In this document: positions 1 to 46,537 of the stretch, piece after piece
How positions within the stretch are numbered: the first letter of the stretch is position 1
Layout of the letters: each line of letters starts with the position of its first letter
From: a virus
Virus record (IMG/VR): IMGVR_UViG_3300045988_174467
Span: 1-46,537 of that record
Length of the DNA stretch: 46,537 bases
Reading direction: 5' to 3' (one strand)
Position numbers and translations under genes: made by a program
The notes under the pieces: model-generated
Told to the model about the DNA's origin: nothing
Database searches by the model: none
The model's input: only the letters and a program-made list of their open reading frames with translations

Positions 1-55
1 CCTATGCCCCGATGTGCAGACGGACAATCTCGAGGATGACGATTAAAAAAAACTA
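1..55. repeat. terminal overlap, identical to 46483-46537
   Basis: Exact 55-nt match (cctatgccccgatgtgcagacggacaatctcgaggatgacgattaaaaaaaacta) at both ends. It duplicates the 3' end of CDS 46244-46528. Confidence 0.95.
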
Positions 56-60
56 CAGTT

Positions 61-333
61 ATGAACGACAATAAAACACCCGAACACCACCTGACCGATA
101 TCAGCCCATATATCGCAGCCCTGCAGGCCGCATATCTCCCTGCAGCTACACCGGCGGAAGCAACCCACTTCTTCTCTACGCCCGAAGTGATCGATGCCAT
201 CAAAAATATCGATCCCGCAGCCAGAGTAGACCCCACGCAGATCTTTACCGCTCTCCGCGATGCCGGCTTCGATTTCTGCAACCGACCCGGAGCCCACGCC
301 CTGGTCTTCACGTGGATGTTCCGCGAACGATAA
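61..333 (+). CDS. hypothetical protein (90 aa)
   Basis: ATG-initiated ORF with a strong C-ending codon bias like its neighbours. Co-oriented and tightly packed. Confidence 0.6.
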   Translation: MNDNKTPEHHLTDISPYIAALQAAYLPAATPAEATHFFSTPEVIDAIKNIDPAARVDPTQIFTALRDAGFDFCNRPGAHALVFTWMFRER

Positions 334-411
334 TTTTTTTGGATTTCAATACTTTATCCGGAGCAGTCCGCCGCGAGGTTCGCTGCTCCATTTCTAAAAA
401 ACGAAACCTTA

Positions 412-671
412 TGATCACCACAGCCCTTATCCGTCCCGCTTTCGTGGCCGATACCTTGCGCCATAGCGTGATCGAATGCACCTATAAGTCCCACGTCCCC
501 CACCGCGTCTGCCGTCTCGTGCCCGCAGATCCCCGACACCTCCTCGCCGATGAGCTGCAGCCTTATCTGCAGATCGTTTCCACAGCTAAAGGCATGCAGG
601 TCGGCATGCGCCCTTACGTCCGCCCCATGGTCGTCAAATATCCGCTCCCGAATCGCAAACATTCAAAATAA
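412..671 (+). CDS. hypothetical protein (86 aa); strand assignment ambiguous
   Basis: The + frame has the C-rich third positions seen in flanking + genes and fits the operon spacing. A 102-aa ORF on the - strand (354-662) covers the same DNA. Confidence 0.4.
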
Positions 672-708
672 AAGCCCTATCTTGTTGGCATAAAAACGCA
701 TTAAGCTT

Positions 709-948
709 ATGTTTTATCTTATCTACGCCGTTACCCTGCTCGTCCTCGCTCCCTTTACCGCCGCTGGAAAAGGCTGGGGCGGCTTTATCTTCTTCTTTCT
801 CTTCTCTATGGCGCTTCCCGTGGTCGGTCCCCTCCTATGGGCTTGGCTTTGGGCGCCCGGTGATACCGCGGCAAATCTCCGCTACACCATCGCCATTCAT
901 ATTCTTGCAGTCTGCCTCGTGATGGTGTGGCTCTTCGCCCCGGCCTGA
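709..948 (+). CDS. small integral membrane protein (79 aa, 2-3 predicted TM helices)
   Basis: Very hydrophobic sequence (LLVLAPFTAAGKGWGGFIFFFLFSMALPVVGPLLWAWLW...). Coding-like codon bias. Confidence 0.6.
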   Translation: MFYLIYAVTLLVLAPFTAAGKGWGGFIFFFLFSMALPVVGPLLWAWLWAPGDTAANLRYTIAIHILAVCLVMVWLFAPA

Positions 949-994
949 AGCTGCTGTCCTTTATCTTCGCTTGCAGCGCTGTTATCTTTGCCCT

Positions 995-1423
995 ATGATA
1001 ACAGAGCAACTTATTCGCGATCAATTCATTGCCGAAACCATTCGGCGGGGCATCCATAAAATCTATTCTACCCAAGAGCAGGTCGTCCGCGAAAATTACC
1101 AATTGCGCACAGGGCGGCTCGCAGCATCGCTTGCTGCCCGCAGCTTCTCCACTGCCGCGCAGGGTTGTGCGCATACCTTCTTCGTGCGCATCCTGCCTTA
1201 TCTGCGCTTCCTCGATATGGCATATCGCACCAGGCGTGACCGCATAGCCAAACACCGCCGTGAAAAGCTCTCACTCTATAACCGTGTCGTTTGGAGAGTA
1301 CTCTATCGCGAGACCTTTCCTGAAATAGCCTATGGCTTCACCGACGAAGTGCGAAAGCAAGTCGGCAGCCGGCTGAAGGAGATCTTCGATACGGATATGC
1401 GTTCATCTTTTAAAGCAAACTGA
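995..1423 (+). CDS. hypothetical basic protein immediately upstream of the tape measure gene
   Basis: ATG at 995, where the ORF track starts at TTG 971. Ends 2 nt before the tape measure start. A TATCTTTG box at 983-990 lies just upstream. Confidence 0.55.
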   Translation: MITEQLIRDQFIAETIRRGIHKIYSTQEQVVRENYQLRTGRLAASLAARSFSTAAQGCAHTFFVRILPYLRFLDMAYRTRRDRIAKHRREKLSLYNRVVWRVLYRETFPEIAYGFTDEVRKQVGSRLKEIFDTDMRSSFKAN

Positions 1424-1425
1424 TT

Positions 1426-4400
1426 ATGGCTGGCAAGCACCTTTCTGAAGACGAAATCAAGTATGTCATCTCTGCCGATTCTTCTAAGGCGCAGCAAGAG
1501 CTGCATAAACTCGGCAAATCCACTGCGGTTCTCCGGAGAGAGGAAAAAGCACGCCGTTCGGCGATGATCGAACTCGAGGCTTCCGGCAAAAAAAACTCGG
1601 ACCAATACCGGAAACTCCGGCAGGAGTGTAAGGACTATACGCGGCAGATTGCTGAAGCGGAGGAAAAAATGAAAAAAATGCGTGCGGCGCTCGATGTCAA
1701 TGCTATGACGATGAACCAGCTCCGTAAGTACGCTCGCGAACTTTCCAACGAACTCAACAATACGTCTAAAGCTGCTTCTCCAAAACAGTACGCCGAACTC
1801 GAGACGCGCCTGCAGGGAGTCAACATGCGTATCGAGGAGTTGCGCAGTGGAGCCGTCAGGTTGAAGCAGCACTTCTTCTCCATGGAGACTTTGAATGTTA
1901 TGGCGGGAAATTTAATGGCAAAATTCGCAGAGTTTATAGGGCATTCTTTGCGCAATCTGACGGGATTTTTGACCGAATCTATTCAGAAAAGTGTCGAGTT
2001 AGCAGAGTCGGCAGACGGTATCACTCACGCTTTTAATAAAATCGGCACGAAAGACTATCTTCAGACCCTGCGTGACGCTACGAAGGGGACGGTCAGTGAT
2101 ATAGAACTTATGAAGGCTGCTGTTAAAGCGAAAGATTTTCATATACCCCTGGAGGATCTCGGAAAATACCTTGCCTTTGCCCAGTTGAAAGCACAGCAGA
2201 CGGGACAGTCGCTCGATTATATGGTCGACTCTATTGTCTTGGGTCTCGGACGCGAGTCTCCGAAGATCCTCGACAATCTCGGACTCTCGGCCACTGAAAT
2301 CAAAGAGCAAACGAAAAAAACGGGCGATTTTATGAAAGGCGTGGCAAAAATCGTGGAGAATGAACTGGCCGAAGCGGGCGAAACGTATATCTCTGCTGCC
2401 GATAGGGCGGCGCAGCGAACAACCGAACTCGAAAACGCACAACGCGCGCTGGGCGAAGTGCTTTTACCCTTGAAGGAGGAGTTTGCGGATGTCTACGGGC
2501 AGATTCAGATTGGAGCCTTGCAGGCCGTCAAGTATCTTGTGCAGCATCGTGATGTCTTGTGGCAATTAAGCAAAGTGGTGGCGCTGCTTGTGGCCACTTA
2601 TATGTCCTATGCCGCGGCGCAGAAGCTGAGTTATGTGTGGAGTCTGCGAACTGTCGTAGTGAGCAAGCTCAAGGCCGCGGCTGCTGCCGTCGAAAATGCA
2701 ATGTTGGAGTTGTCTATCCTCCGACATGCTGTGCTTAATAAGACGATGAAAGCGTCCATAGCCCTGCAAAAGGCTTTCAATATCGTCCTCAAACTTTCCC
2801 CATGGGGCTTGGTGCTGGGGGCTATTACGCTCGTTGTGGGGGCGATGTTGCTCTTCCGTAAACGCACGGATGAAGCCACGGCCGCACAACGCAGAATTAG
2901 TCAAGTGGAAAAACAAGCAGCAGAGAGCGCAGCAGAAGAAACGGCAAAGCTGCGCACGCTCTATGAAGCTACGCAGGATCAGTCGCTGGCGATGGACAAG
3001 CGGCGAAAAATGGTAGAGCAGCTGAAGCAGCAGTATCCGGATTATTTCGGGAAACTCTCGACTGAAGCCATCCTTGCCGGAAAGGCGGCAGTACAGTATC
3101 GTTTGCTCACAGCCAATATCATGGCCGCGGCGAGAGCAAGAGCCTATCAAGATGAGATTACACGTTTGGCAAAGGAGAATCTTGAACATGAAAGAGGGAT
3201 CAATGCGGACCAAAACTGGAGTAACAGAAATAAGGGGGCTTATGACAAGGCGAGGAAAAAGCATACGGAGGAAAAAAACTATACGCGGCGTTCGGCGCTT
3301 GCCGGATTTGAAGAATCTGCTATTGAGGCACGAGGGGTGCAGGAGAATAAGAACCCCGTGATCCAAGAGTACGAAGATAGGCAACAGCGTCAGAGGGCAC
3401 ACCTCGAAGCTATTGATCGAAACAATAAGTCGATGGCCGCGTATGCGAAGATCATCGCACAAACTAATCCTCTTAAACCTTTAGTGGATGAGGATCCTAA
3501 GGACGACGATCCGAAAAAAAACGGAAAATCTTCTCCGGATCCGGACGATGTGGCTACAAAGCTGTTCGCGCATGATCGCAGTCGCGATTTGGAAGAAGAA
3601 AAGCAAGCATATACGGAAAGCCTGAACGCGTTAAAGTCGTCTTTAATCAAAAAGCAAATCACGCAAGAGCAGTACGATGTGAAGGCGACGGCCATTAATG
3701 TGAAGCACCAGGAAGCTTTGCTTGAAATTGAAAAATCCTATAGCGAGCGGGCTAAAAATACCACAATCAAAAATGCGGATAAAAAGAAGCAGCTGCTGGA
3801 GACGCAGGAAAAAGCCGTCATCGATCAGAAGCAGGCGGTCTATGAGGCTTATTTGGATATGGAGAAGCAATATTATGACAACCTCGACAAACTGAAAGCC
3901 ACAGCACCCACGCAGCCACAGACTTTGCAGGAGGAGTGCGAGGCCAAACTCTTGATCCTCGAGGGTTATTATCAAGCCTCCTTGCAGATGGCCGAGGATG
4001 ATGCTGAGCGGAAGCGGCAGACCACGGAAGCTTATGAGGCGGCAAAGGCGGCCATTGTGGCCGATTATGCAAAAAAAACGGAGGAGGAAAAAGCGCGCGC
4101 ACGGCAGGAGTATGGGTTGGATACCTTCACCGATCAGCTTGCGGCTCGTCGAAAGAAAATCGATGAGGAACTCGCGAAAGGCCTGCTTACGCAAGAGCAG
4201 CACGCGCAAGCTGTCGCGAATCTTGAGAAAGATGCGGAAGCTCATCGCTTGCAAATTCGCCAACAGTATGGATTGGCAAAACAGCAAGAACTCTATGATG
4301 CTGAACTTGATCTGCTCAAGCAGCATTTGGAAAAGAAGGAGATTTCTGAAGCGGAGTATGAGGAAGCGGTCAAAAACCTCAAGATAAACAAGATGAAAGA

Positions 4401-5295
4401 GGCTTTCGACTACTATGCGAACCTGTCCGGAGGAGCTGTGCAGGCCTTGCAAAAAGCGGAAGAAGCAAATGTCGATGCAAAGTATGATGCCGAGATCGAG
4501 GCGGCACGAAATGCCGGCAAGGATACGACTGAGTTGGAGAAAAAGAAAGCCAACGAAAAATTGAAGATTCAGAAAAAATATGCCGATGTCGACTTTGCCA
4601 TCAAAGCTTCACAGATCATTGCCGATACATCTGTCGCTATTATGAGAGCTTATAAAGATCTTCCATTACCGGCGGCTATCGCGGCTTCTGCTTTGATTGG
4701 TATAACCGGTGCAGCACAACTCGCAGCGGCCAATGCCGAACGTCAAAAAATAAAGAAGCTGACGCTCAATGGAGCTTCCGCCGGCGCTACCGGTGGAGCG
4801 CGGGTGGCCACCGGACTCGAGAAGGGTGGCAGTATCGATGTGGAGCGAGAACAAGACGGACGGCGTTTCCACGCAGCCTATGACCCGGACAGGCGGGGCT
4901 TTGTTGATAAACCGACCGTCATTGTGGGGGAAGGTGGGTATGGCCATAGTAAGGAATGGGTAGCCTCGAATGCTGCAGTGGAGAATCCCACGGTGGCACC
5001 GATCATCGACATCATAGATCGAGCACAGAGAGCCGGAACAATCCGCACCCTCGATATGAGCAAGTTTCTCCTGCAACAGGCGCAAGGACGTGCCGCGGGC
5101 GGACCCATTGCGCCGGCGTCTCCGGATCCGAGACCGATGCCGCAGAATTCGGAGAAAGATGTCATCCTCCTTCGTTTGATAAATGTGCTTGACCGTTTGG
5201 AGAGTGAGGGTATTCAGGCGGCTGTCGCCTTGGATGAGATTGATCGAAAGCAGCAGCTGCGAAACCGAGCACGTCAGTTTGGTAGTAAACAATAA
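1426..5295 (+). CDS. tail tape measure protein (1289 aa)
   Basis: The N-terminal third carries a tape-measure core-like segment (GITHAFNKIG...DIELMKAAVKAKDF...AFAQLKAQQTGQSLDYMVDSIVLGLGRESPKILDNLGLS). Central hydrophobic helices are followed by several hundred residues of K/E/Q/A coiled coil. It is the largest gene ahead of the distal tail genes. Confidence 0.9.
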   Translation: MAGKHLSEDEIKYVISADSSKAQQELHKLGKSTAVLRREEKARRSAMIELEASGKKNSDQYRKLRQECKDYTRQIAEAEEKMKKMRAALDVNAMTMNQLRKYARELSNELNNTSKAASPKQYAELETRLQGVNMRIEELRSGAVRLKQHFFSMETLNVMAGNLMAKFAEFIGHSLRNLTGFLTESIQKSVELAESADGITHAFNKIGTKDYLQTLRDATKGTVSDIELMKAAVKAKDFHIPLEDLGKYLAFAQLKAQQTGQSLDYMVDSIVLGLGRESPKILDNLGLSATEIKEQTKKTGDFMKGVAKIVENELAEAGETYISAADRAAQRTTELENAQRALGEVLLPLKEEFADVYGQIQIGALQAVKYLVQHRDVLWQLSKVVALLVATYMSYAAAQKLSYVWSLRTVVVSKLKAAAAAVENAMLELSILRHAVLNKTMKASIALQKAFNIVLKLSPWGLVLGAITLVVGAMLLFRKRTDEATAAQRRISQVEKQAAESAAEETAKLRTLYEATQDQSLAMDKRRKMVEQLKQQYPDYFGKLSTEAILAGKAAVQYRLLTANIMAAARARAYQDEITRLAKENLEHERGINADQNWSNRNKGAYDKARKKHTEEKNYTRRSALAGFEESAIEARGVQENKNPVIQEYEDRQQRQRAHLEAIDRNNKSMAAYAKIIAQTNPLKPLVDEDPKDDDPKKNGKSSPDPDDVATKLFAHDRSRDLEEEKQAYTESLNALKSSLIKKQITQEQYDVKATAINVKHQEALLEIEKSYSERAKNTTIKNADKKKQLLETQEKAVIDQKQAVYEAYLDMEKQYYDNLDKLKATAPTQPQTLQEECEAKLLILEGYYQASLQMAEDDAERKRQTTEAYEAAKAAIVADYAKKTEEEKARARQEYGLDTFTDQLAARRKKIDEELAKGLLTQEQHAQAVANLEKDAEAHRLQIRQQYGLAKQQELYDAELDLLKQHLEKKEISEAEYEEAVKNLKINKMKEAFDYYANLSGGAVQALQKAEEANVDAKYDAEIEAARNAGKDTTELEKKKANEKLKIQKKYADVDFAIKASQIIADTSVAIMRAYKDLPLPAAIAASALIGITGAAQLAAANAERQKIKKLTLNGASAGATGGARVATGLEKGGSIDVEREQDGRRFHAAYDPDRRGFVDKPTVIVGEGGYGHSKEWVASNAAVENPTVAPIIDIIDRAQRAGTIRTLDMSKFLLQQAQGRAAGGPIAPASPDPRPMPQNSEKDVILLRLINVLDRLESEGIQAAVALDEIDRKQQLRNRARQFGSKQ

Positions 5296-5301
5296 TGCAG
5301 T

Positions 5302-7431
5302 ATGAAAATTACCAATTTGGAAAAGGGCGAAGACTACAACCTGAAGCCCGATACACAGATTCAGGTAGAGCGAACGAATCCTTTCTTCAATGATTATGGA
5401 GAGCAGACGACACCGCTCGAACTTCCCACGTCGGAGCGCAACCGCCGACTGCTGGGATTTCCGGATACTTTTGGCCGACGCGTGAAAATGTCACCCGTCG
5501 AGGTCTCTATTCAGGATGGAGAGTATTTTGCGCAGTGCCGGCAGATCGTGCTGTCTGCGCAACACAATGGTAATCTTGCCACGGCCTTCTACATCAACGA
5601 CGGATCTTTCTATTCGCGCATTCAGAAGGTGAAACTGAAGGATATTTTTAAGGACGAGTGTGTGCCGGTTCCCCACTTGGAGGGCAATACGCCGGTGCAG
5701 GATTGCATAAACTTCTGTCGCAGCCTGCGCGCGAATACGAATGAGCAATACGGTATCTTCCCCGTCCTGCTTACGGATGATTCCGGAATAGAAGCCGGAC
5801 TTAATTTCAAAATGCTGAATGCCTATGGAAAGGAGAAGGTCTTGCAATCGAAAAAAATATGGGTGTGGAAAAGGGGACATTGGGTGCAAATTACGGTCGA
5901 TGCCGTTTCGGCCTTTCATCCGGACACTGAAGGTCGCGACTGCGATTTTTACAATGCGGTACAGCGGACGGAATATATAGGAAACATGCCGATCACCTTG
6001 TCGCCGGGCTATTACATCTCGCCATTCATCCGAGCCAATTATCTGCTCAAGCGGATCTTCGCATATTTTGGCTACGACTTGCAGGACAATTTCTTTACGA
6101 GAACGGAACCTTTCTCTAAAATGGTCGTCGTGAATAATGTGATGGACGCACTGGTGAATGGGCGTATCCGGATAGCCGACCTCGTGCCGGATATCTCTTG
6201 TGCGGATTTCATCGCTGTATTCCGCAAAAAGTTCTGTTGCGAGTTTACCTCTGATGAGGGCGAACGTACGGCCGATGTGATCTTTCTGCGCGACGTCTTG
6301 GCAACGCGGCCGCTGGAAGATCTGACAACCTGTGTGACGGAAGAACCGACGATCGCTTACAAAGCGGAAAAAGATTACCAACGAATTGTGCTCTCATCGG
6401 AGGAAAAAGTCGATACGGAGATAGCTGACGCTTATGACGATTTGGACGCCTTGGTGAAAGCAAATCCGGGAGCTTACTTTAATCCGGCTGATGGGGCCTT
6501 TTACAAACAAGGCTTCTCCGGAAACTATGAGGTCATTACGAAGATTGGGGAAGCCTCGCAAGATTACAATACGGGGGAAAAACTCGAGGCAAAGGAAATT
6601 AAGGTGCCTGATTGCATGCCGGAGTTCCGCACACTTAAATACAATACGACGGTTGATGAGGAAAAAGTCGCTATTGATATCGGTGACTTCCTTTATATAG
6701 GGGCGTATATTTCGCTCAATTCTAAGATTATGGTGGCCGGGGAAGATAAGGAGGCTGTGTCGGAGTCGGCAAACAAGCAGAATGCGATCCTTGCCTTCAG
6801 CTATCTCTCTGCCGGTCGGCCGGAGGGTACCATCTCGTCTTACGATATGCACGATGCTGCACGTCCGCGTATTGCGGACTATGCACTCTACTATCACGGA
6901 CCGGATGGTATCTTCGAACGCTTCTATCGCGATTACGATTTGCTCTTGCGAAATGCGCTGCATGAGATGAAAGTCAAATTGTTGCTGTCGCAGTCGCAGA
7001 AACAAAATCTTTCTGCCTATGCGAAAGTGATCATCCGAGGGGTTGCTTTCTTCTTTGACAAATTGAAGTTTACGCTCGGTGGAAAAAATGAACCGGTAGA
7101 GTCGGAGCTACGCTCTATCGCGCTGATGGAACCCATCGTGGCGGCGCCGCTCGTGAATGAGCAGCTCAAGTTTATGAACGCAGCTTATAAATGGGTTGGT
7201 CGAGAGGTGCAAATAGAGGTGACTGAAAAAGAGTATCACAATGCCGGCTTGGATAAAGATCGGACATTTACAACCATTTATCCGCCGGTGCCGAGTCAAC
7301 AATATGAGTGGAAACCCTATGGAAGACAGGTTTCTTTTACGGCACAGAAAATTCGGGAGGGTTCGTTCTGGCATCATTCGAAGTGGTTGCATACGCGCAC
7401 GGAGGTGTGGCTGGAATGCGTGCCCAAGTAG
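5302..7431 (+). CDS. tail protein (709 aa), distal-tail position
   Basis: The assignment is positional, as the first gene after the tape measure. No motif recognised. Confidence 0.5.
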   Translation: MKITNLEKGEDYNLKPDTQIQVERTNPFFNDYGEQTTPLELPTSERNRRLLGFPDTFGRRVKMSPVEVSIQDGEYFAQCRQIVLSAQHNGNLATAFYINDGSFYSRIQKVKLKDIFKDECVPVPHLEGNTPVQDCINFCRSLRANTNEQYGIFPVLLTDDSGIEAGLNFKMLNAYGKEKVLQSKKIWVWKRGHWVQITVDAVSAFHPDTEGRDCDFYNAVQRTEYIGNMPITLSPGYYISPFIRANYLLKRIFAYFGYDLQDNFFTRTEPFSKMVVVNNVMDALVNGRIRIADLVPDISCADFIAVFRKKFCCEFTSDEGERTADVIFLRDVLATRPLEDLTTCVTEEPTIAYKAEKDYQRIVLSSEEKVDTEIADAYDDLDALVKANPGAYFNPADGAFYKQGFSGNYEVITKIGEASQDYNTGEKLEAKEIKVPDCMPEFRTLKYNTTVDEEKVAIDIGDFLYIGAYISLNSKIMVAGEDKEAVSESANKQNAILAFSYLSAGRPEGTISSYDMHDAARPRIADYALYYHGPDGIFERFYRDYDLLLRNALHEMKVKLLLSQSQKQNLSAYAKVIIRGVAFFFDKLKFTLGGKNEPVESELRSIALMEPIVAAPLVNEQLKFMNAAYKWVGREVQIEVTEKEYHNAGLDKDRTFTTIYPPVPSQQYEWKPYGRQVSFTAQKIREGSFWHHSKWLHTRTEVWLECVPK

Positions 7432-7491
7432 CTGGAGGTGTCCTTTATCGGGCACCTCTTTTCTCCTATTTTTGCCTTAAATCGTAAGCGA

Positions 7492-10400
7492 ATGGATATC
7501 TTATTGAAACCGGATTCTCTATCCCTGGCAGGGGCGATGAATCACTTTATAATAGCTGCCAATAACGAAGTATCTTTTGTTCTCAAGTTTGCCGACACGG
7601 AAACAACCATCGTGCAGCATGTGTATTCGCCGAACAAGGCCGGACGAATCGAGATCGATTTGGAAAGCATTGTCGTTCCGCTCTTATCCTTTCATCTTCA
7701 GGATGTGTCGGAACCTTATAAGCAGCCGGCTATCGTGCGGAAGTTTACGGCCGTTATTGCGGAAGCGAATACGGCTGATAGTAAAACGTGGTCTTTCTCA
7801 GTGTTGCGGGCCGGGATTGATCATTTCGCGGATTCGGCGGTAAATTGGTTGAAAGCGAATTTCCTGACGTGGCAGCCTACATTGAAACCGGTGACTTACT
7901 TCACCCCGGAGTTCTTGACGTATTACGCCCTTATCGATGCGGTGGTGCATTGTCGCGCTTATGTGGAGAAAGAGGGAAACTATGTGCCGCACGACTTGAC
8001 CTTGGCCAATCTTTCTAATGGCGCTGTCTGGACGATTCCGGTACAATACGCCATCATTGCCGGAAAACTTAACAAACTGCCTTCTTATTATGATGTGTGG
8101 GTGGAGACGACGAACGGAACGCGGCTCACATATATACAGCGTTACTATGCTTCGGATATTCGAAGTGAACAGGAGGAATGGCTGCTCTTCGAAAACTCGT
8201 TGGGAGGGATTGATACTTTCAGAGCTTATGGAGATGCGGAGAATACGGCAAAACACACGCATAATATTGCAGAGATCGAAAACAATGCGGAGGAGTATCG
8301 TGTCGATACGACGCGGGAGTATAAGAAAAATACGGGGCTTTTGACTGATGCCGAGCGGAAGTGGTTGCTTGATTTCTTCCCCTCGCTCGGCAAGTACATC
8401 TATTATGGACCTTATGTGCGACGTATTGTTGTGACGGAGAGTGAGGTGACTTGGCATACGAAAGAGTTGCCGTCTGCTTTCTCCTTCACCTATAGATATG
8501 CCGATGCGCGGCCTTATCTCAATCTTTCGAGAGTGGATAGACCGTTGGGCGACTTGCATATCAAAATACCGGAAATAGGGGATTTTACCATCGCCCCACG
8601 CTTGGTTGAGCTGGATAGGCTCCCGCTGAGTGGTGGGGCGCTCTTCCCCGTCCAAAATCCTTATTCTGAAAAATGGACGACGACGACGGCCGCGGCTATG
8701 CTCGATTGGCTGGCGCATGAGATAACGGCAGCCTATAAAGGGGATGGATCCTTCGGCCATTCACACGAAAATATGTCACTGCTCAATGCGCTGAGTCTCT
8801 TTGGGAAATATCTCTTGGTTAATGCGCAGAAAATTTCTGCAGGCGAAGCGGATATGGCGACTTTGGCAAAAAAACTTGATCCGACGAGCAAGGATTGGGA
8901 TAGGATCTTGCGAAAAGATCGAAATGACGCCACCGCTTATGACTTGACAGTAGGGGGTGACTTGACCGTAGAGGGAAATTTGGGGAAGGGTGACTTCGTG
9001 TCGGGTATGGATGGTACGGGTTGGCGCCTTTGGATGAAAAATGAACTGGCAAACTTGGAGCTGGACTCACTGACGGTGCGGCAGACGATGCGGATCTTTG
9101 AACTGCTCATTGATCGGGTGCGGAGTGTTAACGGGCAGTTGGTCGTTTCGGCGGCGAATGGGAAAATTGCAGCGGTAAATGATCTCGGCAATCAACTGCT
9201 GATCGCTTTTGAAATGGGCTGCGATTTCGAAGCGGGCGATTTCCTGCGGTGTCAGACTTTTAAGGGTAGCCGACTCAAGCATTACTGGGTACAAGTGAAA
9301 GAAACGCGCACGACCGAGGATGGGAAGGTCTGGGCGGTCCTGAATAAGGAGGATGAAGGCTGGTTGAATGGGACGGCGGAAGTCGGTGATGAATGTGTCT
9401 TGTTCGGTTCTGATAAAAAAGAACGACAGGGATTGATCTTTATTTCTGCAACCGATGATGGATTGCCGCGCATCGATATCCTCAATGGCGTGAAGGGGAG
9501 AAATCTGAAGAATTGCTTACGCACGCGCCTCGGTGCCTTGGATGGCATTCGGGATGATTATTTCCCGGCCGAGAATCAACCACACGGATACGGGCTGTAT
9601 TCGGATAATGCTTATCTAAAGGGTGATTTCATCTTGCGTACCGGGGTGAATATCAATACTTGGGTATCGATTGTCGAGGGGAAGGTACGTAGCGAGATTG
9701 ACTCGATGCGATCTGATTTCATTGCGGGAAAGGGGTATCTTGCAAATTCGCTTTTCTTGGATGGGCTGAATAAATGGCAGACGGAAAACAATACGACATT
9801 TTTCACCTTGGGAGGAAAATGGATTTGGGCGAATGGCAATGTCTTTTCTTGGAAGGGTGATTCGGCTGTGGTCGGAACAGATCGAGGGCGCACGGTGATG
9901 AAGATTGCGAATAAGTACATCAAGCAAAAGAATGAAGATCTAACTGCACGGCCGAGGTTTGAGAAGGATAAAGAGGGAAAAATTGTCCCGCAACCGATTT
10001 ATCTTACATTCTACTATCGCGTCGTTAAGCAAGGAACGCTTACGGCGGGTTTCGTCAATCAGGATCTAACGACAACGCAGGATAATTATGAGGAGTTGAA
10101 GGTAAAAGAGACCTTGCCGGCTACAACGGACTATCTGCAGTACAAAGCGAGCGGGCAATGGAATGGAACAGGCGATTTCCAACTCTCTTTTACGGGAGAG
10201 ATCTATGTGTATATGCTCATCTTGACGCAGCGTGAAGTGGATGGATTAGAGTATAAATATCGGACGCTTTTCGAGCAGACGGATCGTTTAATCCAACTGA
10301 CGGCGGGAATTTACGAGAAAAATGCGGAAGCCTTAAAGGCCTTGCGCGAGAGCGGACTGGTAATAGCACCGGAAGGGTCCGGCATTTTCGCGAAAGATGC

Positions 10401-11157
10401 AAATGGGAAGATCGGATTCATTGGCGTGAGTGTGGAGGAAAAGGATGCGGAGGGAAATACAAAAACCGTTATCAAACTTTCTGCTGATGATATTAAGTTA
10501 GAAGGACTCGTCACGGCCAATGGGCATTTCAAAATAACGGAAGAGGGGAGTCTGGAAGCGCTGAACGCTAAAATTTCAGGCTCATTCTCGGCTGGGACGA
10601 ACCGACCGATTGTCATTTCTGCTAATGATAGGGGCGATGGGTACATTGATTTGGGGAATATCATTAGGATGGAGTATTCCGAGAGGGAAACTTGGGCTGA
10701 TCCAATGGGGGACGAACGACTCGTGCGGAAGAGTGGTAAAATTACAATCCGTGATAGCGAAGGTGAAACGGTGGTCTGTGGAGGAAATATGAAAACTTTC
10801 TATGCCGATCTGGCTACTTTGCAGGTGAAATGGGCAAGTATGCTGTATGGCTATACCAAAATCTTTGGTTCGCTGTCTTTCAATGAAGCCTTTATTGGTG
10901 CGCCAGGGGCAAATATAGAAATTGATGCGGAGCACTCCGTGTACTATTTTGATGCAGGGGGAACTTTGACGCTTCCGGATGATGCAGCTGTGCACCCCGA
11001 AGGGCGTATTCTCTTTGTGAAAGGAAGAGGAGTTACGTTGAAAGGAAAACTGATGAGACCGGCAGGTTGTGAGATCATTATGGAGTATAATTTAGGTTCC
11101 AACTCGGCCTTACTGGTCGAAATGCATGGGGCTTGGTGCATCTTTTATTGTGGATAA
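7492..11157 (+). CDS. large tail/baseplate-associated protein (about 1221 aa)
   Basis: Second gene after the tape measure. ATG 7492 is preceded by a TATTTTTG box at 7467-7474. The ORF track's GTG 7438 is an alternative start. Confidence 0.55.
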   Translation: MDILLKPDSLSLAGAMNHFIIAANNEVSFVLKFADTETTIVQHVYSPNKAGRIEIDLESIVVPLLSFHLQDVSEPYKQPAIVRKFTAVIAEANTADSKTWSFSVLRAGIDHFADSAVNWLKANFLTWQPTLKPVTYFTPEFLTYYALIDAVVHCRAYVEKEGNYVPHDLTLANLSNGAVWTIPVQYAIIAGKLNKLPSYYDVWVETTNGTRLTYIQRYYASDIRSEQEEWLLFENSLGGIDTFRAYGDAENTAKHTHNIAEIENNAEEYRVDTTREYKKNTGLLTDAERKWLLDFFPSLGKYIYYGPYVRRIVVTESEVTWHTKELPSAFSFTYRYADARPYLNLSRVDRPLGDLHIKIPEIGDFTIAPRLVELDRLPLSGGALFPVQNPYSEKWTTTTAAAMLDWLAHEITAAYKGDGSFGHSHENMSLLNALSLFGKYLLVNAQKISAGEADMATLAKKLDPTSKDWDRILRKDRNDATAYDLTVGGDLTVEGNLGKGDFVSGMDGTGWRLWMKNELANLELDSLTVRQTMRIFELLIDRVRSVNGQLVVSAANGKIAAVNDLGNQLLIAFEMGCDFEAGDFLRCQTFKGSRLKHYWVQVKETRTTEDGKVWAVLNKEDEGWLNGTAEVGDECVLFGSDKKERQGLIFISATDDGLPRIDILNGVKGRNLKNCLRTRLGALDGIRDDYFPAENQPHGYGLYSDNAYLKGDFILRTGVNINTWVSIVEGKVRSEIDSMRSDFIAGKGYLANSLFLDGLNKWQTENNTTFFTLGGKWIWANGNVFSWKGDSAVVGTDRGRTVMKIANKYIKQKNEDLTARPRFEKDKEGKIVPQPIYLTFYYRVVKQGTLTAGFVNQDLTTTQDNYEELKVKETLPATTDYLQYKASGQWNGTGDFQLSFTGEIYVYMLILTQREVDGLEYKYRTLFEQTDRLIQLTAGIYEKNAEALKALRESGLVIAPEGSGIFAKDANGKIGFIGVSVEEKDAEGNTKTVIKLSADDIKLEGLVTANGHFKITEEGSLEALNAKISGSFSAGTNRPIVISANDRGDGYIDLGNIIRMEYSERETWADPMGDERLVRKSGKITIRDSEGETVVCGGNMKTFYADLATLQVKWASMLYGYTKIFGSLSFNEAFIGAPGANIEIDAEHSVYYFDAGGTLTLPDDAAVHPEGRILFVKGRGVTLKGKLMRPAGCEIIMEYNLGSNSALLVEMHGAWCIFYCG

Positions 11158-11169
11158 TTGGTAATAGAT

Positions 11170-11460
11170 ATGACAAAAATCAATTTTGAACAGTTCCCTG
11201 TCTATACGGATATTAGCAGGAAGAATACGCTTGTTGGTGATGTGCGTGAGAGTTTCGCAAACCTCCTTTATACGCGAGCGAATGGTGTACGAATGCATGC
11301 CTTGGCCATGAAAATTTATCAGAGCCATGGCCCTAACGCTTATGATGATGAAGAATTGCGGATAATCTTTTCTGTCGCAGAAGAAATGACTACCCCCGCT
11401 TTCTTTGATAGTCTGAAAGCACATGTAGAAGCGATGAATAATGAAAACGTTGAAAAATAA
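11170..11460 (+). CDS. hypothetical protein (96 aa)
   Basis: ATG-initiated ORF between the tail protein and the fibre gene. Protein-like composition. Confidence 0.55.
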   Translation: MTKINFEQFPVYTDISRKNTLVGDVRESFANLLYTRANGVRMHALAMKIYQSHGPNAYDDEELRIIFSVAEEMTTPAFFDSLKAHVEAMNNENVEK

Positions 11461-11474
11461 TAAAGCAAAAGAAT

Positions 11475-14400
11475 ATGACTGAACAGGAAAAACAAGAGCT
11501 TAAGAATGAGCTGAGGAAGGACATAGTGAATGAGCTGAAAGCCGGTTCTACATCTGTGCAGGAATTAGAAGAGGTGCAGGCGCTCGACAATGTCGAATCT
11601 TTGCCTGCTGCACGGGGTGGTGAAATGGTCAAAGTCCCTATAAGTCTTTTGGGGAAGCCGGCAGCCGATGCGGCAACCTTGGCGCTTGAGGCAAAAAAAC
11701 AGGCTGATGGCGCGGCGATAAATGCGGATGCGGCAAGTAAAAATGCGGCCACAAATGCAAAAAAAGCACAGGACGCTGCGACAAACGCTGCGACGGCCAT
11801 CACTGAAATCACAACCGCGAAGGAAGCTGCTTTGCAGGTGGTAGAGCGTTACGAAGGCGTGGCGCTCAAAGCTTACAAGGGAGCTACAGCGCGCTTTGAT
11901 GGTATGCTTGAGGATGTGGAAATCGCGCAGCTGAGTGCGAATGAAGTCGCTGCTGTATACTATGTGACCTCAAAGCGAATCTTTGTAGGAAAGTTTGCCG
12001 GACAATACGTCAGCAATTGGTCCGGCGCAGACTTCTATATGTCGGAAGATAGAACAACCATTCGCAAGGATAAGTTGTTTCTGCTCGACAAAACGCTTTA
12101 TGCCTGGAGTGAAAAAGCCGCAGACCTGATAGAATTGTTTGGGACTGGTGGTGGAAATACCATTAATGTGACACAAGCTTATCCGTTGTCGTCCGGCTAT
12201 TATACGCTTGCCACTGCTGTCATGGCCGTGGAGGGCAAACGGAGGGTAAAAGGTTGTTGCCTTACTTTTGAGATAAATCAGGGGAAATGGGTGACGAAGC
12301 AGTTTGTGGGAACAGATCTTTCAAGCTGGGAGCAGATCGAAAGCTGGGAGGATTTTGGCGGCCAAGGAATGGTAAAGAGTGTGACGGTGAATGGGAAAAA
12401 GATGATCCCGGATAGTCAAGGTGATGTTCAGGTAAAACTTGACGAGGTGAAGGTAGACGAAAGTCTTGATGCTGATAGTACGAACCCCGTGGCGAATCGT
12501 GCCGTAGCCGGGAGATTTAATGAAATAGAGGCTGCTACTCTTTTTGATAGTGATGTGACTGAAGAAGAGGGGAAGCAAACCGTGACACTGAAGAACAAGA
12601 GCGGCGCGGCCATTACACGGTTTACCTTGCCTGCCGGAAGTGGTGGTGGCGGAGAAACGGCTGCTACAAAGATCGTACTCGGGGCAAGCGTGGACAGAAA
12701 TGTTATAAAGGAGGGGAGTAATTGTATCCTGACTTATAGTTACGACCATCAATATATGGGAGGTGAAGATCGTGGCAAGAGTACCGGACAAAAGGCTACT
12801 GTCGAAGTACGCCTTGTGCGGGGGTCTATGCTTGTACAAGAACGTAGCTTTGATAATGTGAGCCGAGGTAGTTACACGCTGGATCTGAGTAAATATCTTC
12901 AAATGGGTACGACCGATATCTACGTGAAAGCTACGACAACGGACCCGGATACGGGAAAATCCCAAGTAAAGCAGGCGTATGTGAATGTGAAGGTCGTCAA
13001 TATCGTCCTGCAGAGTAGTTACGTGCTTGCTGAGGGGTTGGCTGATGGCGGCTATGGGGAAACTGATAATGCCGTTATACCTTATACCGTGCAGGGGACA
13101 GGTACAAAAACGGTATTTCTCTATGTGGATGGTCGGCAATGTGAGAATCGTGTGGTGACGCGAAGCGGTACAACGAATGGTAGCTTTTCGATACCGATGC
13201 ACGGATTGGCTGTTGGACGCCATTCAGTACAGCTGGTGGCGGAGATGGAAACCGGTGGGGGGCAGCTGCGTAGTGAAAGTGTTTATATGGATATATTCAA
13301 GGCGGGAAACGATCAAGTGTTGATAGGGACGAAACATGTCTTTAGGGACGGACGGATCCTTACAGACAATCATTTGATGCCATTACTCAAAGTCGGACAG
13401 TACGAACAACTCTCTTTTGAGTTCGCAGTGTTTGATGCTGCTGCTACACCGGTAGGTGTGACCATTCTCCTGAATGACGCTGCTTCTCAAAGTGTGAACG
13501 TTCCAAGAACGGTGCAAACCTACATCAATCGATTTACGTCGCAGGGCATGCAACAGATGAAAATCGTATGTGGAGCGACGGAATACCACCTTGGTATTGA
13601 GGTAGAGAAAAGCGGAATAGATATTAGTGAGGCTGCCCATGGCCTGAAGCTGAAACTCAGTGCCGCAGGAAGAAGCAACGGAGAAGCAGACCCCGCACAC
13701 TGGGAATATGGTAGCGTGAAGACGACGTTCGATGGCGTGGATTGGAATACGAGTGGATGGACGGGGGATGCGCTGAAGTTGATCAATGGGGCGAAGGCGA
13801 GGATAGATTTTGCTCCTTTTACCATTGATGCGACAACTGCCGGTTGTACGATAGAGGTAGAAATGAAGGTTTCTAATATAACGGACAAGGACCTGGGTGT
13901 GGTTTCTTGTATGAGTGGTACGAAAGGTTTTCAAATAATGGCAGACAAAGCGATGATGTACACAGGATCGACCAAGGAAGTCGTTGATGAGGAAGGAGGG
14001 AAAACGATTCAACGGGTTGGAGTCGGTCGGCAGTATGGCTCGGATATGTGGGTGAAAATTGCTTTCGTTGTTGGAAAACGTACCGAGGGGAGGTTGATGG
14101 AACTATACGTGAACGGCACACGAAGCGCAGCGGATATCTTCGGAGAGAGCGATAATTTCGCGCAAGACAGCCCGCAGGGGATCACCATTGATAGTGACGG
14201 GGCGGATGTGGAAATACGAAATCTTAGGGTTTACGACCGTGCTTTAAGTGATGATGAAGAAATGGATAACTACATCATTGATCGCCGCACACCGGACGAA
14301 ATGGCGGTCCTCTTTGAGAAAAACGACGTTCTTGGAGAGGATGGCAGGAGCACTGATTTCGAGAAACTGCGAAAGAAAGGAAAGGGGGTTATGCTCGTCG

Positions 14401-17400
14401 TGCGGCCGGATGGACTCTCACCGGTGAATGCGGAAAATAACAAAAAGGCAGACTTCCTCTCTGATGTTCACTTGTGGATGCCGGATGGGCGATACATCTA
14501 CCTGAAGAATGTGTATATCCGCATTCAGGGGACAAGCTCGACGAAATATCCGACCAAAAACTATCGCATCTATTGTGCGAAAGGAGAGAGCCCGGAAATG
14601 TATGTGGATGGTGTGAAACAAGACGAACTGAAGGTAGCTCTGCGCACTGGACAGAAGGCGGTTAAAATCCTATGTGCAAAGGCTGACTACTCGGATAGTT
14701 CAATGACTCAGAATACCGGTGGTGCAAGGCTGTGGAATGATATGATGAAGGCGCTGGGCTTCCTTACTCCGCCACAACAGGTGGACAGCAGTGTGCGTAC
14801 GGCCGTTGACGGTTTCCCTATCGATGTCTTTTCTGCGGAAAGTAGGGAAAGTACGCCGACGTACTATGGGCAGTATAATCTCAACCACGATAAAAGCGAC
14901 TGGCAGGATATCACCGGGCTCTCCGGTGTACCTGGTTTGGATGTACAAAAAACGATGGCGCTTGAGTTCCTGAATAATACGCAGCCGCTGTGTTTGTTTC
15001 AGGGGAAGGTAAATCTTGACATGCAAGCTGCAGCGGAATTCGACAAAGCGTTGGAGTTCAATTTCCCCGAGGGGACGAAGTGGGCAAATGCAACAGAAGA
15101 GCAGAAAACGGCATTCAAGCGGCTGTGGGCTTGGATAAGAGACTGCGTGCCGGCAGGAGCAGCGCCGAACAATATCAATGCTTTTGTGTCGTCGAAGTTC
15201 AAAAGCGAGTTGGGGCAGTACATCGATAAGAACTTCTTGTTGTGCTGGTGGCTCTTTACGGATTTTTTTGCAAATGTGGATCAGCGCGCAAAAAATATGA
15301 TTTGGGTGACTTGGGATAAATTGCTCTGGTTTCTCTTCTATTACGACGGCGATACGCAACAGGGCGATCGTAACGACTCCATGCTGGCATACCTTTATAA
15401 CGTGACGAGAGAGACGTGGGATGCTGAAAAATCGAAATATGCTTTCGAGGGACACGATTCTTGGCTGTGGTGCTTGGTGCTGGCTAATTTGAAAGACGAT
15501 ATCGTTAAGATGGCCGGGAAAATGCGCTCCTTTTTGACGGAAGAGCGGGTCAATGAGATATTTGACCGAGAACAGCAGGGAAACTGGTGTGGCCGTATTT
15601 ACAATAAAAGCGGCGAATTGAAGTATATCAAACCACAAATAGAGGGTGTGATGGTGAAGGGGCAGTTGGTGAAGTACCCTTACATCTATGCGCTGAAGGG
15701 CGACAAACAGGCTTTTCGTCACTGGTTTATCAAAAATCGATTCTCGCTGCTCGATGCGAAATACGAGACGGGAAATTTCCTCTCTGACAATATCGACATG
15801 TATATGAGTCGCAAGGCTGATGCACCGGCCAATACGATCGTAGTAACAGCAAGCGACCTGTATTATTTTGGTTATGGTACGAACAACGCGCCGCACCTGC
15901 AGGCAAGTCGACGAGCAGAAAAAGGAGAAAAGGTGACACTTACCTTTACGAATGCCTTCACCGTAAATGACCCTATCCGCATCTACGGGGCAAGTCGCAT
16001 AGCGGAACTGGATATGCGTGGGGCTTCTGATAACTTGACGGGGGATGTGAATCTGAACAAGTGCAAGGTATTACGAAAAATTGACTTGCAGACGGACGGA
16101 ACAGGGTCCAAAGGGTGGTGCTTGGTGCTTGACCGGTGCCGGCAGTTGGTAGACATCAACCTCTACGGACAGGGAGGTGCAAAAACCGGCACGCTATCAA
16201 GTAGGGAACTGGATTTCTCTAATCAAACAAGATTGAAAAAGCTTGATGCCAGGGGGGTAGATGTTAATGCTGTCCTGCTGGCGCGAGGATGTCCTATAAC
16301 CGAACTTAAATTGGGGGGCAAAATACAAACGCTCCGGCTGGAATATCTGCCGGAATTGAAAGACCGCGAACTTCAGTTGCAGAATTGGGAGACGGTGAAG
16401 ACGCTGCGCTTTGCAGCTTGCCCAAAACTGAGTTGGCAGACGATCCTTGATAGGTGCGTAAGCGTAGAACGTGTGCGTATCGAGGGAATAAATATAAAAG
16501 ATGATGGAACGCTATTGAATAGGTTTAAAAAGCTGAAGGGTATTGATGCTGCAGGTAATGCAGTGGATTATTGCGCCCTTCTCGGAACTGTCAGACTCAC
16601 CTCTTATATGGAGGAAGAAGAATATGCTGCAATACGCAGATGCTTTCCGGAATTAAATATCTTACAGCCTGAATATTCGGTTGTTGAGTTCGATACGGCT
16701 GTGGCAGATCCGGCAAACATCACTTGCCACGATACGAAAAGCGGCTATCTTTACGGCAATGCGTATCGTCCGGGAGGACACGTTGCGCGCGTCCTTGCAG
16801 ACCGCCATGCATATACGGGAAATCTTGAAGCAGGTGTAATGAAACTGCGTCAGCTTGCTGATGATGACTTCTCAAAGCACGTTGATGGATCTCCGGCAAA
16901 GACAGATGGTTCAGAAGGCGACGTCTTCATTCGAGAACCACACTACTGGTATAAAGGTGTAAACGACCAATTGAAAAAGAAGTATTATATTCTTTATTCT
17001 TCTAATCCGAAATGCCCTTCTTCTGTGCCCGTGAAGACCTTGACTTGGGAAAATATCGCAGATTCGAATAAGCGGGAGAAAAAGCAGATAACGGCAGATT
17101 ATATCCGAAGAGGAATGATTGATTTTGATTCCTTGCCAAACGGAAAAATTCGTGAAAGGAGAAACGATCGGACTGAATCATTCTTTGACGTCGTGCGTTG
17201 TGAGGTGCGAGGAATGCGGAAAGTGCGTTGTCCGATGTGGGTGCATGAATCTTATCAGGTGATGATGCTCTTCTCTGATGCTGATGGTAAGATCCTTCCA
17301 TCTGCAACTTTCTCCTCACCGATTACAGCTCCTTATTTCAGCCGTGGTCAATACGTCGTATTTGATGTCCCCGAAGGAGCCCACTGGTTCTGGGCTACAA

Positions 17401-18314
17401 TCTGTCGAAACTTGTCGAGTAACTCGCTCGAAACACTAAACATGGAAAAGCCTTTTGATAAAATAATCTTGTCGCCTTCTGATTCTATCCTCGATGTTGA
17501 GCCGGATTGGGTCGAACATACAGAAACGCTTGTAGGGGCTTATCCTGCATCTTTCCCGGATAGAGTGCTGCGCAGCGTGGCCGGCCGGACAGCCTTGCTC
17601 GAGCAGAATAAAGCAGTATACCTCGCCGCGGCGGCGGAGAGAGGTCTGACAATTATGGATTATGAGGCATATAAGGATATTGCAAACCTTGTGCTGGCTG
17701 CTATAGGACACCGGAATACGAAATTGCATTTCGGGCAAGGTCGCGCGACCATTCTAACAAAGAGTGGAACAACAGATCAACTTGGGATGGGCAGTACAAG
17801 CGGGGAAAATGGAACGGATCTCGCTGTTACTTTAACGACTGAATACGGTAATACAATTCGCACAGTACAAGAAACTTCGCGTATCATGGGCTATGAGAGC
17901 CTCGCATCTGCTTTCTTCTTTATATTGGATAACGCAAGCAGACGTGCTGATCCATATTCAGATTTAAGAGTTGCCGTTACATTCCTTAAATCGGCACTAC
18001 CTCCATTCGAGGAACGCAAGTTATCTCTAATTCCTGGTAGTGACGCTTATGTGTCTGTTGCCGCTGTGTATGGGCAGCGCTTTGCGGATATCGTCCAGAC
18101 TGGTACGCCGTCCGGATTCGGAGATACTGCTACGCTGACAACTTATTATTGTGCGCAGCAAACTTCACATACTGGCCCGTCATTGGTCAATTCCGGACAC
18201 CCGAATGTTAGCACAGGTCATCTTCTCGGTTTATGTGGACGATACGATGATTCGTCTAAAGTAATGCTCGGAGTACGACTGATGTATCGCGGAAAAATGG
18301 AGTATGTTAAATAA
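11475..18314 (+). CDS. giant multidomain tail fibre / receptor-binding protein (2279 aa): A/K-rich coiled N-terminus, beta-rich region, LamG-like, CotH-like and LRR-like modules, and an unknown C-terminal region
   Basis: LamG-like: LMELYVNGTRSAADIFGE...VEIRNLRVYDRALSDDEEMDNY (about 13640-14275). CotH-like: KNYRIYC, VDGFPIDVF, YGQYNLNHDKSDW, NFLLCWWLFTDFFANVDQRAKNMIW, WFLFYYDGDTQQGDRND (about 14380-15770). LRR-like: IAELDMRG..LRKIDLQ..LVDINLYG..LKKLDARG..ITELKLGG..LRLEYL (about 15975-16560). Confidence 0.75.
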   Translation: MTEQEKQELKNELRKDIVNELKAGSTSVQELEEVQALDNVESLPAARGGEMVKVPISLLGKPAADAATLALEAKKQADGAAINADAASKNAATNAKKAQDAATNAATAITEITTAKEAALQVVERYEGVALKAYKGATARFDGMLEDVEIAQLSANEVAAVYYVTSKRIFVGKFAGQYVSNWSGADFYMSEDRTTIRKDKLFLLDKTLYAWSEKAADLIELFGTGGGNTINVTQAYPLSSGYYTLATAVMAVEGKRRVKGCCLTFEINQGKWVTKQFVGTDLSSWEQIESWEDFGGQGMVKSVTVNGKKMIPDSQGDVQVKLDEVKVDESLDADSTNPVANRAVAGRFNEIEAATLFDSDVTEEEGKQTVTLKNKSGAAITRFTLPAGSGGGGETAATKIVLGASVDRNVIKEGSNCILTYSYDHQYMGGEDRGKSTGQKATVEVRLVRGSMLVQERSFDNVSRGSYTLDLSKYLQMGTTDIYVKATTTDPDTGKSQVKQAYVNVKVVNIVLQSSYVLAEGLADGGYGETDNAVIPYTVQGTGTKTVFLYVDGRQCENRVVTRSGTTNGSFSIPMHGLAVGRHSVQLVAEMETGGGQLRSESVYMDIFKAGNDQVLIGTKHVFRDGRILTDNHLMPLLKVGQYEQLSFEFAVFDAAATPVGVTILLNDAASQSVNVPRTVQTYINRFTSQGMQQMKIVCGATEYHLGIEVEKSGIDISEAAHGLKLKLSAAGRSNGEADPAHWEYGSVKTTFDGVDWNTSGWTGDALKLINGAKARIDFAPFTIDATTAGCTIEVEMKVSNITDKDLGVVSCMSGTKGFQIMADKAMMYTGSTKEVVDEEGGKTIQRVGVGRQYGSDMWVKIAFVVGKRTEGRLMELYVNGTRSAADIFGESDNFAQDSPQGITIDSDGADVEIRNLRVYDRALSDDEEMDNYIIDRRTPDEMAVLFEKNDVLGEDGRSTDFEKLRKKGKGVMLVVRPDGLSPVNAENNKKADFLSDVHLWMPDGRYIYLKNVYIRIQGTSSTKYPTKNYRIYCAKGESPEMYVDGVKQDELKVALRTGQKAVKILCAKADYSDSSMTQNTGGARLWNDMMKALGFLTPPQQVDSSVRTAVDGFPIDVFSAESRESTPTYYGQYNLNHDKSDWQDITGLSGVPGLDVQKTMALEFLNNTQPLCLFQGKVNLDMQAAAEFDKALEFNFPEGTKWANATEEQKTAFKRLWAWIRDCVPAGAAPNNINAFVSSKFKSELGQYIDKNFLLCWWLFTDFFANVDQRAKNMIWVTWDKLLWFLFYYDGDTQQGDRNDSMLAYLYNVTRETWDAEKSKYAFEGHDSWLWCLVLANLKDDIVKMAGKMRSFLTEERVNEIFDREQQGNWCGRIYNKSGELKYIKPQIEGVMVKGQLVKYPYIYALKGDKQAFRHWFIKNRFSLLDAKYETGNFLSDNIDMYMSRKADAPANTIVVTASDLYYFGYGTNNAPHLQASRRAEKGEKVTLTFTNAFTVNDPIRIYGASRIAELDMRGASDNLTGDVNLNKCKVLRKIDLQTDGTGSKGWCLVLDRCRQLVDINLYGQGGAKTGTLSSRELDFSNQTRLKKLDARGVDVNAVLLARGCPITELKLGGKIQTLRLEYLPELKDRELQLQNWETVKTLRFAACPKLSWQTILDRCVSVERVRIEGINIKDDGTLLNRFKKLKGIDAAGNAVDYCALLGTVRLTSYMEEEEYAAIRRCFPELNILQPEYSVVEFDTAVADPANITCHDTKSGYLYGNAYRPGGHVARVLADRHAYTGNLEAGVMKLRQLADDDFSKHVDGSPAKTDGSEGDVFIREPHYWYKGVNDQLKKKYYILYSSNPKCPSSVPVKTLTWENIADSNKREKKQITADYIRRGMIDFDSLPNGKIRERRNDRTESFFDVVRCEVRGMRKVRCPMWVHESYQVMMLFSDADGKILPSATFSSPITAPYFSRGQYVVFDVPEGAHWFWATICRNLSSNSLETLNMEKPFDKIILSPSDSILDVEPDWVEHTETLVGAYPASFPDRVLRSVAGRTALLEQNKAVYLAAAAERGLTIMDYEAYKDIANLVLAAIGHRNTKLHFGQGRATILTKSGTTDQLGMGSTSGENGTDLAVTLTTEYGNTIRTVQETSRIMGYESLASAFFFILDNASRRADPYSDLRVAVTFLKSALPPFEERKLSLIPGSDAYVSVAAVYGQRFADIVQTGTPSGFGDTATLTTYYCAQQTSHTGPSLVNSGHPNVSTGHLLGLCGRYDDSSKVMLGVRLMYRGKMEYVK

Positions 18315-18320
18315 AAAGTT

Positions 18321-18800
18321 ATGAAACAAGAAAATAACAAACCTTACGCACTTGTATGTATCAACCCTAAGCGCAACACGTGGAGGGTTCGGTACGATTT
18401 CAAGAAAGATGAATTTGGATGGCATTTCCAGGAAAGGGATTTTAACTCTCGCCCATCAGTTGAAGAAATAAAAACTTTGATAATTCAGCATTATAACACG
18501 CTTTGCGATGAAGAAATTATCAGTGGCTTTCGCTTTGAAAATGTGCCCGTGTGGCTTTCGGCTGAAAATCAATTCAACTATAAAGCAGCCTTTGATTTAG
18601 CCGTACAGACGGCTGGGAAAAACCTGCCGGTCACTTTTAGGTTTGGGACGGCCACCGAACCGATCTATCGGAAGTTTTCAACTCTTGATGATTTGAAAAG
18701 TTTCTTTGCTGTAGCGATGGATTATATCAATAAAACGCTGTTGAAGTATTGGAGACTCAAGGATTCAATTAACTGGAAGGATTATGAAATCGAAGAATAG
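18321..18800 (+). CDS. hypothetical protein after the fibre gene (159 aa), possible fibre assembly/accessory protein
   Basis: The assignment is positional. Its sequence (VWLSAENQFNYKAAFDLA) is reminiscent of fibre-associated accessory domains, but this is unverified. Confidence 0.5.
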   Translation: MKQENNKPYALVCINPKRNTWRVRYDFKKDEFGWHFQERDFNSRPSVEEIKTLIIQHYNTLCDEEIISGFRFENVPVWLSAENQFNYKAAFDLAVQTAGKNLPVTFRFGTATEPIYRKFSTLDDLKSFFAVAMDYINKTLLKYWRLKDSINWKDYEIEE

Positions 18801-19098
18801 CAAATCGACAGATAGAGCTTGTGGAGCAATGAATGGGTGGTTGTCGTGGATACGGCCACCGCATTATAAATTTTTCAATGCGGCCTGCATTTTACACGAT
18901 GAACTTTACGATCTCGGTGGAACTGAAAAAGATCGCCTTGCGGCCGATGCTCGCTTATTTGCGGACATGGTACGTCATTGCACGGCGCATTATGGACGGA
19001 GAAAAGTACATACGCAGGCTTGGTTCCTCTGCTTGTCGTATTTTTATTACATCGCTGTACGGCTGTTTGGACGATCGCAGTTCAATTATAGGCCTTAA
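18784..19098 (+). CDS. small protein with an HDxxY motif (DUF1353-like / phospholipase-A2-like)
   Basis: AACILHDELYDLGG...ADARLFADM...YYIAVRLFG matches the pattern I recall for DUF1353-type phage proteins. Confidence 0.45.
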   Translation: MKSKNSKSTDRACGAMNGWLSWIRPPHYKFFNAACILHDELYDLGGTEKDRLAADARLFADMVRHCTAHYGRRKVHTQAWFLCLSYFYYIAVRLFGRSQFNYRP

Positions 19099-19119
19099 GT
19101 TGGTGTATTTGTAGGATAG

Positions 19120-19160
19120 ATGGAAGGTAGGACGCCCATAATAGCTCTCCTACCTTCCAT
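19120..19160. terminator. 13-bp perfect hairpin between convergent genes; candidate bidirectional terminator and/or attP core
   Basis: ATGGAAGGTAGGA (19120-19132) and TCCTACCTTCCAT (19148-19160) with a 15-nt loop. The arms contain the GTAGGA motif, and TGTAGGA also occurs at 19110-19116. Confidence 0.55.
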
Positions 19161-19171
19161 AATATAGATTG

Positions 19172-20362
19172 TTACAGCACGCCCTTGTAATTTAGAAGCA
19201 GCTCATTTGCCTCCTTGATATCTTTTGGCGTATAAATATCTGTTATCAGAATAGAGGAGTGTCGAGCCTGATCTCTTACGCTGATAATATCTGTGTTTGA
19301 GCGTATCATATTGGTAATCCCGGTATCTTTCAGACTATAAAATTTATAGCGTGCTGTCATTTTTAAATTCTTGCGGACGTGATGATGCCAATAATCACGG
19401 AACGATTTCTCGCTTCGCCGCTCTGCTCCCGGTGCAAAATCCTTACCGAACAGATAGTAATTACTCGGGTTATCGAATATGCGTAAGTCTATCATCAGTT
19501 TGAGTACGTGATCCGGGATTGTCAGGAGCGCATCGTTATGATTTTTAGTATTTGCTCCGTGTAGAAACAATGTTTTCTTCCTGATGTTGAAATCGCCGAT
19601 CTTCAGATAGCTCATTTCCTTGGGGCGAACGAAGAGATAGTGTAGCATATAGCAGGCCAATAAGTAATGTTTGTGGTGCACCATCAGCCATTGTTTGAGG
19701 TCCGCCAACACATCATCCGGTATGACGTCTCTGTTCTTCAGCTGTCCCCTACGTTGTGCGATAGAATAACTCGCCGTCGGGTCTGTAGATATATATCCTC
19801 GCTCGAGCAAGTATTTGCAGAAGATTTTGAGCCAGGCCAAGTAATTGTTTCGTGTGCAGATCGTATTGTTTCTATCCACAAAAACGTAATCCAGGAACTG
19901 TCCTACCATGCGATTATCAAACTGGTACGTGTAGAAGAGATTGATTTTCTTCGATGCTTTCCATTCCTTCAGAATCTTGATCCTGCTCAGATAAGCGACG
20001 ACCGACTCTTCTCGTATGTTGTTCTCTCTTAACAATTTGAGAAGGTATTCCTCATATTTTCTACACACATCATCAAAAGACGAGTATTCTAACGGTTGTA
20101 CGATTTCTATCCACGGATTCCAGCCTTGTATCAGTTTTTCCGTAAGTCGTTTGATGAGTGCATCCCCATAGTGTTGTTGATTGCGTTTCCCCTTAATATG
20201 CCCGAGCATAAACTTTTTTGTACGAAACTTACCCCTTTCAGGGTCGAATGCTGAAAGAGACACATAACATTCCGATGCTTGGTGAAACTTCGGAGTTTTC
20301 CAGCCAACGATTGCATCAATCGCCTGCTGTTTTTTTGAAGATGGAAATTTTTTTTTTGGCAT
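19172..20362 (-). CDS. int: tyrosine site-specific integrase (396 aa), Bacteroidetes type
   Basis: Catalytic-domain signatures: LFVRPKEMSYLKIGDF (Arg), YSLKDTGITNM and ARHSSILITDIYT (His and the Tyr nucleophile). N-terminal arm-binding and SAM-like region. Confidence 0.9.
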   Translation of the reverse strand: MPKKKFPSSKKQQAIDAIVGWKTPKFHQASECYVSLSAFDPERGKFRTKKFMLGHIKGKRNQQHYGDALIKRLTEKLIQGWNPWIEIVQPLEYSSFDDVCRKYEEYLLKLLRENNIREESVVAYLSRIKILKEWKASKKINLFYTYQFDNRMVGQFLDYVFVDRNNTICTRNNYLAWLKIFCKYLLERGYISTDPTASYSIAQRRGQLKNRDVIPDDVLADLKQWLMVHHKHYLLACYMLHYLFVRPKEMSYLKIGDFNIRKKTLFLHGANTKNHNDALLTIPDHVLKLMIDLRIFDNPSNYYLFGKDFAPGAERRSEKSFRDYWHHHVRKNLKMTARYKFYSLKDTGITNMIRSNTDIISVRDQARHSSILITDIYTPKDIKEANELLLNYKGVL

Positions 20363-20420
20363 TTCAAAATTTTTGAGTGAAATGCCCTATTGAACAATGC
20401 TTTATGTCTTACGGTGCTGT

Positions 20421-20438
20421 TCGCCGATTTTTCGCCGA
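20421..20438. repeat. 18-bp direct repeat copy 1 (TCGCCGATTTTTCGCCGA)
   Basis: Repeated at 20584-20601 as TCACCGATTTTTCACCGA. Each copy is itself two CRCCGA half-sites 11 bp apart. Confidence 0.6.
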
Positions 20439-20583
20439 CCATTTTAGCCTCGACGAAGCAAAAGAGGCTGATAAACAGCCCCTTAAACTCCTTTTTGTCG
20501 GAAAGAGGCGATTGCAGTAGTAACAAAAATTGCTCGTAACCTGTTGGTAATCAATAGGACATTCTTTTATATTATGTGAAATA

Positions 20584-20601
20584 TCACCGATTTTTCACCG
20601 A
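20584..20601. repeat. 18-bp direct repeat copy 2 (TCACCGATTTTTCACCGA)
   Basis: See 20421-20438. It matches at 16 of 18 positions and lies 163 bp away, in the int-repressor intergenic region. Confidence 0.6.
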
Positions 20602-20624
20602 GTGAGTTGTTTGTCTAAGTTTTT

Positions 20625-20644
20625 AATAGTCACTCATTTGAGTG
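20625..20644. promoter_or_regulatory. operator-like site AATAGTCACTC-ATTT-GAGTG
   Basis: The 11-mer AATAGTCACTC is identical to 21121-21131 in the cI/cro intergenic region. TCACTC/GAGTG form an inverted repeat. Confidence 0.4.
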
Positions 20645-20714
20645 TTTGTTTTTAGAGTTGTATGGCAGGAGTAATCTTATTTTTAGCGCTCTTCTTCTTT
20701 CTGAGGGAGCTTTA

Positions 20715-20999
20715 TTACCCTGCATTCGTTGCTTTTTTAGAATGGTCTTTCGATTCTCTTTGCACGAGAAGGAATGTTAATCTATCTATTGTTTCTTGTT
20801 GTTTCTCTATTGTCTTCTGTTGGGTCGCTATGACAGAATATAGCTTTTCTTTATCGCTCTCATTATAATTCTTCTTCCCCATTATTAGCCAATTTGCTTC
20901 AACCCAGTCAAAACTCTCTATGATTTTGACTATTACATCGTAACCAGGTTTGTTTCGACCAATTGTGATGTTTCTGATTGTTTGATCACGGACGTTCAT
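20715..20999 (-). CDS. XRE/cI-like repressor, apparently 5'-truncated by a frameshift (94 aa as called)
   Basis: The ORF starts inside an HTH (MNVRDQTIRNITIGRNKPGYDVIVKIIESF..ANWLIMGKK) and continues into a coiled-coil C-terminus. The missing first helices are encoded upstream in another frame. Confidence 0.6.
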   Translation of the reverse strand: MNVRDQTIRNITIGRNKPGYDVIVKIIESFDWVEANWLIMGKKNYNESDKEKLYSVIATQQKTIEKQQETIDRLTFLLVQRESKDHSKKATNAG

Positions 21000-21114
21000 T
21001 TTTTTTGCAAACGAACCGACTGTGTGCCCCTCTTTTTTTGATGATGTAACAAATTCTTTTGTTGATGGTCTCTTGCTCCATATTTTTAATCTTGATTTCT
21101 TGAAGTGTCAATCA

Positions 21115-21131
21115 GAGTGAAATAGTCACTC
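21115..21131. promoter_or_regulatory. 17-bp palindromic operator candidate GAGTGA-AATAG-TCACTC
   Basis: Perfect 6-bp inverted arms between the divergent repressor and Cro-like genes, next to both predicted promoters. Confidence 0.5.
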
Positions 21132-21136
21132 GAATG

Positions 21137-21168
21137 TTTGCATATATCAAAGTTATTATTGAACTTTG
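21137..21168 (+). promoter_or_regulatory. candidate early rightward promoter (TTTG-N20-GAACTTTG)
   Basis: Fits the Bacteroidetes -33/-7 consensus with one mismatch in the -7 box. On the opposite strand, TAACTTTG (21148-21155) could serve the repressor gene. Confidence 0.4.
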
Positions 21169-21243
21169 CGCTACGTAATAAAACGTTCGTCACGAAGATA
21201 ATCATAACATTCGATATGAGGATGTATCAAAAAGAATATAACA

Positions 21244-21441
21244 ATGGATTTTAAAGAGTTTGTGATTTCATTACCAAATCAAAGAAGTGAGACCATTGCA
21301 GAGTTAGCTCGTATTTGCAGGGTTTCACCTTCGACTGTTTATCGGTGGGTGAACGGGGATTTTTTTCCTGATCCTCTCAAGAGAAAGGTTATTGCTGATT
21401 ATTTGAACATTCCGGAAGAGGTCTTATGGCCGAATTTGTGA
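21244..21441 (+). CDS. Cro-like/HTH DNA-binding protein (65 aa)
   Basis: HTH-like segment ETIAELARICRVSPSTVYRWVNG. Divergent from the repressor gene. Confidence 0.7.
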   Translation: MDFKEFVISLPNQRSETIAELARICRVSPSTVYRWVNGDFFPDPLKRKVIADYLNIPEEVLWPNL

Positions 21442-21498
21442 GTAATATGTGGTGTTGATTTCTGAAATACTCTACATGTAAAAATAAAACGAAAAACT

Positions 21499-21783
21499 AT
21501 GAATGTGAAAACAGTTGAGAAAGCAATTGCTGAACTTGGTGCTGGAGTCGTTATTGACGAAATAAAACTAAGACATGCAAATGTTAGACAAGTTAATGCC
21601 CATACGGATAATAAGATAATCGTTTGGGATATGTTTGGGCGCGCCTTCTCTGCAAGCAAGGAAGCGTCACAAGAGTTATTCCTTCTGCCTGAAGAAAATG
21701 ATAAGGTCGGCCAAGCATTTGGTATTCCTTTAGAGCGAGATAAAAGTTTTGATCTAAAAAATAGTGATAATGGGCAGCATTAG
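21499..21783 (+). CDS. hypothetical early protein (94 aa)
   Basis: ATG-initiated ORF, co-oriented in the early operon. Confidence 0.55.
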   Translation: MNVKTVEKAIAELGAGVVIDEIKLRHANVRQVNAHTDNKIIVWDMFGRAFSASKEASQELFLLPEENDKVGQAFGIPLERDKSFDLKNSDNGQH

Positions 21784-21952
21784 AAAAATCAGGAAGAAAT
21801 ATAAGCGAAAATTTGGCATCAAGCAAATTTGCATTCACTTTAAATTTAAAGATCCGAAGTTTCGTTTGAGCCGCTCTCTTCATAAAGATCTCAGGCGTTA
21901 TCTTACAGAGCGTATGAGAAAATCGCTATTATCGGGCCATGTATATAGATAA
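21770..21952 (+). CDS. hypothetical small basic protein (about 60 aa)
   Basis: ORF overlapping its neighbours by a few codons. K/R rich. ATG at 21770, where the track starts at GTG 21764. Confidence 0.4.
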   Translation: MGSIRKIRKKYKRKFGIKQICIHFKFKDPKFRLSRSLHKDLRRYLTERMRKSLLSGHVYR

Positions 21953-22124
21953 AGATCTTCGGGGGAAATTCTCTATTCAGGATTTGAGCGAGGAGGACCT
22001 TCGATTTTTTCACGAAGCTCTGAGGGTGTATGCGCAGCGTAAGCGCAGATGTTTACTTCCGGAGGATAATGTTCGACGACTTGTTTTTAACAATGAATAT
22101 AACTTTATAATGCGACATGGGTAA
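21939..22124 (+). CDS. hypothetical small protein (61 aa)
   Basis: ATG-initiated ORF in the operon, overlapping both neighbours. Confidence 0.45.
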   Translation: MYIDKDLRGKFSIQDLSEEDLRFFHEALRVYAQRKRRCLLPEDNVRRLVFNNEYNFIMRHG

Positions 22125-22524
22125 TAATGGCAATAATAAGAGATGGACCGTCGAAGATGATGCATACGTGAGGCAGCATCTCGGAAAGATGTCGCTTGAG
22201 GATATGGCTGCTTATTTAGATCGTAGTCCAATGTCAGTCAGACTCTATATCCTTAGGCACAGAATGACGAGTGGGCACGTAGTTAAACGTAAATTGCTCG
22301 TTAAATTGCTGAAAATAAAATTCAGGCATCCGGAGAATTTTAATCCGACGCGCGATTTTTATAAAGAAACTGGTATCGGCCAACGTCGCTACTGGGATCT
22401 GTTTTTCGGCAGGAAAAAGATTACTGGTAAAGAGTATCAGGCGCTGACTGAATATTTCGGAGTGACAATTGACGAGGAGCTTGATGCGCGTCAGTTGGAA
22501 CTCTTTGAAGAAGATCCAGAATAA
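22117..22524 (+). CDS. putative DNA-binding protein (135 aa), Myb/SANT-like N-terminus
   Basis: RWTVEDDAYVRQHLGKMSLEDMAAYLDRSPMSVRLYILRH resembles a Myb/HTH repeat. Sits immediately upstream of the primase gene. Confidence 0.5.
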   Translation: MGNNGNNKRWTVEDDAYVRQHLGKMSLEDMAAYLDRSPMSVRLYILRHRMTSGHVVKRKLLVKLLKIKFRHPENFNPTRDFYKETGIGQRRYWDLFFGRKKITGKEYQALTEYFGVTIDEELDARQLELFEEDPE

Positions 22525-22525
22525 T

Positions 22526-25500
22526 ATGATTGATAAGATTTTTATAGAAAAGGTGAAATCGGCTCTGAATATTGTGGATGTGATAGAGTCCTTTACTCGC
22601 TTGTCTAAAGCAGGCGTAAACTATAAAGGAGTCTGCCCGTTTCATGATGATCACACCCCATCGATGGTAGTAAGCCCGTCAAGGCAGACCTACCATTGTT
22701 TTGTTTGTGGAGCCAGCGGGGACGTTATCTCGTTCGTGCAAAATCACTTGAATATAACTTTCGTAGAAGCTCTGCGATGGTGTGCCGCTCAGGCAGGATT
22801 AGAATTTCCTTCTAAGGAAATGACTCCGGAAGAGGAAGCACAATATAAACAGAAAGAGGCACAACGTGTCGCCATCGAGGCTGCAAGCAAGTTCTTTCAG
22901 AATAGCCTCTCGCAGGCTGAGTCTTTCCTCACGTCGAGAGGATATACGCTATCTGACAAGGTGCTTTCTGACTTTGGTGTCGGTTATGCGCCGGCGGGGA
23001 ATTTGGCTATGACTGAACTCTCTAAGGAAGGTTTTTCATTGGAGCTGCTGCAGAAGGTAGATGTTATTGGCAGTAATGAGGGACGCACCTACGATCGGTT
23101 TCGCGATCGACTGATGTTCCCATTCTATGATATGCAAGGGCACGTTATAGGCTTCTCGGGACGCATCATTACACCGAGGGATGGTGTTGGAAAGTATGTG
23201 AATACGGCAGAGACACCACTGTTTACGAAAGGTAAGCATATCTTTGGACTATTCCAAGCGCGAAAGGCAATAGGGAAACTGGGCTTTGCCTATCTCGTCG
23301 AGGGGCAGTTCGATGTGATAACGCTACACAAAATGGGTGTAGAGAATGTCGTCGGGGGCAGTGGCACGGCATTCACAGATGAGCAGGTGAAGCTGTTGTT
23401 GCGCTTTACAGACTATATCGTAATGGTTTATGACGCTGACGATGCAGGCGTGAAGGCTTCGTTAAAGAACTGTGAACTGTTTCTGAAAGCCGGAGCAAGG
23501 GTAAAGTGTATACGACTGCCGAAAGGAATGGATCCGGATGAGTTCGCCAAAGCAAACGGAAATCGAACACAGGATAAATTGAAGGAACTGATCGAGCCGT
23601 TTCCGAAAGCCTTCAAACGAATGCTGATTCCACACGGCTGCAAGGACGAGACAATCATCAGCGACAGCCTAAATACGATTTGCTCGCTTGTGGCATGTGT
23701 TAATGACGCGGCCTTGCGGCTGGAATATATCAAATCGATAGCTGCTGACTTCAAAAGCAAAATCGGTATCATTGATGACAAAGTGCGTCGTATTCGGCTG
23801 AAGATAAAAGATGCCTTGCCCGAAACAAAGATGCAAACGGGACTCTTCGGTATTGATGCACTGAAAGAGAATCTTGAGAGCGACCGTCCGGGAATACTGA
23901 CCTCGGCCATGCAGGAGTTTCTTGACGGCTATGGAGAAGACCCCGTCGTGTATGTCGCTGGCCGGCCATCGATCAACGACATTCAGGAGCTGCGCCGTAT
24001 TTATTACTATTTCGTATCTTCAGAAACGGGCTGCGGAATCAACGATGACGGAGAGGAGAACGACTATCTGCATACGCTGGCAGAGATGTTCCGGTCGGGC
24101 ATCAATATTCAGATGACCTATAACAACGTCACGGGGTCGTTCATCGATTATTACATCAGTCTTTACGGCAGGTTCCTGAGTGATTATGCCGGCGACAAAG
24201 TCCCGCTCATCACAAGATGCATCGAGCTGACTTCCTACGCAGAGGATACCGTTGTTACGGTCAACCGTAACCACTATTGTTCCATTCTGAAACTCACCAA
24301 GGGGCAATTTGACGAAATTCGCAAACCATTCGTACAAAAGCGGAAGTCGGCGATGAAGGTGAGCCTACAGACCGAGTACCTCTGTGACGACGAGTTTGAT
24401 GTGAACGAGCCACCCGAATATGTGCAGGATAATGAGGAGTACCGGCGTATGTGGCGAGAGTTTAACTACTATCCTCGACTCAACAAGAAAGGTGAGCCGG
24501 TCTGCTACATGTTTAAGAATAAGAACGGAAACGGAATGACGCAGGTAGGAGACTTCTTCATGACGCCACTGCTGCACATCTTTAACGAAGACTTCGAGCA
24601 GAACAAGCGTGTGCTGCGCATCAATCGCCGATACTACGAGACCCCTATCTACATTGAGGTGCTCTCAAAAGCTTTGTTGAAGATGTCGTCGATAGAAGAA
24701 GTGCTCATCAATTACGAAGCTGTGAACTTCAACGGAGAGGAATGGCAGTGGAAAGCCATCAAAACGTACATGAGTCATCACTTCGTGCAGTGCCGTGAAA
24801 TCAAGACTTACGGCAATCAGCAGGCTGACGGCATGAGCCGTAAGACCGATGAACAATTTTTTGCATTTGCAAATGGAATCTTTCATCGCGTCGATGAACA
24901 ATGGAGGTTTGAGCCGGTCAACGAACTGGGCGTCGTAACGCATAATAAAGACAACTACTACCTACCTGCCTTTTCTACAATTTACGCTGGCAGTGGAAAG
25001 CAATCTGATAAATATGAACTCATCAGCCAATTGGTTTACAAAGAAGTTCCGGCAGAAAAAAGAGTGACATTTGAAAAGTGGGCGTCGCTGATGGACCGTG
25101 TATATAAAATCAATGACAATGGAAAGTGGGCAGTCATCTTTGCCATAATGTGTGCCTTTCGAAGTAATATCCACTGCATCGATCGTTTGTTCACTGCCCC
25201 CTTTTTCATGGGACCGATGTCGTCAGGGAAAACACAGATAGCTATCTCTATTCGCTCGCTCTTCATCTCGCCTAACATTCCTATTTTTAACCTCAATACT
25301 GGAACAGATGCTGCCATGGCCACGATCATGGGAATGTTTAAGGATGTTCCGGTCGTGTTGGACGAATACAACAACAAGGATATCAGCGACAACAAGTTTC
25401 AGGCTTTGAAGGGTATCGTTTATGATGGCGATGGTAAACAGAAACGCAAGGGAACATCAGGAAGAGAAATCGAAAACGACAAAGTTTACGCCCCTGTCAT

Positions 25501-26506
25501 CATCTGCGCCCAAGAGACGCCACAGCGCGATGACAATGCCTTGATGAGCCGCGTCATTGTCTGCGAAGTTCCAAAACCACGCAATCGTACACCGGAAGAG
25601 GTGCGTATCTTTGAGGAACTAAAAACCATAGAGGATCAGAATAAGGTTGGACTATCAAATGTGCTACTGCAGATACTCGAGTTGCGCCCCTTGTTTATGG
25701 ATCATTTTCGACAACTCAAACAGGAAGCGTACAATGAACTTAAGCAAGATGTCATCAACTCCGGTGAAATGGATCGTCTGATGAAGACTGCTGCGCTCTT
25801 TTTAGGAACTGTAAAGCTGATTGAGCAGTACTCAAACCTTCAGCTTCCATTCTCATATAAGGATTTCTTTAAAATCGCTCAGGAAAAGATAAAATTTCAA
25901 CTCTCACTCATTCGTAGTACGGATAAACTCGCAATGTTCTTCACTGCTGTCAATAATATGGTTGATACTAAACAAATCATCGAGGGGAGAGAGTTTCTTA
26001 TTGAGCAACCAAAGAAAGTCACAGGAAAAGATGCTCGTGGCGACTCTCATACCTTTACCTTTGAACCAGGAACGAATATCATGTTTTTACGCTTAAGCGC
26101 GGTCTTTAGTATTTTCGACCGCTGTGGTTATAATACAGAGGGCAGCACACTTTCAACTTTAGAACAGAACCTGCGCAGCCACTCAAGCTACGTTGGTACA
26201 GTTCCTTCGCGACGTTTTACGTGGGAGGAGACAATGGAAGAACCAAAAAACGATGGCTATGAGACGATGGTGAAGGTGCGGAAGCAGAGAAGTACTTCCA
26301 CCAGTGCTATCATTATTGACTACGATAAGTTCACAGAATTGTACAATATTGATTTTCGTAGAGCATATGTACCGGAAGATAAAGAAACTCTGGTGACGTC
26401 TGGAGAGACAGAAACAAAGGATACGAAGCCGCAGACTAACCATGAACTTCCTTTCCCTCCTGCGAGCGATGACATTGAACCCTTTCTTGAGAGAATGTAC
26501 GACTAA
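22526..26506 (+). CDS. replication protein: DnaG-type primase (CHC2 zinc finger + TOPRIM) fused to a large unknown region and a C-terminal P-loop NTPase (helicase-like)
   Basis: Zinc finger CPFHDDHTPSMVVSPSRQTYHCFVCGASGD. TOPRIM YLVEGQFDVITL...VMVYDADDAGVKA. Walker A FFMGPMSSGKTQ (about 25207-25245) and Walker B VVLDEYN (about 25350-25373). ATG 22526 follows the previous stop at 22524. Confidence 0.85.
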   Translation: MIDKIFIEKVKSALNIVDVIESFTRLSKAGVNYKGVCPFHDDHTPSMVVSPSRQTYHCFVCGASGDVISFVQNHLNITFVEALRWCAAQAGLEFPSKEMTPEEEAQYKQKEAQRVAIEAASKFFQNSLSQAESFLTSRGYTLSDKVLSDFGVGYAPAGNLAMTELSKEGFSLELLQKVDVIGSNEGRTYDRFRDRLMFPFYDMQGHVIGFSGRIITPRDGVGKYVNTAETPLFTKGKHIFGLFQARKAIGKLGFAYLVEGQFDVITLHKMGVENVVGGSGTAFTDEQVKLLLRFTDYIVMVYDADDAGVKASLKNCELFLKAGARVKCIRLPKGMDPDEFAKANGNRTQDKLKELIEPFPKAFKRMLIPHGCKDETIISDSLNTICSLVACVNDAALRLEYIKSIAADFKSKIGIIDDKVRRIRLKIKDALPETKMQTGLFGIDALKENLESDRPGILTSAMQEFLDGYGEDPVVYVAGRPSINDIQELRRIYYYFVSSETGCGINDDGEENDYLHTLAEMFRSGINIQMTYNNVTGSFIDYYISLYGRFLSDYAGDKVPLITRCIELTSYAEDTVVTVNRNHYCSILKLTKGQFDEIRKPFVQKRKSAMKVSLQTEYLCDDEFDVNEPPEYVQDNEEYRRMWREFNYYPRLNKKGEPVCYMFKNKNGNGMTQVGDFFMTPLLHIFNEDFEQNKRVLRINRRYYETPIYIEVLSKALLKMSSIEEVLINYEAVNFNGEEWQWKAIKTYMSHHFVQCREIKTYGNQQADGMSRKTDEQFFAFANGIFHRVDEQWRFEPVNELGVVTHNKDNYYLPAFSTIYAGSGKQSDKYELISQLVYKEVPAEKRVTFEKWASLMDRVYKINDNGKWAVIFAIMCAFRSNIHCIDRLFTAPFFMGPMSSGKTQIAISIRSLFISPNIPIFNLNTGTDAAMATIMGMFKDVPVVLDEYNNKDISDNKFQALKGIVYDGDGKQKRKGTSGREIENDKVYAPVIICAQETPQRDDNALMSRVIVCEVPKPRNRTPEEVRIFEELKTIEDQNKVGLSNVLLQILELRPLFMDHFRQLKQEAYNELKQDVINSGEMDRLMKTAALFLGTVKLIEQYSNLQLPFSYKDFFKIAQEKIKFQLSLIRSTDKLAMFFTAVNNMVDTKQIIEGREFLIEQPKKVTGKDARGDSHTFTFEPGTNIMFLRLSAVFSIFDRCGYNTEGSTLSTLEQNLRSHSSYVGTVPSRRFTWEETMEEPKNDGYETMVKVRKQRSTSTSAIIIDYDKFTELYNIDFRRAYVPEDKETLVTSGETETKDTKPQTNHELPFPPASDDIEPFLERMYD

Positions 26507-26548
26507 ATCCTTCTTTTGCCAATAGTACATCTTTTTATTGATTATGCA

Positions 26549-26597
26549 GAGCCGTACCAGTCGGATGAATAGGTACGGCTCATTTCATCTTATTTTT
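26549..26597 (+). terminator. intrinsic terminator after the replication gene
   Basis: 10-bp stem GAGCCGTACC/GGTACGGCTC (26549-26558 and 26572-26581) followed by a T-rich tail (atttcatcttattttt). Confidence 0.6.
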
Positions 26598-26691
26598 GAG
26601 AAGGGCCGGCGCGAAATCCCCCGAACCCCCTAAATTTCTAAAAAAACATGGAAATAGCTGCTTTGAAAAATATTTTTCAGAAAAATCAGCT

Positions 26692-27025
26692 TCCTACAAT
26701 CCTACAATCCTACAAATTAGCTTTACTTTTCAAAATAATAATATTACAACTGTTTATATTTAAGGTATTTATGTGTATATGTTAAAGTTCGTAGGTATGT
26801 AGGAGATCTTGTAGGTTTGTAGGACGCTGTAGGAAATAGGTTTTTTGCTGATTTTGGGTTGTTGAAGAACGTCGTCCTACAAAAAATGCTGTTTTGTAGG
26901 TTTGTAGGATGAAATATGATGGGAAAATAGTTGAAAATATAGCTTGAAAAATTTGTATAATTCACTGAAAATCACTAATTTTGTTCTATATGTACAACGA
27001 TTTGTAGGATTGTAGGACGGTAGGA
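26692..27025. repeat. iteron-like array: at least 14 copies of (T)GTAGGA / TCCTACA in five clusters around AT-rich DNA
   Basis: 3x CCTACAA(T/A) tandem at 26693-26716. GTAGG at 26791, 26799, 26811, 26819 and 26829. TCCTACA at 26875-26881. TGTAGG at 26895 and 26903. GTAGGA at 27004, 27012 and 27020. A 16-bp palindrome TGAAAAATATTTTTCA lies at 26664-26679. Confidence 0.8.
26952..26983 (+). promoter_or_regulatory. canonical Bacteroidetes-type promoter TTTG-N20-TAATTTTG upstream of the 27048 operon
   Basis: Exact -33 TTTG (26952-26955) and -7 TAATTTTG (26976-26983) with 20-nt spacing. GTAGGA clusters lie on both sides. Confidence 0.55.
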
Positions 27026-27047
27026 ACGTAAAAAACAGAAAACGTAT

Positions 27048-27572
27048 ATGGATAAAAAAAAATGGCTACGAAAACGAGTAGTGTCTATTCGGATAGAACC
27101 ATATCTTGCTGAATACATTGCTGAAAAGTACGAGATTGATACCGCGACTGGTGGTCTTAGGATTCCTTGTAGTTCAGACTTGTATTTCTGTGTTTGGGAG
27201 CAGATGTCACGGCAGCGGTCCAATCAGCCTGATCTTACGGATGGTAATCTTCGCATACATCTTCCATTTAGAAAGGCGATACAAGGTGCGCCGTATAAAA
27301 ATCCGGCCTACTATAATTACCTTTCTGCCGCTGCCACTAAAGAGATAGAGGGACAGATAAGAAAAATGTTTAATTTCGAACTGCATCGTGTGCTTTTGGA
27401 GAATGAAGAATTCGGTAGACAACGTAAAAACCTTGATGTTATTTATGAGTTTATACAAACCTATCGTCTTAAATCGATATCGGCTGATGCCTTGTTAAAG
27501 AATTTCTATCGCTTTCGTAATCGATTGCGCCCCAAAAAAATCCGGCATTATAGGAGAAATGTTGGAGTTTAA
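27048..27572 (+). CDS. hypothetical basic protein (174 aa), first gene after the repeat array
   Basis: ATG-initiated ORF with a K/R-rich C-terminus. No motif recognised. Confidence 0.6.
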   Translation: MDKKKWLRKRVVSIRIEPYLAEYIAEKYEIDTATGGLRIPCSSDLYFCVWEQMSRQRSNQPDLTDGNLRIHLPFRKAIQGAPYKNPAYYNYLSAAATKEIEGQIRKMFNFELHRVLLENEEFGRQRKNLDVIYEFIQTYRLKSISADALLKNFYRFRNRLRPKKIRHYRRNVGV

Positions 27573-27623
27573 CATTGTTTAATATAGATCGAACTATTGT
27601 TTTGGTCACTTCGTCTAACGTGT

Positions 27624-27977
27624 ATGGTTGAGTTTTTAAATGTTGTTAAAGTAGAGCTGGTTCGCTCGTTTAATCACAGCGAGAATAATGTATATGAATT
27701 TGTAGCAAATACCTTCTCATATATTCCGCAACTTACAGACAGTGATGCCGGAAGTTTTTGGAATTGTGACAAGACTCTCGTGATCGACTTGCCGGCAGAT
27801 GAAGTCCTGCGTCTCTTTTCTATTGAAAGAAAAGCTATTGTGATGATAAGAACATCTGATAGACGATTTTATAAAATTGGTACTGTCGAGGTTCCGGCAC
27901 GTGTTCAGATCTCTTCAAATATTACTTCTGCTAACCTTATAATAAAGTGTAAAATGCTAACAGACCCTCTTTTGTAG
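27624..27977 (+). CDS. hypothetical protein (about 117 aa)
   Basis: ORF with ATG at 27624, where the track starts at TTG 27597. Confidence 0.5.
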   Translation: MVEFLNVVKVELVRSFNHSENNVYEFVANTFSYIPQLTDSDAGSFWNCDKTLVIDLPADEVLRLFSIERKAIVMIRTSDRRFYKIGTVEVPARVQISSNITSANLIIKCKMLTDPLL

Positions 27978-28029
27978 GTCTTTTCTATTCTATTTTCGAG
28001 GATGTAACTTCGCATCAAAAATAATTTTG

Positions 28030-29025
28030 ATGAACGAATTACAAAACCTCCTTGCGTCGGGAAATCCTTTATTTATTACCGTTGATGGCTTTCGACAAGC
28101 TATGCTTGCGGCTTTCCCTCTTAATGGTAAAATTGAGAGTAATTCTGACGTAAAGGCTGCATACGGTTTTTCGCCGGCCGAGGTGGCTGCTTATTTAAAA
28201 GACCATACTTGGTATCAGTTTGAGTGTCACGTGGCCCTTCAGGAACTCCGGAAGGTGCTGGCACAAGACGATGGTACATCAACCGTAACGCTTACAGATG
28301 AGTTCGACGATGAGCATCTTCCTGATAATTCCATTGCTTATCATCGGGTGTGGGGGACGGTTATGGCAGATAGTTATTGGAATTTCTCTTCTAAACAACT
28401 TGATGCAGACCTTAAGGCTGCTGAAATTAACCCGCAGATCTCTTGTCACTTTCTCCACATAAAATCTTCTGGTGGAGAAGCTTGGTATCTTGACCGCCTG
28501 AGCGAAACGATGCGTGCCTGTCAGAAACCAATTCTCACTTTCTATGAGCAGATGTGTTGCTCGGCCGGCTATTATATCGGTTGTCATGGCAACCGCATCT
28601 ATGCGCTTACCGACAACGACTATGTCGGCTGCATCGGCACAATGTGTAGTTTCTACGACTTTGAGCCTTACTTTGCGAAGCTCGGTATCAAGCGTGTAGA
28701 AGCCAAGGCTACTAATTCCGATTTGAAAAACAAGACTTTCGACGACCTGCGTCATGGCAAGGACGAGAAATTTGTACACGACATTCTCGACCCGCTCAAC
28801 ACCCAGTTTCTTACAGAAGTGCGTTCCCAGCGCAGCCAACTCGCAGAGCTTCCCGATGATGCGCCGGTGCTGCGTGGCGAGACCTTCTACACTCCACAGG
28901 CAGTGGAACTCGGACTTACCGACGGGAGCCGCACGATGCAGGAGGCCGTATCCGAAGCCGTTACCATGGGACGTGAGTATACTGATGCCTACAAACTGAA
29001 GACTGCCATATATAATATTGTTTAA
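28030..29025 (+). CDS. prohead protease, S49 (SppA/ClpP-like) family
   Basis: FLHIKSSGGEAWY resembles the S49 I-x-SPGG motif. CCSAGYYIGC resembles the catalytic-Ser segment (aaSgGYyia). Sits directly upstream of the capsid gene. Confidence 0.7.
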   Translation: MNELQNLLASGNPLFITVDGFRQAMLAAFPLNGKIESNSDVKAAYGFSPAEVAAYLKDHTWYQFECHVALQELRKVLAQDDGTSTVTLTDEFDDEHLPDNSIAYHRVWGTVMADSYWNFSSKQLDADLKAAEINPQISCHFLHIKSSGGEAWYLDRLSETMRACQKPILTFYEQMCCSAGYYIGCHGNRIYALTDNDYVGCIGTMCSFYDFEPYFAKLGIKRVEAKATNSDLKNKTFDDLRHGKDEKFVHDILDPLNTQFLTEVRSQRSQLAELPDDAPVLRGETFYTPQAVELGLTDGSRTMQEAVSEAVTMGREYTDAYKLKTAIYNIV

Positions 29026-29046
29026 TGCTTTAATTTTTAGTTTTTT

Positions 29047-31053
29047 ATGAATTTCAAAGAGAAACTTACCTCCGTTCTCGAATTCCTGCACCTCAAGCAG
29101 AAGTTCGATGACAAAAGTCTTTCAAAGGAAGAGTTCAACGCTGTCGTGGCCGAATACCAGAAGAAGTACCAGGTTACGCTCAACGATGACCTCGCCGCGG
29201 AGCAGACTGCGCAGCAGACCACACAGCAGGCTGCAGATTTCCAGACCACGCTCAACACCATCCAGTCGGTTCTCAACGGCATAGAAACAACGGCTGCCAC
29301 AGAGAGTGACGAGGGCACACAGCAAAACCAGCCACAGAGCAATGCTACGCTCGAGGGCATTCTTGAAAGCATCAAGGGGATGCGCGCCGATTTCAATGCA
29401 ATGGCCGAGAAACCTGCACCTGATGTCCCGGCACAGACCGTCAGTGCTTCTCCGCTCAACATCAACGGATTCGGCAATACACCCGAATATTTGTTTGGTG
29501 TCGATCATCCTTTGTTTTCCATGGAGGACCGCTGGAATCGAATTGCAGCCAATCCCCGTGCGGCAGCTGCCATGCCGGAAGTCGACGAACAGGTGGACGG
29601 TGTAGCTTTCTACAAGGCTGCCTGCAGCTTTGCTAAGTCGCTCAAGAATCGCTATCAGTATCTCCAGCAGAACAAGATGCTCGATGCTCTGGCACTTGCC
29701 AAAGGCACCTATGCGACCAACTATGATGGCGTGGATAATGCCGGAGTCGGCGACCAGTTCGTCGTGCTGCGTCAGGACGCGCTTATCGCTCGTGTGCTTC
29801 AGGTGCGCGACATGACCCAATTCTTCCCCGTAGCCTACGGCTATCAGGACCGCGGTCTCGTCTTCAACGCATTCTTCGACGAGGTTTCACAGGCCTATCA
29901 GGCAGGGGAGGTCTTCAAGGGTGGCATGAAGATTGAAAACCACATGGGTTATGTTGATGACGCGATGATCAAGATGGAATGGGGACCGATGAAGGAACTC
30001 GAGCGCAAGTACATCGGCTATCTCAACAAGGAAGGCTCTGATCCGATCAAGTGGACGATGATTGAGTACCAGCTGCTCAACACGCTCACCACGGCTCAGG
30101 TAGAGCAGAACAAACGCCGTATGCGTGGCATCTATGTGAAACCCGAAAAAGGTGTTGCCGGCTCTTACCAAAATGCGGGTACGGGTATCCTTTATACTTT
30201 GCTTCGCTATGTTCACCAGTACGATATCAAGCCTCACTCTGGCGACGAATACCGAAGCTATACACAGGCTACTTTTCTCCCTTCTGTGCAGGAGTTCATT
30301 GCCGATGTACGCAGCTCCGTTACTGAGGATATGGACATCGACCAGCACTGTGTCTATCTCAATAAGAACCACCAGTCGTGGTGGATTAAGAATGTTCGCA
30401 CCACATACGGTAAGGACACAGACTTCAGCGGCCCGATGGGGGCGCTCAATGTCGTTCCCGACAGTACGATCCGCATCATTTGGTTGCCTTACCTCGGCCA
30501 GCTGCCGTTCATGATGCTGCATCAGCCTGGCAACATTCAGTTCCTCGAGTTTGTACCGGGAGAGATGCTCTCCATGAAGATGCAGGAACAGATGGAACAA
30601 GTCCGTGCGTGGAGTACTTGGAAGGAAGGTTGCTCTGCCTCGTTCACGGGTCGTCGCTTCGACACCAAGAAAGCGATGGATGAAAATGCCTGGGAGTGGC
30701 AGCAGATCTTCATCAACCTCTTTGCCGGCACCATCATCGATAAGGTGGACGCTGCCAACGGCTTTTGGCAGGTGACGGGAGCAACCACAACCGCCGACAC
30801 CTACACCGACATCACTGGTGCAAAGGCTGGCGTGGCGTACTGCATAGAGGCTGGGGTGCCTGAACATCTGCCAAAGATTGCCAAGTCGGGCAAGTTCGCC
30901 AATCTTTCCGCCGCATTCACAGCTACGGCTGTGGGCGACTACATCATGGTGATTCTCGGAGCCGACGGCAACTTCCGTGAGTTGGAGCGTTGCGTAGGTG
31001 GTAAACGTACCATAAATAAGGAACTCCAACCGAACGTTCCCGGCGGACGATAA
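29047..31053 (+). CDS. major capsid protein with an N-terminal Q/A-rich scaffold/delta-like extension (668 aa)
   Basis: Positional, immediately after the prohead protease. The first roughly 150 aa are low-complexity and coiled. A strong hairpin follows the gene. Confidence 0.6.
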   Translation: MNFKEKLTSVLEFLHLKQKFDDKSLSKEEFNAVVAEYQKKYQVTLNDDLAAEQTAQQTTQQAADFQTTLNTIQSVLNGIETTAATESDEGTQQNQPQSNATLEGILESIKGMRADFNAMAEKPAPDVPAQTVSASPLNINGFGNTPEYLFGVDHPLFSMEDRWNRIAANPRAAAAMPEVDEQVDGVAFYKAACSFAKSLKNRYQYLQQNKMLDALALAKGTYATNYDGVDNAGVGDQFVVLRQDALIARVLQVRDMTQFFPVAYGYQDRGLVFNAFFDEVSQAYQAGEVFKGGMKIENHMGYVDDAMIKMEWGPMKELERKYIGYLNKEGSDPIKWTMIEYQLLNTLTTAQVEQNKRRMRGIYVKPEKGVAGSYQNAGTGILYTLLRYVHQYDIKPHSGDEYRSYTQATFLPSVQEFIADVRSSVTEDMDIDQHCVYLNKNHQSWWIKNVRTTYGKDTDFSGPMGALNVVPDSTIRIIWLPYLGQLPFMMLHQPGNIQFLEFVPGEMLSMKMQEQMEQVRAWSTWKEGCSASFTGRRFDTKKAMDENAWEWQQIFINLFAGTIIDKVDAANGFWQVTGATTTADTYTDITGAKAGVAYCIEAGVPEHLPKIAKSGKFANLSAAFTATAVGDYIMVILGADGNFRELERCVGGKRTINKELQPNVPGGR

Positions 31054-31099
31054 TACAAAGACCATTGTTGTGTGGTATTAAATATATGTTTGTTTCACA

Positions 31100-31123
31100 G
31101 CAGGGAGCCAAACAGCTCCCTGC
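31100..31123 (+). terminator. 9-bp GC-rich hairpin after the capsid gene (no U-tract)
   Basis: GCAGGGAGC (31100-31108) and GCTCCCTGC (31115-31123) with a 6-nt loop. Confidence 0.4.
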
Positions 31124-31139
31124 ATAACAAAAAGAAAAA

Positions 31140-32075
31140 ATGAAAAATAAAAAATTTAATATGATGGTCGGATTGACTATTTTTGGCTTGGTGTTGTTTG
31201 TTAGTGCTATTCTTGATCATTCCTTACTGCAGCTTGGTGGGGCGGGGATCTCTATTGCGTCAATGGCCGTACTCGGCCACATTGATGATGTCTCCGATCG
31301 AGATACGCATGGATCTGATATCTCCTATATCGTTTACCTCATCGCCCTTGACCAAATTGATCGAACCAAAGAGTTTCCACAGCCGAATGTTAATCGAGAG
31401 GTTGCGCCGATTTCGTTGAAACCGGGTGAGATTCCACACTATTTCGAAGCGCACGATATTCCCACATTCACAGGTACAACAGAAAAAGGAGATATTACAA
31501 CAACCGGTGAGAATCAGTTTGTTCTCGTCATGGGGGGCGCACGTGAGCGGCTTTACAATTTTATTGAAGAATATAGTGGTGGCAAGTTTATCCTTCTCTT
31601 TAAGCATATCAAGAAGAAAGAGTGGTTTATTCTTGGAGAGTTAGAACGCCCAATAATCCTTTCTAATACGGAAACAAAGGATGATAAGGAGGGGCGTTAT
31701 ACAACCTTAACCTTTAAACGTAGTTCTGTGGATCTTCCTCTAATTTATACGGGTAATCCCGCAGTGACAGCTGCAACAACCGTACCGGCAGGGGCTACAG
31801 ATATTGCCATTACGGCTGCTTCTAATACTTATATGATTCCGAACGGAACTTCAGCTGCGGCTTCCATCGCAACTGTATCGGGACTTAGTAAAGCCGATAA
31901 GGGACGATATATCACGTTGATTGGTGCGGGATCTGACAAACCGGCTACCATTGCTGATGGCTCTACCTTTGTTCTTGAGGAAGGGGCTACATGGACAGCA
32001 AAGACCGGCGCTTCTATTACTTTCCGTATCCTTGATACTACGACGCTGATCGAGATCTCGCGTACTGGGGCGTAA
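31140..32075 (+). CDS. hypothetical structural protein (311 aa); hydrophobic N-terminus, A/T/S-rich beta-like C-terminal domain
   Basis: ORF after the capsid gene. The C-terminus (PAVTAATTVPAGATDIAITAASNTYMIPNGTSAAA...) looks Ig-like. A major tail or decoration role is only a guess. Confidence 0.5.
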   Translation: MKNKKFNMMVGLTIFGLVLFVSAILDHSLLQLGGAGISIASMAVLGHIDDVSDRDTHGSDISYIVYLIALDQIDRTKEFPQPNVNREVAPISLKPGEIPHYFEAHDIPTFTGTTEKGDITTTGENQFVLVMGGARERLYNFIEEYSGGKFILLFKHIKKKEWFILGELERPIILSNTETKDDKEGRYTTLTFKRSSVDLPLIYTGNPAVTAATTVPAGATDIAITAASNTYMIPNGTSAAASIATVSGLSKADKGRYITLIGAGSDKPATIADGSTFVLEEGATWTAKTGASITFRILDTTTLIEISRTGA

Positions 32076-32149
32076 TATGACATTGTTTGTGGACCGGTAG
32101 GAGTTTTTGTAATTCTACTGGTTCACGTAATTGGTTAAAAAACAAAATT

Positions 32150-32716
32150 ATGTATAGCACAAAAGAAAAAATTCATATATTCCGCAAACTGAGCTGTCCG
32201 GATGTTGTGGAAGCTGATCTTGCACTGTTGCACGAGAAAGCTCCGCACCTCACAGATTTCATCCGATTTGATTTTGCTCCGCGTAAAAATCACGAAGATA
32301 TTCTCTTTTGTCTTCTTGATTTTTGCGAACAAGACGAGATCATACGTTATCGTCGCGAGTTCTTTGCTGCGGCAGATGGTGAAGAAAACAATTCTCCTAC
32401 AGATGGAGATGGTACCGATAACCAGGTAGATGGTGAAGGAAACGATTCCCCCGCAGTTGGTACCGATAACCCGGCAGATGGTGAAGAAAACAATTCTCCT
32501 ACAGATGGAGATGGTACCGATAACCCGACAGACGGTGAAGGAAACTATTCTCCTACAGATGGAGATGATATCGATAATCCGACAGACGGTGAAGGAAATG
32601 AAAGTGCTGCAGAGAACAACAAAACTCCCGCTGTGGATAACTCTTCTGAAAAAGGAAGCAATCAATCCAAAGAGCCTGTTACGCCAAAAAAAAAGAAGAA
32701 GAATACCCGAAAATAG
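32150..32716 (+). CDS. acidic tandem-repeat protein with a poly-Lys tail (188 aa)
   Basis: ATG at 32150. Has 4.5 repeats of DGE(E/G)NxSPTDGDGTDNPT and ends in PKKKKKNTRK. Confidence 0.6.
   Translation: MYSTKEKIHIFRKLSCPDVVEADLALLHEKAPHLTDFIRFDFAPRKNHEDILFCLLDFCEQDEIIRYRREFFAAADGEENNSPTDGDGTDNQVDGEGNDSPAVGTDNPADGEENNSPTDGDGTDNPTDGEGNYSPTDGDDIDNPTDGEGNESAAENNKTPAVDNSSEKGSNQSKEPVTPKKKKKNTRK
32375..32617 (+). repeat. in-frame tandem repeat, units of 48-54 nt (super-period 102 nt)
   Basis: Units start at 32375, 32429, 32477, 32531 and 32585. The 32375 and 32477 copies are nearly identical over about 50 nt. Confidence 0.85.
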
Positions 32717-32748
32717 ATTGGGGTAATCTATTCGATGTGGATGTTCAG

Positions 32749-33165
32749 ATGGCTACTGTTATCTATAACGATCGCATCAATACGTGGCGAAAAATGAAGC
32801 AGCTCGACGAACAGCTGGAGACGAATCCGACCGCGCAGGCCGTAGCTGATATGGCAGAGTTACGCATTCGAAATCTCCAGGCTTTCGTCGAGCTGCAATC
32901 GTTTAACGATGCGGGGAAATTTCTCTGCAAACATCCCATACTCTTCGGCCGTTCAGAGATAGCACGACTTATTCGGCTTCTAAAGGCTGATCCGGCAGAG
33001 TTCCTTCGCCAGCACAAGAATGTGCTCGACAATATCAAGCGTTATCGTTCATATATTAAACGTCACGACCGTAAAAATCGTCGTGACACTGATCGTAAAA
33101 ATCTCGAAAGGCATCAAGAGCGTGAGAGATTATTTAAAATGGTCCTCGAACAACAAAACAAGTAA
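32749..33165 (+). CDS. hypothetical coiled-coil/basic protein (138 aa)
   Basis: ATG at 32749, where the track starts at GTG 32737. R/K-rich C-terminus. Confidence 0.5.
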   Translation: MATVIYNDRINTWRKMKQLDEQLETNPTAQAVADMAELRIRNLQAFVELQSFNDAGKFLCKHPILFGRSEIARLIRLLKADPAEFLRQHKNVLDNIKRYRSYIKRHDRKNRRDTDRKNLERHQERERLFKMVLEQQNK

Positions 33166-33169
33166 AAGA

Positions 33170-34492
33170 ATGGATAATTGTATAAAAGTTTTTAACTTGG
33201 GCAATCTGCCTACTGCTCCGCTGGATTCTTTTATCGAACTTCAGGAAGACTTTAAAAAACCTGATGCAGACAAATTGTCGAAGTTGCAGATGTTAATAAT
33301 TACACGTGGGTTTAAGTACTCGTTTAAAGTGTGGAAAGATCCCGATGGTAAATTGTGGATTATTGATGCGCATCAAAGAAGGAAGGCGCTGCTGAGACTT
33401 CGTTCCTATGGATTTCGTATTCCTGAAATCCCATACGAGGAAATTCAGGCTTCCAATAAGCGTGAAGCAGTGGAGGAAATAGCTGCTTATAATTCCGAGT
33501 TTGCTGAAAAGAATCCGGATACGCTACTTTTTACGAAATACAATATCAACAGAGAAGACCTTTCCAAATTTAACCTTGGATATGATGTACAGCTTACCAA
33601 TTTCTCTATAGGTGGAGAAAAGCTGTTCTCTTCCGATACTGATATTGCGGATATACAGGAGGATACTGTTGATATTGCTCCGCAAGATGACAAAGGAGAG
33701 TTATTTGCCCGTCCTGGAGATGTATTCCGATTGGGACACAATAGGTTGATGTGCGGAGATTGCCGTGCAAAGAAAGATGTTGTCGCCCTGATGAATGGCA
33801 GAATGGCTGACATGATACTTACAGACCCTCCATACAATGTTAATTATGAAGGTGGAGGAGAAAGTAAACTCACCATTCAGAATGACTCAATGGAAAATGA
33901 TTTGTTCCTTCGCTTTTTGCAATCAGTCTTCAATGTGATGTTTTCCATAGTGAAGCCTGGAGGTTCTTTCTATGTTTTCCATGCTGACTCTGAAGGCGAG
34001 AATTTCCGTCGCGCCATACGAGAAGCAGGTTTCAAAATCGCCCAGTGCTGTATTTGGGTGAAGGATACATTCGTCATGGGGCGTCAGGACTACCAGTGGA
34101 AGCATGAACCTTGCCTGTATGGCTGGAAAACAGGTGCTGCCCATTTTTGGAACGCTGACAGGAAGCAGACAACGGTATGGAATTTCGACAAGCCAAAAGC
34201 CAACAGGCTGCACCCTACGATGAAGCCTATAGCCCTCATGGCATATCCGATAACAAACAGTACAAAGAATGGTGATGTCGTTGTGGACTTGTTCTCTGGT
34301 TCAGGTTCTACCATTATGGCTTGCCAGCAAACTGACCGTATCGGCTATGGTATGGAGATAGACCCAAAATACGTTGCTGCAACTGTACGCAGATTCATGG
34401 CAATGTTTCCACAGCAGCCGGTACTGTTGGAAAGAGACGGGGCTGTTCTTTCTGAAGATGAAACCAAAAAGATTATTCTATGTCAGAATTAA
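33170..34492 (+). CDS. ParB-like nuclease domain fused to an N6-adenine/N4-cytosine DNA methyltransferase (beta class)
   Basis: ParB-like WIIDAHQRRKAL. Catalytic motif IV ILTDPPYNVNY precedes the SAM-binding motif I VVDLFSGSGSTIMA, which is the permuted order typical of N6_N4 methylases. Confidence 0.85.
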   Translation: MDNCIKVFNLGNLPTAPLDSFIELQEDFKKPDADKLSKLQMLIITRGFKYSFKVWKDPDGKLWIIDAHQRRKALLRLRSYGFRIPEIPYEEIQASNKREAVEEIAAYNSEFAEKNPDTLLFTKYNINREDLSKFNLGYDVQLTNFSIGGEKLFSSDTDIADIQEDTVDIAPQDDKGELFARPGDVFRLGHNRLMCGDCRAKKDVVALMNGRMADMILTDPPYNVNYEGGGESKLTIQNDSMENDLFLRFLQSVFNVMFSIVKPGGSFYVFHADSEGENFRRAIREAGFKIAQCCIWVKDTFVMGRQDYQWKHEPCLYGWKTGAAHFWNADRKQTTVWNFDKPKANRLHPTMKPIALMAYPITNSTKNGDVVVDLFSGSGSTIMACQQTDRIGYGMEIDPKYVAATVRRFMAMFPQQPVLLERDGAVLSEDETKKIILCQN

Positions 34493-34809
34493 TCAAAAAA
34501 GAAGTACTGTCAGATGAGTTTATAAATCAAGTAAGAACGTTCGGAGCGTTGAGTTATACGCCCGAACGTATCTGCAGGTTGCTCGGTCTGAAAGGAACTC
34601 AGCGCACGACCTTGTTGTATCGCATAAACACGCCTGGCGATGTTTATTTCGAAGCCTATCATCAAGGACGTGCGCTTGGTGAATATAATATTGACGCAGA
34701 ACTCGCTAAAAAGGCAGAGAAAGGAGAGATTGATGCTATCACTCTGCTTGAAGAACGCAAGAACGAGCGTGAAGAAAAAGACCTGCGAATGAATTTGTTT
34801 GGTATATGA
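34480..34809 (+). CDS. hypothetical protein (109 aa), small-terminase candidate
   Basis: Positional, two genes upstream of the large terminase. Possible HTH (TPERICRLLGLKGTQRTTL). Confidence 0.4.
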   Translation: MSELIKKEVLSDEFINQVRTFGALSYTPERICRLLGLKGTQRTTLLYRINTPGDVYFEAYHQGRALGEYNIDAELAKKAEKGEIDAITLLEERKNEREEKDLRMNLFGI

Positions 34810-35453
34810 AAAGTCAAATTGAAAAATTAGATTCTATTCATCCAGACCTTATATCCGCATTTCTTACAGGCGGAGATTGTGATGGTATTCCATCAGACAT
34901 TAAATTGTTTTTGCAGCAGCTGCAATGGGCTGCTGAAATCTTCGAATATGAGCGAAATATTACAAGGGCTGCAAAAAAATTGAAGCTGCGAATTAACGCT
35001 GAGCAGCGCATCAAGATTGAAGAGCGGACTTGTATGGCAAGAATTTATGAAGCAATCAATTATTTTCAAGTTGATTGCAATGTGCCTATTAAAGTTTGGG
35101 AAAGCAATTTTGCAAACAAATATGAAGACCTTGCCAAACTCTGTGGATCTACTGGTGATTATAAGGGAATGAAATCTTGTTATGATGCAGCACTTGAGTG
35201 TCGTCGTAGGTCCTCTGAGATAGCAGAAGCAGATAGAGACTTGGGAGTTATCTTTTTGCTCTCTCCGGATTTGACTCCTGAGCAACTTGGGTTCTCGAAG
35301 AAAAACCTGAAAGAAATTGCTGCAAAACACAACCAAGGCTTCTATGTTACGCTTATCGATTCTCTGCCTATTGAGACAAAGGAGAAAAAACGACTACTGC
35401 GTGATGCTGATATACAAGATGCTGAAATAGTAGAGGAGATTCAGAATGATTGA
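34806..35453 (+). CDS. hypothetical protein (215 aa), alternative small-terminase candidate
   Basis: Overlaps both neighbours and lies immediately upstream of the large terminase. Confidence 0.4.
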   Translation: MKSQIEKLDSIHPDLISAFLTGGDCDGIPSDIKLFLQQLQWAAEIFEYERNITRAAKKLKLRINAEQRIKIEERTCMARIYEAINYFQVDCNVPIKVWESNFANKYEDLAKLCGSTGDYKGMKSCYDAALECRRRSSEIAEADRDLGVIFLLSPDLTPEQLGFSKKNLKEIAAKHNQGFYVTLIDSLPIETKEKKRLLRDADIQDAEIVEEIQND

Positions 35454-37209
35454 TATTCAGCCAAATGAAAATTGCGTGCTCGAGTTTGAGCATTGTTATA
35501 TGAATCATGTGCAGTTGCTGGCTAACATTATTGATCCCAATATGTTATATGCCGAGTGGGCGCGTGCAACTGGTAAGACTGAGGGCGTGATTGTGCCACG
35601 ACTCATTCGCGTGGCGAATGATATGCCTGGAGAACTATCGTTCCTCGTGCATAAAACTTATGTAGCTTTGATGACGAACGTTTGGCCTAATATTCAGGCT
35701 TCATTCTCTCGGCCTGTCATCGTCGGAGGTAAACAGCGTGCTATGCTTGAGTACGGCATTGATTATGTGGTTGGCGAGGCAAAACTTCCGTCACACTTCC
35801 GACGGCCACGCTATCCGATAGCCTACGCCAAACACTCGGTTATATTTCGCAATGGTGCGCACTTGCAGCTTGTTTCTTCGGATCAGCCTGAAAGCGTGGC
35901 AGGACGCAACGCCGTTCACGCTTTTGTCGAGGAGATGAAACACAACAGCGGTGAGAAGCTCAAGTCTCGATTGTTTCCTTCTTTGCGTGGTGGTTCTGCC
36001 GATATTCGTCGGTCAGCCTACTATGAAGGTGTGACAGGAGTGAGTGATACTGCACGTGTTGACCTCGGCGAAGATGATTGGTTTGAGGAGTATGAGAATA
36101 AGATGGATCGACAGCTAATTGAAGAGATAGCCTCCGTTTCGCTTTCCATCAATCAATCGCTTTACAGACAGTATATGTTGCAGCAGGAGCTCCGAAATTC
36201 TAAGAATCCGGTAACGATAGAGAAAATAAGACTGGAGAACGAACGGCTCCACGCTTTTGTTGCACGCTGGAAACCCCGTCTTGCTGACATGCGACGCAAT
36301 GCCATCTACTACATTCGCGCTTCGTCATTCTGTAATAAGGATATTCTCGGTCCTAAGTTTTTTAAGACGCAGCTCGATACGCTCGATATGGACGAGTTTC
36401 TTACCGCTATCTGTGCTATCCGCCATAAGGAGGTAACCAATAAGTTTTTTACAAGCTACGACCACGAGCGACACCAATTTAAAGATAGCTACATATATGA
36501 CCAAATATTGAAGCTGAACCTTAAAGATCACTTCACGCTCACCGCACGCTACCTCCGCCACTACGATAAGCGCGAACCTCTATACATAGGTTACGATCCG
36601 GGAAACTTTCAATCACTCATCGTAGGCCAAAAGAAAGAATACGGCAGTCGCTTCGACATTATTAAAGAGTTTTGGGCGTATATACCCGACGACCAACAGA
36701 ACCTTGCGCAGCAGGTGTATTCGTTCTTTGGTGCCGATGCTGTGAACAAGGTTATTCACCTTTATCCCGATCGTGCCGGAAACAAGACACGAGAACAGCT
36801 GGAACAGATAACCACCGACTCGCTTGCTATGAAAGCAGCTTTAGAAAGCTATGGATTTTCTGTGTTTCTTTACAACGAAGGCGCGCCTACTATCTACCAT
36901 TGGCAGCAGTTCCGCTTGTGTCAGCTGCTCTTTGGTGAAAAGCTCCCCTTGCTTCCCAAGGTGCGTATCGACGAAAACGAGTGTGCCAATTTGTGTAGTG
37001 CTATCCTCATCAGCCCACTGAAGAAAACCAATGGGAAAATAGAACTTGATAAAGCGAGCGAAAAGAAAGAAGAGTTGAAACGTAGACCAGGGCTGACTAC
37101 ACAGCTTCCAAGTGCAATGATTTACCTTTTGTATGGCCTTTATTCGGACATAATCAAGAAAGAATTGAGTAGTTATCCCGATGATTTACCTGAAAACCTG
37201 ACGATATAA
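35446..37209 (+). CDS. terL: terminase large subunit (587 aa)
   Basis: Walker A-like WARATGKTEG and Walker B-like VHAFVEEM. Nuclease-domain acidic motifs IGYDPGNFQS and LYPDRAGN. Confidence 0.8.
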   Translation: MIDIQPNENCVLEFEHCYMNHVQLLANIIDPNMLYAEWARATGKTEGVIVPRLIRVANDMPGELSFLVHKTYVALMTNVWPNIQASFSRPVIVGGKQRAMLEYGIDYVVGEAKLPSHFRRPRYPIAYAKHSVIFRNGAHLQLVSSDQPESVAGRNAVHAFVEEMKHNSGEKLKSRLFPSLRGGSADIRRSAYYEGVTGVSDTARVDLGEDDWFEEYENKMDRQLIEEIASVSLSINQSLYRQYMLQQELRNSKNPVTIEKIRLENERLHAFVARWKPRLADMRRNAIYYIRASSFCNKDILGPKFFKTQLDTLDMDEFLTAICAIRHKEVTNKFFTSYDHERHQFKDSYIYDQILKLNLKDHFTLTARYLRHYDKREPLYIGYDPGNFQSLIVGQKKEYGSRFDIIKEFWAYIPDDQQNLAQQVYSFFGADAVNKVIHLYPDRAGNKTREQLEQITTDSLAMKAALESYGFSVFLYNEGAPTIYHWQQFRLCQLLFGEKLPLLPKVRIDENECANLCSAILISPLKKTNGKIELDKASEKKEELKRRPGLTTQLPSAMIYLLYGLYSDIIKKELSSYPDDLPENLTI

Positions 37210-37412
37210 CACTCAATAAGGTCCAAAATCTTGTATAAAAAACGTTTGGAGTGGGGTAAAATAGGAACTATTTACATAGGTTGAATCCGTAATTCGCTGA
37301 AAAATAATCACTTGTGCTTTGAAAAATAAAAAACAAAATAAACAAACGCCACAAATCACCACGCACCGCTGATTTGTGATAATGAGGTGCATCTTCTCGA
37401 AAGAACGGAAAT

Positions 37413-37793
37413 ATGATGCCAACCTCCGTTTTTAGTCCTTTCCTTCTGTGCTGGAATGCAGTAATTTCGCAAGTGATGGAAAAGGGAATCGAAATGGATG
37501 GCGTCAATGCGATGCAATGGGCAAGGGAGATAAGCAGAATGCCCGAGGGGGATTTTACATTGTGCTTTTTCCCTTATTCAAGATCGCAAGGGAAGGCTGG
37601 GGATAGTCTTGTGGTGAAGGAGCATTGTAAGCATCGTACGCAGTTGCCACAGGATAAATTTGCCGTTGATTCCGAGAATTACTTTCTATTTGAGGATGAA
37701 AATGGAGAACCGAGGATGTGTTATCGCATACTCATTAGGTATATGGGTTTTCCACAAGATGGATATAAACTTCACAAGATAAACTGGTTATGA
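37413..37793 (+). CDS. hypothetical protein (126 aa)
   Basis: ATG-initiated ORF overlapping the next gene by 4 nt. Confidence 0.5.
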   Translation: MMPTSVFSPFLLCWNAVISQVMEKGIEMDGVNAMQWAREISRMPEGDFTLCFFPYSRSQGKAGDSLVVKEHCKHRTQLPQDKFAVDSENYFLFEDENGEPRMCYRILIRYMGFPQDGYKLHKINWL

Positions 37794-39259
37794 ATGACAG
37801 TATAGAACTATACGGTAATGCCGGCAATTATATTCAGGATGGAAATGTCTTCTCTTTTCAGATAGGGGAAGGGCAGAAAGTTTTTGGTTCACCAGGTCTG
37901 CTCGTCCCACAGGGCATACAACAGAGTCTACAGGAGCACCGGTGGCTTAGTGTCAATGGCTACCAAGTGTGTATGCGCGGAATGAACAACGCTCTGTGTG
38001 ACGAGGTGACGATGGAGATAAAGCAGAACCGCCTACTTCCTCGTCTATATAGTAAGGAAATCAAAATGCTTTATGGGCATGGTCCATGTGCGTATGTGCA
38101 GACAGTGGAAAATGGCAAGATGAAGCGTCAGTACACTGCTCTTCCTGAATGGGACGATTGGATGAACACGTGGGAGGAGCGTGGCTTGGAAAGCTCTGCG
38201 CAAGAATTTGCGAAGACAAATATCAAAAACTTTTATTATTTCGGCGACTTCTTCTGCAAGTGGCGATTCTCCCGCGGCAAGCGGCTTGGCTTGATGCCTG
38301 TCGCTGGTCTTGAAGCATTGGAGAATAAACACTGCAGGCTGGCTACGACAAAGCAGAATGTCGTCAATAGTCAGATTAACTACAGCGATTTTAATAGTGT
38401 CGCAGTTGGTCGGTGGTCGTACGGACTTGGCAACTATAAGATGTATCCAAAGTTTGCTTTGTCTGAAGTTGACAACTATCTCTATGCCGCAGTGTCGCAT
38501 CACCGAGAGAAATCTGTCGACGAGTTCTATGGAGTGAACGAAACACATCAGGGAGCGCGGCCGTATATCCAAGGTAGTAACAAAACAGCCACCTACATCA
38601 ACTCTTTCCTGCGCAATTCACTTGCCGCGAAGATTCACATCGTTATCCCTAACGCTTGGGTAACGAGTAAGCGCTCGCAACTCATAAAACTCTGCGAAGA
38701 AAATAAGTTGCGCAAATCGAAAAATAAGGAATTAGTCACGTATAACGGCATACAGATCGGTACAGAGTACCGTGAATCACTCTTGGTGGAGTACATGCGC
38801 TTGGAGCTTCGCAAAGTAGGTGATTATCTGAGTGGAGCGGACAATCAGGGAAAGGCGTATTCATCAATCTCGTTTATGGATGCTTCCGGTCACGAGCAGA
38901 CTTGGAAAATCGAAACAATCGATCTGAAATACAAAGAATACATAGAAGCGCTTATCTCATATGATAAACGTGCTGAAGAAGCTTTGCTTTCGAGTGTTGG
39001 CCTTGATGCGTCAATCACGGCGGTCGGTAAGGATAGTGTTATCAGTAAATCAGGATCTGATGCCTACTACAACTACCTTATATATATAATGTCGCTCACG
39101 CCTGAAGATGAAATCTGTGCTGCACCGTTCAATCTCGCCCTGCAGCTCAACTTCCCACATCTCTATAAACAAGGTTATCGCATCGGCTTCTATAGAGAAG
39201 TCCCCCAACGCCAAGAAGATGTATCGCCTAAAGACAGACTTAATCAGCAGCAGTCATGA
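37790..39259 (+). CDS. portal protein candidate (489 aa)
   Basis: Based on position after the large terminase and on size. No motif recognised by eye. Confidence 0.5.
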   Translation: MNDSIELYGNAGNYIQDGNVFSFQIGEGQKVFGSPGLLVPQGIQQSLQEHRWLSVNGYQVCMRGMNNALCDEVTMEIKQNRLLPRLYSKEIKMLYGHGPCAYVQTVENGKMKRQYTALPEWDDWMNTWEERGLESSAQEFAKTNIKNFYYFGDFFCKWRFSRGKRLGLMPVAGLEALENKHCRLATTKQNVVNSQINYSDFNSVAVGRWSYGLGNYKMYPKFALSEVDNYLYAAVSHHREKSVDEFYGVNETHQGARPYIQGSNKTATYINSFLRNSLAAKIHIVIPNAWVTSKRSQLIKLCEENKLRKSKNKELVTYNGIQIGTEYRESLLVEYMRLELRKVGDYLSGADNQGKAYSSISFMDASGHEQTWKIETIDLKYKEYIEALISYDKRAEEALLSSVGLDASITAVGKDSVISKSGSDAYYNYLIYIMSLTPEDEICAAPFNLALQLNFPHLYKQGYRIGFYREVPQRQEDVSPKDRLNQQQS

Positions 39260-40146
39260 ACATACTTACAGAGCTTTTCCACGATTTCGCCACCTTTAGC
39301 AGATATGCTCCGGGGGTGGAGACGAATATGGACTTGAACGATCTTCAGTCCTCAGGCCTCTCTGCTCGAAAGCGGATAGAGACAGTCATCAGCGCAGCAG
39401 TCTTTCGTGCCATCATAACAGAGCCCGAGGGGTCATTCCTCGTAGAAGGGCTTCGTTCTGCGATGGCGAATATAACGATGGCCACGCAACTCATCTTCGA
39501 CAGCATCAACCGTCGCAAAAATGATGTAAATCTCTATAAGTACGAGATAGAAGCTATGAAGCGTGCCTATATGGAAAACTACTGCAATGCGCTGGATACC
39601 ATTGTGCAGTCGCTAATGGATGCAGAAGTAAAAGAATCCGACGCTGCTTCTCCGGCGGCCCTGTGGCGGCAGGCGCGCTATTTTTCGATTCTGTCCGATT
39701 GCGAAATCAAGAGTATGCCCGACTTCGATATGATTTATCCCATCGACGCTTCGTACCTCTTCTTTTTCCGTACCGTAGCTCTGCAGAAAGAGACGCTCGA
39801 CGAAGTCATGTCCGCCTATTTCGCCAAACTCACCGACGATAATTCGCCCCGCGTCCGCCCGATGCTCCTCCTTGCACTCGTCAAGAAAATCGTCGCCAAG
39901 GCCCTCCGTCGCTTCGATATTCTTGAGTTTCCGGCCACGATCCGCAACCTCTTCGACGACAACAAGGCTTTCCGACATGGCTCCACGGAAGCCGGTGATT
40001 GCTTGAAACTTGCCGACCGACTCGACGGCGAGGCAGCCGAGCTCCTCTCGAATGCCGACACGCTGCTCTCCACCGAACCAGCGGCCGATGTCTCGTCCTA
40101 TTCTGCCTACAATCACCCCGACGACAAAATCATTATGTTGCCATGA
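39256..40146 (+). CDS. hypothetical structural/morphogenesis protein (296 aa)
   Basis: ATGA-coupled to the previous gene. Coding-like codon bias. Confidence 0.6.
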   Translation: MNILTELFHDFATFSRYAPGVETNMDLNDLQSSGLSARKRIETVISAAVFRAIITEPEGSFLVEGLRSAMANITMATQLIFDSINRRKNDVNLYKYEIEAMKRAYMENYCNALDTIVQSLMDAEVKESDAASPAALWRQARYFSILSDCEIKSMPDFDMIYPIDASYLFFFRTVALQKETLDEVMSAYFAKLTDDNSPRVRPMLLLALVKKIVAKALRRFDILEFPATIRNLFDDNKAFRHGSTEAGDCLKLADRLDGEAAELLSNADTLLSTEPAADVSSYSAYNHPDDKIIMLP

Positions 40147-41114
40147 CAAAAGATATCGAACTCGTATACAAAGGTGAAATCTATCGCATTCCTAACCGTT
40201 GGGATGCTATGACCGACCGCCAATACATCCGCCTCGTGGCCGACTTGTTACGGATGGCGGCCGGCGAACTCTCTGCCGGAGAGGTGCGCATCAACTATCT
40301 TTGCGATGTTATGCGCTGGGACCGCCGGCGCATTCGCACCGAGGAGCAGATTGCCAACCTCGTTGCCATCTCCGAGCAGCTGACCTTCCTCTTTCAAATC
40401 AATTATCCCGACAATAATGCCGTCCTCGATGGCATTGATCCTGAGACGTATGAACTCTGTCGACGCATTGATCCTTTCCGCCTTCATCATCCGCTTGCCC
40501 GCGTCTTGCGCCGGCTCGATTATCAATACGTCGTAGACCTCTGTTTTTGCGCGCAGCTCATTCCCGCGGTGCACATCAAAGACCGTCGCTTTGAGGGCTA
40601 TACTGTTGAATCGAGCTATGGCGTACTCACGTGTTCGCTCACGGCACTTCAATATATCGAAGCGCGCGAACTCATCGATAGGGGCGAGTCGGCGCTTCCG
40701 CTTTTGGCGGCCATCCTCTATTATCCGGAGAAAACCTACGACTCCGAGCGAGCCCACGCCTTGGCGCACGAGTTCGCAGCCTTGTCGCCCGAGCTGCTTG
40801 CCGCCATATCCTTCAATTTTCAAGCTTTCAATAATTACCTCTTCAGTAAAACCTCCTTCTCGTTGCTCGCCAAGTTTATCCCGCGTCCCGATCATCCGAT
40901 CACGACCGACGCTTCTGATGCTCTCTACGACCTTTCCAAAGAAGGCTTGGGCGATGCGCATAAAATAGAGCAGATGAACGTGTTTACCTATCTCAAAGTC
41001 CTGCGTAAGAAAACCATTGATGCCGTCAAGGATATGAGAGGTTTTGGTTGGGATAAGGCGAAAATCAGCACCGAAGTAGGCTTACCCATATCTGTAATAG
41101 ATGATATAATATGA
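40143..41114 (+). CDS. hypothetical protein (323 aa)
   Basis: ATG 40143 overlaps the upstream stop (ATGA). The track's longer 39999 start lies inside the previous gene. Confidence 0.6.
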   Translation: MTKDIELVYKGEIYRIPNRWDAMTDRQYIRLVADLLRMAAGELSAGEVRINYLCDVMRWDRRRIRTEEQIANLVAISEQLTFLFQINYPDNNAVLDGIDPETYELCRRIDPFRLHHPLARVLRRLDYQYVVDLCFCAQLIPAVHIKDRRFEGYTVESSYGVLTCSLTALQYIEARELIDRGESALPLLAAILYYPEKTYDSERAHALAHEFAALSPELLAAISFNFQAFNNYLFSKTSFSLLAKFIPRPDHPITTDASDALYDLSKEGLGDAHKIEQMNVFTYLKVLRKKTIDAVKDMRGFGWDKAKISTEVGLPISVIDDII

Positions 41115-41692
41115 TTAAAGAACAGTTCCTCTATTTTGCCCGGTATCCCGATTCGAAAGGTATTCTTTCCATGTTTACCAATGGGTCGAGCGATGATCCG
41201 GCTTATAACGATTTAGTGGCAGCCTTGCGCGGTTTGCCGGATCAATCGAGAGTTCCCGAGATTGCCAACTATGTCTATGGCCAATCTTTCGACGAACTCA
41301 AGCAGCGCATCGATAAGCTTGTCGGCTCCTACCTCTTTGTCGATTTTGGAGAGATGGATATGCTTGAGTCCTCCCCCGGTTCTTACCGCATCTTGCAACG
41401 CCTGGCGCTGACGGTTGCCCAAAAGATGCCTAATCGTGCCGATGCTGCAGAGCATATGCTCGCTTCCGATGCTACTCTTCGGTTGCTTTCCCGGGTGCAT
41501 GCCTGGCTCTTGGCCGATGCCGATGCCGGAGAGGTCGATTGGCTCTCGCGCGAACATCTCGACAAAGCCGAGATCGTCCCCTTCGTGGCCACCGAACTGC
41601 ATTCCGTCGGTTGGACCCTGATGGTCTCCTGCATCGCCCCCGATTCCTTGGGCACGCACGACCTTTCACGGTCCTTTGCGCGGCACCTGTGA
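41111..41692 (+). CDS. hypothetical protein (193 aa)
   Basis: ATGA-coupled ORF. Confidence 0.6.
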   Translation: MIKEQFLYFARYPDSKGILSMFTNGSSDDPAYNDLVAALRGLPDQSRVPEIANYVYGQSFDELKQRIDKLVGSYLFVDFGEMDMLESSPGSYRILQRLALTVAQKMPNRADAAEHMLASDATLRLLSRVHAWLLADADAGEVDWLSREHLDKAEIVPFVATELHSVGWTLMVSCIAPDSLGTHDLSRSFARHL

Positions 41693-41727
41693 TGACCTAA
41701 TTTTGCCCCAACAAAAAATAGATTATA

Positions 41728-42168
41728 ATGAAAAAGTTTCCAATGATATCAGTTGTTTCGTTGCCACTCTCCATTGTGGTCGATTTCTCTCGTTTCCTCT
41801 TTCAAGATTGGGAATTTGCCAAGTGGATTGCCGGCGCCGTCATCCTCGATACCGTGCTTGGCCTCGTGAAGCACCTTATGCTCAAGGATGCTTCAAGTGG
41901 CTCTTTATTTGGTAAGTTCGGAAAAAAGATCGGCATCTACATCGTGCTGCTCATTCTCTCTAATATCCTTACCAACTACACCGTACAAGGTAATATCGTC
42001 GGCGCCACGCAGTGGATTGGCTCCTACCTCTGCGTCTTCATGATGGTGCGCGAGGGCTTCTCCTGTGTCGAAAATATCCAAGCTATTTATCCAATTTTTC
42101 CAACATCCTTCGTCCGCCGTCTCAAAGATTTTAATGATAGCGGCGAATACATCAAAAAAGATGAATGA
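41728..42168 (+). CDS. holin-like membrane protein (146 aa)
   Basis: Several TM helices (WIAGAVILDTVLGLV, IGIYIVLLILSNIL, IGSYLCVFMMV) and an ...REGFSCVENI segment, as in holin family 4. Overlaps the endolysin start. Confidence 0.6.
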   Translation: MKKFPMISVVSLPLSIVVDFSRFLFQDWEFAKWIAGAVILDTVLGLVKHLMLKDASSGSLFGKFGKKIGIYIVLLILSNILTNYTVQGNIVGATQWIGSYLCVFMMVREGFSCVENIQAIYPIFPTSFVRRLKDFNDSGEYIKKDE

Positions 42169-42689
42169 TTATGGCTACAGAACAGCAGCGTGCCTTCGCA
42201 CGCAATATCTATGCAGCAGCCCTTCAGGCTACTGACATTGCGCCCGAGTTCGTTACCGCCCAAGCTATCCTCGAAAGCGGCTGGGGAAAGTCTCGAGTGG
42301 GCAGGTTTAACCTCTTCGGCATTACCAAGGGAAGTAATTGGACGGGAAAAACCGTCTTGATCAAGACCCACGAGTATTTCAATACCCCCTCGCGTACCTT
42401 TGCTGCTCCCGAGCGCGTTGTGTCGGTCACTAAATGCAAAACACCCGGCCGATGGTACTACGTAGTCTACCGACTTTTCAAAGATTTCGATTCCCTGGCC
42501 GACTGCCTCAAAGAGCATTCCCGCCTCCTGCAAAAACCCGGCTTTGCCGATGCCTGGCCTTACCGGAAAGATGCCGAAGAGTTCGCCCGTCAAATCTGCG
42601 ACAACCGAGGGAGTCGCTACGCCACCTCACCCGATTATCTCACCACGATGCTCGCGCTTATCAAGACCGTACGTGCCATCTGTAAGTAA
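42165..42689 (+). CDS. endolysin, GH73-type N-acetylglucosaminidase (174 aa)
   Basis: AQAILESGWGKS...NLFGI is the glucosaminidase (mannosyl-glycoprotein endo-beta-N-acetylglucosaminidase) signature, including the catalytic Glu context. Confidence 0.8.
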   Translation: MIMATEQQRAFARNIYAAALQATDIAPEFVTAQAILESGWGKSRVGRFNLFGITKGSNWTGKTVLIKTHEYFNTPSRTFAAPERVVSVTKCKTPGRWYYVVYRLFKDFDSLADCLKEHSRLLQKPGFADAWPYRKDAEEFARQICDNRGSRYATSPDYLTTMLALIKTVRAICK

Positions 42690-43306
42690 TGCTGCCTATG
42701 TTTTCTTCAATCAAGCGAAGCTGGAATCTCTTTTCGCTGTTGCTGATGCTCCTTTTTGCCGCATTGGCGCTGCTCGCCTTCCGAGCTTATCGCAATATGA
42801 AAGCCGATCGTGACCGGCTGAAGCAGAATCAAACGCAACTCCTGAATAATGGCGCAGCCGACATTACAGAGATGCCCAATGGGCGTAGCCGCGCATCTGT
42901 CGCATCGTTGACGCTTCGCCCGGACGAGTTTCGACGCAGTGCCGATTCCTTGGTTAAAATAGCTCGCCAAGTAGGCATTCGTCCCTCTCGCATCTCCGAA
43001 GCGTCCACCGCGGCCACGTCTATGCAGACGACCATTGAAACGCCCATATATCGCTCCTCCGCTGTGCCGGATAGTAGTGTGTGTCTTTCGTGGAGCGATC
43101 CTTGGGTGTCTCTTTCCGGCTGCGTGACCGATTCGCTCTTTCGAGGCAGCGTATCCACTACCGATACGCTCGACATCATCGTCCATCGCGTCCCGAAGCG
43201 CTTCCTTTTCTTTCGCTTCGGCTGTCGTGAAGTTCGTATGGACATCATTTCCCGCAACCCACATACTCGGCTTACCTATGCACGATATTACAAGTTGGTG
43301 AAGTGA
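42689..43306 (+). CDS. N-terminally anchored membrane protein (205 aa), spanin-like by position
   Basis: TAATG overlap with the endolysin gene. Signal-anchor LFSLLLMLLFAALALLAF followed by a charged coiled segment. Confidence 0.5.
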   Translation: MLPMFSSIKRSWNLFSLLLMLLFAALALLAFRAYRNMKADRDRLKQNQTQLLNNGAADITEMPNGRSRASVASLTLRPDEFRRSADSLVKIARQVGIRPSRISEASTAATSMQTTIETPIYRSSAVPDSSVCLSWSDPWVSLSGCVTDSLFRGSVSTTDTLDIIVHRVPKRFLFFRFGCREVRMDIISRNPHTRLTYARYYKLVK

Positions 43307-43349
43307 AATACTTTCATGGTTTTTTATCTTTTGATTTTCTTGCGGTTTG

Positions 43350-43386
43350 GGGAGTCGTCGCAGTGATTGCGCTGACTCCTTTTTTC
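43350..43386 (+). terminator. intrinsic terminator ending the lysis operon
   Basis: GGAGTC (43351-43356) pairs with GACTCC (43374-43379), followed by TTTTTT. Confidence 0.65.
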
Positions 43387-43416
43387 TTTATCCCTCGGAA
43401 TAAGTAAAAAAACGAA

Positions 43417-43475
43417 GATACTATCAAAAAAGATAGTGTAAAATTTGGATACTATCTAAATAAATAGTATCTTTG
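43417..43475 (+). promoter_or_regulatory. promoter TTTG(43444-43447)-N20-TATCTTTG(43468-43475) overlapped by two palindromic operator candidates
   Basis: GATACTATC-N6-GATAGT (43417-43437) and GATACTAT-N8-ATAGTATC (43448-43471). The second palindrome spans the -33/-7 spacer and overlaps the start of the -7 box. Confidence 0.55.
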
Positions 43476-43499
43476 CATTGTTCAAATAAAGATATTGAT

Positions 43500-43658
43500 A
43501 TGAAGCAAGAAAAAATTAAAATGGAGGTCACCGCAGAAGAGCAAGACCTCATTGAAGCAATCAGAAACTATTGCAACAGTTATCCAAATGGTTATCCCCG
43601 TCTGCTTGAATATGCACAGGACATTTTTGATAGAATGACGGATATGCCTAAGAAATGA
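43500..43658 (+). CDS. hypothetical small protein (52 aa)
   Basis: First ATG after the promoter. The track's TTG 43473 lies inside the -7 box. Confidence 0.45.
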   Translation: MKQEKIKMEVTAEEQDLIEAIRNYCNSYPNGYPRLLEYAQDIFDRMTDMPKK

Positions 43659-43666
43659 CAACAAAC

Positions 43667-43688
43667 GGTTCTCCCTGCGGGGAGAACC
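43667..43688 (+). other. 9-bp perfect GC-rich hairpin between two small genes
   Basis: GGTTCTCCC tgcg GGGAGAACC. No U-tract follows. Confidence 0.5.
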
Positions 43689-43707
43689 ATTCCAAAAAAA
43701 TAAGATT

Positions 43708-43989
43708 ATGGAAGTAGTAAGTAGAAAAGCAGACAGAATCACAGATATGAAAGATCGTATGCGTGATATTTACCTGAATGTATCTTGGCGTGAGATCGCT
43801 CGCACCTATTTCGACAAGTCGGTGCCTTGGTTTCAGCACAAAATGTACGGCATCGATGGCAACGGCGGAGTAGGGGGCTTCACCCCTGAGGAAGCAGAGC
43901 AACTTAGAGGCGCACTTGTCGATCTGAGCGACCGCATCCGTCGTGCTGCCGACAATATTCCGGCCCCGGCTACAATATCGCCGCTTTGA
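43708..43989 (+). CDS. hypothetical protein (93 aa), resembles small Bacteroidetes prophage proteins (DUF5053-like, from memory)
   Basis: ORF with WREIARTYFDKSVPWFQHKMYG...FTPEEAEQLRGALVDLSDRI. Confidence 0.5.
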   Translation: MEVVSRKADRITDMKDRMRDIYLNVSWREIARTYFDKSVPWFQHKMYGIDGNGGVGGFTPEEAEQLRGALVDLSDRIRRAADNIPAPATISPL

Positions 43990-44026
43990 ACATAAGTCGC
44001 CACCGGGTCGGGTGGCGCACCTATCT

Positions 44027-44070
44027 GACTCAAGCTGCTTGTGCTATCGAGCAGCTTGAGTCTTTTCTCT
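44027..44070 (+). terminator. strong intrinsic terminator
   Basis: 13-bp stem GACTCAAGCTGCT/AGCAGCTTGAGTC (44027-44039 and 44050-44062) followed by TTTTCTCTT. A second hairpin lies at 43998-44017. Confidence 0.8.
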
Positions 44071-44120
44071 TCGTGTAGTGTTAAAAGTAAGTGCGTCACG
44101 TAAAAAAAGTTTCGCCAAGG

Positions 44121-44152
44121 CTTGCAAAAAAGCTTGAGCAGGTGTATTTTTG
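44121..44152 (+). promoter_or_regulatory. promoter candidate CTTG-N20-TATTTTTG
   Basis: Exact -7 box at 44145-44152. The -33 box is imperfect. TTGCAAAAA occurs twice (44122 and 44150). Confidence 0.45.
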
Positions 44153-44169
44153 CAAAAACAAATAGAAGC

Positions 44170-44403
44170 ATGTGCATTATTCGGTCAATATATGATTTTG
44201 CTTTGAAAGGCGTGAAAGTCTTTCTCCGTGCGTCTGCCGGAAATTTCCATGAAGAATCTAAAGAGGTTAAGCACATGAAGGAAGAAGTGATGAACCATCC
44301 TTCCACGATTGCCACTGATCGGCAAAATCTTCGTGAGGATCGTCGAGCGGTTTATCGTGATATCCATAAGGCCTTTCATAAAATTACGGTAAAAAATGCC
44401 TAA
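44170..44403 (+). CDS. hypothetical small protein (77 aa; start uncertain, ATG 44275 also possible)
   Basis: First ATG after the predicted promoter. Overlaps the next gene by 8 nt. Confidence 0.35.
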   Translation: MCIIRSIYDFALKGVKVFLRASAGNFHEESKEVKHMKEEVMNHPSTIATDRQNLREDRRAVYRDIHKAFHKITVKNA

Positions 44404-44827
44404 GCATTCGATTAGTTCGCGAGAAACGCAGGTAGGTTTAGGGAATGCTGTCGCCAAACAGGTGGAGCAAACCGTTTCTGTCGATGACTTGTCGCTGCCT
44501 TCCGCGCAGGAATTGAAAGCTTATCAGGAACTCGATCCTAATATCGTGACATTTTTGATCGAGACTTCTCAAAAAGAACAAGCCCATCGCCAAAAAATGG
44601 ATGAGAAGAAAATTAAGCTGTTGAGCTATGTTGAGCATAAAAATGGTAGAATGAGTTGGTGGGGATTGTTCTTCGCTTTCTTGTCGCTCGTTGCTTTAGT
44701 CTCCCTTGCAGCTTATGCCTTGTATCTTAATCATAATTGGTTTGCCGGCTTTTTTGGCTTTGGAGCCGTCATTAGTATTGTGACTGTTTTTGTGAATGCC
44801 GGAAAAAACAATGAATGGGATAGATAG
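44396..44827 (+). CDS. membrane protein (143 aa), DUF2335-like
   Basis: LPSAQELKAYQELDPNIVTFLIETSQKEQAHRQKMD followed by two C-terminal TM helices, the architecture I recall for DUF2335. Confidence 0.6.
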   Translation: MPKHSISSRETQVGLGNAVAKQVEQTVSVDDLSLPSAQELKAYQELDPNIVTFLIETSQKEQAHRQKMDEKKIKLLSYVEHKNGRMSWWGLFFAFLSLVALVSLAAYALYLNHNWFAGFFGFGAVISIVTVFVNAGKNNEWDR

Positions 44828-44901
44828 TCTCAATCTGTGAGTGAGAAATGCCCCAAAGCGTAGCTACTTTTTCTGCCAGGTTTTAACTAAAAATACCTTC
44901 T

Positions 44902-45357
44902 ATGAAACAAAAAGAACCTTCATTTAAAAGTTGCTCTATGGGATGCTTAATGATGTTAATCATAGGCTTGATTTTCATTTTTGTAGTAAATATGTGCGAT
45001 AGCGATTCTAATACTATAAACTCAGATACTACAGAGCAAGTTGCAGAACAAGATCCTATGAAAACAAAGGCTATAACAATTGCTGAGCAAATAGTAAAAG
45101 TCAATCTGCATACTTCTTCAGATGTTGATTTCTCAAATGAAGAATTTTTTATTATGGGGGACAATGCCTATAATGTATCAGGGCATTACACAGTTGACGG
45201 AGTAGAACACAAGTTTGATTTGCGCCTACATTATAAAGGTGGAGAATGGACCTCCATCTCTAACTGGGAATGGAGTAGGTTGCAGTTAATGCGTGTTGGT
45301 GCAACAGATTTAGATGAAGATTTGCATGGAGCTTGGGCAACTGATATTTATCCGTAA
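44902..45357 (+). CDS. putative lipoprotein (151 aa) with an acidic post-Cys segment
   Basis: Signal peptide LMMLIIGLIFIFVVNM followed by C-DSDSN. Followed by a terminator. Confidence 0.55.
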   Translation: MKQKEPSFKSCSMGCLMMLIIGLIFIFVVNMCDSDSNTINSDTTEQVAEQDPMKTKAITIAEQIVKVNLHTSSDVDFSNEEFFIMGDNAYNVSGHYTVDGVEHKFDLRLHYKGGEWTSISNWEWSRLQLMRVGATDLDEDLHGAWATDIYP

Positions 45358-45367
45358 TTTTCATACC

Positions 45368-45394
45368 ACGCAAAAAATAATTGCGTTTTCTTTT
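45368..45394 (+). terminator. intrinsic terminator after the lipoprotein gene
   Basis: ACGCAA (45368-45373) pairs with TTGCGT (45381-45386), followed by TTTCTTTT. Confidence 0.6.
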
Positions 45395-45475
45395 GGCAGT
45401 TACAAAAATACTTTCCAAATTTGCAATTGTCAAACGTCGATGTAATGTTACATCATCAAGGGTGAGGTGAATGTC

Positions 45476-45514
45476 AAGCCCCGAACTTATTAAATTTCGA
45501 TGGGCTTATTTTTT
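45476..45514 (+). terminator. intrinsic terminator with no gene upstream
   Basis: AAGCCC-CGAA...TTCG-at-GGGCTT followed by ATTTTTT. Preceded by a TTTG(45392)-N20-CAAATTTG(45416-45423) promoter-like pair. Confidence 0.5.
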
Positions 45515-45548
45515 GCCCATATTGCAGCCTCGCTGCATTGTGATAACG

Positions 45549-45625
45549 GCGGATGCCTTCCCGTGAATTAGCCCTTGTGGTGTATTGCACGATGTTTGAC
45601 GACAGGAAGAGCATCCGCTCTTTTT
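45549..45625 (+). terminator. long bulged stem plus U-tract (terminator/attenuator candidate)
   Basis: GCGGATGCCTTCC (45549-45561) pairs with GGAAG-a-GCATCCGC (45605-45618), followed by TCTTTTT. The loop is 43 nt. Confidence 0.45.
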
Positions 45626-45670
45626 GTCTCCGCACCCGGCGGAACCGGGCAATGTCAAACATCGTGCAAT
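45584..45670. repeat. 17-bp perfect inverted repeat with a 53-nt spacer
   Basis: ATTGCACGATGTTTGAC (45584-45600) and GTCAAACATCGTGCAAT (45654-45670). The spacer contains the 3' arm and U-tract of the previous stem, plus a CCCGG/CCGGG hairpin (45635-45649). Confidence 0.85.
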
Positions 45671-45692
45671 TATGCAAACAACAACCTTCTGC

Positions 45693-45730
45693 GCCTGGCG
45701 GCGCTCGCGCTCGCTAACTGAAACGCGCAA
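45693..45730. repeat. 38-bp direct repeat, copy 1
   Basis: GCCTGGCGGCGCTCGCGCTCGCTAACTGAAACGCGCAA. Matches 45987-46024 at 37 of 38 positions. Confidence 0.9.
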
Positions 45731-45739
45731 TCTTTCTTC

Positions 45740-45747
45740 CAAAAATA
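45740..45747 (-). promoter_or_regulatory. minus-strand -7 box TATTTTTG pointing into repeat copy 1
   Basis: The reverse complement of caaaaata is TATTTTTG. The predicted start is a few nt before the antisense of 45730-45693. No good -33 box. Confidence 0.35.
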
Positions 45748-45779
45748 TTTGGAAATCTCAAATCTCTTCCTTATCTTTG
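45748..45779 (+). promoter_or_regulatory. canonical promoter TTTG-N20-TATCTTTG
   Basis: Exact -33 (45748-45751) and -7 (45772-45779) boxes with 20-nt spacing. Back-to-back with the minus-strand box. Confidence 0.55.
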
Positions 45780-45784
45780 CCGAG

Positions 45785-45835
45785 TCTAAATCATAAGAGC
45801 GGTACAGATGCCGCCGACTTGCGTCGGCCGTTTTT
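45785..45835 (+). ncRNA. candidate ~50-nt terminated leader transcript / small RNA
   Basis: Runs from the predicted start downstream of the 45772-45779 box to the terminator at 45813-45835. Confidence 0.3.
45813..45835 (+). terminator. intrinsic terminator in the leader upstream of the 45963 operon
   Basis: GCCGAC ttgc GTCGGC followed by cgTTTTT. Confidence 0.55.
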
Positions 45836-45962
45836 GTATCCGAATCTATCGGAAAATAATACAACTGCGCCGTGTCGGGTAATGGAAACATCCCGGAAGC
45901 CTCGCTTTTATGAGCTTAGACAACACGTAGCGCAGTTTCTTTTTTGTCTAAATCATAAAATT

Positions 45963-46247
45963 ATGGCAACTTTCCTTGTCAATCGTGCCTGGCGGCGCAC
46001 GCGCTCGCTAACTGAAACGCGCAACTCTCTCAACAACTGGCTCGATACTAAGAGCAGCTTCTACACCCGCCTCTGTGACCTTCCGGTTACCCGTCGTTTG
46101 GCCATTCGGCTTAATCTCCTATTTTTGTGCCTATTCCTCGCAGTCCTCTGCGTCGACCATCTGCCGATCATCGCAACTATCGCAGTCGCCTATGTCGTCT
46201 ATGGAGCTTTTCAGCTCAATAGGCAAACGAAAGGAGGTGAACAATGA
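45963..46247 (+). CDS. small membrane protein (94 aa): basic N-terminus, two C-terminal TM helices
   Basis: ATG 45963. TM helices LNLLFLCLFLAVLCV and LPIIATIAVAYVVYGAF. ATGA-coupled to the next gene. Codons 9-21 are repeat copy 2. Confidence 0.55.
   Translation: MATFLVNRAWRRTRSLTETRNSLNNWLDTKSSFYTRLCDLPVTRRLAIRLNLLFLCLFLAVLCVDHLPIIATIAVAYVVYGAFQLNRQTKGGEQ
45987..46024. repeat. 38-bp direct repeat, copy 2 (inside CDS 45963-46247)
   Basis: GCCTGGCGGCGCACGCGCTCGCTAACTGAAACGCGCAA. Confidence 0.9.
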
Positions 46248-46528
46248 AACGCACAGCATCAGCCCTTCGTTTCGTCTCGCAAGAGACCATAGCCGTACTC
46301 AATGAGATCGTTGGCGGCGGATATATCATCAACTATATCGCCACCTTGGAAGAAATCGAAAACAAAATCTTCTCCGATGCCAACGGCACCTTCGTCGAAG
46401 CTTCCGGCGAACCCTGTCCCGGCACCTTCGATATGTTGCGCACGATTCGTGCCCTCAAGGACGATTTGAGAACCCTCAATGTCCTATGCCCCGATGTGCA
46501 GACGGACAATCTCGAGGATGACGATTAA
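46244..46528 (+). CDS. hypothetical protein (94 aa)
   Basis: ATG overlaps the previous stop. Its 3' end lies in the terminal overlap and so continues at window position 1. Confidence 0.6.
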   Translation: MKRTASALRFVSQETIAVLNEIVGGGYIINYIATLEEIENKIFSDANGTFVEASGEPCPGTFDMLRTIRALKDDLRTLNVLCPDVQTDNLEDDD

Positions 46529-46537
46529 AAAAAACTA

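Follow-up and report, generated by a model that had tools for sequence, protein, structure and literature searches.

A probable stacked pair of c4-type antisense-RNA control modules in a putative temperate Bacteroidales phage

The window, by which we mean the whole 46,537-nt stretch of viral DNA analysed here, contains between its accessory genes and a run of small genes a region (45392-45962) that raises the question of what it controls and by what means. According to a first-pass annotation, control here would be exerted at the RNA level, with an operon preceded by promoters whose transcripts are short, structured and terminated, and the model suggested was lambdoid PR'/tR'/6S or HK022 put antitermination of the tail genes. 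The general description agrees with what we found, so far as predicted features can; the proposed mechanism and its target do not. Our conclusion is that two antisense-RNA control modules of the c4 type, resembling immI of P1/P7, most probably stand stacked here, and that the phage is a temperate one of Bacteroidales, probably of Prevotella.

The window is a circular assembly in which bases 1-55 are repeated at 46483-46537. Judged from its predicted gene set, which includes an integrase, a primase, a DNA methyltransferase, a tape measure protein, large tail proteins, a holin and an endolysin, the phage that carries it is temperate. Between the lysis genes and the control region lie accessory genes encoding a DUF5053 protein, a DUF2335 membrane protein and a lipoprotein. 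The Bacteroidota-type promoter motif TTTG-N19-21-TAnnTTTG has six strict matches in the window against 0.54 expected, and an EPSP synthase gene that adjoins one related prophage is 98% identical to a gene of an uncultured Prevotella sp. We place the host in the Bacteroidales, probably in Prevotella. A blastn search of 45300-46537 in distant mode against 50,697 phage records returned no match.

We observed that 45392-45962 consists of two tandem modules, A and then B, each laid out like the immI locus of phages P1 and P7 (Table 1). The order in each is promoter, T1, leader hairpin with U tract, structured sRNA of about 80 nt, T2 and ATG, where T1 denotes the upstream copy of the sRNA target and T2 the downstream copy that abuts the start codon. 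The reading as two tandem modules follows from the recurrence, at both sites, of an sRNA, a complementary T2 before an ATG and a T1 after a promoter. Predicting duplexes between a whole sRNA and the region proved too noisy, and targets were therefore sought by exact complementarity and with the antisense segments. Elsewhere in the window, we found no further trans targets of either sRNA above chance.

Table 1. Positions of the control-region elements, the controlled cassette and selected phage genes in the window
Feature	Position	Strand	Remarks
Module A promoter-like site, TTTG-N20-CAAATTTG	45392..45423	+	near-match to Bacteroidota consensus
T1-A, TGTCAAACGTCGAT	45428..45441	+	at or near 5' end of predicted module A transcript; repeats D13, I7
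Leader A hairpin + U tract, terminator-like	45476..45514	+	from folding; relatives keep it in their type-A leaders
sRNA-A, c4-like 'type A' antisense RNA	45547..45627	+	
T2-A	45654..45670	+	17/17 nt complementary to 45584-45600; ends 1 nt before ATG 45672; inverted repeat I1
N-terminal remnant ORF, MQTTTFCAWRRSRSLTETRN	45672..45731	+	20 codons; copies N-terminus of downstream gene
38-nt direct repeat D1	45693..45730 and 45987..46024	+	97% identical; bounds inserted module B
Module B promoter (predicted), strict TTTG-N20-TTATCTTTG	45748..45779	+	one of the 6 matches in the window
T1-B, GTCTAAATCATAAGAGCGG	45784..45802	+	repeat D9
Leader B intrinsic-terminator-like hairpin, GCCGAC-UUGC-GUCGGC then CGUUUUU	45813..45835	+	
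c4-2 RNA, Rfam RF02944, clan CL00128	45863..45939	+	77 nt; U tract to 45945
T2-B, bipartite, GTCTAA / A / TCATAAAA	45946..45960	+	repeat D9; ends 2 nt before ATG 45963
First controlled gene	45963..46247	+	94 aa; basic N-terminus, hydrophobic C-terminal half; icd-like position
Second cassette gene	46244..46528	+	94-aa acidic protein; preceded by GGAGG
Third cassette gene	61..333	+	90 aa; always adjoins second gene in relatives
Terminator-like hairpin closing cassette	355..390	+	aligned across L002, L005, L010 and the window
Tape measure protein	1426-5295		
Integrase	19172-20362	minus	
Holin	41728-42168		
Endolysin	42165-42689		

The sRNA of module B is a member of the Rfam c4-2 family, whose clan (CL00128) also includes the c4 antisense RNA of P1 and P7. 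At 53.1 bits it exceeds the family's gathering score of 41 (E = 6e-9 for the whole window), and the match spans the model from position 1 to its last, 79. Every c4-2 helix can be traced in the cmscan alignment, namely the outer and inner helices, the GNRA-capped hairpin and the second loop region, and an independent minimum-energy fold of 45863-45939 recovered the same helices as the consensus (fold z = -2.8). The RNA also scored 97.1 bits with R2, our c4-2 model. Its antisense boxes lie at 45906-45913 (a') and 45916-45921 (b'). A perfect 13-nt direct repeat, GTCTAAATCATAA, flanks the RNA at 45784-45796 and 45946-45958 and is complementary to its unpaired segment UUUUAUGA-GC-UUAGAC, and the pairing is more extensive upstream than downstream. 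The duplex with T2-B comprises 6 + 8 bp, while that with T1-B has a predicted energy of -24.2 kcal/mol and is the stronger of the two. We found no other perfect copies of T2-B in the window, and inspection by eye and by folding gave no convincing mutually exclusive antiterminator and terminator structures around T1-B. The promoter motif of module B also precedes the c4-2 module in the related contigs L016 and L017. The paper that reported c4-2 as a predicted motif regards it as probably a distant relative of an RNA known before (Weinberg et al. 2017, PMC5737381); the literature consulted here describes no targets for the family. The copy in the window differs from the Rfam motif as reported in that it has a defined T1 and T2, a leader and controlled genes, and in that it adjoins an sRNA of another class, type A. 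Concrete targets, leaders and controlled genes can now be assigned to the c4-2 motif.

The sRNA of module A is that neighbour. It is built of an outer and an inner helix, a small hairpin, an antisense segment at 45584-45600 and a U tract at 45621-45625; its body (45549-45625) folds with -32.4 kcal/mol (z = -4.8), and it scored 80.9 bits with model R1 for type A. The T2-A site occurs once in the window, and T1-A forms 11 bp with the sRNA-A loop, one of them a G-U pair. A search of Rfam assigned sRNA-A to no family and, in a scan of 1 kb, gave no match to the c4 clan at E <= 10; 45547-45627 is not a member of Rfam c4-2. Models R1 and R2 likewise did not detect each other's RNAs. Since neither the Rfam search nor the two models connect them, we base the kinship of type A with c4 on architecture and context. 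With regard to type I toxin-antitoxin RNAs, the sole resemblance by score was to sok, at chance level (12.3 bits, E = 5.6).

These assignments account for elements that the first-pass annotation had already marked. Of its two promoter-like pairs, that at 45748-45779 is a strict match, whereas that at 45392-45423 is only a near-match, with strict matches at the equivalent position in relatives. All three of its hairpin-plus-U-tract elements exist. The one at 45813-45835 is as described, with a terminator scan finding 45813-45828 and the U tract (fold z = -2.0), and it is kept in the c4-2 leaders of relatives. The one at 45476-45514 folds as a hairpin followed by AUUUUUU, but the whole leader is no stabler than shuffled sequences (z = -0.4), and support for this hairpin comes from its conservation in relatives. 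The third, at 45549-45625, is a stable fold that forms the body of sRNA-A rather than merely a terminator. A fourth element, the c4-2 RNA with its U tract (45863-45945), had been missed.

We gathered 72 loci through homologues of the 94-aa acidic protein encoded by the second cassette gene, and model R1 found a type-A sRNA upstream of a homologous small ORF in 62 of them, with scores of 48-89 bits. Pattern scans of IMG/VR gave 72 and 28 further R1 matches, indicating that type A is widespread; in all, the model matches more than 100 related viral and metagenomic loci. Rfam detected none of the type-A sRNAs of the relatives. We regard type A as another c4-like class of sRNA besides c4-2, widespread among gut Bacteroidales phages and overlooked by current libraries of RNA families. 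We distinguished about 25 specificities among these sRNAs. In each, 11-19 nt of the interior match, without any mismatch, the complement of a target downstream whose end lies 1-6 nt before an ATG, and a near-copy of this target follows the promoter. Likewise, a pattern scan combined with model R2 identified about 20 distinct c4-2 RNAs in other viral contigs, each with a bipartite target before an ATG and an upstream copy that pairs more strongly. Genes downstream of c4-2 in these contigs include one for a Bro-N+ANT antirepressor and one for a Rha regulator, a setting reminiscent of c4 in P1.

Across the approximately 25 type-A and 20 c4-2 specificities, the loop, T1 and T2 change together. The type-A helix shows covariation as well: in its alignment 96.7% of cells are paired, against 38-55% in slid controls, and 7 of the 16 pairs show compensatory changes. 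Moreover, wherever T1 and T2 differ internally (seven cases), the change is A-to-G or C-to-U and a G-U pair with the sRNA is kept. This bias suggests that RNA pairs with RNA on the + strand transcript and speaks against a DNA operator. A 3' U tract is absent from many type-A sRNAs, which would therefore need processing; both sRNAs of the window end in U tracts.

The closest known counterpart of this arrangement is the immI locus of P1 and P7. In the annotated P1 genome, the locus runs from promoter P1c4 through a1/b1, the 77-nt c4 RNA, a2/b2 and icd (73 aa) to ant1, which overlaps icd by ATGA, and the P1 system has been summarised elsewhere (PMC8201110, PMC8546580). The order and spacing of the window modules match those of the annotated P1 locus. 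Both modules show same-strand antisense complementarity at the translation start of the first ORF, and T1-A and T1-B correspond to the second target copy upstream of the RNA (a1/b1). The target of module B is bipartite. The first controlled ORF, which is small, overlaps the ORF that follows by ATGA (46244-46247), as icd overlaps ant1, so that coupling to a putative effector gene is predicted. Specificity also varies between related phages, as in P1/P7 heteroimmunity. The window differs from P1 and P7 in belonging, with its Bacteroidota-type promoters, to a phage of another host phylum, in having targets without a Shine-Dalgarno sequence, in placing a leader terminator between T1 and the sRNA, in controlling genes without homology to Icd or Ant, and in stacking two differently keyed modules that are joined by an ORF. 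No C1-type operator was identified in it. What is known in this system is the c4 antisense-RNA immunity design and the Rfam c4-2 motif; new are a second sRNA class without an Rfam match, defined targets, the terminator in the leader, and the stacking of heterotypic modules that an ORF links. The P1/P7 design would thereby extend to a phylum with different promoters and translation-initiation signals.

Another antisense RNA of phage immunity, sar of P22, is transcribed from the opposite strand across the start of ant, whereas the window sRNAs are co-oriented with their targets and lie upstream of them. The likeness is that of a small phage RNA placed, in the window by prediction, at a translation start; sar blocks translation initiation of an immunity-related gene (PMC12197685).

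We propose that each module has its own promoter, from which a transcript would be made that starts with T1 and continues through the leader and the sRNA to T2. The sRNA would be released by termination or processing, and its exposed antisense segment would pair with T2 and block initiation of translation. Because the ORFs overlap by ATGA, the downstream cassette genes would be silenced too, through lost translational coupling and through polarity as in P1. T1 is predicted to pair as well as T2 or better, and together with the leader terminator it probably constitutes a decoy or threshold element that would act in cis or in trans. Premature termination may also be part of the mechanism, by way of polarity, as known from P1, and at the leader terminators, with attenuation as a possible secondary layer. 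The cassette (45963-46247, 46244-46528 and 61-333) would be held off by both sRNAs in a lysogen, and any incoming phage with the same 'key' would have its own cassette silenced by them as well.

The unit under control is this cassette of three small genes, and not the tail operon as such. The terminator-like hairpin at 355-390 varies in stem sequence among relatives while the stem itself is kept, and gene content diverges directly after it: tail genes follow in L002-type contigs, and a convergent integrase, a tRNA gene and host DNA follow in L005 and L010-L015. This combination of a conserved hairpin and divergent genes beyond it indicates that the control region belongs to the cassette rather than to the tail operon. 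The 94-aa acidic protein is 68-98% identical in relatives. When the cassette proteins were searched against PHROGs, Pfam, NCBIfam and PADLOC, the only match was a sub-threshold one between the 45963-46247 product and YlaH; no ANT, Bro-N or other domain was found in the cassette of the window. No relatives of the 94-aa membrane protein encoded by the first gene were confirmed in IMG/VR, no alignment of the acidic protein was obtained in GTDB genome representatives, and the AlphaFold2 model of the latter was poor (pLDDT 62).

It is conceivable, though unlikely, that the locus is instead a type I toxin-antitoxin-like or abortive-infection module in which the 94-aa membrane protein is an sRNA-repressed toxin with a role in addiction or exclusion. 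This explanation shares its RNA mechanism with the c4-type reading and differs from it only in output. As in hok/sok, a small membrane protein is predicted to be under translational control by an sRNA: the first gene is small, its product has a hydrophobic C-terminal half, and the sRNA pairing covers its translation start region. In addition, Icd, which occupies the same position in P1, is a cell-division inhibitor (PMC8201110), and morons lie in the surroundings, with HicA toxins among them in relatives. However, the window sRNA is co-oriented and, as we infer, co-transcribed with its target rather than being a convergent antisense transcript; the target is duplicated; and an operon lies downstream, with two or three more genes predicted to be translationally coupled to the first. 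PADLOC, moreover, gave no match, and the c4-2 relatives control Bro-N/ANT and Rha regulators.

A second alternative, which we regard as quite improbable, retains the pairing and confines it to one molecule. Here, the region would be a purely cis-acting 5'-UTR switch, in which the loop of an unreleased 'sRNA' pairs with T1 (on) or with T2 (off) of the same transcript. Purely intramolecular pairing is possible in that only 7-27 nt separate the sRNA from T2 on one predicted transcript, and the minimum-energy fold of 45520-45680 does pair 45584-45600 with 45654-45670 in cis. The many type-A sRNAs without a terminator would also suit such a switch. The U tracts that terminate both window sRNAs argue against it, as does the finding that related phages differ in their keys and that keys are stacked, both features that trans-acting immunity predicts. 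The c4 RNA of P1, furthermore, acts in trans (PMC8546580).

Very unlikely is the first-pass proposal itself, in which the RNA from a constitutive promoter is terminated after a short distance unless a Q-like factor, or a cis RNA of the put type, permits read-through into the tail operon. The locus does resemble the lambdoid PR'-6S-tR'/Q and HK022 put systems in that hairpin and U-tract elements follow promoter-like sites, predicting a short terminated RNA ahead of late genes on the same strand. The genes all lie on the + strand as far as the tape measure gene, and the window is circular, but the run is not uninterrupted as had been claimed, since the hairpin at 355-390 closes the cassette. No Q-like protein was found among the ORFs scanned, which are part of the ORFs of the window; on this point we agree with the earlier reading. 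Each element is explained singly by the two c4-type modules, every hairpin being accounted for as an sRNA or as a conserved module leader. Complementary repeats have no role in the lambdoid and put systems, yet those of the window co-vary across dozens of loci. Likewise, the unit does not directly head a late structural operon: the bounded cassette intervenes, and in related prophages the integrase, the tRNA gene and host DNA come next, which does not fit control of the tail operon.

It is extremely unlikely that a phage repressor binds the 13-17-nt repeats as DNA operators, with two direct copies and one inverted copy: there are indeed three copies per module that change together between phages, but the inverted copy always lies within a conserved, co-varying RNA helix scaffold (in module B, within an Rfam family), T2 always abuts an ATG, and the G-U-compatible transitions between T1 and T2 are a bias that would be meaningless for double-stranded DNA.

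Given two modules of different class in tandem, the c4-type reading has to account for how they came to be stacked. The region had been described as lacking a protein gene, and we found no independent gene; ATG 45672 nevertheless opens a remnant ORF whose frame is free of stops through module B to 46247. Loci L058 and L055, in which the 94-aa acidic protein is 97-99% identical to that of the window, carry module A only, and there the start equivalent to 45672 opens the full-length gene (beginning MQTTTFRAWRRTRSLTETRNSLNNW...) directly after module A. Relative to these loci, the window has a 294-nt insertion that contains the c4-2 module and lies exactly between the 38-nt repeats. By this comparison, an L058-like ancestor with module A only acquired module B. 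We also considered the 38-nt repeat as the template and variable repeats (TR/VR) of a diversity-generating retroelement and rejected this; the copies differ at one base, and the comparison with L058 and L055 identifies them as an insertion scar.

Stacks are not confined to the window. At least four modules are stacked in L016 and L017, a type-A and a c4-2 module in L049 and L054, and three type-A modules in L230; L335 and L272, which form an unrelated group, have stacks too. Such a wealth of keys, stacked with the frame always preserved, suggests that immunity specificities are diversified and combined by recombination in human-gut Prevotella and Bacteroides phages.

At all 11 internal junctions that we examined (one in the window, three in L016, one each in L049 and L054, two each in L230 and L335, and one in L272), the truncated ORF upstream is open through the entire next module. 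Counts of all three frames, made at eight junctions, showed stops in the two remaining frames every time, and for type-A modules in first position only 4 of 93 frames were open over 80 codons. In L097, an unstacked c4-2 locus of the same sub-lineage, the upstream frame is also open, for 92 codons, and the pattern could therefore be partly inherited rather than selected. Since the ORF stays open, initiation at any one unblocked module could carry a ribosome across the downstream terminators and sRNA and lead to expression of the cassette. We tentatively suggest, as a possibility, an OR-gate in which translation links stacked antisense-RNA modules of different key. If so, only lysogens with the full set of a phage's keys would silence that phage, and a lysogen with a stack would silence every phage that carries any subset of those keys, which would amount to a modular, recombination-driven arms race in RNA-based superinfection immunity. 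The read-through ORF ends at 5 of the 11 junctions in an in-frame fusion with the next ATG, and at the other six in a stop that overlaps that ATG (TAATG, ATGA or TAAATG).

The same 55 nt open and close the window; with this terminal overlap, the window is a genome assembled as a circle, with a length of about 46,482 bp. Its lysis genes (holin, muramidase and DUF6549) have the head genes on one side and the accessory genes, the cassette and the tail genes on the other, which is an unusual module order. In the window, approximately 19 kb of tail genes separate the integrase from the cassette, the three small genes proposed as sRNA-controlled. In the integrated relatives L005 and L010-L015, a convergent integrase comes immediately after the cassette, together with a tRNA gene and genes of the host. 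The host EPSP synthase beside these integrated relatives shares 98% identity with the enzyme from an uncultured Prevotella sp. These loci may represent satellites or derivatives without a tail, or their genomes may be arranged in another order.

On some viral contigs we observed two c4-2 RNAs (Rfam RF02944) that lie far apart and do not share a target or a downstream gene, suggesting from sequence that a single phage can run several c4-type circuits. An "orphan" c4-like sRNA is found in the locus L273, with a complete module downstream of it and no remnant ORF (the truncated ORF behind the upstream module of a stack) behind it; this sRNA may have kept its key, or pairing specificity, solely for trans immunity. 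In the lysogeny region of the window, a small minus-strand ORF contains a relative of the c4-2 target with 2 mismatches, a candidate trans target of the c4-2 RNA as judged from sequence, though such a match is within chance expectation.

Positions of the features described in the window and in other loci
Feature	Sequence or locus	Position
Terminal overlap	window	1-55 and 46483-46537
Lysis genes	window	41728-43306
Cassette-integrase-tRNA arrangement	L005	4585-6143
Two c4-2 hits	L073	
Paired c4-2 loci	IMGVR_UViG_3300011989_000009 (L081, L092)	
Paired c4-2 loci	3300045988_186183 (L094, L095)	
Paired c4-2 loci	3300032038_000146 (L080, L096)	
Orphan c4-like sRNA	L273 (reverse strand)	6208-6284
c4-2 target relative, GTCAAAATCATAG	window	20918-20930 (-)
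GGGC-(U-rich)-GCCC leader element	window	45505-45521
GGGC-(U-rich)-GCCC leader element	L016	669-685
GGGC-(U-rich)-GCCC leader element	L056, L049	
Minus-strand promoter motif	window	45434-45403 (-)
Promoter motif in first cassette gene, TTTGGCCATTCGGCTTAATCTCCTATTTTTG	window	46097-46127 (+)
Same motif	L001	2462
Same motif	L016	1312
AAGGAGG at gene junction	window	46231-46247
AAGGAGG at gene junction	L001, L016, L049, L055, L272	

Type-A leaders share a conserved GGGC-(U-rich)-GCCC element, which spans the 3' arm of the leader terminator and its U tract and could form an alternative hairpin. The upstream target copy of module A is overlapped by a strict minus-strand promoter motif, also a sigma-70-like match, that is directed back towards the lipoprotein gene; the predicted transcript could be antisense to the terminator and 3' end of that gene. 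Within the membrane-protein ORF lies a plus-strand strict Bacteroidota motif, retained in place in divergent relatives despite their differing protein sequence, and this may be an internal promoter through which the downstream cassette genes escape sRNA control. Shine-Dalgarno sequences are seldom used in Bacteroidota. At all cassette gene junctions AAGGAGG is conserved approximately 7 nt before the ATGA stop-start overlap; the window contains 14 other AAGGAGG sites, most of them within long ORFs.

Follow-up and report, generated by a model that had tools for sequence, protein, structure and literature searches.

We found that the region upstream of a small membrane protein gene, here called smp, in a temperate Prevotellaceae phage is in all likelihood (probability about 0.8) a tandem stack of two antisense-RNA modules that resemble the immI locus of phage P1. 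The window, meaning the whole stretch of DNA that was analysed, comprises the 46,537 nt of IMG/VR record IMGVR_UViG_3300045988_174467. Judging from its sequence, a known switch, the c4-2 RNA, appears to have been inserted into a gene that already carried an uncatalogued antisense RNA, here called RNA A, which would place the gene behind two RNA locks. We read this heterotypic stacking of modules as a new variant of P1-type antisense immunity.

A duplicated segment at the start of smp

The gene and its neighbour are arranged as follows.

45963–46247, + strand: smp, encoding a small two-TM membrane protein of 94 amino acids that starts MATFLVNR; repeat copy 2 lies at 45987–46024
46244–46528, + strand: downstream ORF of 94 amino acids, overlapping smp (ATGA)

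Smp has two hydrophobic segments, and its homologues are 75–107 amino acids long. Pfam and PHROGs placed neither Smp nor the neighbouring small ORFs in a curated family. We saw no Bro-N, ANT or KilA domain and no Icd or Ant homology in Smp and the ORFs that follow it, and homologues of ORF 46244–46528 carried no names. A protein-seeded search for Smp loci in IMG/VR found nothing, and the mixed Smp alignment was too divergent for a protein search of genome collections. Beyond ORF 46244–46528 the operon runs over the circular junction toward the tape-measure gene. A holin-like function had been suggested for the protein; Smp gave no match to a holin profile, and the phage has its own holin (PF05105) and endolysin at 41728–42689, apart from Smp. 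The codons for the C-terminal KGG of Smp coincide with AAAGGAGG (46230–46237), just upstream of the overlapping next ORF.

A preliminary description, made from the sequence alone, had reported a 38-nt direct repeat at this locus. We confirmed the repeat at 45693–45730 (one mismatch) and 45987–46024, with an identity of 37/38, a start-to-start distance of 294 nt and just these two occurrences in the window; dinucleotide shuffles led us to expect no matches at up to three mismatches. Copy 2 does form codons 9–21 of ORF 45963–46247, AATTATG does precede each copy (45668–45674 and 45959–45965), and the 13-nt box GTCTAAATCATAA occurs at 45784–45796 and 45946–45958, all as described. No exact match to the 32-nt core of the repeat was found in IMG/VR, and no GenBank or INPHARED phage record was similar to 45400–46537. 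Missing from that description were a 17-nt perfect inverted repeat (45584–45600 and 45654–45670), a c4-2 RNA between the repeat copies (45863–45939, + strand) and a frame that is open from the ATG at 45672 to 46247 (191 amino acids).

A c4-2 RNA cassette lies between the repeat copies

Between the copies, a putative promoter is followed by an upstream box and then by a terminator-like hairpin, and the c4-2 RNA by a second box and a new ATG.

45731–45986, + strand: inserted c4-2 cassette, 256 nt, missing in the empty-site relatives L364 and L362
45748–45779, + strand: putative c4-2 promoter, −33 TTTG at 45748–45751, N20, −7 element TATCTTTG at 45772–45779; an A-tract lies at 45740–45747
45784–45802, + strand: box 1, the upstream (a1b1-like) box; GTCTAA is complementary to 45916–45921 (6 bp) and TCATAAGAGCGG to 45902–45913 (12 bp, two of them G-U)
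45813–45838, + strand: hairpin GCCGAC-TTGC-GTCGGC with CGTTTTTGTA after it, terminator-like, located past box 1 and ahead of c4-2
45863–45939, + strand: c4-2 RNA (Rfam RF02944), with antisense parts in the hairpin-2 loop (45902–45913) and the 3′ junction (45916–45923)
45944–45960, + strand: box 2, the predicted c4-2 target, TTGTCTAA-A-TCATAAAA, complementary to 45906–45923 by 8 + 8 Watson–Crick bp and ending 2 nt before the ATG at 45963

The sequence at 45863–45939 is a full-length member of the Rfam c4-2 family, matching model positions 1–79 of 79 with 53.1 bits (gathering score 41; E = 6e-9). In the cmscan alignment the closing and inner stems, the GNRA-capped hairpin 1 (GGGUA..GGAAAC..CCC) and hairpin 2 are all formed, and the minimum-free-energy fold (z = −3.1) agrees with this alignment. 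The loop of hairpin 1 is GAAA, that of hairpin 2 is variable, and the closing stem is followed by a U-run, as in a free-standing sRNA.

The same layout, with covariation between RNA and box, was present in 18 distinct c4-2 loci. In the family the downstream box lies 7–25 nt past the RNA, right before the ATG of the next ORF, and covaries with the RNA junction (TTAGCA/TGCTAA, TTAACA/TGTTAA, TTGACA/TGTCAA and TAGGA/TCCTA). Across the 18 members, the RNA formed helices of 11.9 nt with its own upstream box versus 8.0 nt with foreign ones; discrimination at the downstream boxes was modest (9.2 versus 7.0 nt). A TAnnTTTG motif was found 3–5 nt upstream of the upstream box in most of the 18 cassettes, and several shared an A-tract and a TTTG(G) −33 region. 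The nearest cassette, L091/L360, has another terminator stem (CCAGC...GCTGG) with the tail CGTTTTTGTATCC unchanged.

RNAduplex scans with the whole c4-2 RNA told us little, since GC-rich partners are favoured by large interior loops. The duplex between c4-2 and box 2 is AU-rich, and a genome-wide scan restricted to the antisense segment ranked box 1 fifth and did not single out box 2; support for c4-2 targeting thus comes from position and family covariation. The genes that follow c4-2 elsewhere encode a Bro-N/ANT antirepressor (L015, L026 and L113), an ANT-domain protein (L033) or a KilA-N protein (L044), which ties the family to P1-like logic. The junction between box 2 and the ATG of the window was not found in JGI metagenomes, and the 36 matches to box 2 alone in IMG/VR were all chance matches, none with a c4-2 nearby, so the donor phage of this c4-2 specificity was not identified.

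RNA A forms a resident module upstream of the cassette

Upstream of the first repeat copy we identified a second set of elements with a similar plan.

45392–45423, + strand: putative Bacteroidetes-type promoter, −33 TTTG at 45392–45395, 20-nt spacer, −7-like element CAAATTTG at 45416–45423
45429–45439, + strand: upstream (a1b1-like) box of RNA A, GTCAAACGTCG, complementary to RNA A 45590–45600 (11 bp including one G-U)
45500–45520, + strand: ATGGGC-TTATTTTTT-GCCCAT, a hairpin whose loop is rich in U, lying between RNA A and its upstream box
45548–45619, + strand: RNA A, a predicted structured antisense sRNA with a long closing stem, a small variable hairpin and the antisense stretch ATTGCACGATGTTTGAC at 45584–45600
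45635–45649, + strand: CCCGG-CGGAA-CCGGG, a small GC hairpin past RNA A and ahead of its target box
45654–45670, + strand: box 0, the predicted RNA A target, GTCAAACATCGTGCAAT, a 17/17 complement of 45584–45600 ending 1 nt before the ATG at 45672
45672–45730, + strand: ancestral start and leftover 5′ end of the gene, from the ATG at 45672 (MQTTTFCAWRRSRSLTETR...), containing repeat copy 1 (45693–45730)

RNA A is predicted to fold with −32.4 kcal/mol (z = −4.7), and its closing stem is also followed by a U-run of the kind seen in free-standing sRNAs. A custom covariance model scored 70.9 bits at 45545–45627, the sole + strand match in the window. The closing stem covaries across 32 sequences, and the inner hairpin covaries as well; the visible covariation of the stem is limited by the search pattern, which fixed most of its positions. 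We counted roughly 45 distinct homologues of RNA A in IMG/VR; the genes sit in viral contigs and in Prevotella prophages. A DNA-pattern scan of genomes gave many chance matches in GC-rich genomes and at least four true Prevotellaceae loci among the matches listed. In Rfam, the region 45300–46537 gave no match at E ≤ 10 except c4-2 itself, and nine loci with diverse RNA A genes gave none at E ≤ 1. The c4 and c4-2 covariance models of the c4 clan (CL00128) did not detectably match RNA A, nor did the custom RNA A model match c4-2 RNAs.

Pairing between RNA A and its boxes stands out from the genomic background. Box 0 is the best duplex of RNA A genome-wide (−30.4 kcal/mol), and the upstream box is the second best for the antisense segment (−28.3 kcal/mol; background −10.4 ± 3.4). 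Across 43 distinct loci, the RNA formed a helix of 14.1 nt with its own box 0 versus 7.6 nt with foreign boxes, and family-wide the upstream boxes gave 14.1 nt for own versus 8.6 nt for foreign ones; box 0 and RNA A also covary among the close relatives L121, L122, L126 and L130. Hairpins of the GGGCTTTTTTTATGCCC type occupy the equivalent position in all RNA A modules displayed, and the small GC hairpin keeps its position family-wide with compensatory changes (for example GCCCGGCGGCTCCGGGT and GCCACGCAGTTCGTGGT). In relatives, the element homologous to the −7 is TATCTTTG or TAGCTTTG, 5–6 nt upstream of the upstream box, and we infer a promoter function for its counterpart in the window. Where a downstream ORF was called, it is an smp homologue at almost every RNA A locus. 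The homologues P0002–P0009 begin MQTTTFRAWRRTR, and their start MQTTTF is the N terminus encoded at copy 1.

The cassette interrupts a gene that is intact in close relatives

Relatives L364 and L362 contain a single copy of the 38-mer, contiguous with its left and right flanks. In L364, RNA A and box 0 are identical to those of the window, and the stretch corresponding to 45672–45730 runs straight into the gene; the window therefore equals the L364 allele plus the 256-nt c4-2 cassette and a 38-nt duplication. The 38-nt repeat is the duplicated target sequence on both sides of the cassette and not an antisense pairing site. From the first ATG region through the second ATG, the window differs from L121 by one mismatch only. 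Each RNA A type is found in genomes that have the cassette and in genomes that lack it (window, L364, L121 and L362), a distribution that indicates recombination.

Stacking has recurred. Two or three RNA A modules follow one another in L152, L157, L218, L225, L162, L298 and L311, each with a distinct RNA specificity and each trailed by a duplicated 5′ piece of smp. The upstream frame reads through into the gene in two other array backbones as well (L157/L218/L225/L298 and L162). At single modules the median length of the upstream in-frame open stretch is 22 codons, and none of the control frames extends to 90.

Such an arrangement might be a pure recombination scar, in which RNA A, box 0, the ATG at 45672 and copy 1 are functionless remnants and c4-2 alone controls smp. 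Two nonsynonymous differences in copy 1 and its flank relative to the empty-site allele (R7C and T12S) fit such decay, as does a cassette that brings its own promoter and start codon. We nevertheless consider a scar unlikely: RNA A and box 0 are perfectly complementary in both cassette-bearing genomes (17/17 in the window, 15/15 in L121), although the RNA A types of the two differ, the frame from the ATG at 45672 stays open for 191 amino acids into smp, and read-through frames recur in the two other backbones.

The open frame itself could be taken to mean that a long ORF (from 45624 or 45672 to 46247; 207 or 191 amino acids) is the real gene and that the RNA matches are coincidental. It is indeed open over the whole region, but this explanation is scarcely credible. 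The c4-2 match is full-length and exceeds the curated Rfam threshold, and the 97 extra codons consist of promoter, box, terminator and RNA sequence that also occurs in non-coding cassettes before unrelated genes. The homologues, moreover, reach just 75–107 amino acids, and the gene caller chose the 94-amino-acid ORF in L121.

The candidate antisense RNAs lie on the + strand

The preliminary description had proposed antisense control of the two-TM gene. The general idea holds: sequence evidence makes antisense-RNA control of the gene very probable and links the duplicated DNA to it. The specific agents that were proposed are not supported. According to that model, a minus-strand promoter at 45740–45747 would launch a leftward RNA through copy 1, and the first 38 nt or so of this RNA would base-pair in trans with the smp mRNA at copy 2, in the manner of type I toxin–antitoxin loci such as par/fst. 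The minus strand does carry TATTTTTG (the + strand has CAAAAATA at 45740–45747), a duplex of 38 nt would be highly stable, and the target protein is small and hydrophobic. However, TATTTTTG is the A-tract ahead of the −33 TTTG in the + strand promoter, read as its reverse complement; the A-tract recurs in several of the 18 c4-2 cassettes and the −7 box of that promoter in most of them. On the minus strand, the sequence contains no −33 TTTG at the normal spacing of about 20 nt from 45740–45747. The suggested check of whether copy 1 is absent from close relatives came out against the model, as L364 and L362 control the same gene with a single copy, without the duplication. Duplicated pieces in other stacks are of variable length and position (65–130 nt), which fits by-products of recombination and not a conserved pairing element. 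Finally, two + strand antisense RNAs with covarying targets, c4-2 (45863–45939) and RNA A (45548–45619), already explain the regulation. We judge the minus-strand model very improbable; nothing at the locus requires minus-strand transcription.

The predicted pairing sites are instead the start-codon boxes (45944–45960 and 45654–45670) and their upstream twins. The complement of the repeats in the identified RNAs does not exceed 7–9 bp. For c4-2, the matches of the 38-mer, some with several G-U pairs, fall in the 5′ arms of the closing and inner stems, and we rejected the 38-mer as a c4-2 target on these grounds. A showy repeat that lies beside a promoter-like motif can be a by-product, the functional pairing elements being inconspicuous boxes of 13–17 nt.

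A model for two RNA locks

We propose that each module follows one plan on the + strand: a promoter, a 5′ upstream box, hairpins, a structured sRNA of about 75 nt, a start-codon box and the gene. The resident module would be RNA A (45548–45619) with box 0 (45654–45670) at the ATG at 45672. In a later step, the 256-nt c4-2 cassette (45731–45986) would have entered the 5′ end of the gene, an event that duplicated 38 coding nucleotides. On the precedent of P1 c4, the exposed loop and junction of each sRNA may pair with its start-codon box and block initiation of smp translation; the genes behind smp would also be blocked, through coupling at the overlapping ATGA and AAGGAGG. The upstream boxes may serve in processing or autoregulation. 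As the specificities of the two modules are unrelated, a lysogen would make two different immunity RNAs. The two start codons of the gene would both be kept in frame, with a separate RNA gating each, and the 38-nt direct repeats could permit precise loss of the cassette by homologous recombination.

The order of box, RNA and box on a single strand would also suit a switch that acts in cis. In such a leader, the antisense stretch would pair either with the upstream box, leaving the start free, or with the downstream box, sequestering it, and the two RNAs would be leader domains of one transcript and not immunity factors. In c4-2 loci the complementarity is longer for upstream than for downstream boxes (10–18 versus 8–13 nt), and a long-range hairpin over 45540–45680 (141 nt; −60.7 kcal/mol, z = −5.9) is predicted to sequester box 0, both of which suit a cis switch. 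Three observations make it a rather unlikely account of the locus. A passage in PMC8198154, citing Citron & Schuster 1990, gives P1 c4 as genetically defined as a trans-acting repressor; RNA A and c4-2 each end in the way free-standing sRNAs do; and in L225 the box after unit 2 matches the RNA of unit 1, a pairing that works only in trans. Action in cis is, besides, compatible with action in trans.

If the model is right, the P1-style design of antisense-RNA immunity would be widespread in Prevotellaceae phages in two forms, the catalogued c4-2 and the uncatalogued RNA A with its roughly 45 distinct variants in one viral collection. This would bear on gut Bacteroidales phages, whose immunity and lysis–lysogeny control are almost uncharted. 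The consistency with which RNA A guards one conserved small membrane protein would provide an experimental regulatory handle on that protein. Repeated tandem stacking of modules with different specificities would be a simple route to multi-specific immunity. A bolder extension, possible but doubtful, is that heterotypic c4-like stacks form a combinatorial locus for immunity and counter-immunity. There, the antisense RNA of each unit would silence incoming phages with a matching box, and each unit would add an in-frame start gated by its own RNA, such that a resident prophage with one RNA could not fully silence a stacked phage; duplicated 5′ gene pieces, here the 38-mer, would supply the homology for gain and pop-out of cassettes. 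On this view RNA A would also stand for a newly found and widespread family of c4 analogues that serve a single conserved small membrane protein, the first of an operon that runs into the tail genes of Prevotellaceae phages.

Relation to known antisense systems

In P1, full repression of the icd-ant operon needs the c4 antisense RNA, as stated in a passage of PMC8198154 (citing Citron & Schuster 1990), and Weinberg et al. 2017 (PMC5737381) regard c4-2 as probably a remote homologue of an RNA described earlier. As in P1 and P7 immI, the sRNA gene in the window lies upstream of its target on the same strand. We take c4-2 to be a Bacteroidales relative of P1 c4. The details of the P1 a and b boxes are reportedly found in the 1990 work of Citron and Schuster and in later work of the Schuster laboratory. 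A two-part antisense sequence is predicted here, as in immI, to pair with a box where translation of the first ORF begins (a2/b2), with 8 + 8 bp for c4-2 and 17/17 for RNA A. The second box copy upstream of the RNA (a1/b1) is likewise present, at 45784–45802 for c4-2 and 45429–45439 for RNA A, and across both families. Further likenesses are a small first ORF that overlaps the next and a specificity that differs between related phages, as between P1 and P7 and here between RNA A types. In P1-type systems the RNA is a trans-acting immunity repressor that RNase P matures.

The window departs from immI in its host phylum (Bacteroidota) and promoter type (TAnnTTTG), in a first ORF that encodes a two-TM membrane protein and not Icd, with no Ant domain after it, and in a tandem of two unrelated modules that comes with a duplicated start of the gene. 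The c4-clan covariance models do not recognise RNA A. Unlike c4-2 at L015, L026, L033 and L113, the c4-2 RNA of the window does not precede an antirepressor; it has been recruited to the usual gene of RNA A, inside the former 5′ end of that gene.

The locus shares with type I toxin–antitoxin systems (par/fst RNAI–RNAII, tisB/istR-1 and zor/orz) a small hydrophobic membrane protein, direct DNA repeats and a translation start that is probably blocked by an adjacently encoded antisense RNA of short complementarity. Type I toxins are small membrane proteins usually under 60 amino acids, whose expression kills or arrests the cell; Smp has 94 and heads a multi-gene phage operon. The RNAs of the window are, in addition, of c4 type and on the same strand as the gene, whereas par/fst-like antitoxin RNAs run from the opposite strand or convergently, and its 38-nt direct repeats, unlike those of par/fst, are not pairing elements. 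The antisense RNA that controls ant in P22 immI, sar, is encoded in cis by the other strand and has full complementarity to its target. The window resembles this system in its predicted antisense control at the translation start of a phage anti-immunity gene, and differs from it in having same-strand, trans-type RNAs with boxes of 13–17 nt.

Two probable antisense RNA modules precede smp

The preliminary description of this locus centred on a 38-nt direct repeat, from whose first copy a minus-strand RNA was proposed to pair with the second copy in the mRNA of smp, the gene for a small membrane protein with two transmembrane segments. The repeat is present (37/38 identity, copies 294 nt apart), shuffled sequence giving no such match; AATTATG lies upstream of both copies, and the second copy comprises codons 9–21 of the 94-aa ORF. 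Two 13-nt GTCTAAATCATAA boxes are likewise present at 45784 and 45946, as had been noted in passing. We read the locus as a stack of P1-type antisense immunity modules, one catalogued (c4-2) and one uncatalogued (RNA A), before a conserved phage membrane-protein gene. Its elements are:

45429–45439: upstream box of RNA A
45548–45619 (+): RNA A
45654–45670: box 0, target of RNA A
45672: ancestral ATG
45693–45730: copy 1 of the 38-mer
45731–45986: c4-2 cassette
45748–45751 and 45772–45779 (+): putative cassette promoter, TTTG, 20-nt spacer and TATCTTTG
45784–45802: box 1
45863–45939 (+): c4-2 RNA
45944–45960: box 2
45963–46247 (+): smp, starting at the new ATG
45987–46024: copy 2 of the 38-mer

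When the whole window was scanned, c4-2 (RF02944) was the sole Rfam family above threshold, matching at full length with 53.1 bits against a gathering score of 41 and lying exactly between the two 38-mers, which establishes its family membership. Weinberg et al. (2017, PMC5737381) regard c4-2 as a likely distant homologue of an earlier-described RNA. That RNA is the phage P1 c4 antisense RNA, which is needed for full repression of the icd–ant operon (PMC8198154). The exposed parts of c4-2, its hairpin-2 loop and 3′ junction (45906–45923, TTTTATGA-GC-TTAGACAA), are complementary to box 2 (TTGTCTAA-A-TCATAAAA), the complement stopping 2 nt 5′ of ATG 45963, and 45902–45921 pairs with box 1 through 12 bp plus 6 bp. 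The 13-nt boxes are thus counterparts of P1 elements, box 2 of a2/b2 and box 1 of a1/b1.

RNA A was recognized from a 17-nt perfect inverted repeat (45584–45600 and 45654–45670): its 17-mer complements box 0 exactly, and box 0 finishes 1 nt 5′ of ATG 45672. The RNA folds at −32.4 kcal/mol (z = −4.7). In a whole-genome duplex scan with a background of −10.4 ± 3.4, the top two partners of its antisense segment were box 0 (−30.4 kcal/mol) and the upstream box (−28.3). No Rfam model matched RNA A in the window (E ≤ 10) or at nine other loci (E ≤ 1); its own covariance model gave a single plus-strand match in the window, at 70.9 bits, and did not match c4-2 RNAs. RNA and box change jointly in close relatives while the scaffold is kept.

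RNA A and box pairs in the window and related loci
Window: ATTGCACGATGTTTGAC / GTCAAACATCGTGCAAT
L122: CATGATTCTTTTAGC / GCTAAAAGAATCATG
L121: ATTGCACTATTCTTT / AAAGAATAGTGCAAT
L126: ...TCTAATC / GATTAGA...
L130: one G-U pair

The analysis shows two structured RNAs on the same strand; for each, a complementary box that covaries with it lies at a start codon and a twin of that box lies upstream. Between upstream box and RNA, all RNA A modules also carry, at homologous sites, a conserved hairpin with a U-run loop (GGGC-UUUUUUUAU-GCCC type; 45500–45520 in the window); the position of the U-run in the loop rules out a canonical terminator.

Both RNA families match their own boxes

A pattern scan of IMG/VR yielded 18 distinct c4-2 RNAs, which confirm the box–RNA–box layout. 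In nearly all 18, a downstream box lies 7–25 nt past c4-2, directly 5′ of the ATG of the following ORF. Another box, whose complementarity is longer (10–18 nt), precedes c4-2 by 60–100 nt. Both boxes covary with the RNA (TTAGCA/TGCTAA, TTAACA/TGTTAA, TTGACA/TGTCAA and TAGGA/TCCTA), and own helices exceed foreign ones both upstream (11.9 versus 8.0 nt) and downstream (9.2 versus 7.0 nt). Most loci have a Bacteroidetes −7 box (TAnnTTTG) 3–5 nt 5′ of the upstream box, and in several an A-tract with a −33 TTTG lies ahead of it.

This promoter layout bears on the proposed minus-strand RNA. The motif on which it was based exists (CAAAAATA at 45740–45747 on the plus strand, 'TATTTTTG' on the minus strand), but it is the A-tract of the plus-strand c4-2 promoter read backwards, and there is no minus-strand −33 element at the normal distance. 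Nor is the 38-mer an antisense target, its only matches being of 7–9 bp, to the 5′ arms of the c4-2 closing and inner stems. A minus-strand RNA from copy 1 is unnecessary and lacks support. Antisense control of smp is nevertheless very probable; the earlier proposal was right in spirit and wrong in mechanism.

The gene directly behind c4-2 encodes a Bro-N plus ANT (KilAC) antirepressor at three loci (L015, L026 and L113), an ANT-domain-only protein at L033 and a KilA-N protein at L044. These genes fit P1 logic and support a role for c4-2 in antirepressor control. At L094, c4-2 precedes what appears from its sequence to be a DNA-methylase-like ORF, and at L091/L360 a 25-aa leader ORF behind c4-2 has the same C-terminal ending (GAGAAAGGAGGAACGCTATGA) as Smp.

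The RNA A scaffold pattern was found at 106 IMG/VR loci, of which about 45 are distinct true RNAs. In the 43 loci with flanks, own boxes gave helices of 14.1 nt, against 7.6 nt for foreign boxes at the downstream site and 8.6 nt at the upstream site. Compensatory pairs occur in the closing stem, although the search pattern itself fixed most stem positions and so limits this evidence; the inner hairpin takes the forms CCC/GGG, CUC/GAG, CUCC/GGAG and GUCC/GGAC. Among the matches listed, all genuine genome matches were in Prevotellaceae (Prevotella multiformis, Hoylesella saccharolytica and two further Prevotella genomes). In L039, a c4-2 RNA (~8097–8160, minus strand) and an RNA A (~9834–9923, plus strand) lie divergently about 1.7 kb apart and serve separate genes, so some phages contain both families as independent circuits.

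The 38-nt repeat was left by module stacking

All but one of nine Smp homologues begin MQTTTFRAWRRTRSLTE..., the N-terminus read from ATG 45672 at copy 1, and the start MATFLVNRAWRRTR is limited to the window and P0001, the L121 protein. In L364, RNA A and box 0 are identical to those of the window and are followed by ATGCAAACAACAACCTTCCGC, the 38-mer and CTCTCTCAATAACTGG uninterrupted. Because this relative is contiguous, with one copy of the repeat, the window is the L364 allele plus 294 nt: the 256-nt c4-2 cassette and a second 38-mer. The repeat, previously proposed to supply the pairing, is thus a duplication left by the stacking event. Resemblance between the first eight codons past the new ATG and the old codons is loose, so the cassette was probably accompanied by a foreign gene start or by a diverged allele; searches of JGI metagenomes and of IMG/VR box 2 matches found no donor. 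Window and L121 differ by a single mismatch from the ATG1 region through ATG2, whereas their RNA A regions are about 65% identical (estimated from the alignment), each with a perfectly matched RNA–box pair. L362 has the L121 type of RNA A and no c4-2 cassette. That both RNA A types exist with and without the cassette indicates recombination, and the cassette could be lost precisely through the 38-nt direct repeats.

Stacking is recurrent. Tandem RNA A modules at ~400-nt spacing occur in L152, L157, L218, L225, L162, L298 and L311, with three units in L225 and two in each of the others; mixed stacks of RNA A and c4-2 were found in the window and L121 only. Every stacked RNA A unit has all its parts, from promoter and upstream box through hairpins and RNA to box and ATG, and 65–130 nt from the 5′ end of the same gene follow it; RNA specificities always differ within a stack. 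L225 unit 2 (reverse-strand coordinates 13766–13900) is a recombinant whose RNA does not fit its start-codon box: its RNA (..GTCGTCATTCTTAAGC..) matches its own upstream box, and its downstream box (GGTTACAAATTACGC) matches the unit 1 RNA. L201 has a comparable mismatch, the RNA of L225 unit 2 followed by a different foreign box (GGTAAACAATTACGC).

On the P1 precedent, each RNA would block translation initiation at its box, repression would extend to overlapping downstream ORFs, and immunity would rest on trans action of the RNAs and be broadened by stacking. Instead of trans action, or alongside it, a switch in cis is a live possibility, in which the antisense stretch toggles between upstream and downstream boxes. 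The upstream unit could also be an inert scar, a possible reading that fits less well with its intact RNA–box pairing and open frame. The upstream ATG is in frame and stop-free through the next module into the gene on three array backbones (window/L121, L162 and the L157/L218/L225/L298 group), whereas in single modules the open stretch upstream is 22 codons at the median, and no control frame is as long as 90. This openness looks non-random, although independent cases are few, and the frames may provide alternative, separately gated start codons. Open stacked frames span 191–236 aa; in L152, L311 and L225 unit 1 to 2, the upstream frame is not open through.

Smp and the phage genome

Where an ORF was called downstream of RNA A, it was in almost every case an smp homologue. 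The homologues (75–107 aa) share two hydrophobic segments, a KKGG C-terminus and the motif W-[LY]-[DN]-x-K-S-x-F-Y-S-R-[IL]-C. The conserved K-(K)-G-G coincides with AAAGGAGG (46230–46237), just ahead of the ATGA at which the next ORF starts and overlaps smp, and these two features suggest translational coupling; such a Shine–Dalgarno-like signal (46230–46247) is unusual for Bacteroidota.

The window ends are identical (46483–46537 = 1–55, a 55-nt terminal overlap); the contig is circular and is a complete phage genome of ~46.5 kb, so the ORFs behind smp resume at the window start. The window is a temperate tailed phage that also carries a primase gene.

Other genes of the phage
61–333, 709–948 and 971–1423: ORFs resuming after the junction
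1426–5295: tape-measure gene
19172–20362 (−): integrase
41728–42689: holin and endolysin

Genes just 5′ of the RNA A module vary among relatives (window 43833–45357 compared with L121/L122/L126 and L362), and the module lies at a mosaic boundary. The window and L362 share a 151-aa ORF upstream of it; farther upstream are a DUF2335 membrane protein in the window and SNF2, PAPS-reductase and ParB-like genes in L362, and other relatives have DUF5053, an HSDR_N protein and a 218-aa ORF. A 73-aa minus-strand ORF (window 45670–45891, equivalent to L121 4708–4929), annotated as a gene on the Logan contig, spans copy 1, the cassette promoter and box 1; it is probably spurious and overlaps elements common to non-coding c4-2 cassettes.
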